The position numbers were made by a program, and so were the translations under genes. Source: Cyanophora paradoxa CCMP329 (Eukaryota > Plantae > Glaucophyta). From it: 64,000 nt of DNA. Within the stretch, counting starts at the first letter, position 1. Every line of letters starts with the position of its first letter. The stretch covers positions 530,339 to 594,338 of the forward strand of contig QPMI01000062.1 of the NCBI GenBank assembly GCA_004431415.1. Direction: 5' to 3'. Below the pieces are notes generated by a model, which saw only the letters and a list, made by a program, of their open reading frames with translations, ran no database searches and had not been told where the DNA came from. Of the stretch, positions 1 to 64,000 are shown piece after piece.

Positions 1-1167
1 CATTGGCCTGCAATTCGAGAAATTCGTCAGACCAAAACAAATTAGAGCTGACAAAACTGTCTCACGTTTGTTCGCTTCCAGGATGCCTGATCAGACGTTT
101 CGCCTGCATCTTCCGCGGTGAGCAGTGAGTCGCCTGCAACAATGATGCGAACGGTCTGTGATGCAAGGCTCTCCTGGCAAGCTTGATTTAGGAATCATGC
201 AACTCATCCGAACTTGCGGGGCGCTCACGCTGCTGGATCCCAGCTGGCCAGTGAAGTAATCCACAAGTAGTTGTGAGAGAAGAGGATTCCTGTCTTGCTC
301 GCCCACACGCAGGCCTGACACAAGGGCTGCAAAGGCGCCATCAGAACACGAAACACTCCCTGCTTCTAGGGTAATACTAACCGACATATTTGGGCTTCGG
401 GGACGCCGGAACCGCCGCAGGGACCTGGGCTGGGATGCCAGCAAAGCAGATGTCTTCCACCTGGAACTCTCCGCTGGCCAGGGCGCTCCCCATCAAAGCC
501 ACGATCACACCTGAACGCTTTCATCACGATCTGCTGGCTGAGACCACACACTCGCACACGCACCAGTTACGAGGGAGTCAATCTGCTCCTTCTGCATGAC
601 CAGCCGAACGCGGCCATACGCATCTTCGAGAATAGCGACGTCGTCCTTGTCCACAAAGTTCTTCTCCGATATCTGGAGCTCCGAAGCGAAGCGCTGCGCT
701 GGGCGTCGGAGAGCAGCCGCGCGTCGCGCGGTGGGTTGTCGCGTACATCCTTCTCGAGCTGCTTCAAGATGGATGGCTTCTGCGGCATTTCCTTGTACAT
801 TGTGCCTGTAAGAATGACGCGCTGGCCCTCCTTGATGTCCAGCGTGCGCGTCGCGATCTGCAGGTCTGGTGCGCAGTTGCACGTTCAGCGGCGGGCTGCG
901 CGAGCTGCAGGCGCGCGGGGCGGACCTTCAGATTGCCACTTCTTCTGCGCGGCATCGCGTACGAATCTCTCCAGCTTCTTCAGGCGCACGAAGTACAAGC
1001 TAGAGTACTGCTGCTGAAAAGCCTTCCTCTCCAGCACAAAGCGGGACGACACGTCGTGTCTGTGACGTCATCAGTCAGTCGTCTCTCGCTCAGGGGCCGA
1101 GGCCGCAGCGCCGCCCGCGCCGTACGCACGCCGCCGTCGACCGCGCCACCGCCACGTCCTCGACCAT
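1..1167 (-). CDS. POLD2: DNA polymerase delta small subunit (5' part; runs off window start)
   Basis: Spliced exons give MVEDVAVARST..QQYSSLYFVRL..ILTGTMYKEMPQKPSILKQLEK..DDVAILEDAYGRVRL..IDSLVTG..ALVSGLRVG..LLVDYFTGQLG, matching Pol31/POLD2 conserved blocks. Confidence 0.92.
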
Positions 1168-1248
1168 TGCGAGAGCGCGTGTCTAGCGCTCTATGTGCTC
1201 TAAACTAGCTCCGGCAGGCGCCGCCGCGCGCTGGAGTCGCTCAGGTGG

Positions 1249-1279
1249 TTGGCGCGCTGTGGAAAAAAGTCGATTTGAA
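1249..1279. promoter_or_regulatory. E2F-like (TTGGCGCG, 1249-1256) and CHR-like (TTTGAA, 1274-1279) motifs in the POLD2/securin divergent promoter
   Basis: Both motifs are seen directly in the 156-bp gap between two cell-cycle genes; function is inferred. Confidence 0.35.
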
Positions 1280-1323
1280 AAGGCCGTACAGTGTTTTCGC
1301 CGGGGTACTGTCTCACCGAACGG

Positions 1324-2078
1324 ATGGCTTCGGTGCTTCTGGCGAAGGAGAACGAGCGAGCTGTGCTGGGCGGGAGCTCCAAGGGCTTGGGGCTTCGCAG
1401 CGTCAACCAGCCCACCCCCGCCGAGCCCGGTGCGGAGATTCCACGCGTTCGTCTCGCGTAGGCAGACGGCTGACGCCCGGCCCTCGCAGCCCAAAAGAAA
1501 GTGCTTCAGGATGCATCCAAGCCTCGGAGAGCTCTCGGCGACATCACAAACAACAAGTCGGGCGGCGACAGCTCGAAATCAGTGAAGGGCCAGAAGCCGG
1601 CGGCGAAGCCCAGCAGACAAGTAGAGCCCTTCGTGGATGTGCCGCAGAAGCAGGCCGAAGAGGACTTTGAGATCCCGGACATGCCTCACCGGCACCCGCC
1701 GGGCCCGCCGCCGCTGCCGAACCTCACGCACCTAATCGGGCCGCTGGCTGAGTTCGTGGAGGCCCTTGAGAAGAAGAGGCCGATGCCGAAGATGCCTTAC
1801 GAGGTCGTGCCGGATCCACCTGAGTACAAGGAGATCGAGTATGCCGAGCTGGAGCCCGCGCCCGTCTTCAGCAGCCTGGATGATAACCCATCGCTGGGTG
1901 CGCTTTGCGCAGCACAGCGACCGCCGACGCGCTCTGAACCTCTCGCGCAGGTGCGCTTCAGCAGCGGATAGACGATTCGGCGGAGGACGACGAACTGGAT
2001 CGGGAACTGTTCCGGAAGACGATCCCCCTGGAGGAGCTGCTCATAGACGACTTCAGAGTCCCCGAAACTGATAACTAG
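1324..2078 (+). CDS. Securin-like APC/C substrate (KEN box + D box)
   Basis: Exons 1324-1429, 1490-1897 and 1951-2078 join in frame: MASVLLAKENE (KEN), RRALGDITN (D box), then acidic/Pro-rich FEIPDMP and KEIEY segments. Confidence 0.7.
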
Positions 2079-2246
2079 TAGCACACCTCGTGAAGCTCCA
2101 CTTCCCGCCCCATCTCCATAGTATCTAGGGGCATGTACGTAGGTTACTTATTCGATTCCGCTCTTTGCTGTTCTGCCTCCCATTGCGAATTTGCGATGCG
2201 CACGCGATCGTGTGGGCGTAGACGTAGTGGTTATTATCACAAGCGT

Positions 2247-5200
2247 CTATGTTCGCTTCTTGTCGCCGCTGGCAACGCCTGGCGGAGGGTTGGGGGTGAG
2301 GGTGAACGCGGAGCGGAGTGGAGCGACCAGGGGGGCCCTCGAGGCGGCCGGAGGCGCCGCGCCGGCGGGGTTCGAGGGGGCGGTGTTCTTGACGGGGGAG
2401 GGCCCCGCGCTGCGGGGCGTGGGGGCGAGCAGCGGGGAGGGCGGCATGGGCGGGGAGGCCCCCGAGGGGGTCATCGGGGCGGGCCCCGGCGGCTGAGAGG
2501 TGACGAGGGAGGCTAGCACGTGCAGCATGCTCTCCTTGCTGGACCTGCCGGCGGGAGCGAGCGGGGCCGTCAGCGGGCGCCCCGGGGCCGGCGGGCAGGT
2601 GGGGCGGCGCGCCAGTAGACGAAGTGGGAGTCGAGGAGGGAGAAGTAGGAGGTGTAGGCGTCGGGGGCCCCCTGAAGGGCGCCCGTCGGCCGCGCCGCGG
2701 GGCGGGCAGCGACGCGGGGAGCGCACCAGGGCGTAGTCGATGCGGAAGCCGCCCCAGGAGGGCGGGCGGGGCCGCGGGCGGGGGCCCCGCTGGGCCCCGC
2801 CCCGCCGGCGGAGGCGGGCGGGAGGGGCGACTCGCGGATGGGCAGGGCGTCCTCGGGCGGGTCCCACGGCGTCTCGCCCGCGGGTCGTGGGCGGAGGCGT
2901 CCGGCGGCGGCGGGGCGCTGCAGCGGCTGCCGGCCGACGCGTCGTCCTCCTCCGCGCCCTCCGCATCGCTCGAGGCCGACGACACGAGGATCGCGTCCGC
3001 GTCGTAGAACGGCGTGCACGCTGCCGCCCCCGTCGGCCGGGCGCGGCGGCCCGGGCAGCGGGAGCGGCGCGGGCGGCGGTCGCACCCTCGACCCTCCGCT
3101 CGCGCCAGGGTCGCTTCCTCAGCGTGCCGCTCGCCGCGGCGGTGGCGGCGGCGGCGGCCGACGCGGCGGCAGCGGCGGCGGAGGCGGCGGCGGAGGCGAA
3201 GAAAGAGCCGACGCGCTGCGCGATGCGGGAGTAGTCCATCCGGCCCTGCGGGCGGCCTCAGAGAGCGCGAAGATCCGAGAGGGTTGTCGGAGAAAGAGAG
3301 AGGGAGGAGCCCACCACGAGGCTCATGCGGGCCCAGTTCTCCTGCGCGGCGCGTGTGAGCGGGAGTGGAGTGGAGAAGAGGGGGGTCAGAGCGGACGACG
3401 GGGACGGGGGGCTCCTCGGTGAAGGAGGGGTCGACGAGGGGCTCCAGGCGGAACGCCTGCGGGGCGGGGCGCGGGGCGGGGCGGGCGTGAGGCCGGCGCG
3501 CCTCGACGAAGAAGCCGGCGGGCGGACGGGGCGGGGGGGCGGGGCGGACGACGCAGTCGTAGGGGTGGAAGATGTTGTGGAGGCGGAAGGGGAGGCGCTC
3601 GGCGTGGAAGGTCTCGCCCCGCAGCGAGAGGAAGACGCCGAGGGGGCAGCCGAGCAGGAAGAGGTGGGCGGGGGCGAAGTCCAGCCGGATCGAGTAGTCT
3701 GCCAGGTTCACGTACTCCGGGTCCACCTCTGCGGCGGCGGGTTCGAGGAAGCCGGGCGGGGGCGCGCAGGGGCCGCAGCACCGCCGGGGGCGAGGCCGGC
3801 GCCCGAGGGCCGCTGGTTCGTCAGGATGTCGTACCTGCGGCGGTCAGCGGGCGGCGGCGGGGCGCGGGGCGCGGGGCGGGCGCACGAGACGACGCCGCCG
3901 AGGGAGTGGGCGAGGACGGAGACCTTCCCCGAGAAGCGCGGGTTCGCCAGGATGAACTGCTTGTACCTGCCCGCCGCGTTCAGGCGGGGCGGCGCGAAGG
4001 GGCGGCGGGCGGCGCGGTGCGCGGCGGACGCACCGGTGGTTCAGCTGCGCGGCGACCTCCTCCTGCCCGGGCCGCGGGGCGCTCGGTCAACACTGGATGC
4101 GGAGCGTGAAGGGGCGGGGCGGGGGCGGACGAGGATGAACTTGTGGTAGCGGGGGGTGAGGAAGTAGCAGACGTCGAGGACCTTGTCGTTCAGGAAGGAG
4201 CGCAGCTTCGGCAGCGTCCCCGGCGTGATCGCCGCGATCCGCCTGCCCGACCCGCCCCGCTCAGCGACGGAGCGCGCGGGGCGGGCGCGGGGCGGGGGGG
4301 CGGACTCGTCGCAGCCCTGGATGCCGCGGAGGCTGCTGTGCCACTCGATCTCCGCGAACTCCACTCGGAAATCCACGTCGGGGAAAGCCTGCGGGCCGCG
4401 TCGGGACCTTCTAAGGCCGCTGGGGCGCGCTCGCTCCGGGGCCCCGCCCGCCGCACCCCGGTCATGACCGCCTCGCTGCTCCTGCGCAGCTCCTCCACTG
4501 CGGGAGCAGGTCGGGGGCGGGGCGGGCGGGGCGGGGGGAGGGGCGGGGCGGGGCGGACCGTGGTGGAGGAGGCGCGCGTGGTCGAGCTGGGAGCCGACGC
4601 CGTGCACGACCAGCACCAGGTGCTCCACGAACGCCCGCCCCTGCGCCCGGCCCGCGGCCCCCGAGCTCGCACCCGGGCTGCCCCGCGCGCCACTCAAGGC
4701 GACCCGCACCGGTGCCTGGGCGGGGCCGAGCATCGGGGAGCTCCCGAGGGGCGTGCTGGAGGGCGCCGGCGGGGCCAGGCTCGGCGCGAGCCCCGCCTCG
4801 GAGTCGTAGCGAGCCTCCGGCCTCTGCCCCCGCGCGCCTCGGCCGCGCGTCCAGGGGAGAAGGGCGCAGGATCCACCGAACCTGGTCGGGGGCCGCCGAG
4901 GCGGACAGGGACAGGGGCTTGGGCTGGGCGGGCTGGCCCTTCGGCCTGCGAACGCGGCGCGGATCGACGTCACGAGCGCGCGGGGAGCGGCGGGCGGGGT
5001 CGGCCGCACGCGAAGTACTTGGACGGGGGCCCATCTCGGACCGACTCGAGGATGAGGTCCCGGTTCCACTCCCGCCACTCGTCCTCCGACTCGGCCGCGA
5101 ACGTGAAGGTCTGCTCCGCTGCTGAGAGGCGCCAGCGGGCCCGCAAGAGACGAGGGCCGCCGGCTTCTCGAACCTTGCGCTTCTCCCTGTCGGTGACGAC

Positions 5201-5754
5201 AAAGACGTGCGCTCGTTTGTACCTGCGGGCCTGGCGTCAATCATCCGCGCCCGGACTGCTGGCCGGATGCCCGTCGCGCACACTAGTTCGTCCACCGCCA
5301 TCACAAAGGGGCACTGCGTAAAGAAACGATATTCAGCGTAGTCTTTTCAGCGAGCCTGCAGCCAGAAAGCGGCTGAGCGCGCCCCGGCTAGCCCCGAACA
5401 CGGAACGGCGCGGTCAAGTCAAGCGGCCCTCGGCGGCCCGGCGGCAGCCGTACGCGCGAACCTCGTCCAAGGCTATGATCTGCTCGGCGAGGCCGCGGAG
5501 GTCCTGCGTCCCTGGAAAGACGAACAAGCTTTTGTTCTTCAGGACGACGTGGACGCGTCTCCACCCGCGCCTCGAGCGCATCGCCAGAGGGCCTAGTAGC
5601 CGTGAGCGCATATCAACAGATTCTGAGAGCGCACGCACCCTCGCGTAGCGGGCTGGCCACGGCCCTGAGCACATCCGCCTGCAGGATGGCCGGCTGCGGC
5701 GCGCGTCGGAATACGGCGTTGCGCGCGGCCTGCCGTGCTCACCAGGGCCGTCAT
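2247..5754 (-). CDS. DDHD-family intracellular phospholipase A1 with N-terminal PH domain
   Basis: PH-like REGPLAMRSRRGWRRVHVVLKNKSLFVF; HLVLVVHGVG; IEWHSSL; LRSFLNDKVLDVCYF; lipase motif VLAHSLGG; DDHD blocks LFLLGCPLGVF, NIFHPYD, FRLEPL, RIDYAL, SHFVYW. Many introns. Confidence 0.85.
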
Positions 5755-5951
5755 CGCGCTTGCTTCGGCCGCGGGCCCGTCTGAGCTCAGAGCTCTGAGC
5801 TCAGAGCTCGCCCGGCCCGGGTACGCGAAAACGAGCTCGCTCAAACGCCAGCCGCCTCGCAGACGCTCGAAAGGCAGCCTGAAGCAATCTAGGAGGCTAG
5901 GCCAGCCGGTTGCTGTCAGTTCTCCCTCTTGCGGGAGCCCCAGCAGCACAG

Positions 5952-8688
5952 ATGGCGTCCTCCGTGGCCGGCGTCGGCAACTGGCAGCCGGGCATGCGCG
6001 TGCCGGATGGCCAGTACACTAAGGTCATATACTCGCTGATTCGCGACCGAAAGTACCAGGAGGTTATCGATGTCCTGACCTACGAGATGCAAAACTTCCC
6101 CAAGAGCCGGGCGGCACTCTCCCTGCTGGCCTACTGCTACTACATGACGCAAGAGTTCCAGTCTGCCGCTCAGCTGTGCGCAATTCTCGTCGCTCCGCGG
6201 CCCGCCGCGCCTCCAGCTAAAAGCGGCCGCCCCGGCTGCGCAGCTACGAGCAGCTGGTGCGGGCGTATCCTGAGGTGGAGGAATACAAGATCTACCACGC
6301 GCAGTCCCTCTTTAAGGCGTCGCAGTACCCTGAGGCCCTGCGGTCGTGCTTGCAGGTGGACTCGCAACAGTATCAGCAGCGGGTGCGCCGCGCAGCTGGG
6401 CCGGAGCCCGGCCGACCGCCGTTCGCGCCGAGGGCTTCCATCTGACGCGGCATTTGGCGCAGATGGTCATGCTGCAGGCCTACATCAAGTACGAGCAGGA
6501 CGATTTGGCGGGCGCGAAGCAGATGCTGGCGAAGAGCTTCACGGACGACCCCGACGCGCTCATCCTCAACGCGTGCACGATGTACAAGGCGCGCCGCTGC
6601 GGGGCGCCGCCGCCGCGTGGGCGCGCGGCCGCGGTCTCACGCGGCGGGGCGGGGGCGCAGGAGGGGCAGCACGATGAGGCGCGCCAGAAGTTCGTGGAGG
6701 CGATGAACACGCTGGGGTACCAGCCGGACATGGCGTACAACATCTGCCTCTGCTACTACAGGCTCAAGGCCTACGGTCCGGCGCTCAAGCACATCGCCGA
6801 GATCATCGAGCGGGGAGTCCGGGAGCACCCGGGTAGGCGGAAGCCCCGCGCGGGGCCGGGACGGGGCGCTGAAGGCGGGCGCAGAGCTCAGCGTGGGGAG
6901 CAACACGGACGGGATCGAGGTGCGGAGCGTGGGGAACAGCGCGGTGCTGAAGGAGACGGCCCTCGTGGAGGCCTTCAACCTCAAGGCCGCCATCGAGTAC
7001 GTCATGAAGAACTGTGCGTGGCGCCCTCCCATCCCGCCCCGCCCCGCCCCGCCCTGCACCGCCGCCCGCTGACGCGGGGCGGCAGACGACGCGGCGAAGG
7101 AGGCGCTGAGCGACATGCCGCCGCGAGGGGAGGAGGAGCTCGACCCCGTCACCCTCCACAACCAGGCCCTCAGTGCGCCCCGGCCGCCCGCCCCGCCGCT
7201 GGCCGCCGCTGACGCGGGCGCAGTGCACATGGACGCGTCGCCGAGCGACGGGTTCAGGAAGCTGAACTTCCTGCTGAGCAACCCGCCGTTCCCGCCGGAG
7301 ACCTTCGCGAACATCCTGCTGCTGTACTGCAAGAACCGGCTGTACGACCTGGCGGCGGACATCCTGGCGGAGAACTCGCAGTACACGTTCAAGTACCTGG
7401 ACCAGGACCTCTACGACTACCTGGACGCCACCATCATGCAGCAGACCAGCCCCGAGGAGGCCTTCCGCAAGGTGCCCCCGCCCCGCCCCGCCCGGAGCCG
7501 CTCCGCGCCGTGGCGTTGGCGTGGGCCGACGCGGGGCCGCCCGGCAGTTCGACGACATGGCGAACAAGCACACGGAGACGCTGCGGAAGCTGACGAAGCA
7601 GATCCAGGACGCGCGCCTCGCCCGCAACAACGACGCCATCAAGAAGGCCTTCATGGAGTACGACGAGGCCCTCGAGCGGTGCGCCGGGGGTTCGGGCGTG
7701 GCCCGCCCGCTCGGGTGGGCGGTGCGCTGAGGGCGGCCCCCCGTCCTCGCAGGTACATCCCGGTGCTGATGGCGATGGCGCGGATCTACTGGGACCTGGA
7801 CAACTACGGGATGGTGGAGAAGATCTTCCGGCAGTCGGCCGAGTTCTGCTCGGAGCACGACACGTGGAAGCTGAACGTGGCGCACGTCTTCTTCATGCAG
7901 GAGACCAAGTTCATCGAGGCGATCCGCTACTACGAGCCGATCGTGAAGAAGCACAGCGAGGCGCAGCAGCTGCTCGCCGTCCCCGCCATCGTCGTCGCGA
8001 ACCTCTGCGTCTCCTACATCATGACGAGCCAGAACGAGGAGGCCGAGGACCTCATGCGCAAGCTCGAGAAGGAGGAGGAGAAGGTCGCCTACCAGGTGCC
8101 GCCCGGTCCCGCCCCGCCGCGCCCCGCGCCCCGCGCCCCGCCCCCTCCCCCCAGCCGCCCAGCTCACGCCCCGCCGGCAGGACCCGGAGAAGCAGGTGTA
8201 CCACCTGTGCATCGTGAACCTGGTGATCGGGACGCTGTATTGCGCCAAGGGCAACTTCGAGTTCGGCATCTCGCGCATCATCAAGTCCCTCGAGCCGTAC
8301 AACAAGAAGCTCAGCACGGACACGTGGTACTACGCCAAGCGCTGCTTCCTCGCCCTCATCGAGATCCTCGCCAAGCACATGATCATGCTCAAGGCGCGGC
8401 CCCCGCCCGCCCCCGCCGCACCCCCGGCCCCTGCTCGGGCGGGGTTCTCACGCGTACCCCCCGCAGGACGCGACGTTCCACGAGATCCTGGGCTTCTTGG
8501 ACGCGGCGGACACGCACGGGAAGAACGTGCTCACGACGCTGAACCCGCTTGAGAAGGACATCGCGACGGGCCGCAACAACGTCTCCTACGAGGCCCGCCT
8601 CCTCAAGAAGATGTCCGCCCGCCCTCCCCCCTCGCCGAAGGGCCAGTTGCTCACGCCCCCGCGCAGGTTCCTTCGGTTACGAGACTAG
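5952..8688 (+). CDS. TTC30: Intraflagellar transport protein IFT70 / TTC30 (fleer/DYF-1)
   Basis: DGQYTKVIYSLIRD, SRAALSLLAYCYY, IIERGVREHPEL, EAFNLKAAIEY, DMPPRGEEELDPVTLHNQAL, PFPPETFANILLLYCK, HLCIVNLVIGTLYCAKGNFEFGISRIIKSLEPYNKKL. Confidence 0.97.
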
Positions 8689-8820
8689 AGCGGCAGCGTA
8701 GCATATCTAGCAGTAGTAGGCCTAGGCCTAGAGCTAGTCCTAGTCGTTAGTGTACACTAATGTAGGAACAGGATCCGGCCGCGGAAGCCAAAGAAACGTC
8801 AACGGTCTGACTGCTTCTAC

Positions 8821-8904
8821 ATGCCCCCGTGGCCGCGTACTTGGCCATGGCCCAGTGGTACCAGCACTGAGAGGTAAGCGAAAGCTACGAGCGGGGCGGT
8901 GCAT
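8821..8904 (+). other. Candidate multi-hairpin structured element between convergent TTC30 and THI4
   Basis: Stems 8827-8834/8843-8850, 8853-8857/8865-8869 and a GAAA-capped stem 8874-8888, closed by GCCC/GGGC. No family recognised. Confidence 0.25.
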
Positions 8905-9092
8905 CGAGCTCATCGATATCATCCCATCCCAGACAAGCACGCGTGCATGCACGGCAGCTCGAGACGTGATCTAAACAATGTTACAATTTTTGTTACGACA
9001 AAACCAGCCCGCGAGTTCCTCGGAACCGCATTTCAAAAATTACAGGATCGAGCCCGAGGATCGACGAGGGCGCTCCAAGAAGAAGGGCCGCT

Positions 9093-10359
<1,267 letters not shown>

Positions 10360-10841
10360 GGTGGCGGTCGGAGAACTAGGTCGTTGGCGATAACCTCGAC
10401 TGGCGTCGTACCCGGGCAGTTCTGGGGTACGTCGCCCAAAATCAACTCCCCCTGAGGCAGTACCTGGCGGTGAGCGCCGCGCACCCGCGTCTCGCGCGCG
10501 CACGGCTCGTCCCATCCGTGTGCGGCCGCTGAGCCCCCGATCGCAGGAGCTCGCAAGCTCGTCACTTGCGTCAACCCCGTCTCAGCGCTCCACCGCGCGC
10601 TCCTCCGGATCCACACGCGACTCGGGGATAAGTCGAACTCCTCGCTGGTCGCGCCCTGAAACTCGGACCCGCGTGCGCCAGACCCACTTGGGTGCGCCGG
10701 TCGGATTGATCGCCTCTCACCGCCGCGCCATTTACCTTCTTCGTTCGAACTACCAGCTCGTACGCCGGCTGCGCGTCCCGCCGCAATCCGGTCAAACGCG
10801 ATCTGGACGATTGGCCGAAGCAGTCTCCGAGAAGGACGACG

Positions 10842-11168
10842 ATGAACTGCTCGGCGCCCGGCCCAGTGATGTCTTACGCGTACGGCGCGTTCTTTCTGCC
10901 GGCCCAAAGCTGGACGTCCGATCAGTTGTGGCAAGACCCCTTCAAAGCGGAGGCCTTCAGCGTCTCGCAGACGACCACGCCGCTGCAGCTGTCGCGGGCG
11001 GAGAGCGCCGCGCGGCGGCAAGCCATTATAGAGGAGGTCGCGGCGCGGCGACAGGAGGTCTCCCAGTGGCTCGCCGAGCAGGAGGCCGCGTGGATGGACG
11101 GCATCGAGCCGCAGGACACCATCAATGCAGACGCAGTTGCAGCACTTTCGACTGATGCGTGTAGATAG
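10842..11168 (+). CDS. Small intronless hypothetical protein (108 aa)
   Basis: Protein-like composition with a helical segment (AARRQAIIEEVAARRQEVSQWLAEQEAAW), followed by an AT-rich 3' region; divergent from THI4. Confidence 0.55.
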   Translation: MNCSAPGPVMSYAYGAFFLPAQSWTSDQLWQDPFKAEAFSVSQTTTPLQLSRAESAARRQAIIEEVAARRQEVSQWLAEQEAAWMDGIEPQDTINADAVAALSTDACR

Positions 11169-12101
11169 ACTCTAAACTGAGATTTTCCTCGGTCACTCTG
11201 AGATATTCCTCGGTAGCATACTTGTACACTACAATTTTGTTCGTTTTTTTGTTTCGATTCGAAACTTTCCATCTCAGTCTCAAGCTCGAGATCTAGACCT
11301 GGACCGAGGCGGCGGCGGGGATCCCCATGGGTCTGCGGGCCGGGGGCTGTGACTCAGTGAGCCTCAGCAACTGCGGGTCCCGGGTTTCAAATTAATGTTC
11401 TCCCGGTTAATCGTTGCGACTTCTGAGCTCGAGTGAATCTCATGGACTGCTACGGGCCAAGCTGCCGGACCCTCCTCAGGGCCTGGCCCAGTCGGAGTCT
11501 CACCCCCGTCTCTCCGGCCACTGCAGCTGGCCGCCGCAGCGCGGGCCCGCACCCCGGGCCCCTCGAGCTCGAGCCTCGGGGCACCCGCGGCCCCCGGCGG
11601 CCCGGCGGCCGGGCCGTACCGTAGTACGCCTGCTGCCAGTACTCAGTGACTAGTGTGGAAAAATCGATATCTTGATTCTGACCTTCGAATTAAATGCGGC
11701 AAGCATTGAAGCTTTCTACTACTACTAGGCTAGGCTAAATTAAAGCTAACCGTCACGGCGTTGAACATACTAATTATAAGTTACTAAAGCTACTAACTAG
11801 TAAGCTTCAAACTTCAAGGCTTGAAAATGCCGCACTGCGGCAGCCGCTGAGCTCGAGCCGCTGAGCTGCGAAGTGCCACGATGACGAGCCGCCGCCGCAC
11901 TGCGCGGCAAGCTCGGAGCTCTCATGATCAGGCTCGAGACGGACTCCTGGGCCGCCGGGCATCGTGGGCATCATGCATCGTTTAGTTGTTTCCCGAATTT
12001 TCCGAACTTTGAAAGTTTGCTATTGAAATTGAGGTTCAAGGTAAATTCAACTGGAAAAGGCCGAGAGGGGGAAAGGCGCGCGGCTCGCAGTGGCGCCGAA
12101 G

Positions 12102-12256
12102 CTAGGGCCTTGGCGCCGGGGCCGCGGGCTTGGGCCGGCGCCAGGCGGAGAAGCGCTCCACGGTCCCGAGCACGTCGTCCTTCCGCACCGGCCTGCGGGG
12201 CGGGGCAGGTCAGAGCGGGCCGCGGGGCGGGGCGGGGCGGCGCGCTTGGCGAGGAG

Positions 12257-12287
<31 letters not shown>

Positions 12288-15200
12288 AGCGACTCCGCCA
12301 CCACGTTCGCCGTCAGCGCCTGCCCCGCCCCCGGCTCGGCTCGACCTGAGGGAGCGGCGCCGGCCGCAGCGCCGGCGGGCGCACGACGATGGCGGAGGGC
12401 GGGCCCCCGTCTCCCCCGCCGCCTCCTGCCCCGCCCGTCAGCGCGCCTGGCGCGGGGCGGGGCAGGCGGGGCGGGGCGGGGCGGGGCGGGCCAGGCGGCG
12501 GATCTCGCGGGTGGCCCCGTCCCGTCCAGCACCGGCATCTGCCCCCGGCCGGCGGCGTCACGGGGGCGGGGGTACAGGCGCGCGGGCCTCGGGCGGGGGT
12601 ACGCGCCTCCATGTCCATGAAGACGACTCTGTACGGGGCGTCGCCCCGCGCCGCCCTGCGCCCCCGTGAGCCGAAGCGGCGGGGGCCAAAGCTACAGACG
12701 AGGTGTACCGGGCGCGGACGCGATCGAGGGCCTCGGCGCCGTGGGCGGCCTCGTCGCACGCGAGGCCGCCCTTCTTCAGCAGCGACGCGCACACCTTCCG
12801 GCTGCCCGCGAGGTGAGGGCCGGCCGGCGGGCGGGAGGCACTGGACCCGAGGGGCGGGGCGGGGCGGGGCGGGGCGGGGCACTTGAGGTCCACGTCGTCG
12901 ACGACCCTGCGCCGGCGCGTCGGCTAAGGCGGCGGCGGCGGCGGGGAGCGGGGGGCCGGCGCACAGGATCCCCGGCTGCTCGGCCGGCCGCTCCGCCGCC
13001 TCCGGGGCCCCCGGCGGGGCCCGCAGGTCGGAGGCCGCCGCCCCCGCGCGCCCCTCCGGGGCCGGCGCCTTGCGATCAGGAGGGGCCGGCGGGGGCGGCT
13101 CCGGCTCGGGCGCAGCCGCCGGCAGCTCGGGCTCCGGCTTCGGCTCCGCCGTGCCGGGAGTGGAGGGCACGGCGGCCTCCCGCGGGGCCCGGGCGGGGGC
13201 GGCGGGCTCGAGGGGGCCGCCGCGGGCGGCCGGGCGTCCGGCCGCACCTCGATCACCGCCGCCTCCGCCTCCGCCCCCGGGGCGCCCTCGTGCACGGTCC
13301 CGAGGCCGCCGCCCGCCCCGTCCGCCGCCGATGGCGTCTCGGCCTCGGCCCCCACCTTCGCCTCGGTCTCGACTTCTTCCTTCACCTCGAGCTCCGCCTC
13401 GGCAGGAGCGGTGGCGGGGGCGGCGGCGAGGGCCTCGAGGGCGCGCTGGAGCGTCTTCACGAACTTGTGGTACCGCACCTGCCGCGCGGGAGAGCCGCCG
13501 CTCAGCTTGCCGCGGCCGGCGCCGCGCGGGGCGGAGCAGCGCGCACGGGCTTCACGAGGGGCAGCTTGGAGACGAGGGCGGGGCCGGCCTCGCCCTCTGG
13601 CGGCGGCGAGGCGCGCTCCGGCACAGCCTCGCTCGCGCACGCGCAGACCGAGGGCTGCCGCGAAGACGAGCGCTGCCGGTGCGCGCGCGCGGAGCGCGGG
13701 ATGGGCGGCTCCAGGCACACCAGCGAGGCGGCGGCCGAGGCGGCGGCGGCGGCCGCGGGGCGGCACGGGACCGACTCGTCGAGCACGAGGAGGGCGCGGG
13801 GCGGGCGCGGGGCCGCCGGGTCGGGCGGCGGCTCGTCGGGCGGCGGGCGCCGGAGGCGGGGCGGGGCCAGCCGGCGGAGCGCGCGTACTCGAGGACGATG
13901 GCGGCGACCTCGGGGTCTGGGTGGACGACCCAGAGCAGGGGGTACTCGGCGAGGCCGGCGGGAGGGCGAGGCGGGGCGGGTAGAGCGGCGGCGGCTCGTG
14001 CAGGTGCCGCCGCGGGGCAGCGTGGCGAGCGACGGCGCGTCCTCCAGCCGCGCCGCCGCCGGCCCCGGCGCCACCTCCTCGTCCTCCGCCTCAGCCTCGT
14101 CCCCGCCGAATCCGCCGGGCTGGGCGGGCGGCCCGCCGCATTCGCCGACCAGCGGGAGCGGCACCTGCGGGCCCGGGCGTCAGGGCGCGGGCTGGCGTGC
14201 GGGGCGGGCGGGCCGGCGGGCAGGCCTCGACGGTGAAGGTGGAGCCGACGCCGGGGGCCGACTCGACGGAGACGGTGCCGCCCATCAGCTCCGCCAGGCG
14301 CTTCACGATCGGCAGGCCCATCCCCGTGCCCCCGTACAGCCGCGTCACGCTCTGGTCCGCCTGCGCCACCGCGTCAGGGGCCGGGGCCGAGGGAAGGGCG
14401 TGAGGGTACGCGAGCGCGCCTGGGCGTAGTCCTGGAAGATGCGGTCGATGCCGGCCGGGTCGATCCCCAGCCCCGTGTCCTTCACCTGCCAGCGCGCCTC
14501 GGGCGAGACGGGGGGCGGGAAGGCAGACAAAAGGGGGCACGTCGATGTGGAGGCGCGTATGGACGCGGACGAGAGCGGTGGCGGGCCCCGCGGGGAGCAC
14601 CTCGCAGGCCACGATCACGTGGCCCTTGCGCGTGAACTGCGCCGCCTGAGGGGTCCAGGCGCCGGCGGGAGGGGTACAGCGGGAGGCGCGCCTTGATCCC
14701 GTTGTACGCGAGGTTCATGATGATCTGGCGGGGGGTCGGTGGGGTGGGGCGGGGCGGGACGGACGAGGCAAAACCGGCACCTGCCTGCGGCCGGAGTCAG
14801 GCGGGGCGTGAGACAGGGGCGGGGAGGGAACGGCTTACTTGAGGCGGCAGGGGTCGCCGACGAGGCGCGGGCAGCGCTCGCATTCCCTCGGGGGCGGGAT
14901 GAACGACGCCAGCTCGATGCCCTGCGCGGGCGGACGCGCGGTGAGGCGGGGGCGGAGCGCCGGGCGGCTTTGAGGGACGGGCGGGGGGACCTTGGAGAAG
15001 GCGGTGGGGGCCACGACCTGCCGGCGCCGGCGTGCACGTGAGGGAGGCGGCGGGAGGTGGGCGGCGAGCGGCGGGCGTCGGGCGGCGGGCGGCGGGAGGT
15101 GGAGGCGGGTTTTGGGGGTACACCGCGCCTCGATGAGCTCCTCGACGACAGGGCGGAGGTCGAAAGGAACGGCTTCGAGCTCGACCTTGCCTGCCTCGAT

Positions 15201-18200
15201 CTTGTGCAGGTCCAGCAGGTCTGGCGGGCACGCGCGGTGAGGAGGGGAGGGAAGGGAGGAGGGGGGCAGAGGCGCGCCGTTGACGATGACGAGCATCTGG
15301 GCGGGGCGGGGCGGAGCGGGCGGTCGGAGACCGGCGGGCGGGCGGGGGCGGCCCTGCCCGGACGGACCTGCTCAGAGCAGGTGTGGATGGCGTGGCTGAG
15401 CTCGCGCTGCTCCTCGTCCAGCGCCGTCTCCCCCAGCAGCTCCCCCAGCCCCAGCACCCCGTTCTGCCCGCAGCCGCGAGCTCAGACGGGGCGGGACGCG
15501 TCGCTTCGATTCAAGGGAGGAGGAAGGGGCACCAGGGGCGTGCGCAGCTCGTGGATGGTGTACGCCTGCGCACGAGGGCCCCGGAGCGTCGGCGGGACGA
15601 GGGGCGGGGCGGGCGGCGAGGAAGCGGCGATACTAAAGATGCTTCAGCAGCTGAAGGCGCACGAGGAACCTGCTCTTGGTCTCGTTGATCGCCTCCGCCT
15701 CGATGCGCCGCCGCTTCTCCGTGATGTCCTGGCAGACGAAGTGAGGCGCGGGAGGGAGGGGCAGGCCGGAGAGGCCGCTGGGGCGCCGGGCGCCTGCCCG
15801 ATGGCGACGGCGCCGATGACGGCGCCGCGGGCGTCGCGGCGCGGCGTGGCGGAGAGGAGCAGGCGGAGGTCGTCGCTGGTCGGGGGCACGCGGAGGCAGA
15901 GCTCGGCGGGGGCCGCCCCCGCCGCCTCCTCGCCCCCCCGCAGCGCGCGCGAGAAGAGCGCCTCGGCGGCCGCCCGGTCCTCGGGGGCCACCAGCTCGAG
16001 GAGCCCTCGCCCGAGCATCCGCCCTGCGGCCCGCCCCGCATCGGACCAGGGAGGGAGCGCAAGCGGGAGGGGAGGAGCGCTCGCCCTCGGGGATGCCGGT
16101 GAGGCGGGCGGCGGCCCAGTTCCAGCCGGCCACGCGCAACTCCAGGTCCACGATGAAGATCGGCGCCCCCGCTGTGCCGCCGCCGCCTCAGAGGCGGCGG
16201 GGCAGGGGCGGGGGCGGGCGCGCCGGTCTCGAGGATGCGCTTCATGTCCTCGCTGGCGACGCGCGCCCGCCGCTCGCTCTCCACCAGCGCCCGCTCCATC
16301 GTCTGCGCCCCCGCCGCGTCGGACCGGGCGGCCACGAAAGGGGCCGGGCCAGGCTGGGGCCGCGCGCCTTGCGCTGGGAGATGTCCCGCACGACCAGCAC
16401 GAGCTGCGCGGCCGGACGGGCTCAGAGCCGGCGGGTGGGGCGGCGCGGCGCAGGGGGCGGAGCGCGCCAGCGAGCTCGCTTCGCCGTCGTACTGCATGCG
16501 CCCGACGGAGATCTCGACGGGGAAGCGCCGAGCCGCGTCGGCCGGGGCCGAGACGGCCGGCGGCGCGCGCAGCGCCTCCGCCTCGAGCACGGAGAGGCCC
16601 CCGCGGCCGGCCGCCGCCAAGAACGACGACATGGCCGTCGTGTACTGCGGGCGCGGTGGGCGAGCCGGTGACGAGCGCGGGGCGGGGCGGGGCACCTCGG
16701 GGGCGAAGTACTCGAGGACGGAGGCGGGGGCGCCGGCGCCGGGCCCCTCCCGCTCGCCGGCGCCGGGCGCGGGGTTGATCTCGCTTGGCCCAGTGCGGAA
16801 CATCGCGCGCGCGCTCTCGTTCATGTGCGCCACCGACCCGTCGGGCCGCACGACGAGCAGTGCGTCCGAGATGCCGCCCATGATCTGAGCAGGGGCCGGC
16901 GTGAGCTCGAGGGGCCGGCGGGGCGGGCGGGGCGGGGCGGGCCCGGATGGCGTGCTTCATCTTGGCGAAGGCCTCGCCCACCTGCGAGGCCGGCCGCCAG
17001 CCGCCGTGAGCGCCGCGTCTCGGGCCGCGAGGGGCGCCGGGCGGACGTCACCTGGTCCAGCTCTCGGATCGAGGACGTCGGCCGCGCGCTGCTCTCTACC
17101 TCCGCTTTCGGCGGCGGCGCCGAGGGCGCAGGTGCAGGTGAAATAGCGATCGGCAGGGCGGGCAGCGAGGGGCGCCGGACGGAGGGCGGCAGGTCGGCGG
17201 AGGTGGCGAGCAGGACGGTGGGGGCGTCGGCGCCGGCGGGCTCGGGCGCCCGGGGGTATGTGGCCGGGGAGGAGGGGGGGGCTTCGGAAAGCGGCCGACC
17301 GTGGCGAGCAAGGCCCGACCCGCGGCGGCTGAGCTGCGGTCCCGCGGGGGCGGCGCCTGCGCCGCGGCTGGGGGTCATGGCCATGGGTGCTCCGCCCCCA
17401 CCCGAGGGGCCGGGGCGCGATCTGCGGCAAGCCGGTGAGCGACGGCCGCGGCGGCATTCGGAGGCGCGCGGGAGGGGCGGGTCGCACGGCTTAGGGGGCG
17501 GCCGCGGGCCGTGGGAGTCCGAGAGGTCGAAGAAGGAGATGTGGTCGAGCTCGTCCCGGAACCGCTGCATGGCCCGCCACACCTGCCGCCGGCCCCGCAC
17601 CGGAGTAAATGAGCCGCTCCAGCCCCGCGGGGCGCGAGGCACGGAGCGCGGGGCCGGGGCCGGGGCTGTCGCGGGCACCTCGAATATGACGAAGGCGCTG
17701 AGGAGGAGGGCCAACGCGCAGGAGACGCCCGACACGATCGCGTTCGCCACCGTCAGCCGCCGCACGTTCCCCGTGATGTCTGCCCCGCCCCCGTCAAGCT
17801 GGAGATCTCAGCGCCGAAGAGCGAGAAGCCCAAGGGGGCGCGCCGCTCTCGGGGGCGGCGACGGCGACGAGGAGGCTCAAGGCGAGGGTGTCGTTGAAGG
17901 TGCCCAGGACCTTGAGCCAGCGGCCCACGAAGTCGTCCTTCCCCACCTTGAAGCTCAGCGCCTGCGCGCCGGGCGGAAAGGAATTAGAACTAGATCGAGC
18001 GGGGCTGGGCCAGGCGCACGTGCTCCTCGTCGATCTCGTCGTAGGCGGCGGGGTCGAGGCTGGCGTTGCCGTGGAGCGCGTGCACGTCCCCGGGCAGCGC
18101 GAGGAGGAGCGCGCGGAGCTCAGGGTCCGCCAGCTCCGGCGTCGGCACGAACTCGTTGCTCGTCCCCTGCTCCAGCACCAGCGGACCCCGCCGCATCAGG

Positions 18201-19870
18201 ATCTCCGGGTTCTGCCGAGAGTGTCGGCTGAACGCGCGGGCGCGCGAGTTCCGCGGGCCGGCCCGTCGCGCACACGCCAGCCGATGGCGCGGCGGGCCCC
18301 CGTGTTGTCGTCGGCCACGATCGCCGTGAAGCCTGCGAAGGAGGGCGCTAACGAGGCCGGAGGGGCCCCGGAGCAGGGCGCCGGCGGACCGTTCTCGGCG
18401 ACCCGCACGGAGGAGAGGTATTCGGAGATGCCGAAGGACTGGAACCCGATCGTAACCTGCGCCAGCCCGCCCGCCGCCCGCGGTCGCCATCAGGATAGTC
18501 TGCCTTCGATCGGGGCGCGGCGCTCGGGCGCGCCACGGCCTTGAGGCCCTCGCTGCCGTTCGTGACGGCGGGCCGCGGGCGGTCTGGGGGCGAAACCGCG
18601 CTCCGGGTGACCGAGGGGGAGGGCCTGCCGCCGTGACTGTAGATCGGCGTGGCGTAGATGAAGCCGCTGCGGCCAAAGACGAAGGGGATGGCGGGGGTCC
18701 AGATGGGCGCCCCGCTGGCGACGGCGCTCTTGTAGAAGGGGCGCGTCCTGAAGTCGTACGAGTCGTTGCGCACGACGTCGAAGGCGGAAAGCTCGCCCGT
18801 CGCCCGGTCCACGTACGACGTGAAACGGTCCACGACCTGCACCCGCCGCCACAGAGCGTCGGGGAACAAGGTCGCGAGGGCGGCACTGGTGGCGGCTGTA
18901 GAGCTGGGCGCGCGTGCCTGGGAGCCGGCGGCGGCGGACGCCGTGGCGTTGATGCGGTACTCGATGACGCTGTGCGCAACAAAGCGTCATGATCAGCGCC
19001 AGCTGCAGGGGCCGGCCGTCGGGCCGGCCGCACCTGGTCGGGAGGAGGGCTTCTGGGTGTTTCCTCACGAACTCCGGCGCCTCGCGCTTCACCAGCATAG
19101 ACTCGCGATTCGGGAGCCCCACGCTGTAGTATTCGAAAGTTTCGTAGCCAGGGACAAGTAGTTCGGATATGTAGATCGCCGCTATCTCGGGAAAGTTTGC
19201 TGACGTGATGGTCTCCTCGTCGCCGACTGTGGCGCGAACGGAATTGCTTGCCCTTCGCACCGGCCGCGGGGTCGTCAGTGAGGGCCGGGCGCGGACCGCG
19301 GTGGCGCGGGGCTCAATCGCTGCGCTCACCGCGCGGCAGCGCGTTCCGTTCTGTTGATTAACGACCCGACATGCTCCTGCAGACGGTACCCGATCTGGTC
19401 GAGAAAGTAGGAGGACAGGCGCTCGGCGCTTCGTTCGGCGTAGTGGTTCGAGACGACCGTAATGATCTGCGCGGAAACGATCGGACATCATGCCGGGGTG
19501 ATGGAACAAGCCAGGATGATGGGACACGGACAAAAGCGCGCAAGATCCCGTGCGCGCGGGACTCCGGACGCGGAAAGAAGTGCCTAGGAACACAATATAG
19601 AGGCATTGCACAGCTGCGGGCGAGCGAGCGCGCGAGCGCCCAAGCTGCAGGCGCCCAGAGCACGCGCACCACAGTCGAAGAGATAAGCAAGAAGAGGAGA
19701 GCTGCGCACACAAAGGAAGCTTCAGGCACAAGCACGGCGGTACGCGTACGACCTAGCGCGTACACGGACGCGTAAAGCGAAGGGGACATTGACGCACCGG
19801 GGAAGATGACGGAGACCAAGCCAACGCGTACTTTCGTGCCCCGCAGACGCTGCAGGAAGGCTCGCATCAT
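12102..19870 (-). CDS. Membrane hybrid histidine kinase, copy 1 (TM-Cache-TM-HAMP-PAS-PAS-HisKA-HATPase-degenerate REC-REC)
   Basis: H box HELRTPLNGVLG; N box [10 protein letters not shown]; G1 VKDTGLGI; G2 [11 protein letters not shown]; receiver VVDD..FMDMEMPVLDG..ALTAN..AKP; Cache-like [13 protein letters not shown]; two hydrophobic segments. Confidence 0.92.
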
Positions 19871-20709
19871 TCCGAATGCACTCCCGGGCTGCAATGCGTT
19901 CCGAAATATTCGTATCCCGGAGTTCGATTGACGTACCCGTACCCCCAGAATTTGATCCAAGCGCTAGCCAAGCGATGCAAATGTGAGCTCGATGCAATGC
20001 ATAGCGCTAACAAATGGCACGAAAGCAAAGCATGCGCAAAGCTCGCGCATGCCTGTAAATTGAATGAGACAGTACAGTGCCGTGGAGGGACGGGCGCGTA
20101 CGCGTGGCTTGCTGTGTCAGAAGAGCCTAGTTTACGGTGCGGCTAGGCGTGGCCATGCGTGCTGTGCAGTTCTAGCAGGCTGGCGGCGAGAGCGAGCAGA
20201 GCTGGTACTTCCAGGAGCAAGCACAAGTGCCGGGTACAAGTGTGTCACCCGAGGTGTGTGCCCGGGAGGGGTACATGAAAAGTATTGGGGGTCCAATCGG
20301 CGCACTCAATACGAGCGCTGCGGAGACTAGGCCAAGCACTACGAGTAACGCGACTCGGGGTGCCGGCTCCTGACGGCATAAATTTTTTTTTGGTGAATTA
20401 CCGGCCACAGTCTCTAGACACCAGCACTGCGGGGGCTGCCCAGGGGGCATAAAGACAAAAAAGCAAAATAACTAAGACAAGAGCACGAAGAAAGATAAGA
20501 CAAAGAGCCAAAATCGACAATAAAAAAGGAAAGACACAGAGCTCGAAACAGATCGATAGCGAGAAGAGACGATAAATCGAGCAGATCTAGGGACAGAGGA
20601 GAACTGACACGACGGCATAAAGCCGTGAGGCAATATGTGTCTTAATTAATATATATATTGCTTAAGTTGATATCTGGCCTGCGCGCGCATGCAGATAGGC
20701 GCCCCGGCA

Positions 20710-23700
20710 CTACGGCGGCCGCGGGGCCCCTGCGCCGGGCTTGGGCCGGCGCCAGGCGGAGAAGCGCTCGACGGTGCCGAGCACGTCGTCCTTCCGCACC
20801 GGCCTGCAGGGCGGGGCGGGTCAGGTCAGAGCGGGCCGCGGGGCGGGGCGGGGCGGCGCGCTTGGCGAGGAGGGCATCCATGCCGGCGTCGAGGCAGCGC
20901 TGCAGCGACTCCGCCACCACGTTCGCCGTCAGCGCCTGACCCGCCCCCGCCTCGACCCGAGTGAGCGGCGCGGCACGCGGCGGGCGCGGGCGCACGACGA
21001 TGGCGGAGGGCGGGCCCCCCGTCTCCCCCGCCGCCTCCTGCCCCGCCCGTCAGCGCGCCTGGTGCGGGGCGGGGCGGGGCGGGGCGGGGCGGGCCAGGCG
21101 GCGGATCTCGCGGGTGGCCCCCGTCCCGTCCAGCACCGGCATCTGCCCCCGGCCGGCGGCGTCACGGGGGCGGGGGTACAGGCGCGCGGGCCTCGGGCGG
21201 GGGTACGCGCCTCCATGTCCATGAAGACGACTCTGTACGGGGCGTCGCCCCGCGCCGCCCTGCGCCCCCGTGAGCCGAAGCGGCGGGGGCCAAAGCTACA
21301 GACGAGGTGTACCGGGCGCGGACGCGATCGAGGGCCTCGGCGCCGTGGGCGGCCTCGTCGCACGCGAGGCCGCCCTTCTTCAGCAGCGACGCGCACACCT
21401 TCCGGCTGCCCGCGAGGTGAGGGCCGGCCGGCGGGCGGGAGGCACTGGACCCGAGGGGCGGGGCGGGGCGGGGCGGGGCGGGGCACTTGAGGTCCACGTC
21501 GTCGACGACCCTGCGCCGGCGCGTCGGCTAAGGCGGCGGCGGCGGCGGGGAGCGGGGGGCCGGCGCACAGGATCCCCGGCTGCTCGGCCGGCCGCTCCGC
21601 CGCCTCCGGGGCCCCGGCGGGGCCCGCAGGTCGGAGGCCGCCGCCCCGCGCGCCCCTCCGGGCCGGCGCCTTGCGATCGGGAGGGGCCGGCGGGGCGGCG
21701 CCGGCTCGGGCGCCGCCGCGGGCAGCTCGGGCCGGGCGGCGGCTCCGGCGCGCGCTCCCCTCCGGGTACGGCGGCCTCCCGCGGGCCCGGGCGGGGGCGG
21801 CGGGCTCGAGGGGGCCGCCGCGGGCGGCCGGGCGTCCGGCCGCACCTCGATCACCGCCGCCTCCGCCTCCGCCCCCGGGGCGCCCTCTTGCACGGTCCCA
21901 AGCCCGTCCTCCGCCCCGGCCGCTGCCGGAGGCGCCTCGGCCTCCGCCCCCACCTTTGCCTCGGCTTCCGGCCCGGCCTTCGCCTCCGCCTCGGCCTCGG
22001 CGTCGGCGTCGGCGGCGGGGGCGACGGATTCGGCGGCAGCGAGGGCCTCGAGGGCGCGCTGGAGCGTCTTCACGAACTTGTGGTACCGCACCTGCGCACC
22101 GCCCGACAGTCAGCTTGGACCGGCCGGCAGCGGGGCGGAGCAGCGCGCACGGGCTTCACGAGGGGCAGCTCGGAGACGAGGGCGGGGCCGGCCTCGCCCC
22201 GGGGCGGCGCCAGGGTGCACTCCGGCGGGGCCTCGCTCGCGCACGCGCGGACCGAGGGCCGCCGCGAGGTCGAGCGCCGGCGGTGCGCGCGCGCGGAGCG
22301 CGGGATGGGCGGCTCCAGGCACACCAGCGAGGCGGCGGCCGAGGCGGCGGCGGCGGCGACGGGGCGGCACGGGACCGACTCGTCGAGCACGAGGAGGGCG
22401 CGGGGCGGGCGCGGGGCCGCCGGGTCGGGCGGCGGCTCGTCGGGGCGGCGGGCGCCGGAGGCGGGGCGGGGCCAGCCGGCGGAGCGCGCGTACTCGAGGA
22501 CGATGGCGGCGACCTCGGAGTCCGGATGGACGACCCAGAGCGGGGGGTACTCGGCGAGGCCGGCGGGGAGGGCGAGGCGGGGCGGGTAGAGCGGCGGCTG
22601 CTCGTTCGTGTGGCGGCGCGGGGGCAGCGTGGCGAGCGACGGCGCGTCCTCCAGCCGCGCCGCCGCCGGCCCCGGCGCCACCTCCTCGTCCTCGGCCTCA
22701 GCCTCGTTTCCGCCGGGGCCGCCGGGCTGGCTGGGCGGCCCGCCGCATTCGTCGACCAGCGGGAGCGGCACCTGCGGGCCCGGGCGTCAGGGCGCGGGCT
22801 GGCGTGCGGGGCGGGGCGGGCCGGCGGGCGGGCCTCGACGGTGAAGGTGGAGCCGACGCCGGGGGCCGACTCGACGGAGACGGTGCCGCCCATCAACTCC
22901 GCCATGCGCTTCACGATCGGCAGGCCCATCCCCGTGCCCCCGTACAGCCGCGTCACGCTCTGGTCCGCCTGCGCCACCGCGTCAGGGGCCGGGGCCGAGG
23001 GAAGGGCGTGAGGGTACGCGGAGCGCGCCTGGGCGTAGTCCTGGAAGATGCGGTCGATGCCGGCGGGGTCGATCCCGAGCCCCGTGTCCTTCACCTGCCA
23101 GCGCGCCTCGGGCGAGGCGGGGGAATGGTAGGCGGGCGGGTGGGGCACGTCGATGTGGAGGCGCGTGTGGACGCGGACGACTGCGGCAGCGGGCCCCGCG
23201 GGGAGCACCTCGCAGGCCACGATCACGTGGCCCTTGCGCGTGAACTGCGCCGGCTAAGGGGCGCGGGCGGCGGTGGGAGGGGTACAACGGGAGGCGCGCC
23301 TTGATCCCGTTGTACGCGAGGTTCATGATGATCTGGCGGGGGGTCGGCGGGGCGAGGCGGGGCGGGACGGACGAGGCAAAACCGGCACCTGCCTGCGGCC
23401 GGAGTCAGGCGGGGCGTGAGACAGGGGGCGCGGAGGGGGCGGGCTCACTTGAGGCGGCAGGGGTCGCCGACGAGGCGCGGGCAGCGCTCGCCCGCGCTCG
23501 GAGGCGGGATAAACGACGCCATCTCGATGCCCTGCAGGGGCGGATCCGGACGAGCGGTGAGGCGGGGGCGAAGCGGCGGGCGGCTTTGAGGGACGGGCGG
23601 GGGGACCTTGGAGAAGGCGGTCGGGGCGACGACCTGCCGGCGCCGGCGTGCACGTGAAGAAGGCGGCGGGAGGCGGGTTTTGGGGGTACACCGCGCCTCG

Positions 23701-26700
23701 ATGAGCTCCTCGAGGACGGGGCGGAGGTCGAAGGGGATCGCCTCGAGCTCGATCTTGCCCGCCTCGATCTTGTGCAGGTCCAGCAGGTCTGCCGGGCCGG
23801 CGCGGTGAGGCGGGGAGGGAGAGAGGAGGGGGGCAAAGGCGCGCCGTTCACGATGACGAGCATCTGGGCGGGGCGGGGCGCGTGAGGGGGATCTGGGGCG
23901 GGGGGCGGGCGGGGCGGGGCGGGCCTGCTCAGAGCAGGTGTGGATGGCGTGGCTGAGCTCGCGCTGCTCCTCGTCCAGCGCCGTCTCCCCCAGCAGCTCC
24001 CCCAGCCCCAGCACCCCGTTCTGCCCGCGAGCTCAGACGCGGCGCGGGAGGCTCCAGTGCTGCCGGGGCACCAGAGGCGTGCGCAGCTCGTGGATGGTGT
24101 ACGCCTGCGCACGCGGGCCGCGGAGCGTCAGCGGGGCGACGGGCGGGGCGGGCGGCGAGGAAGCGGCGATACTAAAGATGCTTCAGCAGCTAAAGACGCA
24201 CGAGGAACCTGCTCTTGGTCTCGTTGATCGCCTCCGCCTCGATGCGCCGCCGCTTCTCCGTGATGTCCTGGCAGACGAAGTGAGGCGCGGGAGGGAGGGG
24301 CAGGCCGGAGAGGCCGCTGGGGCGCCGGGCGCCTGCCCGATGGCGACGGCGCCGATGACGGCGCCGCGGGCGTCGCGGCGCGGCGTGGCGGAGAGGAGCA
24401 GGCGGAGGTCGTCGCTGGTCGGGGGCACGCGGAGGCAGAGCTCGGCGGGGGGCGCCCGCGCCGCCTCCTCGCCCCCGCGCAGCGCGCGCGAGAAGAGCGC
24501 CTCGGCGGCCGCGCGGTCCTCGGGGGCCACCAGCTCGAGGAGCCCCCGCCCGAGCATCCGCCCTGCGGTCCGCCCCGCATCGGCCGAGGGGTGATCGCAA
24601 GCCCGAGGGGAGGAGCGCTCGCCCTCGGGGATGCCGGTGAGGCGGGCGGCGGCCCAGTTCCAGCCGGCCACGCGCAACTCCAGGTCCACGATGAAGATCG
24701 GCGCCCCCGCTGTGCCGCCGCCGCCTCAGAGGCGGCGGGGCAGGGGCGGGGGCGGGCGCGCCGGTCTCGAGGATGCGCTTCATGTCCTCGCTGGCAACGC
24801 GCGCCCGCCGCTCGCTCTCCACCAGCGCCCGCTCCATCGTCTGTGCACGCGCGCATGCCGCGTCGGACCAGGCGGCTACGAAAGGGGCCGGGCTGGGGCC
24901 GCGCGCCTTGCGCTGGGAGATGTCCCGCACGACCAGCACGAGCTGCGCGGCCGGCGACGGGCTCAGAGCCGGCGGGTGGGGCGGCACGGCGAAGCGGGCG
25001 GGCGCGCCAGCGAGCTCGCTTCGCCGTCGTACTGCATGCGCCCGACGGAGATCTCGACGGGGAAGCGCTGGGCCGCGTCGGCCGGGGCCGGCGGTGCACG
25101 CAGCGCCTCCACCTCGAGCACGGGGGGTCCCCCGCGGCCGGACGCCGCCAAGAACGACGACATGGCCGTCGTGTACTGCGGGCGCGGTGGGCGAGCCGGT
25201 GACGAGCGCGGGGCGGGGCGGGGCACCTCGGGGGCGAAGTAGTCGAGGACGGAGGCGGGGGCGCCGGCGCCGGGCCCCTCCCGCTCGCCGGCGCCGGGCG
25301 CGGGGTTGATCTCGCTTGGCCCAGTGCGGAACATCGCGCGCGCGCTCTCGTTCATGTGCGCCACCGACCCGTCGGGCCGCACGACGAGCAGCGCGTCCGA
25401 GATGCCGCCCATGATCTGAGCAGGGGCCGGCGTGAGCTCGAGGGGCCGCCGGCCTCGCCGCCGGAGCGGCGCGAGCCGGTCGGGGCGGGCCCGGATGGCG
25501 TGCTTCATCTTGGCGAAGGCCTCGCCCACCTGCGAGGCCGGCCGCCAGCCGCCGCTGAGCGCCGCGTCTCGGGCCGCGAGGGGCGCCGGGCGGACGTCAC
25601 CTGGTCCAGCTCTCTGATTAAGGAGGCCGGCCGCGCGCTGCTCTCTACCTCCGCTTCCGGCGGCGGCGCCGAGGGCGCAGGTGCAGGTGAAATAGCGATC
25701 GGCAAGGCGGGCAGCGAGGGGCGCCGGACGGAGGGCGGCAGGTCGGCGGAGGTGGCGAGCAGGACGGTGGGGGCGTCGGCGCCGGCGGGCTCCGGCGCCA
25801 CTGGATATGTGTGCGAGGATGGACCGCGGGCGGCGTCAGAGGGCGGCCAACTGCCGGGCACGAGGCCCGACCCGCGGCGGCTGAGCTGCGGTCCCGCGGG
25901 GGCGGCGCCTGCGCCGCGGCCGGGGGACGCGGGAGCTCCGCCACCAGCCGGAGGGCCAGGGCGGGATCTGCGGCGGGCCGGTGAGCGGCGGCGGCGGCAT
26001 GCGGAGACGGGGGCCGGGGCGCGCGGCTTGTGGGCCGCGTTGTGGGAGTCCGAGAGGTCGAAGAAGGAGATGCGGTCGAGCTCGTCCCGGAACCGCCGCA
26101 TCGCCCGCCGCACCTGCCGCCGGGCTGCAGTGAGTGGCCCCCGCCCCGCGGGGGGCCAGGCACGGCGCGGGCAGAGACGGGAGCCGGACGCGGACACCTC
26201 GAAAACGACGAAGGCGCCGAGGAGGAGCGCCAGACCGCAGGAGACGCTCGAGACGATCGCATTTGCAACCGTCAGCCGCCGCACGTTCCCCGTGATGTCT
26301 GAACCGCCCCTGTCAGACTCGAGATTGCAAAGCCGAAGACCGAAAAGCTCAAAAGGGCGCGCCGCGCTCGGGGGCGGCGACGGCAACGAGGAGGCTCAGG
26401 GTGAGGGTGTCGTTGAAGGTGCCCAGGACCTTGACCCAGCGGCCCACGAAATCCTCCTTCCCCACCTTGAAGCTCAGCGCCTGCGCGCCGGGCGGAGAGG
26501 CGGTCAGGCTCGGGCCCGGGGCGCGCGGGGCGAGCAGATCTAGAACTAGACCTAGAGGGCCGGGGTGGGGCGCGCGTTCTCCTCGTCGAAATCAACGAAG
26601 GCGGCGGGGTCGAGGCTCGCGTTGCCGGGCAGCTCGTGCACGTCTCCGGGGAGGGCACTGAGCAGAGCCCGTAGCTCCGGGTCCGCCAGCTCGGCCGTCG

Positions 26701-28402
26701 GCACGAACTCTCTGCTCGGTCTCTGGCCCGGCACCAGCGGGACAGGGCGCACCAGGATCTCCGGGTTCTGCCGAGGGTCTCAGTTGCGATCGCGGCGGGG
26801 CGAGTTGCGCGGGCGGGCCCGCCGCGCACCCGCCAGCCGATGGCGCGGCGGGCCCCCGTGTCGTCGTCGGCCACGATCGCCGTGAAGCCTGCACGCACGG
26901 CCGCTCACGGGGCGGGGGATGCCTGAGGGCCGGGGGCGGGGCAGGCGGAAGCGGGCCGTTCTCGGCGACCCGCACGGAGGCGAGGTACTCGGAGACGCCG
27001 AAGGACTGGAAACCCATCGCAAACTGCGCCAGCCCGCCCGCCGCCCGCCGCCGCCGTCAAGAGATGCAGACTTGGATCGGGGTGCGGTGCCGGGGCGGGC
27101 CACGGCCTTGAGGCCCTCGCTGCCGTTGGTGCCGGCGGGCCGCGAGCGATCGGGCGGCAGGACTGCGCTCGGGGTGCCCGAGGGGGAGGCCCCGCCGCCG
27201 TGACTGAAGATCGGCATAGCGTAGAGAAAGCCGACGTGGCCCATTACGAATGGAAAGACGGGGGTCCAGATGGGCGCCCCGCGTGCTGCGGCGGTCGTGT
27301 AGTAGGGAAGCACCCTGACGTCATACGAGATGTTGCGGACGACCTCGAAGGCGGCCAGCGCGCCCGTCGCACGATCCACGTACGACAGGATGCGGTCCAC
27401 GACCTGCCCCCCCCGCCGAGTCCACTGTTACGACCGCGAGGGCGCCGGCGGCGCTTCGGCAGCGCCTCTGAGCGCATGCACCTGGGAGCCGGTGGCGGCG
27501 GAGGCCGTGGCGTTGATACGGGACTCAGTCACGCTGATTGGAAGGGCGGTGTAAGCAGCAGACAGCAGCGAGCGGGGGCGGGGAGCGGGCCGCGCCTGAT
27601 GGGGTGGAGGGCCTGCGGGTGCGCCTTGAGGAACTCCGGCCCCTCGCGTCTCACGAGGAGGGCCTCGTGGTTCGGGAGCGCCAGGCTGTAGTAATCAAAG
27701 GCGAAGCCAGGGACGAGCAGCTCGGAAATATAAGTCGCCAATATCTCCTCGAAGTTCGCCGAAGAGACGGTCTCCTCGTCGCCTACTGAGGCGCGAACGG
27801 CATTGCTGGCCCTTCCCACCGGCCCCGGCGTCAGTGAAGGCGCGGGCGATAGGGGCCGGCGCTCGATTGCTGCGCGTGTTCACCGCGCTGCAGAGCGCTC
27901 CGTTCTGTTGAATAAAGACCCGACATGCTCCTGCAGACGGTACCCGGTCTGGTCGAGAAAGTAGGAGGACAGGCGCTCGGCGCTTCGTTCGGCGTAGCAG
28001 TTCGAGACGACCGTAATGATCTGCGTAAAAACGATCGGAGGCCACGAAGGGTGGACATTACACGTGCAAGGGCGTCGACAAGAGCGCGCGAGACCCTTAA
28101 GCAGAGCCGCCGGGCGCTGAAAGAAGCGCATAGGGGCACCATATAGGCAGTGCTGAGCTGCAGGCGAGCGAGCGCGAGAGCGCCCTAGGCCTGCATGCGC
28201 TTACGCGCACCACGGTCGAAGAGATAAGCAAGCAGAGGAGAGCTACGCGAAGGAAGCTTCAGGCAAAAGCACGGCGGTACGCGTACGACCTAGCGCGGGA
28301 CGCGTAAAGCGAAGGGGACATGGACGCACCGGGGAAGATGGCGGAGACCAAGCCGACGCGGGCTGTCCTTCCGCGCAGGCGCCGCAGGAAGCCTCTCATC
28401 AT
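20710..28402 (-). CDS. Membrane hybrid histidine kinase, copy 2
   Basis: Colinear paralog of copy 1 with the same exon structure and all kinase/receiver motifs; a few single-base homopolymer indels near 21610-21790. Confidence 0.9.
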
Positions 28403-28949
28403 TCGGATTTTTGCTCGTGCGCTCCCAGCCGCTTTTGTCTTGCAAATTCAAGTATATATATCCGTACCCCCTGGTGTTGAAGTTTGCGTACCCCCGGATC
28501 CAACGTGACTCAGTGAATCTAGTTGTAGCACCTAACGCCCTCGGGTGGCGCTGTTTGGAGGCAAGGTATAAGGGGACAGGGGTAGCAGCATTGGCCCGGA
28601 GTCCGGTGGGGCGCCGATCTTTCCCGGAGTCAGGCATGGGGAGCAGTAATACTATGATAGTGGTGTGAGATCAAAATACGTAGTACGAGTTTTTTTGGGG
28701 GTGTAAAGCGTGACTTGGCGGGGGTCTATGAATGATGATCCGTATTCGGGATCGCTTATCTAGCCTCGACTAGCAGGCGGAATACAGGAGCCGATCAGCA
28801 CCAGGAATGCGCTGTGTGGGTGGTGGGGGGGGGGGGGGGGGAAAGGGGGGGGGGGTTCGGGTCGGGCAGCTTAGCTAGCAATGCCGAAGCTAGCAGTCGC
28901 GGCAACGCGCCAGGACAGCGCCAGGACAGATGCGCAGGGCGTCCCATGA

Positions 28950-29107
28950 CTACAGTGGCCGCGGGGCCCCTGCGCCGGGCTTGGGCCGGCGCCAGGTGGA
29001 GAAGCGCTCGACCGTCCCGAGAACGTCGTCCTTGCGCACCGGCCTGCGGGGCGGGGCGGGTCAGCGCGGGCTGCGGGGCGGGGCGGGGCGGCGCGCTTGG
29101 CGAGGAG

Positions 29108-29138
<31 letters not shown>

Positions 29139-32100
29139 AGCGACTCCGCCACCACGTTCGCCGTCAGCGCCTGCCCCGCCCCGCCTCGACCCGAGGGCGC
29201 AGCGCGGCACGCGGCGGGCGCGGGCGCACGACGATGGCGGAGGGCGGGCCCCCGTCTCCCCCGCCGCCTCCTGCCCCGCCCGTCAGCGCACCTGGCGCGG
29301 GGCGGGGCAGGCGGGGCGGGCGGGGCAGGGCGGGCCAGGCGGCGGATCTCGCGGGTGGCCCCCGTCCCGTCCAGCACCGGCATCTGCCCCCGGCCGGCGG
29401 CGTCACGGGGCCGGGGTACAGGGGCGCGGGCCTCGGGCGGGGGTACGCGCCTCCATGTCCATGAAGACGACGCGGTACGGGGCCTCGCCCCGCGCCGCCC
29501 TGCGCCCCGTGAGGCGGGGCGCCCGGGGCGCGGGCGTGGGCGCGGGCGGGGCAGACCGGGCGCGGACGCGGTCGAGGGCCTCGGCGCCGTGGACGGCCTC
29601 GTCGCACGCGAGGCCGCCCTTCTTCAGCAGCGACGCGCACACCTTCCGGCTGCCGGCGGGTCAGGGCCGGCGGCGGGAGGCGCTGGACCCGAGGGCTGCG
29701 GGCGGGGCGGGGCGGGCGGGGCGGGGCGGGCACTTGAGGTCCACGTCGTCGACGACCCTGCGCCGGCGCGTCGGCTAAGGCGGCGGCGGCGGCGGGGAGC
29801 GGGGGGCCGGCGCACAGGATCCCCGGCTGCTCGGCCGGCCGCTCCGCCGCCTCCGGCGCCCCCGGCGGGGCCCGCAGGTCGGAGACCCCCGCCCCCGCGC
29901 GCCCTCCGAAGCCGCCGCCTCGCGGTCGGGAGGGGCCGGCGGGGGCGGCGCCGGCTCGGGCGCCGCCGCGGGCAGCTCGGGCCCGGGCGGCGGCTCCGGC
30001 GCGCGCTCCTCTCCGGGCACGGCGGCCTCCCGCGGGGCCCGGGCGGGGGCGGCGGACCCGCGGGGGCCGCCGCGGGCGGCCGGGCGTCCGGCCGCACCTC
30101 GATCACCGCCGCCTCCGCCTTCGCCCGCGGAGCGCCCTCTTGCACGGTCCCGAGGCCGCCGCCCGCCCCGTCCGCCGGCGGAGGCGCCTCGGCCTCCGCC
30201 CCCACCTTTGCCTCGGCTTCCGGCCCGACCTTCGCCTCCGCGGGGGCCGGGGCGACGGCGTCGGCGGCAGCGAGGGCCTCGAGGGCGCGCTGGAGCGTCT
30301 TCACGAACTTGTGGTACCGCACCTGCGCACCGCCCGACAGTCAGCTTGGACAGGCCGGCGGCGGGGCGGGGCAGCGCGCACGGGCTTCACGAGGGGCAGC
30401 TCGGAGACGAGGGCGGGCCGGCCTCGCCCGGGGCGGCGCCAGGGTGCACTCCGGCGGGGCCTCGCTCGCGCACGCGCGGACCGAGGGCCGCCGCGAGGTC
30501 GAGCGCCGGCGGTGCGCGCGGGCGGAGCACGGGATGGGCGGCTCCATGTAGACCAGGGAGGCGGCGGCCGAGGCGGCGGCGGCGGCGACGGGGCGGCACG
30601 GGACCGACTCGTCGAGCACGAGAAGGGCGCGGGGCGGGCGCGGGACGGCCAGGGCGGGCGGCGGGTCGTCGGGGCGGCGGGTGCCGGAGGCGGGGCGGGG
30701 CCAGCCGGCGGCGCGCGCGTACTCGAGGACGATGACGGCGACCTCGGGTCCGGGTGGACGACCCAGAGCGGAGGGTACTCGGCGAGGCCGGCGGGGAGAG
30801 CGAGGCGGGCGGGTAGAGCGGTGGCTGCTCGTGCAGGTGCCGCCGCGGAGGCAGCGTGGCGAGCGACGGCGCGTCCTCCAGCCGCGCCGCCGCCGGCCCC
30901 GGCGCCACCTCCTCGTCCTCGGCCCCGTCCACGCCGGCGCCGCCGGGCGGCCCGCCGCACTCGCCGACCAGCGGGAGCGGCACCTGCGGGCCGGGCGGGT
31001 TGGGCTGGCGTGCGGGGCGGGGCGGGCCGGCGGGCGGGCCTCGACGGTGAAGGTGGAGCCGACGCCGGGGGCCGACTCGACGGAGACGGTGCCGCCCATC
31101 AGCTCCGCCAGGCGCTTCACGATCGGCAGCCCCATCCCCGTGCCCCCGTACAGCCGCGTCACGCTCTGGTCCGCCTGCGCCCCAGCGTCAGGGGCGGGGG
31201 CTGGGGCGAAGGGCGTGGGGGTACGCAGGGGCGCGCCTGGGCGTAGTCCTGGAAGATGCGGTCGATGCCGGCCGGTTCGATCCCCAGCCCCGTGTCCTTC
31301 ACCTGCCAGCGCGCTGTGGGCGAGGCGGAGGCGGGTGGGTAGACAAATGGGGCACGTCGATGTGGAGGCGCGTGTGGACGCGGACGAGAGCGGTGGCGGG
31401 CCCCGCGGGGAGCACCTCACAGGCCAGGATCACGTGGCCCTTGCGCGTGAACTGCGCCGGCTGAGGCGTGCAGGCGCCGGCGGGAGGGGTACAGCGGGAG
31501 GCGCGCCTTGATCCCGTTGTACGCGAGGTTCATGATGATCTGGCGGGGGGTCGGTGGGGTGGGGCGGGGCGGGACGGACGAGGCAAAACCGGCACCTGCC
31601 TGCGGCCGGAGTCAGGCGGGGCGTGAGACAGGGGCGGGGAGGGGGCGGGCTCACTTGAGGCGGCAGGGGTCGCCGACGAGGCGCGGGCAGCGTTCGCCCT
31701 CGCTCGGAGGCGGGATAAACGACGCCATCTCGATGCCCTGCGCGGGCGGACGAGCGGTGAGGCGGGGGCGGAGCGCCGGGCGGCTTTGAGGGACGGGCGG
31801 GGGGACCTTGGAGAACGCAGTCGGGGCCACGACCTGCCGGCGCCGGCGTGCACGTTAGGCGGCGGGTGGCGGGCAGCGGGAGGCGGGCTTGGGGAGTACG
31901 CCGGGCGCGCCTCGATGAGCTCCTCTAGGACGGGGCGGAGGTCGAAAGGAACGGCCTCGAGCTCGATCTTGCCCGCCTCGATCTTGTGCAGGTCGAGCAG
32001 GTCTGGCGGGCCGGCGCGGTGAGGAGGGGAGAGAGGGCGGACGGGGGGTACAGGCGCGCCGTTGACGATGACGAGCATCTGGGCGGGGCGGGGCACGTGA

Positions 32101-35100
32101 GGGGGATCTGAAGCGAAGGGCGGGCGGGGGCGGCCCCGCCAGACGGGCCTGCTCGGAGCAGGTGTGGATGGCGTGGCTGAGCTCGCGCTGCTCCTCGTCC
32201 AGCGCCGTCTCCCCCAGCAGCTCGCCCAGCCCCAGCACCCCGTTCTGCCCGCAGCCGCGAGCTCAGGCGGGGCGGGGGAGGGGCTCGAGTGCTGCCGGGG
32301 CACCAGGGGCGTGCGGAGCTCGTGAATGGTGTACGCCTGCGCGAGAAGGCCGCGGAGCGTCAGCGGGGCGACGGGCGGGGCGGGCGGCGAGGAAGCGGCG
32401 ATACTTAAGATGCCTTTGCTGCAATTAACGCACGAGGAACCTGTTCTTGGTCTCGTTGATCGCCTCCGCCTCGATGCGCCGCCGCTTCTCCGTGATGTCC
32501 TGGCAGAGGAAGTGAGGGCGCGGGAGGGAGGGGCAGGCCGGAGAGGCCGCTGGGGCGCCGGGCGCCTGCCCGATGGCGACGGCGCCGATGACGGCGCCGC
32601 GGGCGTCGCGGCGCGGCGTGGCGGAGAGGAGCAGGCGGAGGTCGTCGCTGGTCGGGGGCACGCGGAGGCAGAGCTCGGCGGGGGCCGCCCCCGCCGCCTC
32701 TTCGCCCCCACGCAGCGCGCGCGAGAAGAGCGCCTCGGCGGCCGCGCGGTCCTCGGGGGCCACCAGCTCGAGGAGCCCCCGCCCGAGCATCCGCCCTGCG
32801 GCCCGCCCCGCATCGGACCAGGGAGGAGGCGCAAGCGAGAGGGAAGGAGCGCTCGCCCTCGGGGATGCCGGTAAGGCGGGCGGTGGCCCAGTTCCAGCCG
32901 GCCACGCGCAGCTCCAGGTCCACGATGAAGATCGGCGCCCCCGCTGCGCCGCCGCCGCCTCAGGGGCGGCGCGGCGGGCGCGGCGGCGGGCGCGCCGGTC
33001 TCGAGGATACGCTTCATGTCCTCGCTGGCGACGCGCGCCCGCCGCTCGCTCTCCACCAGCGCCCGCTCCATCGTCTGTGCACGCGCGCATGCCGCGTCGG
33101 ACCAGGCGGCTACGAAAGGGGCCGGGCTGGGGCCGCGCGCCTTGCGCTGGGAGATGTCCCGCACGACCAGCACGAGCTGCGCGGCCGGCGACGGGCTCAG
33201 AGCCGGCGGGTGGGGCGGCACGGCGAAGCGGGCGGGCGCGCCAGCGAGCTCGCTTCGCCGTCGTACTGCATGCGCCCGACGGAGATCTCGACGGGGAAGC
33301 GCTGGGCCGCGTCGGCCGGGGCCGGCGGTGCACGCAGCGCCTCCACCTCGAGCACGGGGGGTCCCCCGCGGCCGGACGCCGCCAAGAACGACGACATGGC
33401 CGTCGTGTACTGCGGGCGCGGTGGGCGAGCCGGTGACGAGCGCGGGGCGGGGCGGGGCACCTCGGGGGCGAAGTAGTCGAGGACGGAGGCGGGGGCGCCG
33501 GCGCCGGGCCCCTCCCGCTCGCCGGCGCCGGGCGCGGGGTTGATCTCGCTTGGCCCAGTGCGGAACATCGCGCGCGCGCTCTCGTTCATGTGCGCCACCG
33601 ACCCGTCGGGCCGCACGACGAGCAGCGCGTCTGAGATGCCGCCCATGATCTGAGCAGGGGCCGGCGTGAGCTCGAGGGGCCGGCAGTGCGTGCGGGCGGC
33701 ACGGGGCGCGCCCGGATGGCGTGCTTCATCTTGGCGAAGGCCTCGCCCACCTGCGAGGCCGGCCGCCAGCCGCTGGTGAGCGCCGGGTCTCGGGCTAAGA
33801 TGAGCACTAGGTATGCACCTGGTCCAGCTCTCGAATCGAGGACGTGGGCCGCGCGCTGCTCTCTGGCTCATCCGGAGGCGCACCCGGCGGCAAAGGTGCA
33901 GGCGGGATATCGATCAGCGGAGCGGCGTGCGAGGGGCGCCGGACGGAGGGCGGCAGGTCTGCGGAGGTGGCGAGCAGGACGGTGGGGTCGCTCGCGGATT
34001 CCGGCGCCACGGGGTACGTGGCCGGGAAGGACGAAGCGCCATCGGGGGGCGGCCAGCTGGAGGGCGAGAGGCCCGGCCCGCGGCGGCTGAGCTGCGGTCC
34101 CCCAGGGGCGGAGCCTGCGCCGCGGCCGGGGGACGCGGGTGCTCCGCCACCAGCCGGAGGGCCAGGGCGGGATCTGCGGCGGGCCGGTGAGCGGCGGCGG
34201 CGGCATGCGGAGACGGGGGCCGGGGCGCGCGGCTTGTGGGCCGCGTTGTGGGAGTCCGAGAGGTCGAAGAAGGAGATGCGGTCGAGCTCGTCCCGGAACC
34301 GCCGCATGGCCCGCCACACCTGCCGCCGCGCCGGCGTGAGCGAGCTGCTCCAGCCCCGCGCAGAGCGGCGCGGGACCGGCACCTCGAATATGACGAAAGC
34401 GCTGAGGAGGATGGCCAACGCGCAGGAGACGCTCGAAACGATCGCGTTCGCCACCGTCAGCTGCTGCACGTTCCCCGTGATGTCTGCCCCGCCGGCGTCA
34501 GAGCCTTGAAACTCGGCGCCGCGAAGAAAGCAGGGGGCGCGCCGTGCTCGGGGGCGGCGACGGCGACGAGGAGGCTCAGGGCGAGGGTGTCGTTGAAGGT
34601 GCCCAGGACCTTGGCCCAGCGGCCCACGAAATCCTCCTTCCCCACCTTGAAGCTCAGCGCCTGCGCGCCGGGCGAAGGGGCGCTCGTGCCCGCGCCCAGG
34701 GCGCCAGGGCGGCGGAAAGGGCATCTAGATGTAGCCAGGGCGCGCGGGAAAGGGAATCAAGACTCTTCTCGCGCACGTTCTTCTCGTCGAACTCGTCGTA
34801 GGCGGCGGGGTCGAGGGTCGCGTTGCCGGGAAGCTCGTGCACGTCCGCGGGCAGCGCGAGCATCAGGGCCCGCAGCTCCGGGTCCGCCAGCTCGGCCGTC
34901 GGCACGAACTCATAGCTCGTCCCCTGCTCCGGCACCAGCGGGACAGGCCGCATCAGGATCTCCGGGTTCTGCCGAGAGTTTCGGCTGGGGGCGCGCGAGC
35001 TCCGCCGACCGGCCCGCCGCGCACCCGCCAGCCGATGGCGCGGCGGGGCCCCTCGATGTCGTCGGCCACAATTGCAGTGAAGCCTGCGCGGGCGGGCGAT

Positions 35101-36617
35101 CACGAGGCGGATGGTGCCCGGCCCGGGGAACGGGGCGGGTTGCAGCGGACCGTTCTCGGCGACCCGTACGGAGTCGAGGTACTCGGAGACGCCGAAGGAC
35201 TGGAACCCGATCGTCAACTGCCGGCGGCCGAGCGCCCCCCGCGTCAGTGGGGCCACAGGACGGGGCGGCAGCGCGGCGCCCGGACGCGCCACGCCTTTGA
35301 GGCCCTCGCTGCCGTTCGTGCCGGCGGGCCGCGGGGGATCAGGGGGCAAGACTACGGCCCCGATGCCCGGAGGGGAAGGGCCCCCGCCGCGACTGTAGAT
35401 GGGCGTCACATGGACGAAGCCGCTGCGTCCGAGCGCGAAGGGGAAGACGGGGGTCCAGATGGGCGCCCCGCTGGCGACGGCGCTCTTGTAAAAGGGGCGC
35501 TCCCTGACGTCGTACGGCTGGTCGAGGGCCACGTCGAAGGTCGCCAGCTCGCCCGTCGCCCGGTCCACGTACGACGTGAAGCGGTCCACGACCTGCACCC
35601 GCCGCCGCAGAGCGTCGGGGAACAAGGCTGCGAGGCCGGCGCCGGCGCATCTGAGCGCATGCACCTCGGAGCCGGCGGCGGAGGAGGCCGAGGCGTTGAT
35701 ACGGTACTCCACGACGCTGATTGGAATGCGGTGTCAGGCGCAGGCGTCGGCGGGCACGAGCGCAGGACGGGCGGCGCGCGCCTGAACGGAAGGAGGGCCT
35801 GCGGGTGCGTCCTCAAAAACTCCCGCGACTCGCGCACCACGTGAAGGGCTTCGCGGTTCGGGAGCCCTAGGCTGTAGTACTCGAAGGTTTCGGATCCAGG
35901 GACGAGCAGCTCGGAAAGAAAGTACACCATAATTTCCGGAAAGTTCGCCGAAGTGATGGTCTCCTCGTCGCCGACTGTGGCGCCAATGGCGGCGCTAGCC
36001 CTTCGCACCGGCCACGCCGTGACGGGGGCGTCAGTGAGGACGGATCGCAGGACAGAGCGAGGCTCGATCTACATCGCTCCGCGCACCGCGCTGCAGCGCG
36101 CTCCGTTTTGTCGAGTAACGATCCGATGTGCTCCTGCAGACGGTACCCGATCTGGTCGAGAAAGTAGGAGGACAAGCGCTCGGCGCTTCTCTCAGCGTAG
36201 GAGTTCGAAACGACTGTAATGATCTGCGCGGAGACGATTGGATACCATGCCAGGGTGATCGAACAAGCGCTTAAGCCAGGGTTATGGGACGAGGACAAGA
36301 GCGCGAGAGATCCCGAGCGTGCAGGCGCCCGGAGCACAATACGGAGCCGGCGCCCATGCATATGCCAGCGAGCGCGCGCGAGCGGCCTAGGCCTGCGCGT
36401 GCCCCTGGCCCCTGGCCACGCGCACCACAGTCGAAGAGACAAGCAAGAAGAGGAGAGCTGCGCACATGAAGGAAGCTTCAGGCACAAGCACGGCGGTGCG
36501 ATCTAGCGCGTACATAAACGCGTACGGCGAAGGGGACGTGGACGCACCGGGGAAGATGACGGAGACCAAGCCAACACGTACTTTCGTGCCCCGCAGACGC
36601 CGCAAGAAGGCTCGCAT
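28950..36617 (-). CDS. Membrane hybrid histidine kinase, copy 3
   Basis: Colinear paralog; starts [17 protein letters not shown]; same H, N, G boxes and receiver. Confidence 0.9.
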
Positions 36618-37041
36618 CGTTCCGAATGCGCTCGCGCAGCGCTAGCCGCGCCGGCGCCGTCTTCGTGGAAAGTGTTCGAATTCGTACCCCCGGAGTTTGA
36701 ACTGAAGTTTGCGTACCCCCAGATTCGATCTGGATCTACTTATACCGGCCGGCGCCCGGCCGCGGGCCCCGAATTCGAACTTCGGATCCGGAATCTAATT
36801 TTGAATTTGATCCGATCTCGGCGAGTCAGCCCGCGGGAAAGAGGCAGCCGCTGCCGCGCGCTACGACAGGCTCGTCGGCAGCTGCGCGCGCATGCTGCAG
36901 CTGCCGCGGCCGCGCGCTAGGCCGGCAGCGAGGCAGGCGCGCGGAATGCATATGCGATCTAGATCTAGATCTAGTGATAGCGAGGGCTAGCGCTCTATGC
37001 AGACGGCAACAAGCTCATCGGCCGCTTCCGTGCACGTTGCG

Positions 37042-37520
37042 GGCGGCGCGGCTCGCCGGGCGGGGCGGAGGCGCGGCGGGCGGCGGCGCGGCTCTCTGGG
37101 CGGGGCGCAGGCGCGGCGGGCGGCCGCGGCGGCGCGGCTCGCCGGCTGTGGCGGAGGCGCAGCGGGTGGCGGCGCGGGTCGCTGGGCGGGGCGGAGGCGC
37201 GGCGAACGGCTGCCGAGCGGCGCCGCTCACTGGGCTGGGCAGGGCGCAGGTGCGGCGGGCGGCGGCGCGGCGCCGGCTCGCCGGCTGTGGCGGAGGCGCG
37301 GCGGGCGGCGGCGCGGGCCCCGGGCCGGGGTCGCGATCGCCGGGCGAGGCCCGGGGCCAAGGCCGGGCGCAGCCGGCGGCGGCGCGGCTCGGCGGGCGGG
37401 TGGAGGCGCGGCGCCAGCGAGCGGCGGTGCGGCTCGCCGCCTGCGGTGGAGGCGCGGCGGGCGGCGGCGCGGCTCGGCGGGCGGGCGGGCCTCGGAGGCA
37501 CGTCGGGTGGCGGCGCGGCG
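37042..37520. repeat. Degenerate GC-rich minisatellite (unit approx. GGCGGCGCGGCTCGCCGGCTGTGGCGGAGGCGCGGCGGGC)
   Basis: GGCGGCGCGGCTC and GGAGGCGCGGCG recur many times in this span. Confidence 0.7.
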
Positions 37521-38001
37521 TGCAGGGCTTTGTGTTCCAGTCACTGAGTTCCAGCCTGCAGCTGCCGTCTTTGTTTATTTATTGGGGAAGGGAAAATCAC
37601 TTCCCCTGTCCCTGTCCCTCGGGCCCAACCCTACCCCAAATCCCATTTCCCCGACCTCCGCAAAACCCGGGCCGCGCGGTACACGCTGAAAGCCCATCCC
37701 CAGGGGACCCCGAAACCGTGTCTCCCGGTCCCGTCCGACCAAAGGGTGATCCAGGAACAGGCACCAACACCCGGGACAAAAAGGGGTCCAGCGAGGCACA
37801 TGGAGCATATATACGGGCCGGACCAGTTCGAGGTCAATGCTTGCATTATGCCCGACATTCCGTACTGGAAGAGCGAGGCCGGGCGCGAGCGCGGTCGCGT
37901 AGGAGGACGCCGCGCGTGCTAGCCAATCGCATTGGAGAGTGCGAACTTACCCTGCGGAAAGTCTTTTTGCGGTACCCGCACGATCTCCCGCGCTCGCTGC
38001 A

Positions 38002-38896
38002 ATGAGCCTCCCACGCTCCGGCCGCCCGAGCGGCAGCGGCGGCGCGAAGCCACCGCCGGGCATCGCCATCGGAGTCGATATCGAGCCGGCCAGCAAGCCC
38101 TGCAGTCAGCCAGGCTGCGGCGGATCTAGGCAGAAGTACGGCGGCAAGTGCCTGCACTGCGGCCAGCACTTCTGCACGAGGGACGCGCTTTACAGTCATG
38201 TGCTGCGATGTAGACATCCGGCGGCAAGCAGCGCAGCCGTGAAAACCCGGGCAGCTGGCGCCCACGCGTTCAGCGAGCGGCCTGAGTGCGGGGACTGTCC
38301 GACGGTCAGCAGAAGAGCAAAGCCACCGGCAGCAAAGACGTGTGGGGCTGTGACCTCTGCGCTGCCCACTTCGTGCGCTTCGGCCCGGCGAAGGTGGTGG
38401 CACACCACGCAACTGCATCCTGTGAAAAGAACCGCTTACGTGGTACGCGGTCATTATGCTTTCGAAGCGTTCGAAACTTACCTTTTCGCTACGTGTATAC
38501 GCTGTCGCAGATGAGCCGGAGCTGCAGAGCATCGCTGCGCGCGCGCGCGGAAGCCACGACCGCCGCCTCGGCGCCTGTACACGTCGGTCCGCGAGGCGCA
38601 CCAAGTGCTCGACTTGCGATGCGAGCTCACAGCGCTCAATCGCAGAGCACGGGCAGCCGGCTGCTGCGGGATCGATTCCGCCTGCTGGCAGTCACAACCT
38701 CGCCTCGCGGCGCGGCTGCAATCGCTGCACGGACAAGCAGCTGCAAGCGGCGGCCGGTGCGAACGTCTGGGGCTGCGACTACTGCGGCGAGCACTACGTC
38801 GGCTACAAACCATCGCGCGTACACGCGCATTTCAAGACTTGCAAGAAGCGAGGCACAGCCAGTGCAGGTAAGCCAGGCCAGCGCACAGCTCTCTAG
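38002..38896 (+). pseudogene. Multi-zinc-finger ORF (BED-like W-x-C-x2-C..H..C fingers), frameshifted
   Basis: KCLHCGQHFCTRDALYSHVLRC; VWGCDLCAAHF..VVAHHATASC; VWGCDYCGEHY..VHAHFKTC, lying in different frames; apparent 1-nt deletion near 38298. Confidence 0.55.
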
Positions 38897-38959
38897 CCGG
38901 CGCTGCCGCACATCTCATTCCTATACTTTCCTTTGCACAAGAAGAGTCTGGGCAGGCGA

Positions 38960-39900
38960 ATGAAGTCCCCTGGCCGCAGCCAAGTTTACCAGCTCGACTA
39001 CCAGGCCGGCGACAAGCTTCAGCTCGTCTACACTACCTTTGAGTCGGACCTTAAGGGTTCGTGGGTCTCTCCGTGCTCTGCCTCAGTCTGCCCTTGCTGA
39101 GCTCTCCCTCAGATGGCCACGTCCACTTCATCCCCCGGCAGTACACTCGGGAGTACGTGATCACGGCCAAGGACGAGAAGACCCAGGCGCTTGACGCCCT
39201 CAACGACGCATTCCGGTGGGCACTTTCCACCCCTCTCCCGCGTTTGTTTGCTTTCGTGTGCCCACCGCCGTCCCTGCAGGAACGGCACGGCCACTCTGCA
39301 GTCCGGCCCCAAGTCCTGCCTGGTGATGCCGGCCCCGCCTGCCCCGATTGCGGCCCTGCCTGCGCCACAGCTGCCCGAGGACGACGACGAGTGCGTCCCT
39401 CTTTCTTGCTCCCGGATGCTCCATCGCTCCTCAATCCCAGCCCGCAGGGATACGCCAAAGCGCCGCTCGGGTGGCCGCAAGGCCACCGTGATCTCCTCGG
39501 ACGAGTCCGACAACGCCTCCGCCACCGGGTCTGCCGCCCCTCCGTCTCCTTCCCCGCCCCACCTCCCCCCCCCACCCCCCTTCCCCCACCCCTCCTCCCT
39601 CTCCTTACCCGCTCTGCCCTCAGGGACGACCCCATCGAGGTCTCCTCGGACGAGGAGGGGGCAGCGCCCGAGCTCGACGCCGCCGAGGCGCCAGTCGTGA
39701 AGTCGGCCTCCGCCCCAAAGAAGGCCACAGGCATGAAGGGCCTCATGGCCCTCGCTGCGCCCCGCCTCCTCGGCACCAAGGCCGCGCGCCTCCTGGGCGC
39801 CGGCGTCTCCAAGGGCAAGAAGACCAAGAAGACGGCGGCCCCCAAGGCCGCCAAGTCCAAGGACACCAAGGGCGGAAAGAAGACCAAGGCCGTGCAGTGA
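38960..39900 (+). CDS. Hypothetical spliced protein with acidic middle and Lys-rich tail
   Basis: Five exons join in frame through GT-AG introns: MKSPGRSQVYQLDY..DGHVHFIPRQYTREY..DDPIEVSSDEE..KKTKKTAAPKAAKSKDTKGGKKTKAVQ*. Confidence 0.55.
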
Positions 39901-40702
39901 CAGTGCAGTCCCGCACGGGGCTGCCAAACTGCAGCCCCCCCCGCCCATTTTGTGCGAGTCTTGTGCGCGCTGTGAATGCCAAGCCACTGCAGTGCAACAG
40001 TCCCGTTCACATGATTAAATTCCCTTCCCCGGACCCAACTGACGCGCGCGGCAAGTCAGTGGCTCTTTATCATTAGACCCCACCTTGCACATCCTGAGAC
40101 GAGCAGGGGGCGGGGGCGAGTCCGACGGTCGAAGACCTAGTACAATCCGATGCATGAATCAGTGATCGATCTGCAGCGCAGCTGCCGCATGCAGCGCTAG
40201 CTGCAGTGCAACCGGATCCCGTGGCCGCGGCCGGAGCCTCGGAGGAGCACCTTGCGAGGAGCTCGAGAATTGATCGAAAGTCATGATCATGAAACTTACT
40301 GAGTTATAATCAAAGGGCAACTTCAAGGCTTGCAAAAAAGTGACTCAGTGATGAACTTCGGAAAGCAGCAATTCTAGATCTGTGCAGAAAATTCTGTGCA
40401 ATACTAAGCTATATCTAGCTATAGCTATAGCTATAGCTACCGTAGTAGTACTAATAATTAAATATTGCGGTAATGATCATGATCATCAAAACAGGGCGAA
40501 AAAATGAAATCAGATTGTTCTGTGCAGGCTACTAAGCTACTTGCAAGTTGGGGAAATGACAAGCTTAAGGTCGCGGACTCGGCGGAGGTTCGCGGCCGCG
40601 CGCGCTGAAGCAGCTCGCGATCGGGCCCCGGGCCTGGCCCGCGGCCGGGGCGGCCGCGGGGGCGCCCGACGTGGAGACCAGGCCCGGACTCGGACGGGCC
40701 CG

Positions 40703-43062
40703 CTAGCCGTAGATCTTGAGGGCGGCACGCTTGGCCTTCTCGCGGAGGATGCTCCCAACTGCGACGTAGGTGCCCGAGGTGGCGCACACGACCCCGAAGA
40801 GGATGATGAGCCTGTTCCACGCCAGCGTTCCCCAGGGGAGGCGGCCCCGGAACGTCCGCAGGTAGCACATCGCCGGCACGAAGACGGAGACCGCCATCTG
40901 CCCGAGCCTCATGATCAGGCGGGTGGGGCCGGAGGCCCAGACCCGGGGTCGAGGGGCGGGCACGGTCATGAAGGAGCCGACGAAGGCGAGGAGGTAGGCG
41001 AAGAAGGGGCAGCACACGGCGACGGCGAGGGAGGCGAAGACGAGGGAGGAGCGGACGGCGACGGAGAAGGCCCGCGCCGCGGGCTTCGACTCGAAGGCGA
41101 CGACCTCCTCCACCGCCAGCCCGATCGGGTTCAGGAAGAGCGACGTCTTCACGACCGCTGTGGCCGCGGGCCGGGTCAGTGAGAGATCAGAGGCCTTCGG
41201 CGTGGACGCAGCCCGCGCACGGTTGACGCAGACGAGGGCCGTGGCGAGGAGGGAGAGGGGGCCCTTGGGGAGGTTCAGCGTGATCTGCTGCTGCGTCTCC
41301 CCGCGGTGCTGGAGCCACCCGACGACCCCCATCGCGGCGTACGCCAGCATGACGACGACGTACGTCACGTCCAGCATCCGCCCGTAGCGGCGCCGCTCGC
41401 GCATCGAGGCGTAGATGCTGGGGAAGACGCCGTGGCCGGTGAAGCTGAAGGTCACGAGGCCGAACATGAGGGGGAGGTTCTGGAGGTTGACGAGGGCGAA
41501 GGCGGGGTCGGCGGGGTCGAGGCCGGCGAGGGCGCCCCCGAAGAGGCCGTCCGAGAGGACGACGAGGAGGAGGAAGAGGGCGGAGGCCATGCCCAGTACG
41601 GAGACGTACGCGAGGCGCGAGAGGTCCCGCAGCCAGGAGGTCGGCAGGATCGCCAGCGAGGAGAGCGCCATGAACAGGTTCACGTACCGCGCCCGCGCCG
41701 CCGCCTCAGCCCCCGGAAAGAAGAGCTGCGGGGGAGGACCAGGGTCGGCGACCGGGGGCGGGGAGCAGGGCGAGGCGAGGGCGGGCGCCTGGGCGAGGTT
41801 GTCGCCCTCGACGATGTAGAAGACGCAGACGGTACAGAAGAGCTCCGTGTAGAGCACCGCCGCCACCCCGAGCCGCCCCGCCCGCCCGAACACCGCCTGC
41901 GCCAGGTCCGGGTACGTCACCACCCCTGCGCGCGACCGTCGGGCTCGGCGGCGGGCGTTGGGGGCGGGGGGGGGGGGGGGGGGGGGCTCGGGGCGCACCG
42001 GGGTACTCCTCGATGCAGTAGATCAGGATCTGGGGTGCGGGGGGTCAGAGAGAGGCCCGGTGGGGCGGCGGCAGCGGGGGCGGGCGCACTTTTCCCGTGT
42101 AGTTCGTGAGGGCTGCGAGAAATCCCAAAAATAGGAGCCCCGCCCAGCCGCTCTTCATCAGCGCGAACGGCAGCGCTAGGATCCCCACCTGTCCCCGACT
42201 AAATTCAAATCCGAACGATAAAGACATGGGCGGGGGCGGTGGCGGGGAGGGCGGACGCCGCAGAGGACGTTGCAGCTATTGAAGACGCTCTGCGTGAATG
42301 TGCTGTGGCCCGCCACCTCGCCCCCGCACTCCAGCTCCCCCAGCAGCGGCGCCCCCTCCCCGTCAATCACGTGCACCTGCGGTACGCCCCGCCGCGCGTC
42401 AGCTGCAGCTGCAGCCGCGCCTGCGGCAGCTGCGGCAGCTACTTTGAGCAGCTCGCCTTTTCGTGGGCCTGCGCGGGTGGCCCAGTGGACCCGTATCCGA
42501 CGACGATTGGCGTCGCCCGCCTCACGGGCCCAGGCGTGTGCGCGCATGCCGCCCGGCGGCGCCGCTGAGGCTGCGCGCCAGGAGGGACGAACCCAGATGG
42601 AACGAGGAAGGCCAGCCCATGTCTGTCCTGTTGGGCGTTGCTTGTGCCGCCGGAAACCCCTCCGGCGCCGCCCGCCCGGGCGTGACTGTCGGTACTGCGA
42701 GGGCGTTCGTCATCGCCGCTGGCCGATCGCTGCCTCAGGAGCGAGGATGCTGCAAGATGCACTGCAAATCACGGCCGCCTGAAGTGATTAAAGGCGCGGA
42801 GCGCCTTTTCGAGCCGGACGTGGATCCGGACGTGCCCATTGCAGGGGGCTCGCCGCTGGCTGGGCGACGTACGCTGCTGGAAATGCTGCGTACATGAACA
42901 TGCGTGAACAGGCCCACACGTCGAAGCGGCTCGATCGATCCGGGCCGATCGGCGCGGCCGGCGGCCGCCGCTGCAGCTGCGTCCGCACCCCTTCCCCCCC
43001 CCTCCCTCCCCCCCCCCACAAGCAACCCAGGCTCGACTCCTCGTAAGGCTATTTGCAGCCAT
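40703..43062 (-). CDS. Vacuolar amino acid transporter, AVT1-like (Aa_trans family); start uncertain
   Basis: STFTQSVFNSCNVLCGVGILALPFALMKSGW, TNYTGK, TYPDLAQAVFG, LRDLSRLAYVS, FSFTGHGVFPSIYASM; many TM segments. Confidence 0.88.
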
Positions 43063-43275
43063 CGTTCAGCCCGCACGCGTAGAGAGCTCCGAGAGCGTCG
43101 GAGTGCACAGGAACGCCAACATCTAGCGGCCGGAACGTTTGCTAGCTCGCGAGTTCAGACCGGCGGGAGGAGAACCAGAGAGTCCTGCAGCCGCATTCCG
43201 CCGGCTGGGAGTTCGGCGCAGCGGAGGAGGCGATCATTCCTTGCATCTTGAGACGGTCAACAGGCAGCCGCCGGC

Positions 43276-44555
43276 ATGGCGGACGACTTGGAGGTTCGAA
43301 CGAACCCTCATCGCCGCGCTTCGCCGATCCTGACTGTGCTTTGCCTTCGCCCGTTCATTGGCACAGTACTATGACTCCGGTACGCCTTCCGGAGCGCGCC
43401 ACACGCCCCTCCAGCGCCGCTGACGCTTGCCCCTCGTTTTGCAGAGCTCAGCGCCCTCGTGGCCGACTGCGAAAAGGACCTTGCGAAGCTGCAGAAGCAG
43501 AAGGGCGCAAGAAGGTCCGAAACTATTGATGGGCTCAAGGAGAAGATGGCGCGGATGAAAGACAACTTGAAGAGCTTGAACATCGAAGTCCGCGACCTGC
43601 CGAAGAACGAGAAGCAGCTGAAGTACAAAAAGGTAATGTACGCGATATTACTCCTGCTCCCGGAGCCCTTAGCGGCCCGCCTCCGCTGCCCGCAGAAAGC
43701 TACCGAGTACGACCAGAAGATCAAGGAGTTCCAGAACCAGCTGCAGTGGGCGAAGTCGTCGGACGAAAAGTCCCAGCTAATGTCTGGAGCCGCCGCGACG
43801 AAGAAGCCCGTAGGAGAGAAGCAGAAGGCGGCGATGCGGGCAGCCGAAGAAAGTACGCCTGTGCCGCAAGGCCGCCAGCCCGCGCGCTAACTCGCTGGCC
43901 GCCGCAGAGGCGATGGAGGAGGCGGATCCTGACACGCTGGACGGGAAGCAGCTCATCCAGGTGGCAGAGCGGACGCAGGAGAAGTCGAAGAAGTCCATCA
44001 CCAACATGAAGCGCCTCGTCGCCGAGGCCGAGACCGTGCGCCCGCCAGGTTCCCGCGCCCGCGTGCCAAAATTTCGCCTCATTTTCCTTTGTCCTCTCCG
44101 AACGGCAGGTCGGCGCGGCGACGAACGTGAAGCTGCAGGAGCAGACGGACCAGATGCGGAGGATAGGGGAGGGCCTGGACCAGGTGGAGAGCAACCTGAA
44201 GCGGGCGGAGAAGCAGATCCGGGTGATCGCGCGGGGCATCGCGCGGGACAAGATCGCGTGGGTCTTCCTCGTCCTCATCCTGGGCGCCATCGGCTTCATC
44301 ATCTACTGGAAGGTCGCCAAGAAGGGCGGCAGCGACCAGATCCTCGGCCTCGACGCCCTCTCCTCCCAAGTCTGCAAGAATCTCATCGCGCAGGGGGCCA
44401 CTTCCCTCCCCGCCTCCTGCCGCTCCGCGCCCACGCCCCTCCCCTCCGCCTCCTCCTCGTCGACCTCCTCCTCTTCCACGTCCTCCTCCACGCCCGTGCA
44501 GGTGCAGCCGGCCACCACGCGCGCCCTCTCCCACTTCCGCCTCCGCGGCTACTAG
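43276..44555 (+). CDS. Qb-SNARE of NPSN type with extended lumenal tail
   Basis: Helical N-terminus MADDLEYYDSELSAL (13-nt micro-exon 43367-43379), SNARE helix VGAATNVKLQEQTDQMRRI..IARGIARDK, then TM IAWVFLVLILGAIGFIIYW. Confidence 0.82.
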
Positions 44556-45053
44556 GGGCGCCCTCCCCCGGCCCCGTACCCGCCCCCCGAGCTGTGTGCT
44601 TCCCCTTCACTTCAACCCGCACCATGTACCATGAACCCTCTCACGACCCTTCGAATTCGTGCCCCGCGTTCCTCTCATGATCACTCTTCTCACCTTGCGC
44701 GTTCCCGGAGGAGTGCCTCAAGGGCGCGCGCTGGGTGCCACGGCCTTTGTGGCCATGTGGCTGGACCTGCCAGCTGCAGGCCGGTGGCTAGCTGGGTCGG
44801 GCTGCGCATGCATGTACGTATACGTGCACGCGTACGTGGGCGGCCCGGGCTGGGCGGGGACGGCCGCGCGAGGGCAGGACGAGGCCAGAGGGTCCGGCCG
44901 CGGCCCAGACTCGCGAGAACCGCAATTGCAAGTCGCGGCCGGCCCATCGGCTCATCATCAGCTAGCGCTGCTGTTGGCCGCCGGGCCGAAGGCCGAAACG
45001 AAGGCGGAAACGAGTCAGTATCCCCTGTAGGGTCATTCCCCCCTGCTGAAAAG

Positions 45054-47680
45054 ATGGCACGTCAACGGCGGGCAAAGCGGGCGCGTACGGCGCAGGATGA
45101 TGCAGAAGGTAAATCAGAGAGCCGGTTAGAGCGCTCAAAGCGCCCCCCGTCGTCCGAGGGGCGCGCTCAGCATCGAATTCTCATTCGTCGGTAGCAGGCG
45201 ATGCGGCCGCGGGCGAATCGAGCGCGCAGAGTGGACCGCATGCTACTGCGTCGAATAACGTGGCGGCAGCGCCCGCTGGAGGTGCGTTCGCAGGCGAATG
45301 CGCACCTTTAAAAGATCGTCGTCTCCTGCCCTCGCACGCGGCCTCAGTGCTGATCCTTCGCCCTTCTCGTAACGCGCATTAGATTCTGCTGTCGCGGGGG
45401 ACGGGTCGGGCAGCGCATCTGCAGCGTCCAGCTGCAGCGTGGAGGCCGCGGGCACTAGCTCTGTTGACCTGGTGCCGGACGACCGGCAGGCAAAGCGGGC
45501 GCGTACGGCGCAGAATGATGCAGAAGGTGAATCAGAGAGCGGGTTGGAGCGCTCGAAGCGCCCCCGGTTGTCCGAGGGGCGCTCTCAGCATCGAATTCTC
45601 ATTCGTCGGTCGCAGGCGATGCGGCCGCGGGCGAATCGAGCGCGCAGAGTGGACCGCATGCTACTGCGTCGAATAACGTGGCGGCAGCGCCCGCTGGAGG
45701 TGCGTTCGCAGGCGAATGCGCACCTTTAAAAGATCGTCGTCTCCTGCCCTCGCACGCGGCCTCAGTGCTGATCCTTCCTGCTTCACGTAACGCGCATTAG
45801 GTCCTGCTGCCGCGAGGGACGGGTCGGGCAGCGCATCTGCAGTGATCAGCGTGGAGGCCGCAATCGCGGCCGGCAGAAGCCCTGTCGATGTGGTGCCGGA
45901 CGACCTTGTAAGGTACATCCTGCTCCTCACGGCGCGGTGGGAGAGCGACAAGCCCAGCCCGCGGGTTTGCAAGGGCCACTCGCCGCTGGAGCCGAAGGGC
46001 GGCGAGCTCGACGTGTCGCCGGCCCGCCTAGCTCCGTTGAAGGCCGTCTGCCGGCGCTTCCGGCGCCTCGTGGACGGCGCTGGCGAGCAGGCCCGCGTGA
46101 TGCACGTGCTGGAGGAGCCGGACAACGCGGCGGTGCTGGCGCTCGCCAGGCTGCCGAGGAAGGCGCGGGCGGCGGTGCGGCGGGTCGCCGTGCGGGAGGG
46201 CACCGTGACGCCCGCGACCTACCGGAAGCTCTTCTCGGCGCTGCGGCAGCAGCTGGAGGAGTACCATCTCACCATGTTCTCCGGGCACGACCGCGCCGCC
46301 ACGCAGGCGCAGTTCGATGCGGTCGCCGCGGTGGGGCACCTCTCCGCCCTCCGCAAGCTCTACGTAGGCCTGAGCCCCGAGTCGCTCGTCTCGCCCGGCA
46401 TCTTCTCGGGCCCCTCCTTCCTGCAGCCCCTCTCCATGCTCCAGCGCCTCTCCGGCCTCCAGGTCCGCCCGCGGCGCCTCGCGATCACCTCGCGGCCCCA
46501 GACTCATCACGTTTCCGCCGCAGGAGCTCGAGCTGAACATGCCGCTGCCCGTGTCGGTCCTTGAGGGCCTCGTCGGGCCCCTCGCGCCCTCCCTCCGCGC
46601 CCTCACTTTCGAGGCGGCGGTGCGGACCGTGACGCCCCCGGGGGCCCTCTTCGCGGTGGCGGGCCGCCTCCCGCTCCTCGAGCGCCTCGACCTCTCGTTC
46701 TTCAACGAGGACGTCTGCAAGCGGAAGTGGCCGCTCGCCCGCGAGGCCGACCTGTGCTTCCTCTGCGCCCTCCAGCACGTGAAGTGTCCGTTTCGCCCCG
46801 CCCCTCTCCGCTCCTGGGTCTCTGCTCACGGCTCGCGATCGCGGGGCAGCCCTGGAGCTCGGCTGCAACCTCGACTGGTTGGGCTTCCTCGAGTCCATGC
46901 CCAAGCTGGAGCACATGACGGTGAACGTGCAGGGCGACGTGGACGCGGCGCCCGTCGCCGCCGCGAAGTCCCTCCGCTCGGTCACCCTCTCCAACGCCGG
47001 CACCAACGCGGTGGCCGGGAGCCAGCCGTGGTCCTTTCTCAACGCGATCACGGGTCTGAAGACGCTCGAGGTGCCGCCTCTAACCTCTATGCGTCTCATG
47101 GAAGCCGCTCAATGCCCCGCAGGCCCTCCAGCTCCAGCTGCACACCGCCTGCTTCGAGCACCTCGCGAAGACCGACCTCTCCGCGTGGGGCGCCGGCCTC
47201 TCCCGCCTCGTCGTCGGCATGAACGAGGACGACGGGGCGACCTTCCCGGCATCCCTCCTGAAGGCTCGTACCCCTGCGCCTCGCCCCGCTCCGGGCACTC
47301 AGGCGGGCGGGCGCAGCGGCTGGCTGCGGACGTGCCGACGCTGCGGGTGCTGGAGACGCACGGGCACTGCCCCCTCCCCGTCTCCACCGACCTCCTCGCC
47401 ATCTCCCGCCTCAGCTTCCTCAGGGAGCTCATCGTGCGGACCCACCGCCCGCCCCGCCCCGCCCCGCACCCTCCGCGCCGGCCCGCGCCGCGACCAGCCT
47501 CGCCCGCAGGTGGACGAGGCAGTGCTGGAGGAGTACGAGCTGGGGCGGTCGCAGCGGGAGCAGCTGCGCGGCGTCCTCCTCGGCGTCCGCGTCACCTTCA
47601 AGGGCGTGCAGGAGGAGGACGAGGACGAGGACGAGGAGGGCGAGGAGGACGGGGGCGGCGACGGCTCGGCCGAGGAGTAG
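45054..47680 (+). CDS. F-box-like / LRR-like protein
   Basis: VDVVPDDLVRYILL..LKAVCRRFRRLV (F-box-like); repeated LxxLxL segments (LSALRKLYV, LPLLERLDLS, MPKLEHMTV, TGLKTL); acidic C-terminus. Confidence 0.7.
45070..45905 (+). repeat. Tandem duplication of about 418 bp inside the F-box gene
   Basis: 45070-45484 and 45488-45905 align with few substitutions, including introns. Confidence 0.92.
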
Positions 47681-47705
47681 TTGTCTAGTTTTCCGCTCGT
47701 TCCAG

Positions 47706-47759
47706 CCACCAAACCCTGTACATCCACCAAACCTTGTACAGCCTCCAAACCCTGTAAAG
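47706..47759. repeat. 3 x 18-bp tandem repeat (CCACCAAACCCTGTACAT-like)
   Basis: Three imperfect copies just after the stop codon. Confidence 0.8.
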
Positions 47760-48306
47760 CGACGTTGAACATGACCGTTTTTGGACCCGGAGGACCCCGG
47801 GAGCGGTTGCAAGGACGGGGCCGGGCAGGGGCGCGGCGAGGGAGGGGGCGCCGGCGGCTCGATCCGATGATCCGGAGCTCAACTCGGCGAGGCCTAGATG
47901 TTGCAGTGCCGCAGTGCAATATATAATGGCAAGGCGGGGCAGGGCCGCCGGGCAGCAGATCGAGTGTGTATCCACATATGCTACTAGACCAGTGGCTCCC
48001 CCAAAAGGGGAATCCATTGCATCGACTTCACTGTTAATTCGATCGAAAAAAAAGACGCAGGAAGCAAGGGATCAGAGCGGAGCGGAAATCAACCTAGGCG
48101 GAGCGGTGGGGGGAGTGGGGCGCGGGCAGTGGCGGGGCGCGGGGCGGCCTCGCCGCCCGAGGAAGGGGCGAAGGGAGAGAGGGGGAAGAGGGGGGGGGTG
48201 AGGGGGGGGATGGGGGTTGGGGGGGGTTGGGGGGGGGGGGGGGCAGGAAGCAGAACATGGGCGGGCAACGGAGTAAAGCGGGGGCGGAGCGCCCTCGTCT
48301 CAAAAC

Positions 48307-49560
48307 TTATCTTCGAGAGGGTCCTGGCGGTAGACGCGGGTGAGGGGGCGCCCCGCGAAGACGCGCTCCGAAGACGCGCTCCAAGCGCGTCTTCGCCTTG
48401 AAGTCCTCGAGGAGCTCGCCGAACCGGCCGTCGTACTCGTCGGGCGGGTTCTCCCCGTCGAAGGTCAGGCAGAGGTTCACGTCGACCTCGGGGCGGAGGC
48501 CCCGCAGGACCTGGCCGGCGGTCGGCGGGGCGGGCATGGGCCCGGGGCGGCGAGCAGCTGCAGAGGGGGTATCTCGAAGGGGCGGACACGTTGGGGGCAC
48601 TTGGGGGGCGCTTGAGCCGAAGTGTGACAATGAGACGCTGGAGGGCCGGGAGCGCCACGATCGCTTCCGCTTGCTCTTTCTTCAGCGGCGTTTCGAAACG
48701 CAGGCGCAGGTCCGCGAGGGTGCGCGCGTCTGGAGGGAGCGGTGGCGGGCCAGGGCGAGGGCCCGGCCCACCGAATTCGGAGACGAGCTCGGCTTGAGCC
48801 GCGCGAGGCGGGGGAGGCCGGCGGCCAGCTCCGCGAGGCGGCGCAGGACGCCCACGTTCCGCGCTGACGAGGTCCTCCTCGTAGACAATCTTCGATCCCC
48901 TGCTGCGACGACGACGGACCCACGAGGCGCTCGACGACGGACCCACGAGGCTGTGCGGAAACGCTGCAGCTAGCGCTGGCGAGGAGCGTGCACACGGCCC
49001 CAACGGTGGTGCCAGAGGCTCGGCTGCGGGTCGAACTCGGCTCTGAAGGAGACACTCCCGCTCGCGCTGAGCCGCAGCTTCCGCTCCCTGAAAAGTGCCG
49101 CCGCCGCATTCGCGCTGCAGGCTGCAGCTGCGCACTTCCTCGCCACTCCGCTTGAGCTCATGCCCAGCTTTGCTTCGTGCACGTGCGCGCTTCAAGTGCA
49201 CGCTGCGAGGCCTTGCTGGTGCCCCTGTCGCAGTCTCTTTCAAGGGCTTGGCCCGCAGATTGAAGGGTCTCGTCGAGTACCCGCTGCCAAAGCCTGCGAC
49301 CCAGCGCGCTCTTAGCTGCGACAAGCACGCAGCCGGAGCGATACATCTGCACCTGCACACGCCGCGCAGGGGCCAGCTCGCCTGCAGTCCGAGTGCCTTG
49401 AAGATAGCGCTTATGACCGCGTCCGGCAGCGCATCGAACGCTCCCAGTGCTTGCGGCGGCGCGGCTAGTGATGTGGGCGGTTCGCGGCGGGCCCGCTTCC
49501 TCGCGCGCCGGGCCCCGCCGGCCCATGCGGACCATGCTGCTTTGCGGGGTACGCGACGGG
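48307..49560 (-). CDS. F-box domain protein (start and exon structure uncertain)
   Basis: AFDALPDAVISAIFKALGLQASWPLRGVCR F-box motif; downstream LADLRLRFETPL..LPALQRLIV exons. Confidence 0.6.
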
Positions 49561-49682
49561 TTGCCGGCTCCAAGCCTCAGGCCGCGGCTCGAAGCCGGTC
49601 AGACGCGTCAGTTAGGGCCGCCGGCGCCGGCCTGCGACGCGCACGGAAGCCCGGCAGAGGCATACGAACAGCTACGAGACCG

Positions 49683-51797
49683 ATGGAGTCCGGGGAGTCC
49701 AAGATCCCATGCCTCTCCGAGTTTCTCGCGTGCCTAGGCGGCCCGTCCGGTCAGGACTCGCGTGCGGCGCCGAACACGCCCCAGCTAGACGTGCTGCGAG
49801 ACCAGATTGTCGCTACGCAGGCTCGGGTGCGTGCCAGAACATTCCCGAACACAGCAGCCACGGTCGCCTAATTGCATCCTCCTCGTACGCGTCCCGCAGG
49901 CCCTGGACAGCATTTTGGAGCAGGCGAGAGCGAAGTCAGATGTGCTCGAGGCCCGCCTGCAGACTGCTCTCGAGGAGGCGCGCATCCATCGAATCGCCCG
50001 ATCGGAGGCCGAGGCCGAGGCTGGCAGGCTCCGAGCCGCCCTCGACGCGGCGAAAGATTTCAGGGGCAAAGTGGAGCGGGCGATGGCGAGCCAAGCTACG
50101 GCGGCCTCCGAGCAGCTGCAGCGCGCAGCCGCCGCCGTGCAGAGCGGCCTCGACGCCTCTCGCTTCCAGGAGCAAGCCGCCGAGGCTGAACGGAGGATGG
50201 CCGAGGCGGAAAAGGTTCGGTTTCGCCTCCCTCCAACACGCTCGCCCACTGAAGTCCGACGGTCTCGAGCGCAGGAGATCGTTCGTCTACAGGCGGAGCT
50301 CCGAGCCGCTGCATCGGACGCGCAGGCCGTACGCACGCTGCAGGAGGGGCAGGATGCTCTCCGGCGCCAGGATGCTCTCCGGCGCGACCTGAGAGGTGCG
50401 AATCGCCTGTTGGACTCGCACTCGTGCCCGTCCTCACTCGCGGGGCGGCAGAGAGCGAGCGGCGGGCAGCGGAGAGCGGTGCGGAGGCGGACCGCCTGCG
50501 CGCGTCGCTGGAGCTGCTGCAGAGCCAGCGCGCATCCGCGGCCGAGGCCCGCCGCCCCTTCGCACACGCGCCCCTACGCATGCCGCTGACGGCGCGTCCC
50601 CCACAGGCGCTCGAGGGGAGGCTGGCGGAGGCGCGCGGGCGGGAGGCTGCCCTGCAGGCCTCCCTCGCCGCCGAGAAGGCCCGCCCCGCCGCCCCGCCGC
50701 TCCGCACGCCCGGCAAGCGGGCGCTGAGGGCGACCGCAGGAGCGCGCGGGGGGCTCGAGGCGGCGGCGGCGGCGGTCCGGCGCGAGGCCGACGAGGCGCG
50801 GCGGGGCCTGGAGGGGGCGCTGGAGGCGGCGCGGGCGCGGGTGGCGGCCCTCGATGCGGAGGCGAGGGCCGCGGCGGAGCAGGGGCGGGAGCAGGCGCGG
50901 AGGCACGAGGAGCAGGCCAAGGAGGGCTCCCGCACGGCGGCGGCCCGCGCGGAGAAAGAAGTCGAGCGGGTGCGGTGCGAGGCGGCGGCGCGCGAGGCGG
51001 CGGCGCAGCGGCGCGAGCAGGAGCTCGCCGCCGAGCTCGAGCGGCTGCGGGCGGACCTGGCGGCGCGCGATGCGGCGGCCCAGCAGAGGGAGCGGGCGCT
51101 CGCCGCGGAGACCGAGAGGCTGCAGCGCGAGCTGCGGCAGCGCGACGCGGCGGCGGCCAAGGCGGAGAGGGACGGGGAGCGGCTGCGGGGCGAGCTGCGG
51201 GGGCGGGAGGCGGCGGCGGCGGAGCTGCGGGAGAGGCTGCGGGGGAAGGAGGCGGAGGCCGGCGAGCTGGCGCGGCGCGCGGAGGAGCTGCAGGGGAAGC
51301 TCGAGCGGCTCGAGCGCGAGCGCGGGCGCGAGCGAGAACGGGAGGCGGCCCGCCCCGAGCCCGGCTCGACCTTCCGGACGGTTGCCGTGCGCCCTGTCCC
51401 TGACTGATCCGGATCCCTGTGCACGGCCCTCCCCTGACGGGGGCGCGCGCAGGCGTTCCTCACGCCGCCGGCCTCCCCCGCGCACACCGTCGTCGGCTCG
51501 CCCGCGGTGCGCCCCGTCTAAACCCCGTCTCCGGCGGCTCCCGAATGCTCACTGCGGCCGCAGGCGACGCCCTCGACGCCGGCGACTCCGCTGCCGATGG
51601 CGTACACATACTCGCCCCAGCACCAGTCGCCAGCGCAGGGGCTCTCGAACTGGGGCGATCCCCTCGTCGGGTACGACACGGCGGGGCGCCCCATCTACAG
51701 GGGCCCCCGTGGCGGCCTCTACTATATCACGGGCTCCGGCGAGCGGCGCTGGCCCGGCAAGGCCCTCAGGATGGCCACATGGCTTCCCGGAGTATGA
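49683..51797 (+). CDS. Long coiled-coil protein with C-terminal PBCV-type basic adaptor (GPRGG) motif
   Basis: Extended A/E/R heptad region; last exon GYDTAGRPIYRGPRGGLYYITGSGERRW. Confidence 0.7.
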
Positions 51798-52235
51798 GTG
51801 CCGGTCCATCCTGATCCACGAGGCGATCCAGGTGCCGGTCCTGCGGCGGCCCTCGCCGTGCCCCAACTACAGCCTTATGAATTCGAGCCTGACACACCTC
51901 CGGGGCCGCCTGGGGAGGGGGTGGGGATGGGGGGGGGGGGGGGGGGGGGGTGTATATGATGTCATCGGCCTCGAGGCGTACAAGGGGTACAACGCACTGT
52001 ACATGGGTTCCTTTAAACGGCCTCCACCGCGTCGAGCAGCGGCAAACCGGACTACGCGGGCAGGAAGATTTAATCTCGATGGCCGTGGGCTCCTGGCTCC
52101 CCGGGTGGAAGCACCTTGCGTTCAGGCAACGTTAGCCGGGGCGCCGGCGTTCGAATTCCGAGTTCACGTTGATTCGATCGAGAAAAAGGCGCAGCGGGCA
52201 AGGGAACAGAGCGGAGTGGAAATCGGATGATCAAC

Positions 52236-54734
52236 CTACAGGTCCGGTTTGTAGGCGAGGCCGGGGTCGGGGCCGGCTGGGGGCAGAGGGGCGGGTGCGG
52301 TGGCGGGGCGGGGGGCGGCCTCGGCGGGGCCGCGCGGGGGCAGGAGGCCGGAGAGCTCGAGGAGGGCGGCCCCGTCCTGCAGCAGGTACGGCACGTACGC
52401 GAAGTTCCACCGCGGGCCCCGGATCCGCGCCTCCCCGGCCCCGGGCCCCTTCCCCGGCCCCGCCTTGGAGGAGCCGGGGCGCAGGGCGCCGGCCGAGGCC
52501 GCCCGCGTGATCGTCCGCGCGTTCCCGATCGCCAGCGCCGCCAGGCGCGGCTGCCGCGGCGATAACGTTCAGGCACGGCGGGAGGGGCGCAGCCAAAGGG
52601 TGGGACCGCGCGGCGCACGTCGGAGGCCTGGAGGGCGAGGGCGGCGTTGGGGTTGTGGAGCTCGGAGGGGCGGGCGCCGGCCCCCGAGGGCGGGCGGGCG
52701 AGCACGCGGTACCGCAGCGCCGGGGGCGATGCCGCGCGCGCCCCCGCCGCCGCGCTCTGCGGTCGCGCCTCCGGGAGGGGGATGTTGGGGTACGCCGACC
52801 ACGGCCGCCGCGTGTCGTAGTCCTGGCGGCCAGGGGGGGTGAGCCGGGGCCGAGGCCGGGGCCGGGGGTACGGGAAGCGCACCGCGTACGGGTCCTCCTC
52901 CTCGGGCGGGGAGCTCCAGCGCCGAGGCGGGTGCCGCGCAGCGCGGCGGGCCCCGCGGGGGCGGTGCTGGGCCGGCCGGGGCCCCCGCCGCGCCCCTCGT
53001 CGAGGCGGCGGAGGCGGCGCGCTGGGGCCGGGCGGGTGCCGCGGGGCGAGGAGGCGGCGCGCGGGCGGGCGCAGTGGACGCGGAGGCGGCGGAGGCGGGG
53101 CGGGGCGGCTCGAGGGCGAGGGCCTGGGCGGGGGCCGAGGGCGGGCGCTGCCCTGCGTGCCTCCGCACCAGCCGGTCCATCTGCGCCCGCCGCGTCAGGC
53201 ACGGGAGGCCGAGCCGAACAAAGAAGCTGCGGGGCGGGCCTGGGCGAGCTGGCCGTGCATGGCGGAGGCCATGTGCGCCGCCGCCCGCCGCTCCACGCTC
53301 TCCTTCTCCTTGAAGAGCCAGCTCTGCGCGCCGCGCTCTCGGCGGGGCGCCCCGCGGGAGAGAGGGAGGGGGGAATGGGTCGCGGACCTGGAGGGTCACC
53401 GCGACGGCCGGCGGCGGCGGGGCCGCCATGCGGGACGGCGAGCCCGAGCCCGAGCCGGAAGCGGGGCGGGGCTGGGGGGCCGGGGAGGCGCTGGCGCCGA
53501 GCGACGCCGTGCGGGGCCGCTCCGGGGAGGCGTCGAGCCCCCGGGTGCCCCCTCCTCCCCCGCGGGGGCCGTCGCCGGCCGCGCCCCGCGGGCATCCCCG
53601 TAGAAGAGCTTGCTGTAGACGTGGCCCAGGTCTCCGTGGGTGGGGCCCGCGTCCGGGCCCGCCGTGCGCGGCCGCCCCGCCACCGAGTCCGGCACGACGG
53701 CGCCGCTGGGCGGGGGCCCGAGCCCCGCGACGGAGCGGGCGTGCGCGAGGGCCTTTTCCGAGCGGGCGGGGCGGAGGGCGTTGGCGCGGTTCGCCCGGAC
53801 CCGCGCCTCGACCCCCATCCTCGCGTAGACGGAGCCGAGCGGGTGCTGCCCGTACACCGTCCGCCGCGCCGGCGCCTCTGCGAGCAGGCTCTCGTTGGCC
53901 ACCGCCTCGAAGTGGCTCTTGGGGAAGCTCGTCCGCCGCCGCAGCGCCTCGCTCCGGCCCTCCAGCCCCGGCGTCGGCGCCCGCGCCGCGCTCGGCGTCC
54001 CCAGCGCCGGCACCGTCAGGCTCTCCCGCAGGATCCGGCCCGTCCCGAAGACCTCCTGCGCCGGCGCGCGTGAGGGGCGGGCCGGGTGCGGGGCAGGGGC
54101 GCCGCGCGGCACCTCGGGCATGCGCTGGTAGCGCTCGTACGGGATGACCCCCGAGGGGTCCAGCTCCTCAGCCTCCTCCTCCCCCTCCGGCTCCGGCGAC
54201 CCCGGGAGATCCCCCTCGCCGGGCACGGCCCCGCCCTCCTCGGCGATCGAGTGCTCGTACTGCTCGAGCAGCGAGGCCTGGGAGCCCGGCGGGCGCAGGG
54301 GCGGCGCCGCGGGGCGCTCGCGGGCGGGGACGAGGGCGAGGTCGGGGGCGGAGGGCGTCTGCCGCAGCTGCTCCTCGTGCAGCGCCGCGACGCGACGCTC
54401 GAGCTGCGAGAGGCTCGCGGAGAGCGCCTCCTCCGCCGCCTGCAGCCGCGCCGCCTCCGCCGCCGCCGCCCCGCCGCTCGGCTTCAGCGACGACCGCCGC
54501 GGACGCACCACAGGCGCCGGCGCCAGCGGCGTGTCCTTAGTGACCACTGGGCTCCACCCCGACCCCGGGCTCGTTTGCCCAAGCTCCACATCTGTCTCTA
54601 CGCACGCGGGCGGATTAGGGCGGCCGGCGCAGCGCCGCATCAGCATCGGGCGCACTTGTAAAGGACTTGAGCTTGCCCCTCTTCACCGGCGGGCTGCTGT
54701 CAGACCGCTGGGACGGAGCGAGTCGCGGTGTCAT
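52236..54734 (-). CDS. Hypothetical low-complexity protein with short coiled coil
   Basis: Spliced frame MTPRLAPSQ..KTDVELGQ..LSQLERRVAALHEEQL..DLGHVYSKLFYGD..YDTRRPWSAYPNIP..LAYKPDL*. Confidence 0.6.
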
Positions 54735-55060
54735 CGCTCAACCGCCGGCAGCTTGACGAGGGGGGGCTTAAGTGCCGTCTATAAATGTGTAGCTAAGGGT
54801 CCGAAGGAGTTACGCCGCTCCAGGGCGCCCGGAATCGACGCAAAGGCGAGCTCCAAATCGAGCTCGAGGTGCGTGCCAGGCGTTGGCAGGAATGATGAGA
54901 TTCGAGCTCAGCTAGAGGAATATGTCAGTTTCTTGCTAGTGGCGGCGCTCGGAGCAGTCGGGCTAGCCGCTGCTTTTTGCGTAGCGTACCCCACTGGACA
55001 CTCTTCTGAGCTCTTCAAAGCCACTGCCCCAGCATTTGGACGCATCCCCGGTCCTCCTCG

Positions 55061-56011
55061 ATGCAGCTGGGACGGGTGCTGTTCACCGCCGGCCTGCCCT
55101 GCGCGGCCCCGGCGCGTCGACCCTCGCCGCTCTGCTGGCAGCCCGCGCCCTTCGCGCAGCCGCTTCGAACCGTACACGCAGGTGCCCATGGCCCAGGGAG
55201 AACTGCTCAGAGCCGTTCCTGACCTCGCCCGCGCCTCGCAGCCCCGCAGCTGCCGACGCAGCGTCGGCGCTGGTGCGCGGACCACCAGCAGCAGCCACGC
55301 GTGATCCGGTGGACGGCGAGCGCGCAGGCGAGCTCGGAAAGCGCCTCGGTGGCCCGCGATCTTGAGAACGGGAGGACGCTGAAGCAGGCGGCGGGGTGGA
55401 AGACGAAGTCAAAGCCGATCACGGAGATGCCGAGCTCGGCGGCGGAGATCGGGACGAGATTCCCGCGGTGCGTTCGGATCGTGGACCCGAAGGACTTCGC
55501 GTACGTCTACCACCGCTCCCGGAGGCGCGTCGGCCGCCTCATCATCGTCGACGCCGTCTTCAACGCCGGCTCCGGCTCCGAGGGCGGTGCGCCCCGCACC
55601 GGAACCTTCTCCCGAGCCGGCCCGGCAGCTCACCTTGTTGCGGCGGGCAGGCTACGCGCCGGTACCGTCGCCGTTCGCGCGGGTGGGGGTGACGGTGTCG
55701 CGCAAGTACGGCAAGGGCCACGAGCGGGTGCGCTTCAAGCGGATCGTGCGGGCGGCCTTCCGGAACATCCAGCAGGAGCTCCCGCCCGGCCTCATGTTCG
55801 TCGTCCGGCCCCGAATGGCCTCTAAGGACGGTGCCCGCGCTGTTGTTTTCTCCGAGCGCTCCCCGCCGCCCCCCCGGCCCCGCCCCCCTGACTCCTCCCC
55901 CGCGCAGCCAAGTCGACGGACATCGCGCAGGAGATGAAGGAGCTGCTCTTCAACGAGCGCGGCGGGTCCGGCCCCGGCCAGCATGCGCAGCAGGCCGCCC
56001 CCTACACGTAG
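55061..56011 (+). CDS. rnpA: Bacterial-type ribonuclease P protein component with N-terminal targeting-like extension
   Basis: Exons 55061-55181, 55242-55586, 55651-55830 and 55908-56011 join in frame: RFPRCVRIVDPKDFAYVY..RVGVTVSRKYGKGHERVRFKRIVRAAFRNIQQELPPGLMFVVRPR..DIAQEMKELL, the full RnpA pattern. Confidence 0.9.
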
Positions 56012-56066
56012 CCGGCGCGGCCAGTGGCCTGTTTGTATCGTAATCGCTATCGGAGCTAGCGAGGCG

Positions 56067-57782
56067 CTAGTAGCACTCCTCGAGGGAGTCGCTCTCCGAG
56101 TTGGAGAGGATGTCGACGACGCGGGCCGCGCGCCGCGAGACGCGGATCTCGCCCCGCCGCCACGCCGTCCCCGCCACCTCCCGCCGCGCCGCCTCGGGCT
56201 CGGGCGCCGGCTGGGGCGGCGCCGCCGCGGCCGCGCGCGCCCGCTCGCGCTCGCGCTCGCGCTCGCGGGAGACGGAGCGGCGGCCGACGGCGGCGAGCTC
56301 GTCCACCAGCACCGCGAAGGCCGACGCCGCCGGGCGAGCTGGAGGGCCCGCCCGCCCGCCCGCCCTCCCCCGCAGCCGGGCCGGGGCCGCTAGCGGGGGC
56401 GGGGGCGGGAGGCGCTCCGGGGAGGGCGGCGGGCGCATGAACTGCGCCTTGCGGACGAGCCTGCCGGCGACTCAGGGGCGCCGGCCCGGCCGAGGGCGGG
56501 GCGGGGCCGGGGGGGCCGGGGGCGGACCGGGCGGCGCGGGGGTTCTGGGCGACGAGGCGGAGGAGGTGCTGGCGCTTGAACGCGTTCCCCGCGTCGCGCT
56601 CGAGCCCCGCGAGCTGCCACTCCGCCGAGCTCTCCGCCGCCCGCACCAGCCCCGCCAGCGCCAGCGACCCCTGCGAGCTCTGCCCCCGCCTCAGGGGCCC
56701 TCCAGGGGCGCAGGGCCGGCGAGCGCCGCGGCGCGCACCCGGCGGGCTCTCGTTGCGCGCGGAGCTGGGGCGGCGGCGGCGGAGGAGAGGGCGGGGCGGG
56801 TGGGGGACGACGAGGAGGCGCGCGGCTGCGGGGCGGCCCGCGGGGCGCCGGGGCCCGGCAGCCGCACGGGGAGAAGGGGCCCCGGGCCAGGATCGCTGCG
56901 CCCCCGGCGCTCAGCTCGGACGGCCTCAGATGCAAGCGAGTGCGAGCGCTGGCAGGCGGACCCTCGGCGTGGAGGCGCGGGGGCTCGACGGCGACGGAGG
57001 CGGGGAGGTAAGGCCGCAGGACGAGCTCGGAGCCGGCCGGGGCGCGCTCGAGGGTCGCGGCCAGGTCGGCGGCGCGCTCGCGCAGGGCCGCCTCGGCGCG
57101 GGCGCGGTCCGCCTGCAGCGCCTCCCGCAGCCGCTCCGAGAGGCGCTGGACCTCCTCGAGGAAGCGCCGCTCGCACTCCTTGTAGCGATCCGCGTACTCC
57201 CGCTTCAGCTGCTCGGCGCGGCGCGAGAGGCCCTCCGTCTCCGCCGCCCGCGCCTCGTTCATGTATTGCATCGCCCGCTGCAGGTTTGCCTCCGTCCGCC
57301 GGATGTCTGCGCGACCGAGCGTCGGCCCCGGGCGCAGCGGGGCGGCGGGGCAGCGCACGGTTCTCCTGCTCGCTGACGAGGCTGGAGGAGACGGCGACGA
57401 GGCTCCGGAGCTGCTCCTCGATTGACACCGCCGTCGAGCCGATGTCGATGCTCGCGTCTGCGCCCCCGGGCCGCTTGGCGGGCGACTTCCGCGCGCTCGG
57501 CGTGCCACCCGCAGCGGCACCCCCTTTGGCGGGGCTGACACGGCTCGCCTGCGAGCGCGCGGGCGAGGCCCCCGCGGCCCCCGCCGCCTCGCTGGAGACC
57601 TCTTTGACATCTGAGACGCGCCCGACTGCTTAGCTATGCCCAGGCGGCCGGCAGCTAAGGAACCGGGCGTCCGAACCTCGGGTCCCAGTGAAGGCAATGC
57701 GACGAAACGGAAGGATCGGGGATATGATCGACGACTCGCTCTCAGTGTCGCTCACTGCACGCTGTCTCCTTGAGCGCGACAT
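56067..57782 (-). CDS. Hypothetical coiled-coil protein
   Basis: MSRSRRQRAVSDTESE..SIEEQLRSLVAVSSSLVSEQEN..EANLQRAMQYMNEAR..RVVDILSNSESDSLEECY*, with phase-compatible introns at the 5' end. Confidence 0.6.
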
Positions 57783-57994
57783 CCGGCCAAGCTAGCCGTT
57801 GGCGTAACTGCCGAGGAAGGCGGGTGCAGGGCTCGAATAAGCTCTTAACGAATAGATCTACTGTTTTTTAGCTGTCGGGACAGAGCGGCGTTCGTGCTGG
57901 CTGCGAGCGCTTTGCGATGACCGGTCAGGACGGGTACGTGCAAACTGATCTTGTCGAGGCGAGGACCGGGGGTCGCAATTGCGGAGTAGCAGCG

Positions 57995-59771
57995 ATGCGT
58001 CCGCGGGCCTATAGACAAGCGGCACATCCACGCGCCCTGGCCCTGGCCCTCGTCGTCGTGCTAGCGCTGCAGGCTGCCGTCTGTGCGTGGACGGCAGCGG
58101 AAACCCTCCCCTTCGACGATCCCTCGCCCGCCTTCCTCAATGAGCTTCGCTCTATGACCCTCGCGTTCTACAAGAAATACGAGCTGGAGTGGTTTGCTGC
58201 CCCCGCCACGCGCCCTCGTACGCGCAGCGTCGCACGCTGACAGCACCACGCGCACGCAGGAATTCTCATGTGCATCACAAGCGCTAGCGCTCGCCGCAGC
58301 TGCAGGCTGCAGCGCGATGGCGAATGCTGACGGCGCGTCGCGCAGGAGTTCGCTGCGTACAAGAAGTTCATCCCTCTCGCGCACGAGCTGCTCTTCGGGG
58401 CGAGCAAGACGTACTTCAGCGTCGGCGTGGGCCGCCTGGCGGAGGAGGTCTCAACGTGGATGGACCTCTTCGAGGCCGACAAGGAGGGCGCAGGCCCCAT
58501 ACAGATCCACGGTGCGCGCGCTCCCGCGCACCCCGAAAAACGGCCCCTGCAGCTGACGGCCTGTCGAATTCAAGCGTTCGACCCGCTGCGGCCGTTCGCG
58601 TGGGAGCGGCGGCGGTGGCCCTTCTACGAGCACACCGGCGTCCTCTCCTTCTCGCGCACGGCCGTCTCCGCCAACACCTCGGGCCTCTGGTCCTGCGCCG
58701 GCATCCGCTGCACCGCCACCGTGGACTACTGGTGCGGCGCGCTCCTCATCTCCGAGATCTGCTACGACCTCATCCACGGGCCCCAGTTCCTCCCCACGGT
58801 CCGGCCCCCACAAGAATTGGCGCTGTACCCCGGCCGAACCCGTGCGCCCCGGGTACAGATTACGATCCCGGAGTACATGGAGCACTTCCGCATCGACAAG
58901 ATCGACGTCATGCAGCTCGACGCTGAGGGGTACACCCCTCCTCTCCTCCCCCACTCTGCTCGTCTCCTAACTTCCCCGCGCAGGTTCGACCCGGTGATCA
59001 TCCGGAGCCTGGAGCCGCTCCTCGCGCAGCGCCGCATACGCGCCTTCTACTTCGAGTGCGCCGGGGGGTACGCGGAGCCCCGGCCCGCCCTCGTCGAAGG
59101 GGTACGCGCGCGCAGGTACGGGCCGCACTGGACGGGGTACGCGGGGGATGTGGCGCTGGGGCGGCGGGCGGAGGCGCCGAGCGTGGACGAGATGCACGAG
59201 GCCAACCAGACCCTCAAGGAGGTCGTCCGCTTCCTCGGGGGGTACAACTTCGCCGTCTTCCTCATCGGGTGCGCGGGCACCGCGTACCCCCTTCCTTCGG
59301 CGCGCCCTCCCCGACGGCCCCCGCAGATGGGAGTTCCTGCTGCCGATCAGGTGCCCCCGGCCGCTCCCCGCCCGCCCCGCCCCCGCCCCGCCCCGCCCCG
59401 CCGCCTCACGCCGGGCGGGGCCCAGCGGGGCGCTGTGGAGGGACGAGTACGAGCTGAACTGGCGGCCGGTGTGGGCGCCGGCGCGGCCGGGGCGCCCCGC
59501 GTACATCAAGCACGTCGTCGACCTCCTCGTCCTCGACATGGCCGACCCCCTCGCCCTCCGCGTGCGCCTGCCGGAGCTCCCGCCGCGCTCGCCTCGCTGA
59601 CGGGTGCTGGGGCAGGTGCTGGACGCGTGGCACCACCCGCTGCGCTCGCGGACGGCCGCCTTCCTGCGTGCCGCCGCCCACTGGGCCCTCCCGCCGCCGG
59701 CCGGCGCCGCGCCACGCCTCCACCTGGGCACCCACTTCGGCACCTACCAGGAGGCGTTCGTCCTCGACTGA
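57995..59771 (+). CDS. FkbM-family (Methyltransf_21-like) methyltransferase with N-terminal signal/anchor
   Basis: ALALALVVVLAL anchor; IHAFDP; TIPEYMEHFRIDKIDVMQLDAEGFDPVII; IRAFYFEY; TLKEVVRFLGGYNFAVF. Confidence 0.78.
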
Positions 59772-60121
59772 TCAGGCCTCCAGCCTCGAGGAACCCCCAT
59801 TACTAGTCCTGCCAGGCTGAATTCGAACCTGGTCCCCAGTCCTGCCTCTAGTCCTAGTCCTAGTCTTGGTGTTGGCATGTATTGTTTATTCTGCAGTGTA
59901 TTTACAACAAGCGACAATAGCGTACAGCGCTCGTTTGCACGAGCGAGACTAGAGTAACTGTCTGATCATGACTGCTCGACTCGCATCGATATACATCATC
60001 TGCATCTGCAAGAAATACACCGGAAAGCTTAAGAAACTATGGTACAGGAAAGTACAGGGGAAATAAACGATCCGATCCAAATAGAAATAGAAGCCGCAGG
60101 CCTAGGAGGCGCCAGGGCGGC

Positions 60122-61698
60122 CTAGGCGTCGAGGGCGGGCCCGGAGTAGTCGGCCCAGGCGAGGGAGGCGATGGTGCGGGCGAGGCGGGCCGGGTGCGGC
60201 GCCAGCATCTGGACGAGCTGGAGGCGCGCCTCGGGGTCCCCCTCGGAGGCCAGGCCGCGCTCCAGCGCCCCGATCCGGTCCGCCGCCTCCATCACCAGCG
60301 CCCGCTCCCGGCCCCCCGGCGCCAGCCGCGAGCACTGCCCCGCGTACATCTGCGGGGGTGGTAGATGGCCGGTCAGACAGAGCCCGGAAGCGAAGCGAGG
60401 GCGAGCTCCGAAACGCGCACGAGGAGGTCGGTGCGGGCCGCCTCGAGGTCGCGCCCCAGCGCGAAGCGCAGCAGCGCCAGGTCCCGCCGCTCGCACACCT
60501 GCTCGCGTCGGGTCAGATCGGATCGGATCAGATCTGATCTGAGCCGGGCTGACGTTGAGGGGGTCGACGAGGGCGAGGAGCTCGGCGGCGGCGAGTGCGC
60601 CCTCGAGCTCGCAGCGGCTCAGGTGAACGCTCTTCAGGCCACGCAGCACACGGAAGAGCGTCCTCCGCCTCGGCTCCCCCCTCAGCATCCTGGCCCCTCG
60701 CTTAGCCAGGCCGAGGGGCGGAGGACCAAGCGAGAGGGGCGGGGCGGACGGGTCGGGGAGGGCGGCGGCGGGGTCCCGGGTGAGGGTGCGGAAGCGGGCG
60801 AGGCAGTCGTCGCGGTAGAGGAGCGCGCCGCCCTTGGCCGCGTCCACGAGCACCTCGGGGCCCTCCTCGCCGTCCCGCGCCCGCGGGCGCAGCAGGAAGG
60901 GCCCCGGGAAGGCCGCCACGTCGCACGCGAGGCCCATCCGCTCGCACACGGCCGCGTAGAGCAGCGTCAGCGGGCCCGTGTAGCCTGGGCGAGGAGTCAG
61001 CGGGGCGAGGAGGAGGGGGACGCGAGGAGGGGGCGGACCGCTGCGGGCGGCGAGGGCGTAGGAGAGGTACGCGGCGGCGGGGCTCCGGTGCTCCCGCGAC
61101 GTGCGGAACCCGAGCTCCTCGAAGAGGTACCCCCGCGCCGCCCGCAGCACCCGCAGCGGGTACGGCGACTCCGGCGCGTGCTCCCGGGCCCCCTCGGCTG
61201 CCGGCCGGCTCAGATGCGATCGGCGGCGGCCGCGGGGGCGGGGGGCCGAGCGCGGCGCCGGCGCACCGAGGGAGTCGAGGGCGGCGAGGGTTTCGGAGGC
61301 GGGGACACCCGTGGCGTTCTGCTCGATCAGCGCCGCCACGCGCGCCAGGCTCATTTCCTCCTCCCGGCTAATCTCCTCGAACACCTGCGACGGCCCAGTC
61401 GGATTCTGCGCCGGCGGCGGCAGAGCGAACTCCGGTGCCAGCGCACCTCGCGGTGAATCTGCACTCGGTCCACGGCCGGCCGTGCCTGGGCGACGTCCAC
61501 GTCCAGCTGGGCCCGCGCGTCTTTCGGGGCAACGGGAAGAGACGCGACGAACACTCGTCGCCGGTACTTGGTCGGCAGGCGATCCGCCGGCGAGGAAGAC
61601 CGCCACTGTGCCGCCTTGCTGCTGGGGATAACTGGCGCCGGGTGCGCCGCCGGCCTGGCCGAGGGGACGCCGACGGAAAATGCGGCACCAGTTTCCAT
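60122..61698 (-). CDS. SirB1 / transglutaminase-like core (Transglut_core2) + TPR protein, probably plastid-targeted
   Basis: Leader METGAAFSVGVP; YPLRVLRAARGYLFEELGF, LTLLYAAVCERMGL, FPGPFLLRP, VLVDAAKGG, LFRVLRGLKSVH, ERRDLALL. Confidence 0.78.
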
Positions 61699-62121
61699 TG
61701 TTCTGAGCGTTGGCGGAAGGCTTTGACTTCAGAAGAGAACGACGATGCTTGATGCCGATCGCGTATGCAGGTGTGTCTAGTTGTCAGGCGCTGAGAATGT
61801 TGTTGCACGAAGCTGAAGGAAGGATCGCAGGAAACAACCGGCGGGAGAATGCAAACGTCCGCTGCCCGTTTCCAAACGGGTGGCAACGCTGACAGCACTG
61901 AAAAAATTGCAAGGCGCACGGCTCCCGCAAGCCCGCCACGCGACGACACGAGCCGGCTTCTCCCCCCAGACTTTGTTCGTACCCCCCTCCTTCGGCCCAA
62001 CACTTGCTCTGCACCCGGCGCCGGCAGCTGTGCTACAGTCGGCGTACGCGTTCGCGTGAGACAAAACGTCTGCAGCTGCCGTGAGACGAAACGTCGCACA
62101 AGGCAGGCTAGCTAGCCAGCG

Positions 62122-63658
62122 CTAGTCGTAGATGCGGAGGAAGCCGGTGATGCGGCCGCGGTCCACCGGGCAGGGCCGATAGGAGTCGCGGAACTGGGCG
62201 GCGCAGGGGGCGCAGAGGACGTGCCCGCACGGCTCGATGGCGCGGCGCTCGGAGCGGTCCTTGCGCTGGAGGCAGACGGGGCACTCGAAGGTGCGGAGGG
62301 CGAGGAGCTCCTTGGCGACGGCGGCGGCGTCGGCGCGGCGGTGCGCCTCCCGCGCGATCGCCGCCACCGCCTCCGGCGCCTCCATCTCCGCCGCCTCCAG
62401 CTGCCCGGCCCCGCCCCGCCGCGGCCCGCGTCGGCCGGGGAAGAGAGGGGAGGGCGCGGGGGGTACGAGTAGGCACCTCAAGGGCGCCGAGCTCGGCGGC
62501 GGGCATGGCCTGGAGGAGGCCCTCGTCCTGCCACCCGCCCCGCGTCGGCGGCTGCCGCCCCCGCCCCCGGTGTCAAGTCCGCGGCGCAGGGCGGGGCGGG
62601 GTCGGGGGCCGGGCGGCACCGTGGTGGGGAGGCTGAGGGGCGGGGGCGAGGCGGAGGCCGGCGAGCCGCCGCCGGAGCCGGAGGAGGAGAGGTCGGAGGC
62701 GGGGCCGGCGAGGCGGCCGGCGAGGGGCGCCCGCGGAGGGCGGCCGCGTGGGCCACACGTAGGGCGCGATCCGCAGCAGCGACCGCTTCAGCGCCAGGCC
62801 GACCTGCGCGCGGGCCGGCCTCAGGCAGGGAAAGAGCATCGGGGCGGGGTGCCGGCGGGCGCACGCGGGAGGCGGCGGCGTGAGGAGGGAGGGGGCCGGG
62901 GCCGGGGCGCAGGGGCGGCGAGGCGGGCGCGGAGTCCTCGAGCTCCCGCTGCAGCGCGGCGGCCTCGGCGGCGGCGCGCGCGGCGGCCGCCCGCGCCTCG
63001 TCCGCGCCCGCTCCGCCTCCGCCAGGCGCGCCCCGTCCGGCGCCTCGCTGGGGCGGCCCCAGGCGAAGGGGTCGTCGTCGAGGAGCCGCTCGCGGCGCGG
63101 GGCGGCCCCCGAGCGCAGGAACTCGAGGAGGGCGTCCCCGTCGGCGCAGGCGCGCGCCCAGGGCGGCATCTCGGGGAGGGGGTTGCCCCCGCAGAAGAAC
63201 GAGGGGCCGGCGAGGCGGGGCAAGCCGCCCAGCTCGGCGGGGAGGGCGCGCAGGCGGTTCTGGGAGACGTCCAGGCGCTCGAGGGCGGCGAGGCGGCCCA
63301 GGGCCGGCGGCAGGCGCTCGAGGCGGTTGCCGTGCAGGTAGAGCCGCTGCAGGCTCGCCAGGCCGGCGATCGCCGGCGGCACGGCCTCGAGAGCGTTGTG
63401 GGAGACGTCGAGGGTCCTCAGCGCGGAGAGGCGCGAGAGCTCGTCGGGCAGCGCGGCGAGGCGGTTGCCGGAGAGGAGCAGGGCCTCCAGGTTCGCCAGC
63501 GCCGCCAGCTCGGGCCCAGGCAGCTCCGCGAGGGCGTTGCCCGCGAGGCAGAGCCACCGCACGTTCTCCGCGCCCGCCTCCTGGATCGCATCCCGCGGCC
63601 ACTCCGTGAGGCCCTGGCAGCTGAGGACCAGCTGCCCGCTCTCCGCGTTCCACGACAT
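62122..63658 (-). CDS. LRR + C-terminal RING finger protein (putative E3 ligase)
   Basis: LxxLxLxxNxL repeats; RING CPVC..PCGHVLCAPC..CPVD; apparent 1-nt frameshift near 63005. Confidence 0.82.
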
Positions 63659-64000
63659 CGGCGCCGCTCCACCCCCGCACGCGGCCGCGATCGGTCTAAA
63701 CTACCGGTAAGGGATGCGCTGATCGCGCGGGGAGGTCGCCGGCGGCGCGCCGCGAGCCCAATGTCCCGCCACGTCCAGCCGTCACGAGAGCCCAGCGGGC
63801 CTCCTGCGCGGCGAGCGCGACCGTCAGCAACGCAACAGGGACGTACACGCAGATATGACTGTTGCTGAAAGCCGGGATGGCTGCCCGAGCGGTGACGGAC
63901 CAAGTTCTGAAACCAAACAGAGCGGCGGTTACCAGGCGGTTGAGCGACGGGCGGGGACTGCGAGACGATCGAGACAAGCCGGCATACGCATGCAGATCCA

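What the first reader, a model, noticed from the sequence alone, without database searches (positions are those of the whole stretch)
55061..56011. Nucleus-encoded, organelle-targeted bacterial RNase P protein with an altered RNR motif and Chlamydiae-like signature
Seen: a four-exon gene encoding a complete RnpA fold behind a ~100-aa extension that begins MQLGRVLFTAGLPCAAPARRPSPLC (Ala/Pro/Arg-rich, early Phe, no acidic residues at first). The hallmark A-x-x-R-N-R-x-K-R reads G-H-E-R-V-R-F-K-R. Established: glaucophyte plastid genomes encode the bacterial RNase P RNA (rnpB) but not rnpA, and most eukaryotic organelles use PRORP or unrelated proteins. Inference: this may be the imported partner of an organellar rnpB. 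The segment TVSRKYGKxHER.xFKRIVR resembles, as I recall it, Chlamydiae RnpA (GITVSKKFGKAHERN.FKR) more than cyanobacterial RnpA. That would make a chimeric holoenzyme of cyanobacterial RNA and horizontally acquired protein.
Basis: partly seen in the sequence, partly recalled or inferred. Interest (0 to 1): 0.85.

Follow-up and report, generated by a model that had tools for sequence, protein, structure and literature searches.

The report
Chlamydia-like RNase P protein in Cyanophora

Summary
Window 55061-56011 (+) holds a four-exon gene. Its spliced product equals the public gene model tig00000241_g21064.t1 (P0001, 249 aa) of Cyanophora paradoxa.

- **Domain:** residues 114-229 are a complete RnpA domain (PF00825 74 bits; TIGR00188 above its cut-off). 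An AlphaFold model (pLDDT 85) matches only bacterial RNase P proteins in the PDB.
- **N-terminal extension:** its 113 residues have Phe at position 8 and no acidic residue before position 54, as in cyanelle transit peptides.
- **RNR motif:** it reads R-V-R. The Val is real but not unique; four bacterial relatives have it too.
- **Relatives:** 141 of 149 best hits in an exhaustive search fall in a clade holding all Chlamydiota-labelled rows, and every named member is Chlamydiota. The ML tree puts the alga there (100/97; 998 of 1000 bootstrap trees).
- **Limits on the origin claim:** AU tests cannot reject a position just outside that clade. I could not fetch any labelled cyanobacterial or alphaproteobacterial sequence.
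- **Untested:** expression, import and activity.
- **Literature:** the cyanelle RNase P protein is described as unidentified, and glaucophytes as apparently lacking PRORP. This gene is not in the published list of 37 chlamydial transfers.

Verdict: a real new member of a known kind, worth bench work.

The parts
55061..55181 (+). Exon 1: start codon and first 40 codons plus one base of the N-terminal extension. Phe at residue 8, Pro/Ala/Arg-rich, no acidic residue.
   Evidence: Translation. In-frame stop 17 codons upstream. Identical to P0001 residues 1-40.
55182..55241 (+). Intron 1, 60 nt, phase 1, GT..AG. Contains an in-frame TGA at 55220-55222.
   Evidence: Its removal is needed to reach P0001.
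55242..55586 (+). Exon 2: rest of the extension (to residue 113), then the start of the RnpA domain with helix 1 (the conserved leader-binding aromatic residues Phe126 and Tyr130), strands 1-2 and the first half of an inserted loop.
   Evidence: Alignment to homologues. Alignment to E. coli RnpA. Pfam domain starts at residue 114, which is base 55460.
55587..55650 (+). Intron 2, 64 nt, phase 1, GT..AG. It lies inside the loop insertion between strands 2 and 3.
   Evidence: Six other frame-compatible GT..AG pairs exist, so this junction rests on the shared donor motif and the public model, not on homology.
55651..55830 (+). Exon 3: strand 3, the RNR helix, strand 4 and the conserved Arg210.
   Evidence: PF00825 49.3 bits alone. 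TIGR00188 38.0 bits alone. Alignment to T. maritima RnpA.
55716..55751 (+). RNR motif region, residues 178-189. Val182 (GTG 55728-55730) stands where Asn is nearly invariant. Every Arg/Lys position is kept.
55831..55907 (+). Intron 3, 77 nt, phase 1, GT..AG.
   Evidence: Homologues align across this junction without a gap, which supports the exact boundaries.
55908..56011 (+). Exon 4: C-terminal helix of the RnpA fold, a short low-complexity tail and the stop codon TAG.
55562..55676 (+). Lineage-specific insertion of about 12 residues (148-164, interrupted by intron 2) in the loop between strands 2 and 3. Predicted with low confidence.
   Evidence: Alignment.

Best explanation
This is a genuine nuclear gene of Cyanophora paradoxa for the precursor of a bacterial-type RNase P protein (RnpA).

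Shown:
- A spliced four-exon gene encodes an intact RnpA fold. It keeps all the Arg/Lys positions of the RNR helix that bind the P RNA. It also keeps the leader-binding residues that matter most in Thermotoga: Phe126 and Tyr130 correspond to F17 and F21, and Arg210 corresponds to R89.
- Its closest relatives are RnpA proteins of Chlamydiota.

Inferred:
- The 113-residue N-terminal extension is a cyanelle (muroplast) transit peptide. The mature protein of about 15 kDa and pI about 11 would then be imported.
- In the cyanelle it would bind the weakly active, strongly protein-dependent RNase P RNA encoded by rnpB. It would supply RNA stabilisation and 5'-leader binding for pre-tRNA processing.
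- The holoenzyme would then be chimeric: a cyanobacterial-type RNA with a protein acquired from a chlamydia-like bacterium that replaced the endosymbiont's own rnpA.
- Val in place of the RNR Asn is a tolerated variant, possibly co-adapted, and not a sign of decay.
For: Gene and domain:
- The gene model equals the public protein P0001.
- PF00825 scores 74.2 bits against a cut-off of 22.3. The TIGR00188 equivalog scores 42.3 against 38.35.
- The AlphaFold model has pLDDT 85 and pTM 0.77. The top 16 Foldseek PDB hits are all bacterial RnpA, for example 1a6f at TM 0.85 and rmsd 1.5.
- Key residues align with E. coli and T. maritima RnpA. In T. maritima, RNR-region point mutants are near wild type, while F17 and R89 are critical (PMC3488217).

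Targeting:
- The extension has Phe at position 8, no acidic residue before 54, and 9 Pro in the first 52 residues.
- Published cyanelle transit peptides have Phe within the first 10 residues in 49 of 77 cases. Their median length is 63 residues, range 11-110 (PMC4510345).

Need for such a protein:
- All glaucophyte plastid genomes carry rnpB but no gene for the protein (PMC6330054).
- Glaucophytes apparently lack PRORP (PMC10941002).
- The protein subunit is 'presumably nuclear-encoded' and no rnpA had been found in algae outside prasinophytes (PMC3858429, PMC4264200).

Chlamydial affinity:
- Searches give Chlamydiota as the named best hits.
- The clade of the query plus 72 chlamydial-type rows has support 100/97 and appears in 998 of 1000 bootstrap trees. 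The query is nested within it in 930 of those trees.
- The grouping runs against compositional bias: the host gene has 70% GC and the chlamydial loci a median of 42%.

Val variant: it also occurs in four bacterial relatives, two of them shown to lie on bacterial contigs and all in the chlamydial-type clade.
Against: - There is no transcript evidence.
- The protein and two of its tryptic peptides were not found in the supplements held for the cyanelle N-terminome and proteome paper.
- No orthologue from a second glaucophyte or from a red alga turned up.
- AU tests do not reject placing it outside the chlamydial clade (p 0.31 and 0.40).
- The identity margin is modest: median 36% to chlamydial rows against 31% to other rows.
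- No labelled cyanobacterial, alphaproteobacterial or prasinophyte RnpA was in the tree.
- From my own recollection, unchecked here: cyanelle RNase P was reported to have a much higher protein content than bacterial enzymes. If so, this protein may not be the only subunit.
Confidence: 0.65

Rival explanations
1. The gene descends from the cyanobacterial endosymbiont (ordinary endosymbiotic gene transfer). Its chlamydial look would be an artefact of a short, fast-evolving protein and of my sampling.
For: - AU tests cannot exclude a position outside the chlamydial clade.
- The genome scan used a peptide pattern that may have excluded cyanobacterial RnpA, so no cyanobacterial row was compared directly.
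- The query sits on a long terminal branch of 0.76-0.98.
Against: - The pattern-free phmmer search of 1.84 billion representatives returned no hit that groups outside the PVC bacteria among the best 150. Of 149, 141 fall in the chlamydial clade and 8 group with Planctomycetota.
- Every named hit is Chlamydiota or Planctomycetota.
- 998 of 1000 bootstrap trees join it to the chlamydial rows.
- Compositional bias would pull a GC-rich gene away from AT-rich chlamydiae.
Confidence: 0.12
2. The protein is targeted to mitochondria, or to both organelles, and not specifically to the cyanelle.
For: - The extension is basic and free of acidic residues, which also fits mitochondrial presequences.
- Glaucophytes apparently lack PRORP, so mitochondrial tRNA 5' processing also needs an enzyme.
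Against: - Phe at position 8 and a Pro-rich N-terminus that disfavours a helix fit the cyanelle signal.
- The glaucophyte mitochondrial genome paper I checked does not mention rnpB. RNase P RNA genes are reported in algal mitochondria only for two prasinophytes. A mitochondrial RNA partner is therefore not known.
Confidence: 0.1
3. The protein is an RnpA relic, or has been put to another use, and no longer acts in RNase P. The Asn-to-Val change, the unique Gly at the first motif position and the loop insertion would mark loss of P RNA binding. Cyanelle rnpB would work with other, unidentified proteins.
For: - The motif deviates at two near-invariant positions.
- There is no expression or proteome evidence.
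Against: - The open reading frame is intact across three introns, and the fold is predicted with confidence.
- All RNA-contacting Arg/Lys positions and the leader-binding residues are kept.
- The same Val occurs in four bacterial relatives, where this is presumably the only rnpA gene; I did not check those genomes.
- Point changes in the RNR region barely affect Thermotoga RNase P.
Confidence: 0.1
4. The gene is bacterial contamination or an annotation artefact in the assembly.
For: Nothing specific. Bacterial-like genes in algal assemblies are always suspect.
Against: - It has three introns with a shared donor motif, and exon GC of 69-75% like the surrounding window.
- It carries a eukaryote-type N-terminal extension.
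- It lies on a 64-kb window of the same composition, and no bacterial sequence exceeds 48% identity to it.
Confidence: 0.02

Closest known systems
Nuclear-encoded bacterial-type RNase P protein of Ostreococcus tauri and close prasinophytes (Lai et al. 2011, as described in PMC4264200 and PMC4919922)
   Same: It is a nuclear gene for an RnpA homologue in an alga whose organelle genomes encode bacterial-type RNase P RNA. It is presumed to be the imported partner of that RNA.
   Different: - It comes from a different algal lineage.
- Ostreococcus also has a PRORP, which glaucophytes apparently lack.
- No eukaryotic sequence other than the query itself was seen among the best 150 hits (length and N-terminus screen) or the sources of 120 profile hits, so the two are not close.
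- I could not test its relationship to the Cyanophora protein directly.
RnpA of Chlamydiota, for example Waddliaceae MBT3393813.1, Simkaniaceae MCI5052343.1 and Parachlamydiaceae MGK5595094.1
   Same: These are the best sequence matches, at up to 47% identity over 110 columns. They share the G-[IV]-T-V-S-[RK]-K-[YF]-G-K ... R-F-K-R-[IL]-V-R signature and fall in the same clade in the ML tree.
   Different: - The bacterial genes have no introns and sit on AT-richer loci (median 42% GC).
- They have no N-terminal extension and no insertion between strands 2 and 3.
- Almost all have Asn in the RNR motif.
Structurally solved bacterial RnpA (B. subtilis 1a6f, T. maritima 1nz0/3q1q, E. coli 7uo0, S. 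aureus 6d1r)
   Same: Same fold (TM 0.75-0.85 normalised by target) and the same RNR helix. The leader-binding aromatic residues and the Arg equivalent to Thermotoga R89 also align.
   Different: Identity is only 19-28%. The alga has Val for Asn, an extra loop and a transit-peptide-like extension.
Published chlamydial gene transfers in Cyanophora paradoxa (Price et al. 2019, Table S8; PMC6704402)
   Same: These are chlamydial-affinity, intron-bearing nuclear genes. Several act in organellar RNA maturation: TruA, rRNA methyltransferases, a 23S pseudouridine synthase and YihA.
   Different: This gene (g21064) is not among the 35 + 2 listed candidates. It has no demonstrated orthologue in a second glaucophyte, which that study required for its glaucophyte-specific transfers.
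PRORP (protein-only RNase P of plant organelles)
   Same: It performs the same cellular task, 5' maturation of organellar pre-tRNA.
   Different: It is an unrelated fold that needs no RNA, and it is reported absent from Glaucophyta.

Membership tests
Bacterial RNase P protein RnpA (PF00825 / TIGR00188) | Profile match above the curated cut-offs | tested here: met
   PF00825 scores 74.2 bits against 22.3 and covers profile positions 1-105 of 109. TIGR00188 scores 42.3 against 38.35.
Bacterial RNase P protein RnpA (PF00825 / TIGR00188) | Alpha-beta sandwich fold, with the RNR helix in the crossover between strands 3 and 4 | tested here: met
   The AlphaFold model has pLDDT 85 and element order H-E-E-E-H-E-H-H (the 5-residue helix 112-116 precedes the C-terminal helix). 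The top 16 Foldseek PDB hits are all RnpA, with TM up to 0.85.
Bacterial RNase P protein RnpA (PF00825 / TIGR00188) | Arg/Lys positions of the RNR motif (R-x-R-x-K-R-x-x-R) | tested here: met
   R181, R183, K185, R186 and R189 are present. These columns are 98-100% conserved in 367 rows.
Bacterial RNase P protein RnpA (PF00825 / TIGR00188) | Asn of the RNR motif | tested here: not met
   The residue is Val182. Asn occupies this position in 360 of 367 rows. Val occurs in 5 distinct sequences, four of them bacterial.
Bacterial RNase P protein RnpA (PF00825 / TIGR00188) | Leader-binding residues equivalent to T. maritima F17, F21 and R89 | tested here: met
   Phe126 and Tyr130 align with E. coli F18 and F22. 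Arg210 aligns with T. maritima R89. Their functional weight comes from PMC3488217.
Bacterial RNase P protein RnpA (PF00825 / TIGR00188) | Binds RNase P RNA and stimulates pre-tRNA cleavage | not testable with these tools
   This needs reconstitution with cyanelle rnpB RNA.
Nucleus-encoded cyanelle (muroplast) precursor protein | N-terminal extension relative to bacterial homologues, with Phe in the first 10 residues and no early acidic residues | tested here: met
   There are 113 residues before the domain, Phe at 8 and the first Asp/Glu at 54. The criteria come from PMC4510345.
Nucleus-encoded cyanelle (muroplast) precursor protein | Detected in the cyanelle proteome or N-terminome | tested here: inconclusive
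   There was no hit for the name or for two tryptic peptides in the three supplements held. Low-abundance proteins are commonly missed.
Nucleus-encoded cyanelle (muroplast) precursor protein | Spliced transcript exists | not tested
Intron 3 is supported by gap-free homology across the junction.
Chlamydial gene transfer to Archaeplastida | Nearest relatives are Chlamydiota | tested here: met
   Exhaustive phmmer search plus named cluster members. Profile search. Genome scan in which the best roughly 40 loci are almost all Chlamydiota.
Chlamydial gene transfer to Archaeplastida | Supported placement within Chlamydiota in a tree, robust to topology tests | tested here: inconclusive
   The ML clade has support 100/97 and appears in 998 of 1000 bootstrap trees. 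AU p values of 0.31 and 0.40 do not reject exclusion.
Chlamydial gene transfer to Archaeplastida | Tree includes cyanobacteria and alphaproteobacteria as the alternative donors | not tested
   No labelled cyanobacterial or alphaproteobacterial RnpA could be fetched. The scan pattern may have excluded them, and the plasmid collection held none.
Chlamydial gene transfer to Archaeplastida | Present in at least two glaucophytes or in other Archaeplastida (criterion of Price et al. 2019) | tested here: not met
   No second eukaryotic sequence appeared. Database coverage of other glaucophytes is unknown.

The most novel reading that the evidence does not exclude
Cyanelle RNase P is a chimeric ribonucleoprotein. 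Its catalytic RNA is inherited from the cyanobacterial endosymbiont. Its protein cofactor was captured from a chlamydia-like bacterium and displaced the endosymbiont's own rnpA. RNase P would then join the set of chlamydia-derived RNA-maturation factors that service the plastid. The R-V-R variant and the enlarged loop between strands 2 and 3 would be co-adaptations to the AU-rich, strongly protein-dependent cyanelle RNA.
Probability: 0.45. Interest if true: 0.8.

Novelty: new member of a known kind. Interest (0 to 1): 0.68.

Why it matters
The protein part of cyanelle RNase P is described as unidentified in papers from 2013 and 2014 that I read. One suggests plastid rnpB genes in algae might be non-functional relics, because no rnpA partner could be found outside prasinophytes. 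Glaucophytes apparently lack the protein-only alternative, PRORP. An RNA-based plastid enzyme with an imported protein is therefore the expected solution.

This gene supplies a concrete candidate. With it, native reconstitution of a plastid RNase P, its localisation and its composition become directly testable.

If the chlamydial origin holds, it would be a case of an essential ribozyme paired with a cofactor from a third organism. It would also add a core tRNA-processing factor to the debated chlamydial contribution to plastid establishment.

Tried and rejected
They were searched one by one by reference. The joined sequence used afterwards is the database record P0001, which one search returned and which matches the exon translations.
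- The look-up of encoding contigs found no contig with exactly this product.
- The ESM Atlas feature search confirmed only the family. Its commonest taxon, Actinomycetota, probably reflects GC-rich composition.
- NCBIfam lineage-specific RnpA models did not discriminate between lineages.
The narrower one produced a pattern that may have excluded cyanobacteria.
- A tblastn of the plasmid collection, meant to obtain cyanobacterial RnpA, gave only Proteobacteria and Firmicutes. I used four of these as extra outgroups.
- My first regular-expression count of the RNR position matched an N-terminal Arg-rich stretch and was wrong. I replaced it with an alignment-based count.
- I considered the long, N-terminally extended hits as possible eukaryotic homologues and rejected them. 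Most share a conserved extension that I read as bacterial gene calls over-extended through rpmH in another frame, by inspection and not verified; the rest look planctomycete-like, P0127 is a fusion, and P0061 (185 aa, no such extension) stayed unresolved and unnamed.
- Node supports read after re-rooting were shifted. I recomputed them per bipartition.
- Paper searches combining chlamydia, plastids and RNase P returned nothing.
Full report
**1. What is in the sequence**

On the + strand between 55061 and 56011 there are four coding segments separated by three short GT..AG introns.

| Feature | Coordinates | Length |
|---|---|---|
| Exon 1 | 55061-55181 | 121 nt |
| Intron 1 | 55182-55241 | 60 nt |
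| Exon 2 | 55242-55586 | 345 nt |
| Intron 2 | 55587-55650 | 64 nt |
| Exon 3 | 55651-55830 | 180 nt |
| Intron 3 | 55831-55907 | 77 nt |
| Exon 4 | 55908-56011 | 104 nt |

- All three introns are phase 1. They share the donor G|GTGC[CG]C and the acceptor GCAG|.
- Intron 1 contains an in-frame stop. Retaining intron 2 or intron 3 would shift the frame.
- An in-frame stop lies 17 codons upstream of the ATG.
A search with the exon 2 reading frame returned a public protein, P0001 (249 aa, source EukProt, name tig00000241_g21064.t1). Its sequence equals the exon translations plus the three split codons. I used that record as the spliced model from then on.
- The naming scheme and contig number are those of the Cyanophora paradoxa v2 annotation. 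That paper's supplement lists other tig00000241 genes.
- The genome properties reported there (67.6% GC, many short introns with a mean of 86 bp) match the window.
- Earlier notes of this scan also name the genome as C. paradoxa.

**2. It is a complete RnpA**

- Exon 3 alone hits Pfam PF00825 at 49.3 bits.
- The whole protein scores 74.2 bits over residues 114-229, covering 105 of 109 profile positions.
- Residues 110-249 pass the TIGR00188 rnpA equivalog cut-off.
- An AlphaFold model of residues 100-249, built with 61 homologues, has mean pLDDT 85. It shows the RnpA fold, with one low-confidence loop.
- Its best 16 Foldseek matches in the PDB are all bacterial RNase P proteins. Examples are B. 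subtilis 1a6f at TM 0.85 and rmsd 1.5 Å, the T. maritima holoenzyme 3q1q, and E. coli 7uo0.
- Alignments to E. coli and T. maritima map Phe126 and Tyr130 onto the leader-binding aromatic pair. Arg210 maps onto Thermotoga R89.
- F17 and R89 are the two protein residues whose mutation most damages Thermotoga RNase P. Point mutants in the RNR region are near wild type (PMC3488217).

**3. The RNR motif**

- Residues 178-189 read G-H-E-R-V-R-F-K-R-I-V-R.
- Those 7 rows are five distinct sequences: the alga, P0002, P0014, P0025 and P0149.
- P0002 and P0014 sit on bacterial contigs. P0002 has Dus and UvrD as neighbours. P0014 lies on a 109-kb activated-sludge contig.
- In P0025 and P0149 the following Arg is also changed.
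- The variant is therefore rare (about 1%) but recurs in what are presumably sole, essential bacterial copies, which I did not check. That argues against reading it as decay.
- The Gly at the first motif position is unique to the alga in this set.
- An insertion of about 12 residues lies in the loop between strands 2 and 3 and coincides with intron 2. Homology cannot confirm that junction, and six other frame-compatible GT..AG pairs exist. Homologues align without a gap across the junction left by intron 3.

**4. The N-terminal extension**

- 113 residues precede the domain.
- Phe is at position 8 and the first acidic residue at position 54. Nine of the first 52 residues are Pro.
- The cyanelle N-terminome study finds Phe within the first ten residues in 49 of 77 transit peptides. 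It reports a median length of 63 residues, range 11-110 (PMC4510345).
- The extension fits these features, but this is prediction only.
- Neither the protein name nor two of its tryptic peptides occur in the supplements held for that paper.

**5. Relatives**

- A pattern-free phmmer search of exon 3 against 1.84 billion representative proteins gave 875 hits at E ≤ 0.001. Apart from the query itself, the best scored 58.9 bits.
- Cluster members with names are Simkaniaceae, Chlamydiia, Ca. Algichlamydia, Waddliaceae and Parachlamydiaceae. The few hits without the signature are Planctomycetota.
- A profile search returned 1218 proteins. Every named one among the best 120 is Chlamydiota, and none comes from a eukaryote source.
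- A scan of one genome per prokaryotic species kept 80 loci. The best roughly 40 are almost all Chlamydiota.
- This scan used the peptide pattern GKA[HVN]xRNR[FI]K. That pattern may well have excluded cyanobacteria.

**6. Trees**

- The ML tree has 109 rows and 118 columns, under LG+C20+F+G4.
- One bipartition separates the alga plus 72 chlamydial-type rows from the 36 others. It has support 100/97.
- The 72 rows comprise all 39 rows named Chlamydiota, 28 unnamed rows and 5 bins that submitters labelled Verrucomicrobia or Acidobacteria. The 36 others are Acidobacteriota, Planctomycetota, Bacillota, Pseudomonadota, Myxococcota and further phyla.
- The bipartition is present in 998 of 1000 ultrafast bootstrap trees. 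The alga is nested inside the clade in 930 of them. In 556 it groups closely with P0002, which shares the Val.
- Its nearest named neighbour is a Waddliaceae protein (support 78/90).
- The AU test does not reject trees that hold the 72 rows together without the alga (ΔlnL 11.4, p 0.31).
- It also does not reject holding those 72 rows plus two Planctomycetota together without the alga (ΔlnL 8.1, p 0.40).
- The identity margin is small: median 36% and maximum 47% to the chlamydial clade, against 31% and 38% to the others.
- The grouping joins a gene of about 70% GC with loci of median 42% GC. It therefore runs against compositional attraction.
- I rate a chlamydia-like origin as likely but not proven.
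- The direct comparison with cyanobacterial, alphaproteobacterial and prasinophyte RnpA is the main gap. I could not obtain such sequences by reference.

**7. Context in the literature**

- All glaucophyte plastid genomes encode rnpB and none encodes the protein (PMC6330054).
- The cyanelle RNA is only weakly active alone and is strongly protein-dependent.
- Its protein is 'presumably nuclear-encoded' (PMC3858429).
- In 2014 no rnpA had been found in algae outside Ostreococcus and its relatives. The authors therefore raised the possibility that plastid rnpB genes are relics (PMC4264200).
- Glaucophyta and red algae apparently lack PRORP (PMC10941002).
- Price et al. 2019 list 35 + 2 chlamydial transfers in C. 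paradoxa. Several are RNA-maturation enzymes. g21064 is not listed.
- Searches of the held library for chlamydia together with plastids and RNase P found no paper.
- The gene model with its Pfam tag is public. I found no description of it as the cyanelle RNase P protein or as a chlamydial transfer.

**8. Mechanism**

Shown: an intact, intron-bearing nuclear gene for a full RnpA fold of chlamydial type.

Inferred:
- Import into the cyanelle through the Phe-containing transit peptide.
- Binding of the rnpB RNA through the RNR helix.
- Binding of pre-tRNA leaders through the central cleft.

Rivals are cyanobacterial ancestry, mitochondrial or dual targeting, a relic or reassigned protein, and contamination. 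The last is effectively excluded. Each is weighed in its own section of this report.

**9. Not done**

- No localisation or activity data exist.
- No second glaucophyte orthologue was found.

Noticed in passing
P0002 (L001:876-1202), P0014 (L002:4001-4351), P0025, P0149: Four bacterial RnpA of the chlamydial type also carry Val in place of the RNR Asn. In two of them the next Arg is replaced as well (R-V-Y and R-V-Q). Val is the only alternative to Asn seen in 367 rows. In the ML tree the Val-bearing rows do not all cluster together, which suggests recurrent change.
   Followed up: partly
Database proteins such as P0012, P0018, P0019, P0066, P0075, P0088: Many chlamydial RnpA entries of 150-216 aa share a conserved N-terminal extension. 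It looks like the upstream rpmH gene read in another frame, that is, over-extended gene calls and not real fusions or eukaryotic precursors.
   Followed up: partly
L014, L018, L024, L038 (labelled Verrucomicrobia) and L031 (labelled Acidobacteria): These metagenome bins carry rnpA genes that fall inside the chlamydial clade. Either the bins are mislabelled or contaminated, or rnpA has moved between these phyla.
   Followed up: no
P0127 (263 aa): A chlamydial-type RnpA domain is followed by about 150 extra C-terminal residues of unknown nature. This may be a fusion.
   Followed up: no
P0008 (391 aa): A tandem-repeat protein unrelated to RnpA scored 56.6 bits against exon 3 through five weak repeated matches. 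It is most likely a repeat-summing artefact.
   Followed up: no
window 54779-54790: A TATAAAT element lies in a locally GC-poorer stretch about 280 bp upstream of the start codon. It may belong to the promoter.
   Followed up: no
window 56011-56070: A long minus-strand ORF (56067-56438) ends only about 55 bp downstream of the rnpA stop codon. No family match supports it as a gene. If it is one, the two genes converge and their 3' UTRs probably overlap, as described for many C. paradoxa genes.
   Followed up: no
window 60122-61603 (-): An ORF here has a transglutaminase-like domain (PF13369, 55.7 bits). The other long ORFs within 8 kb of rnpA gave no Pfam hit.
   Followed up: no
Same contig, outside or far from the finding (tig00000241_g21027): Price et al. 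[quoted passage not shown] I did not determine whether it lies within this window.
   Followed up: no
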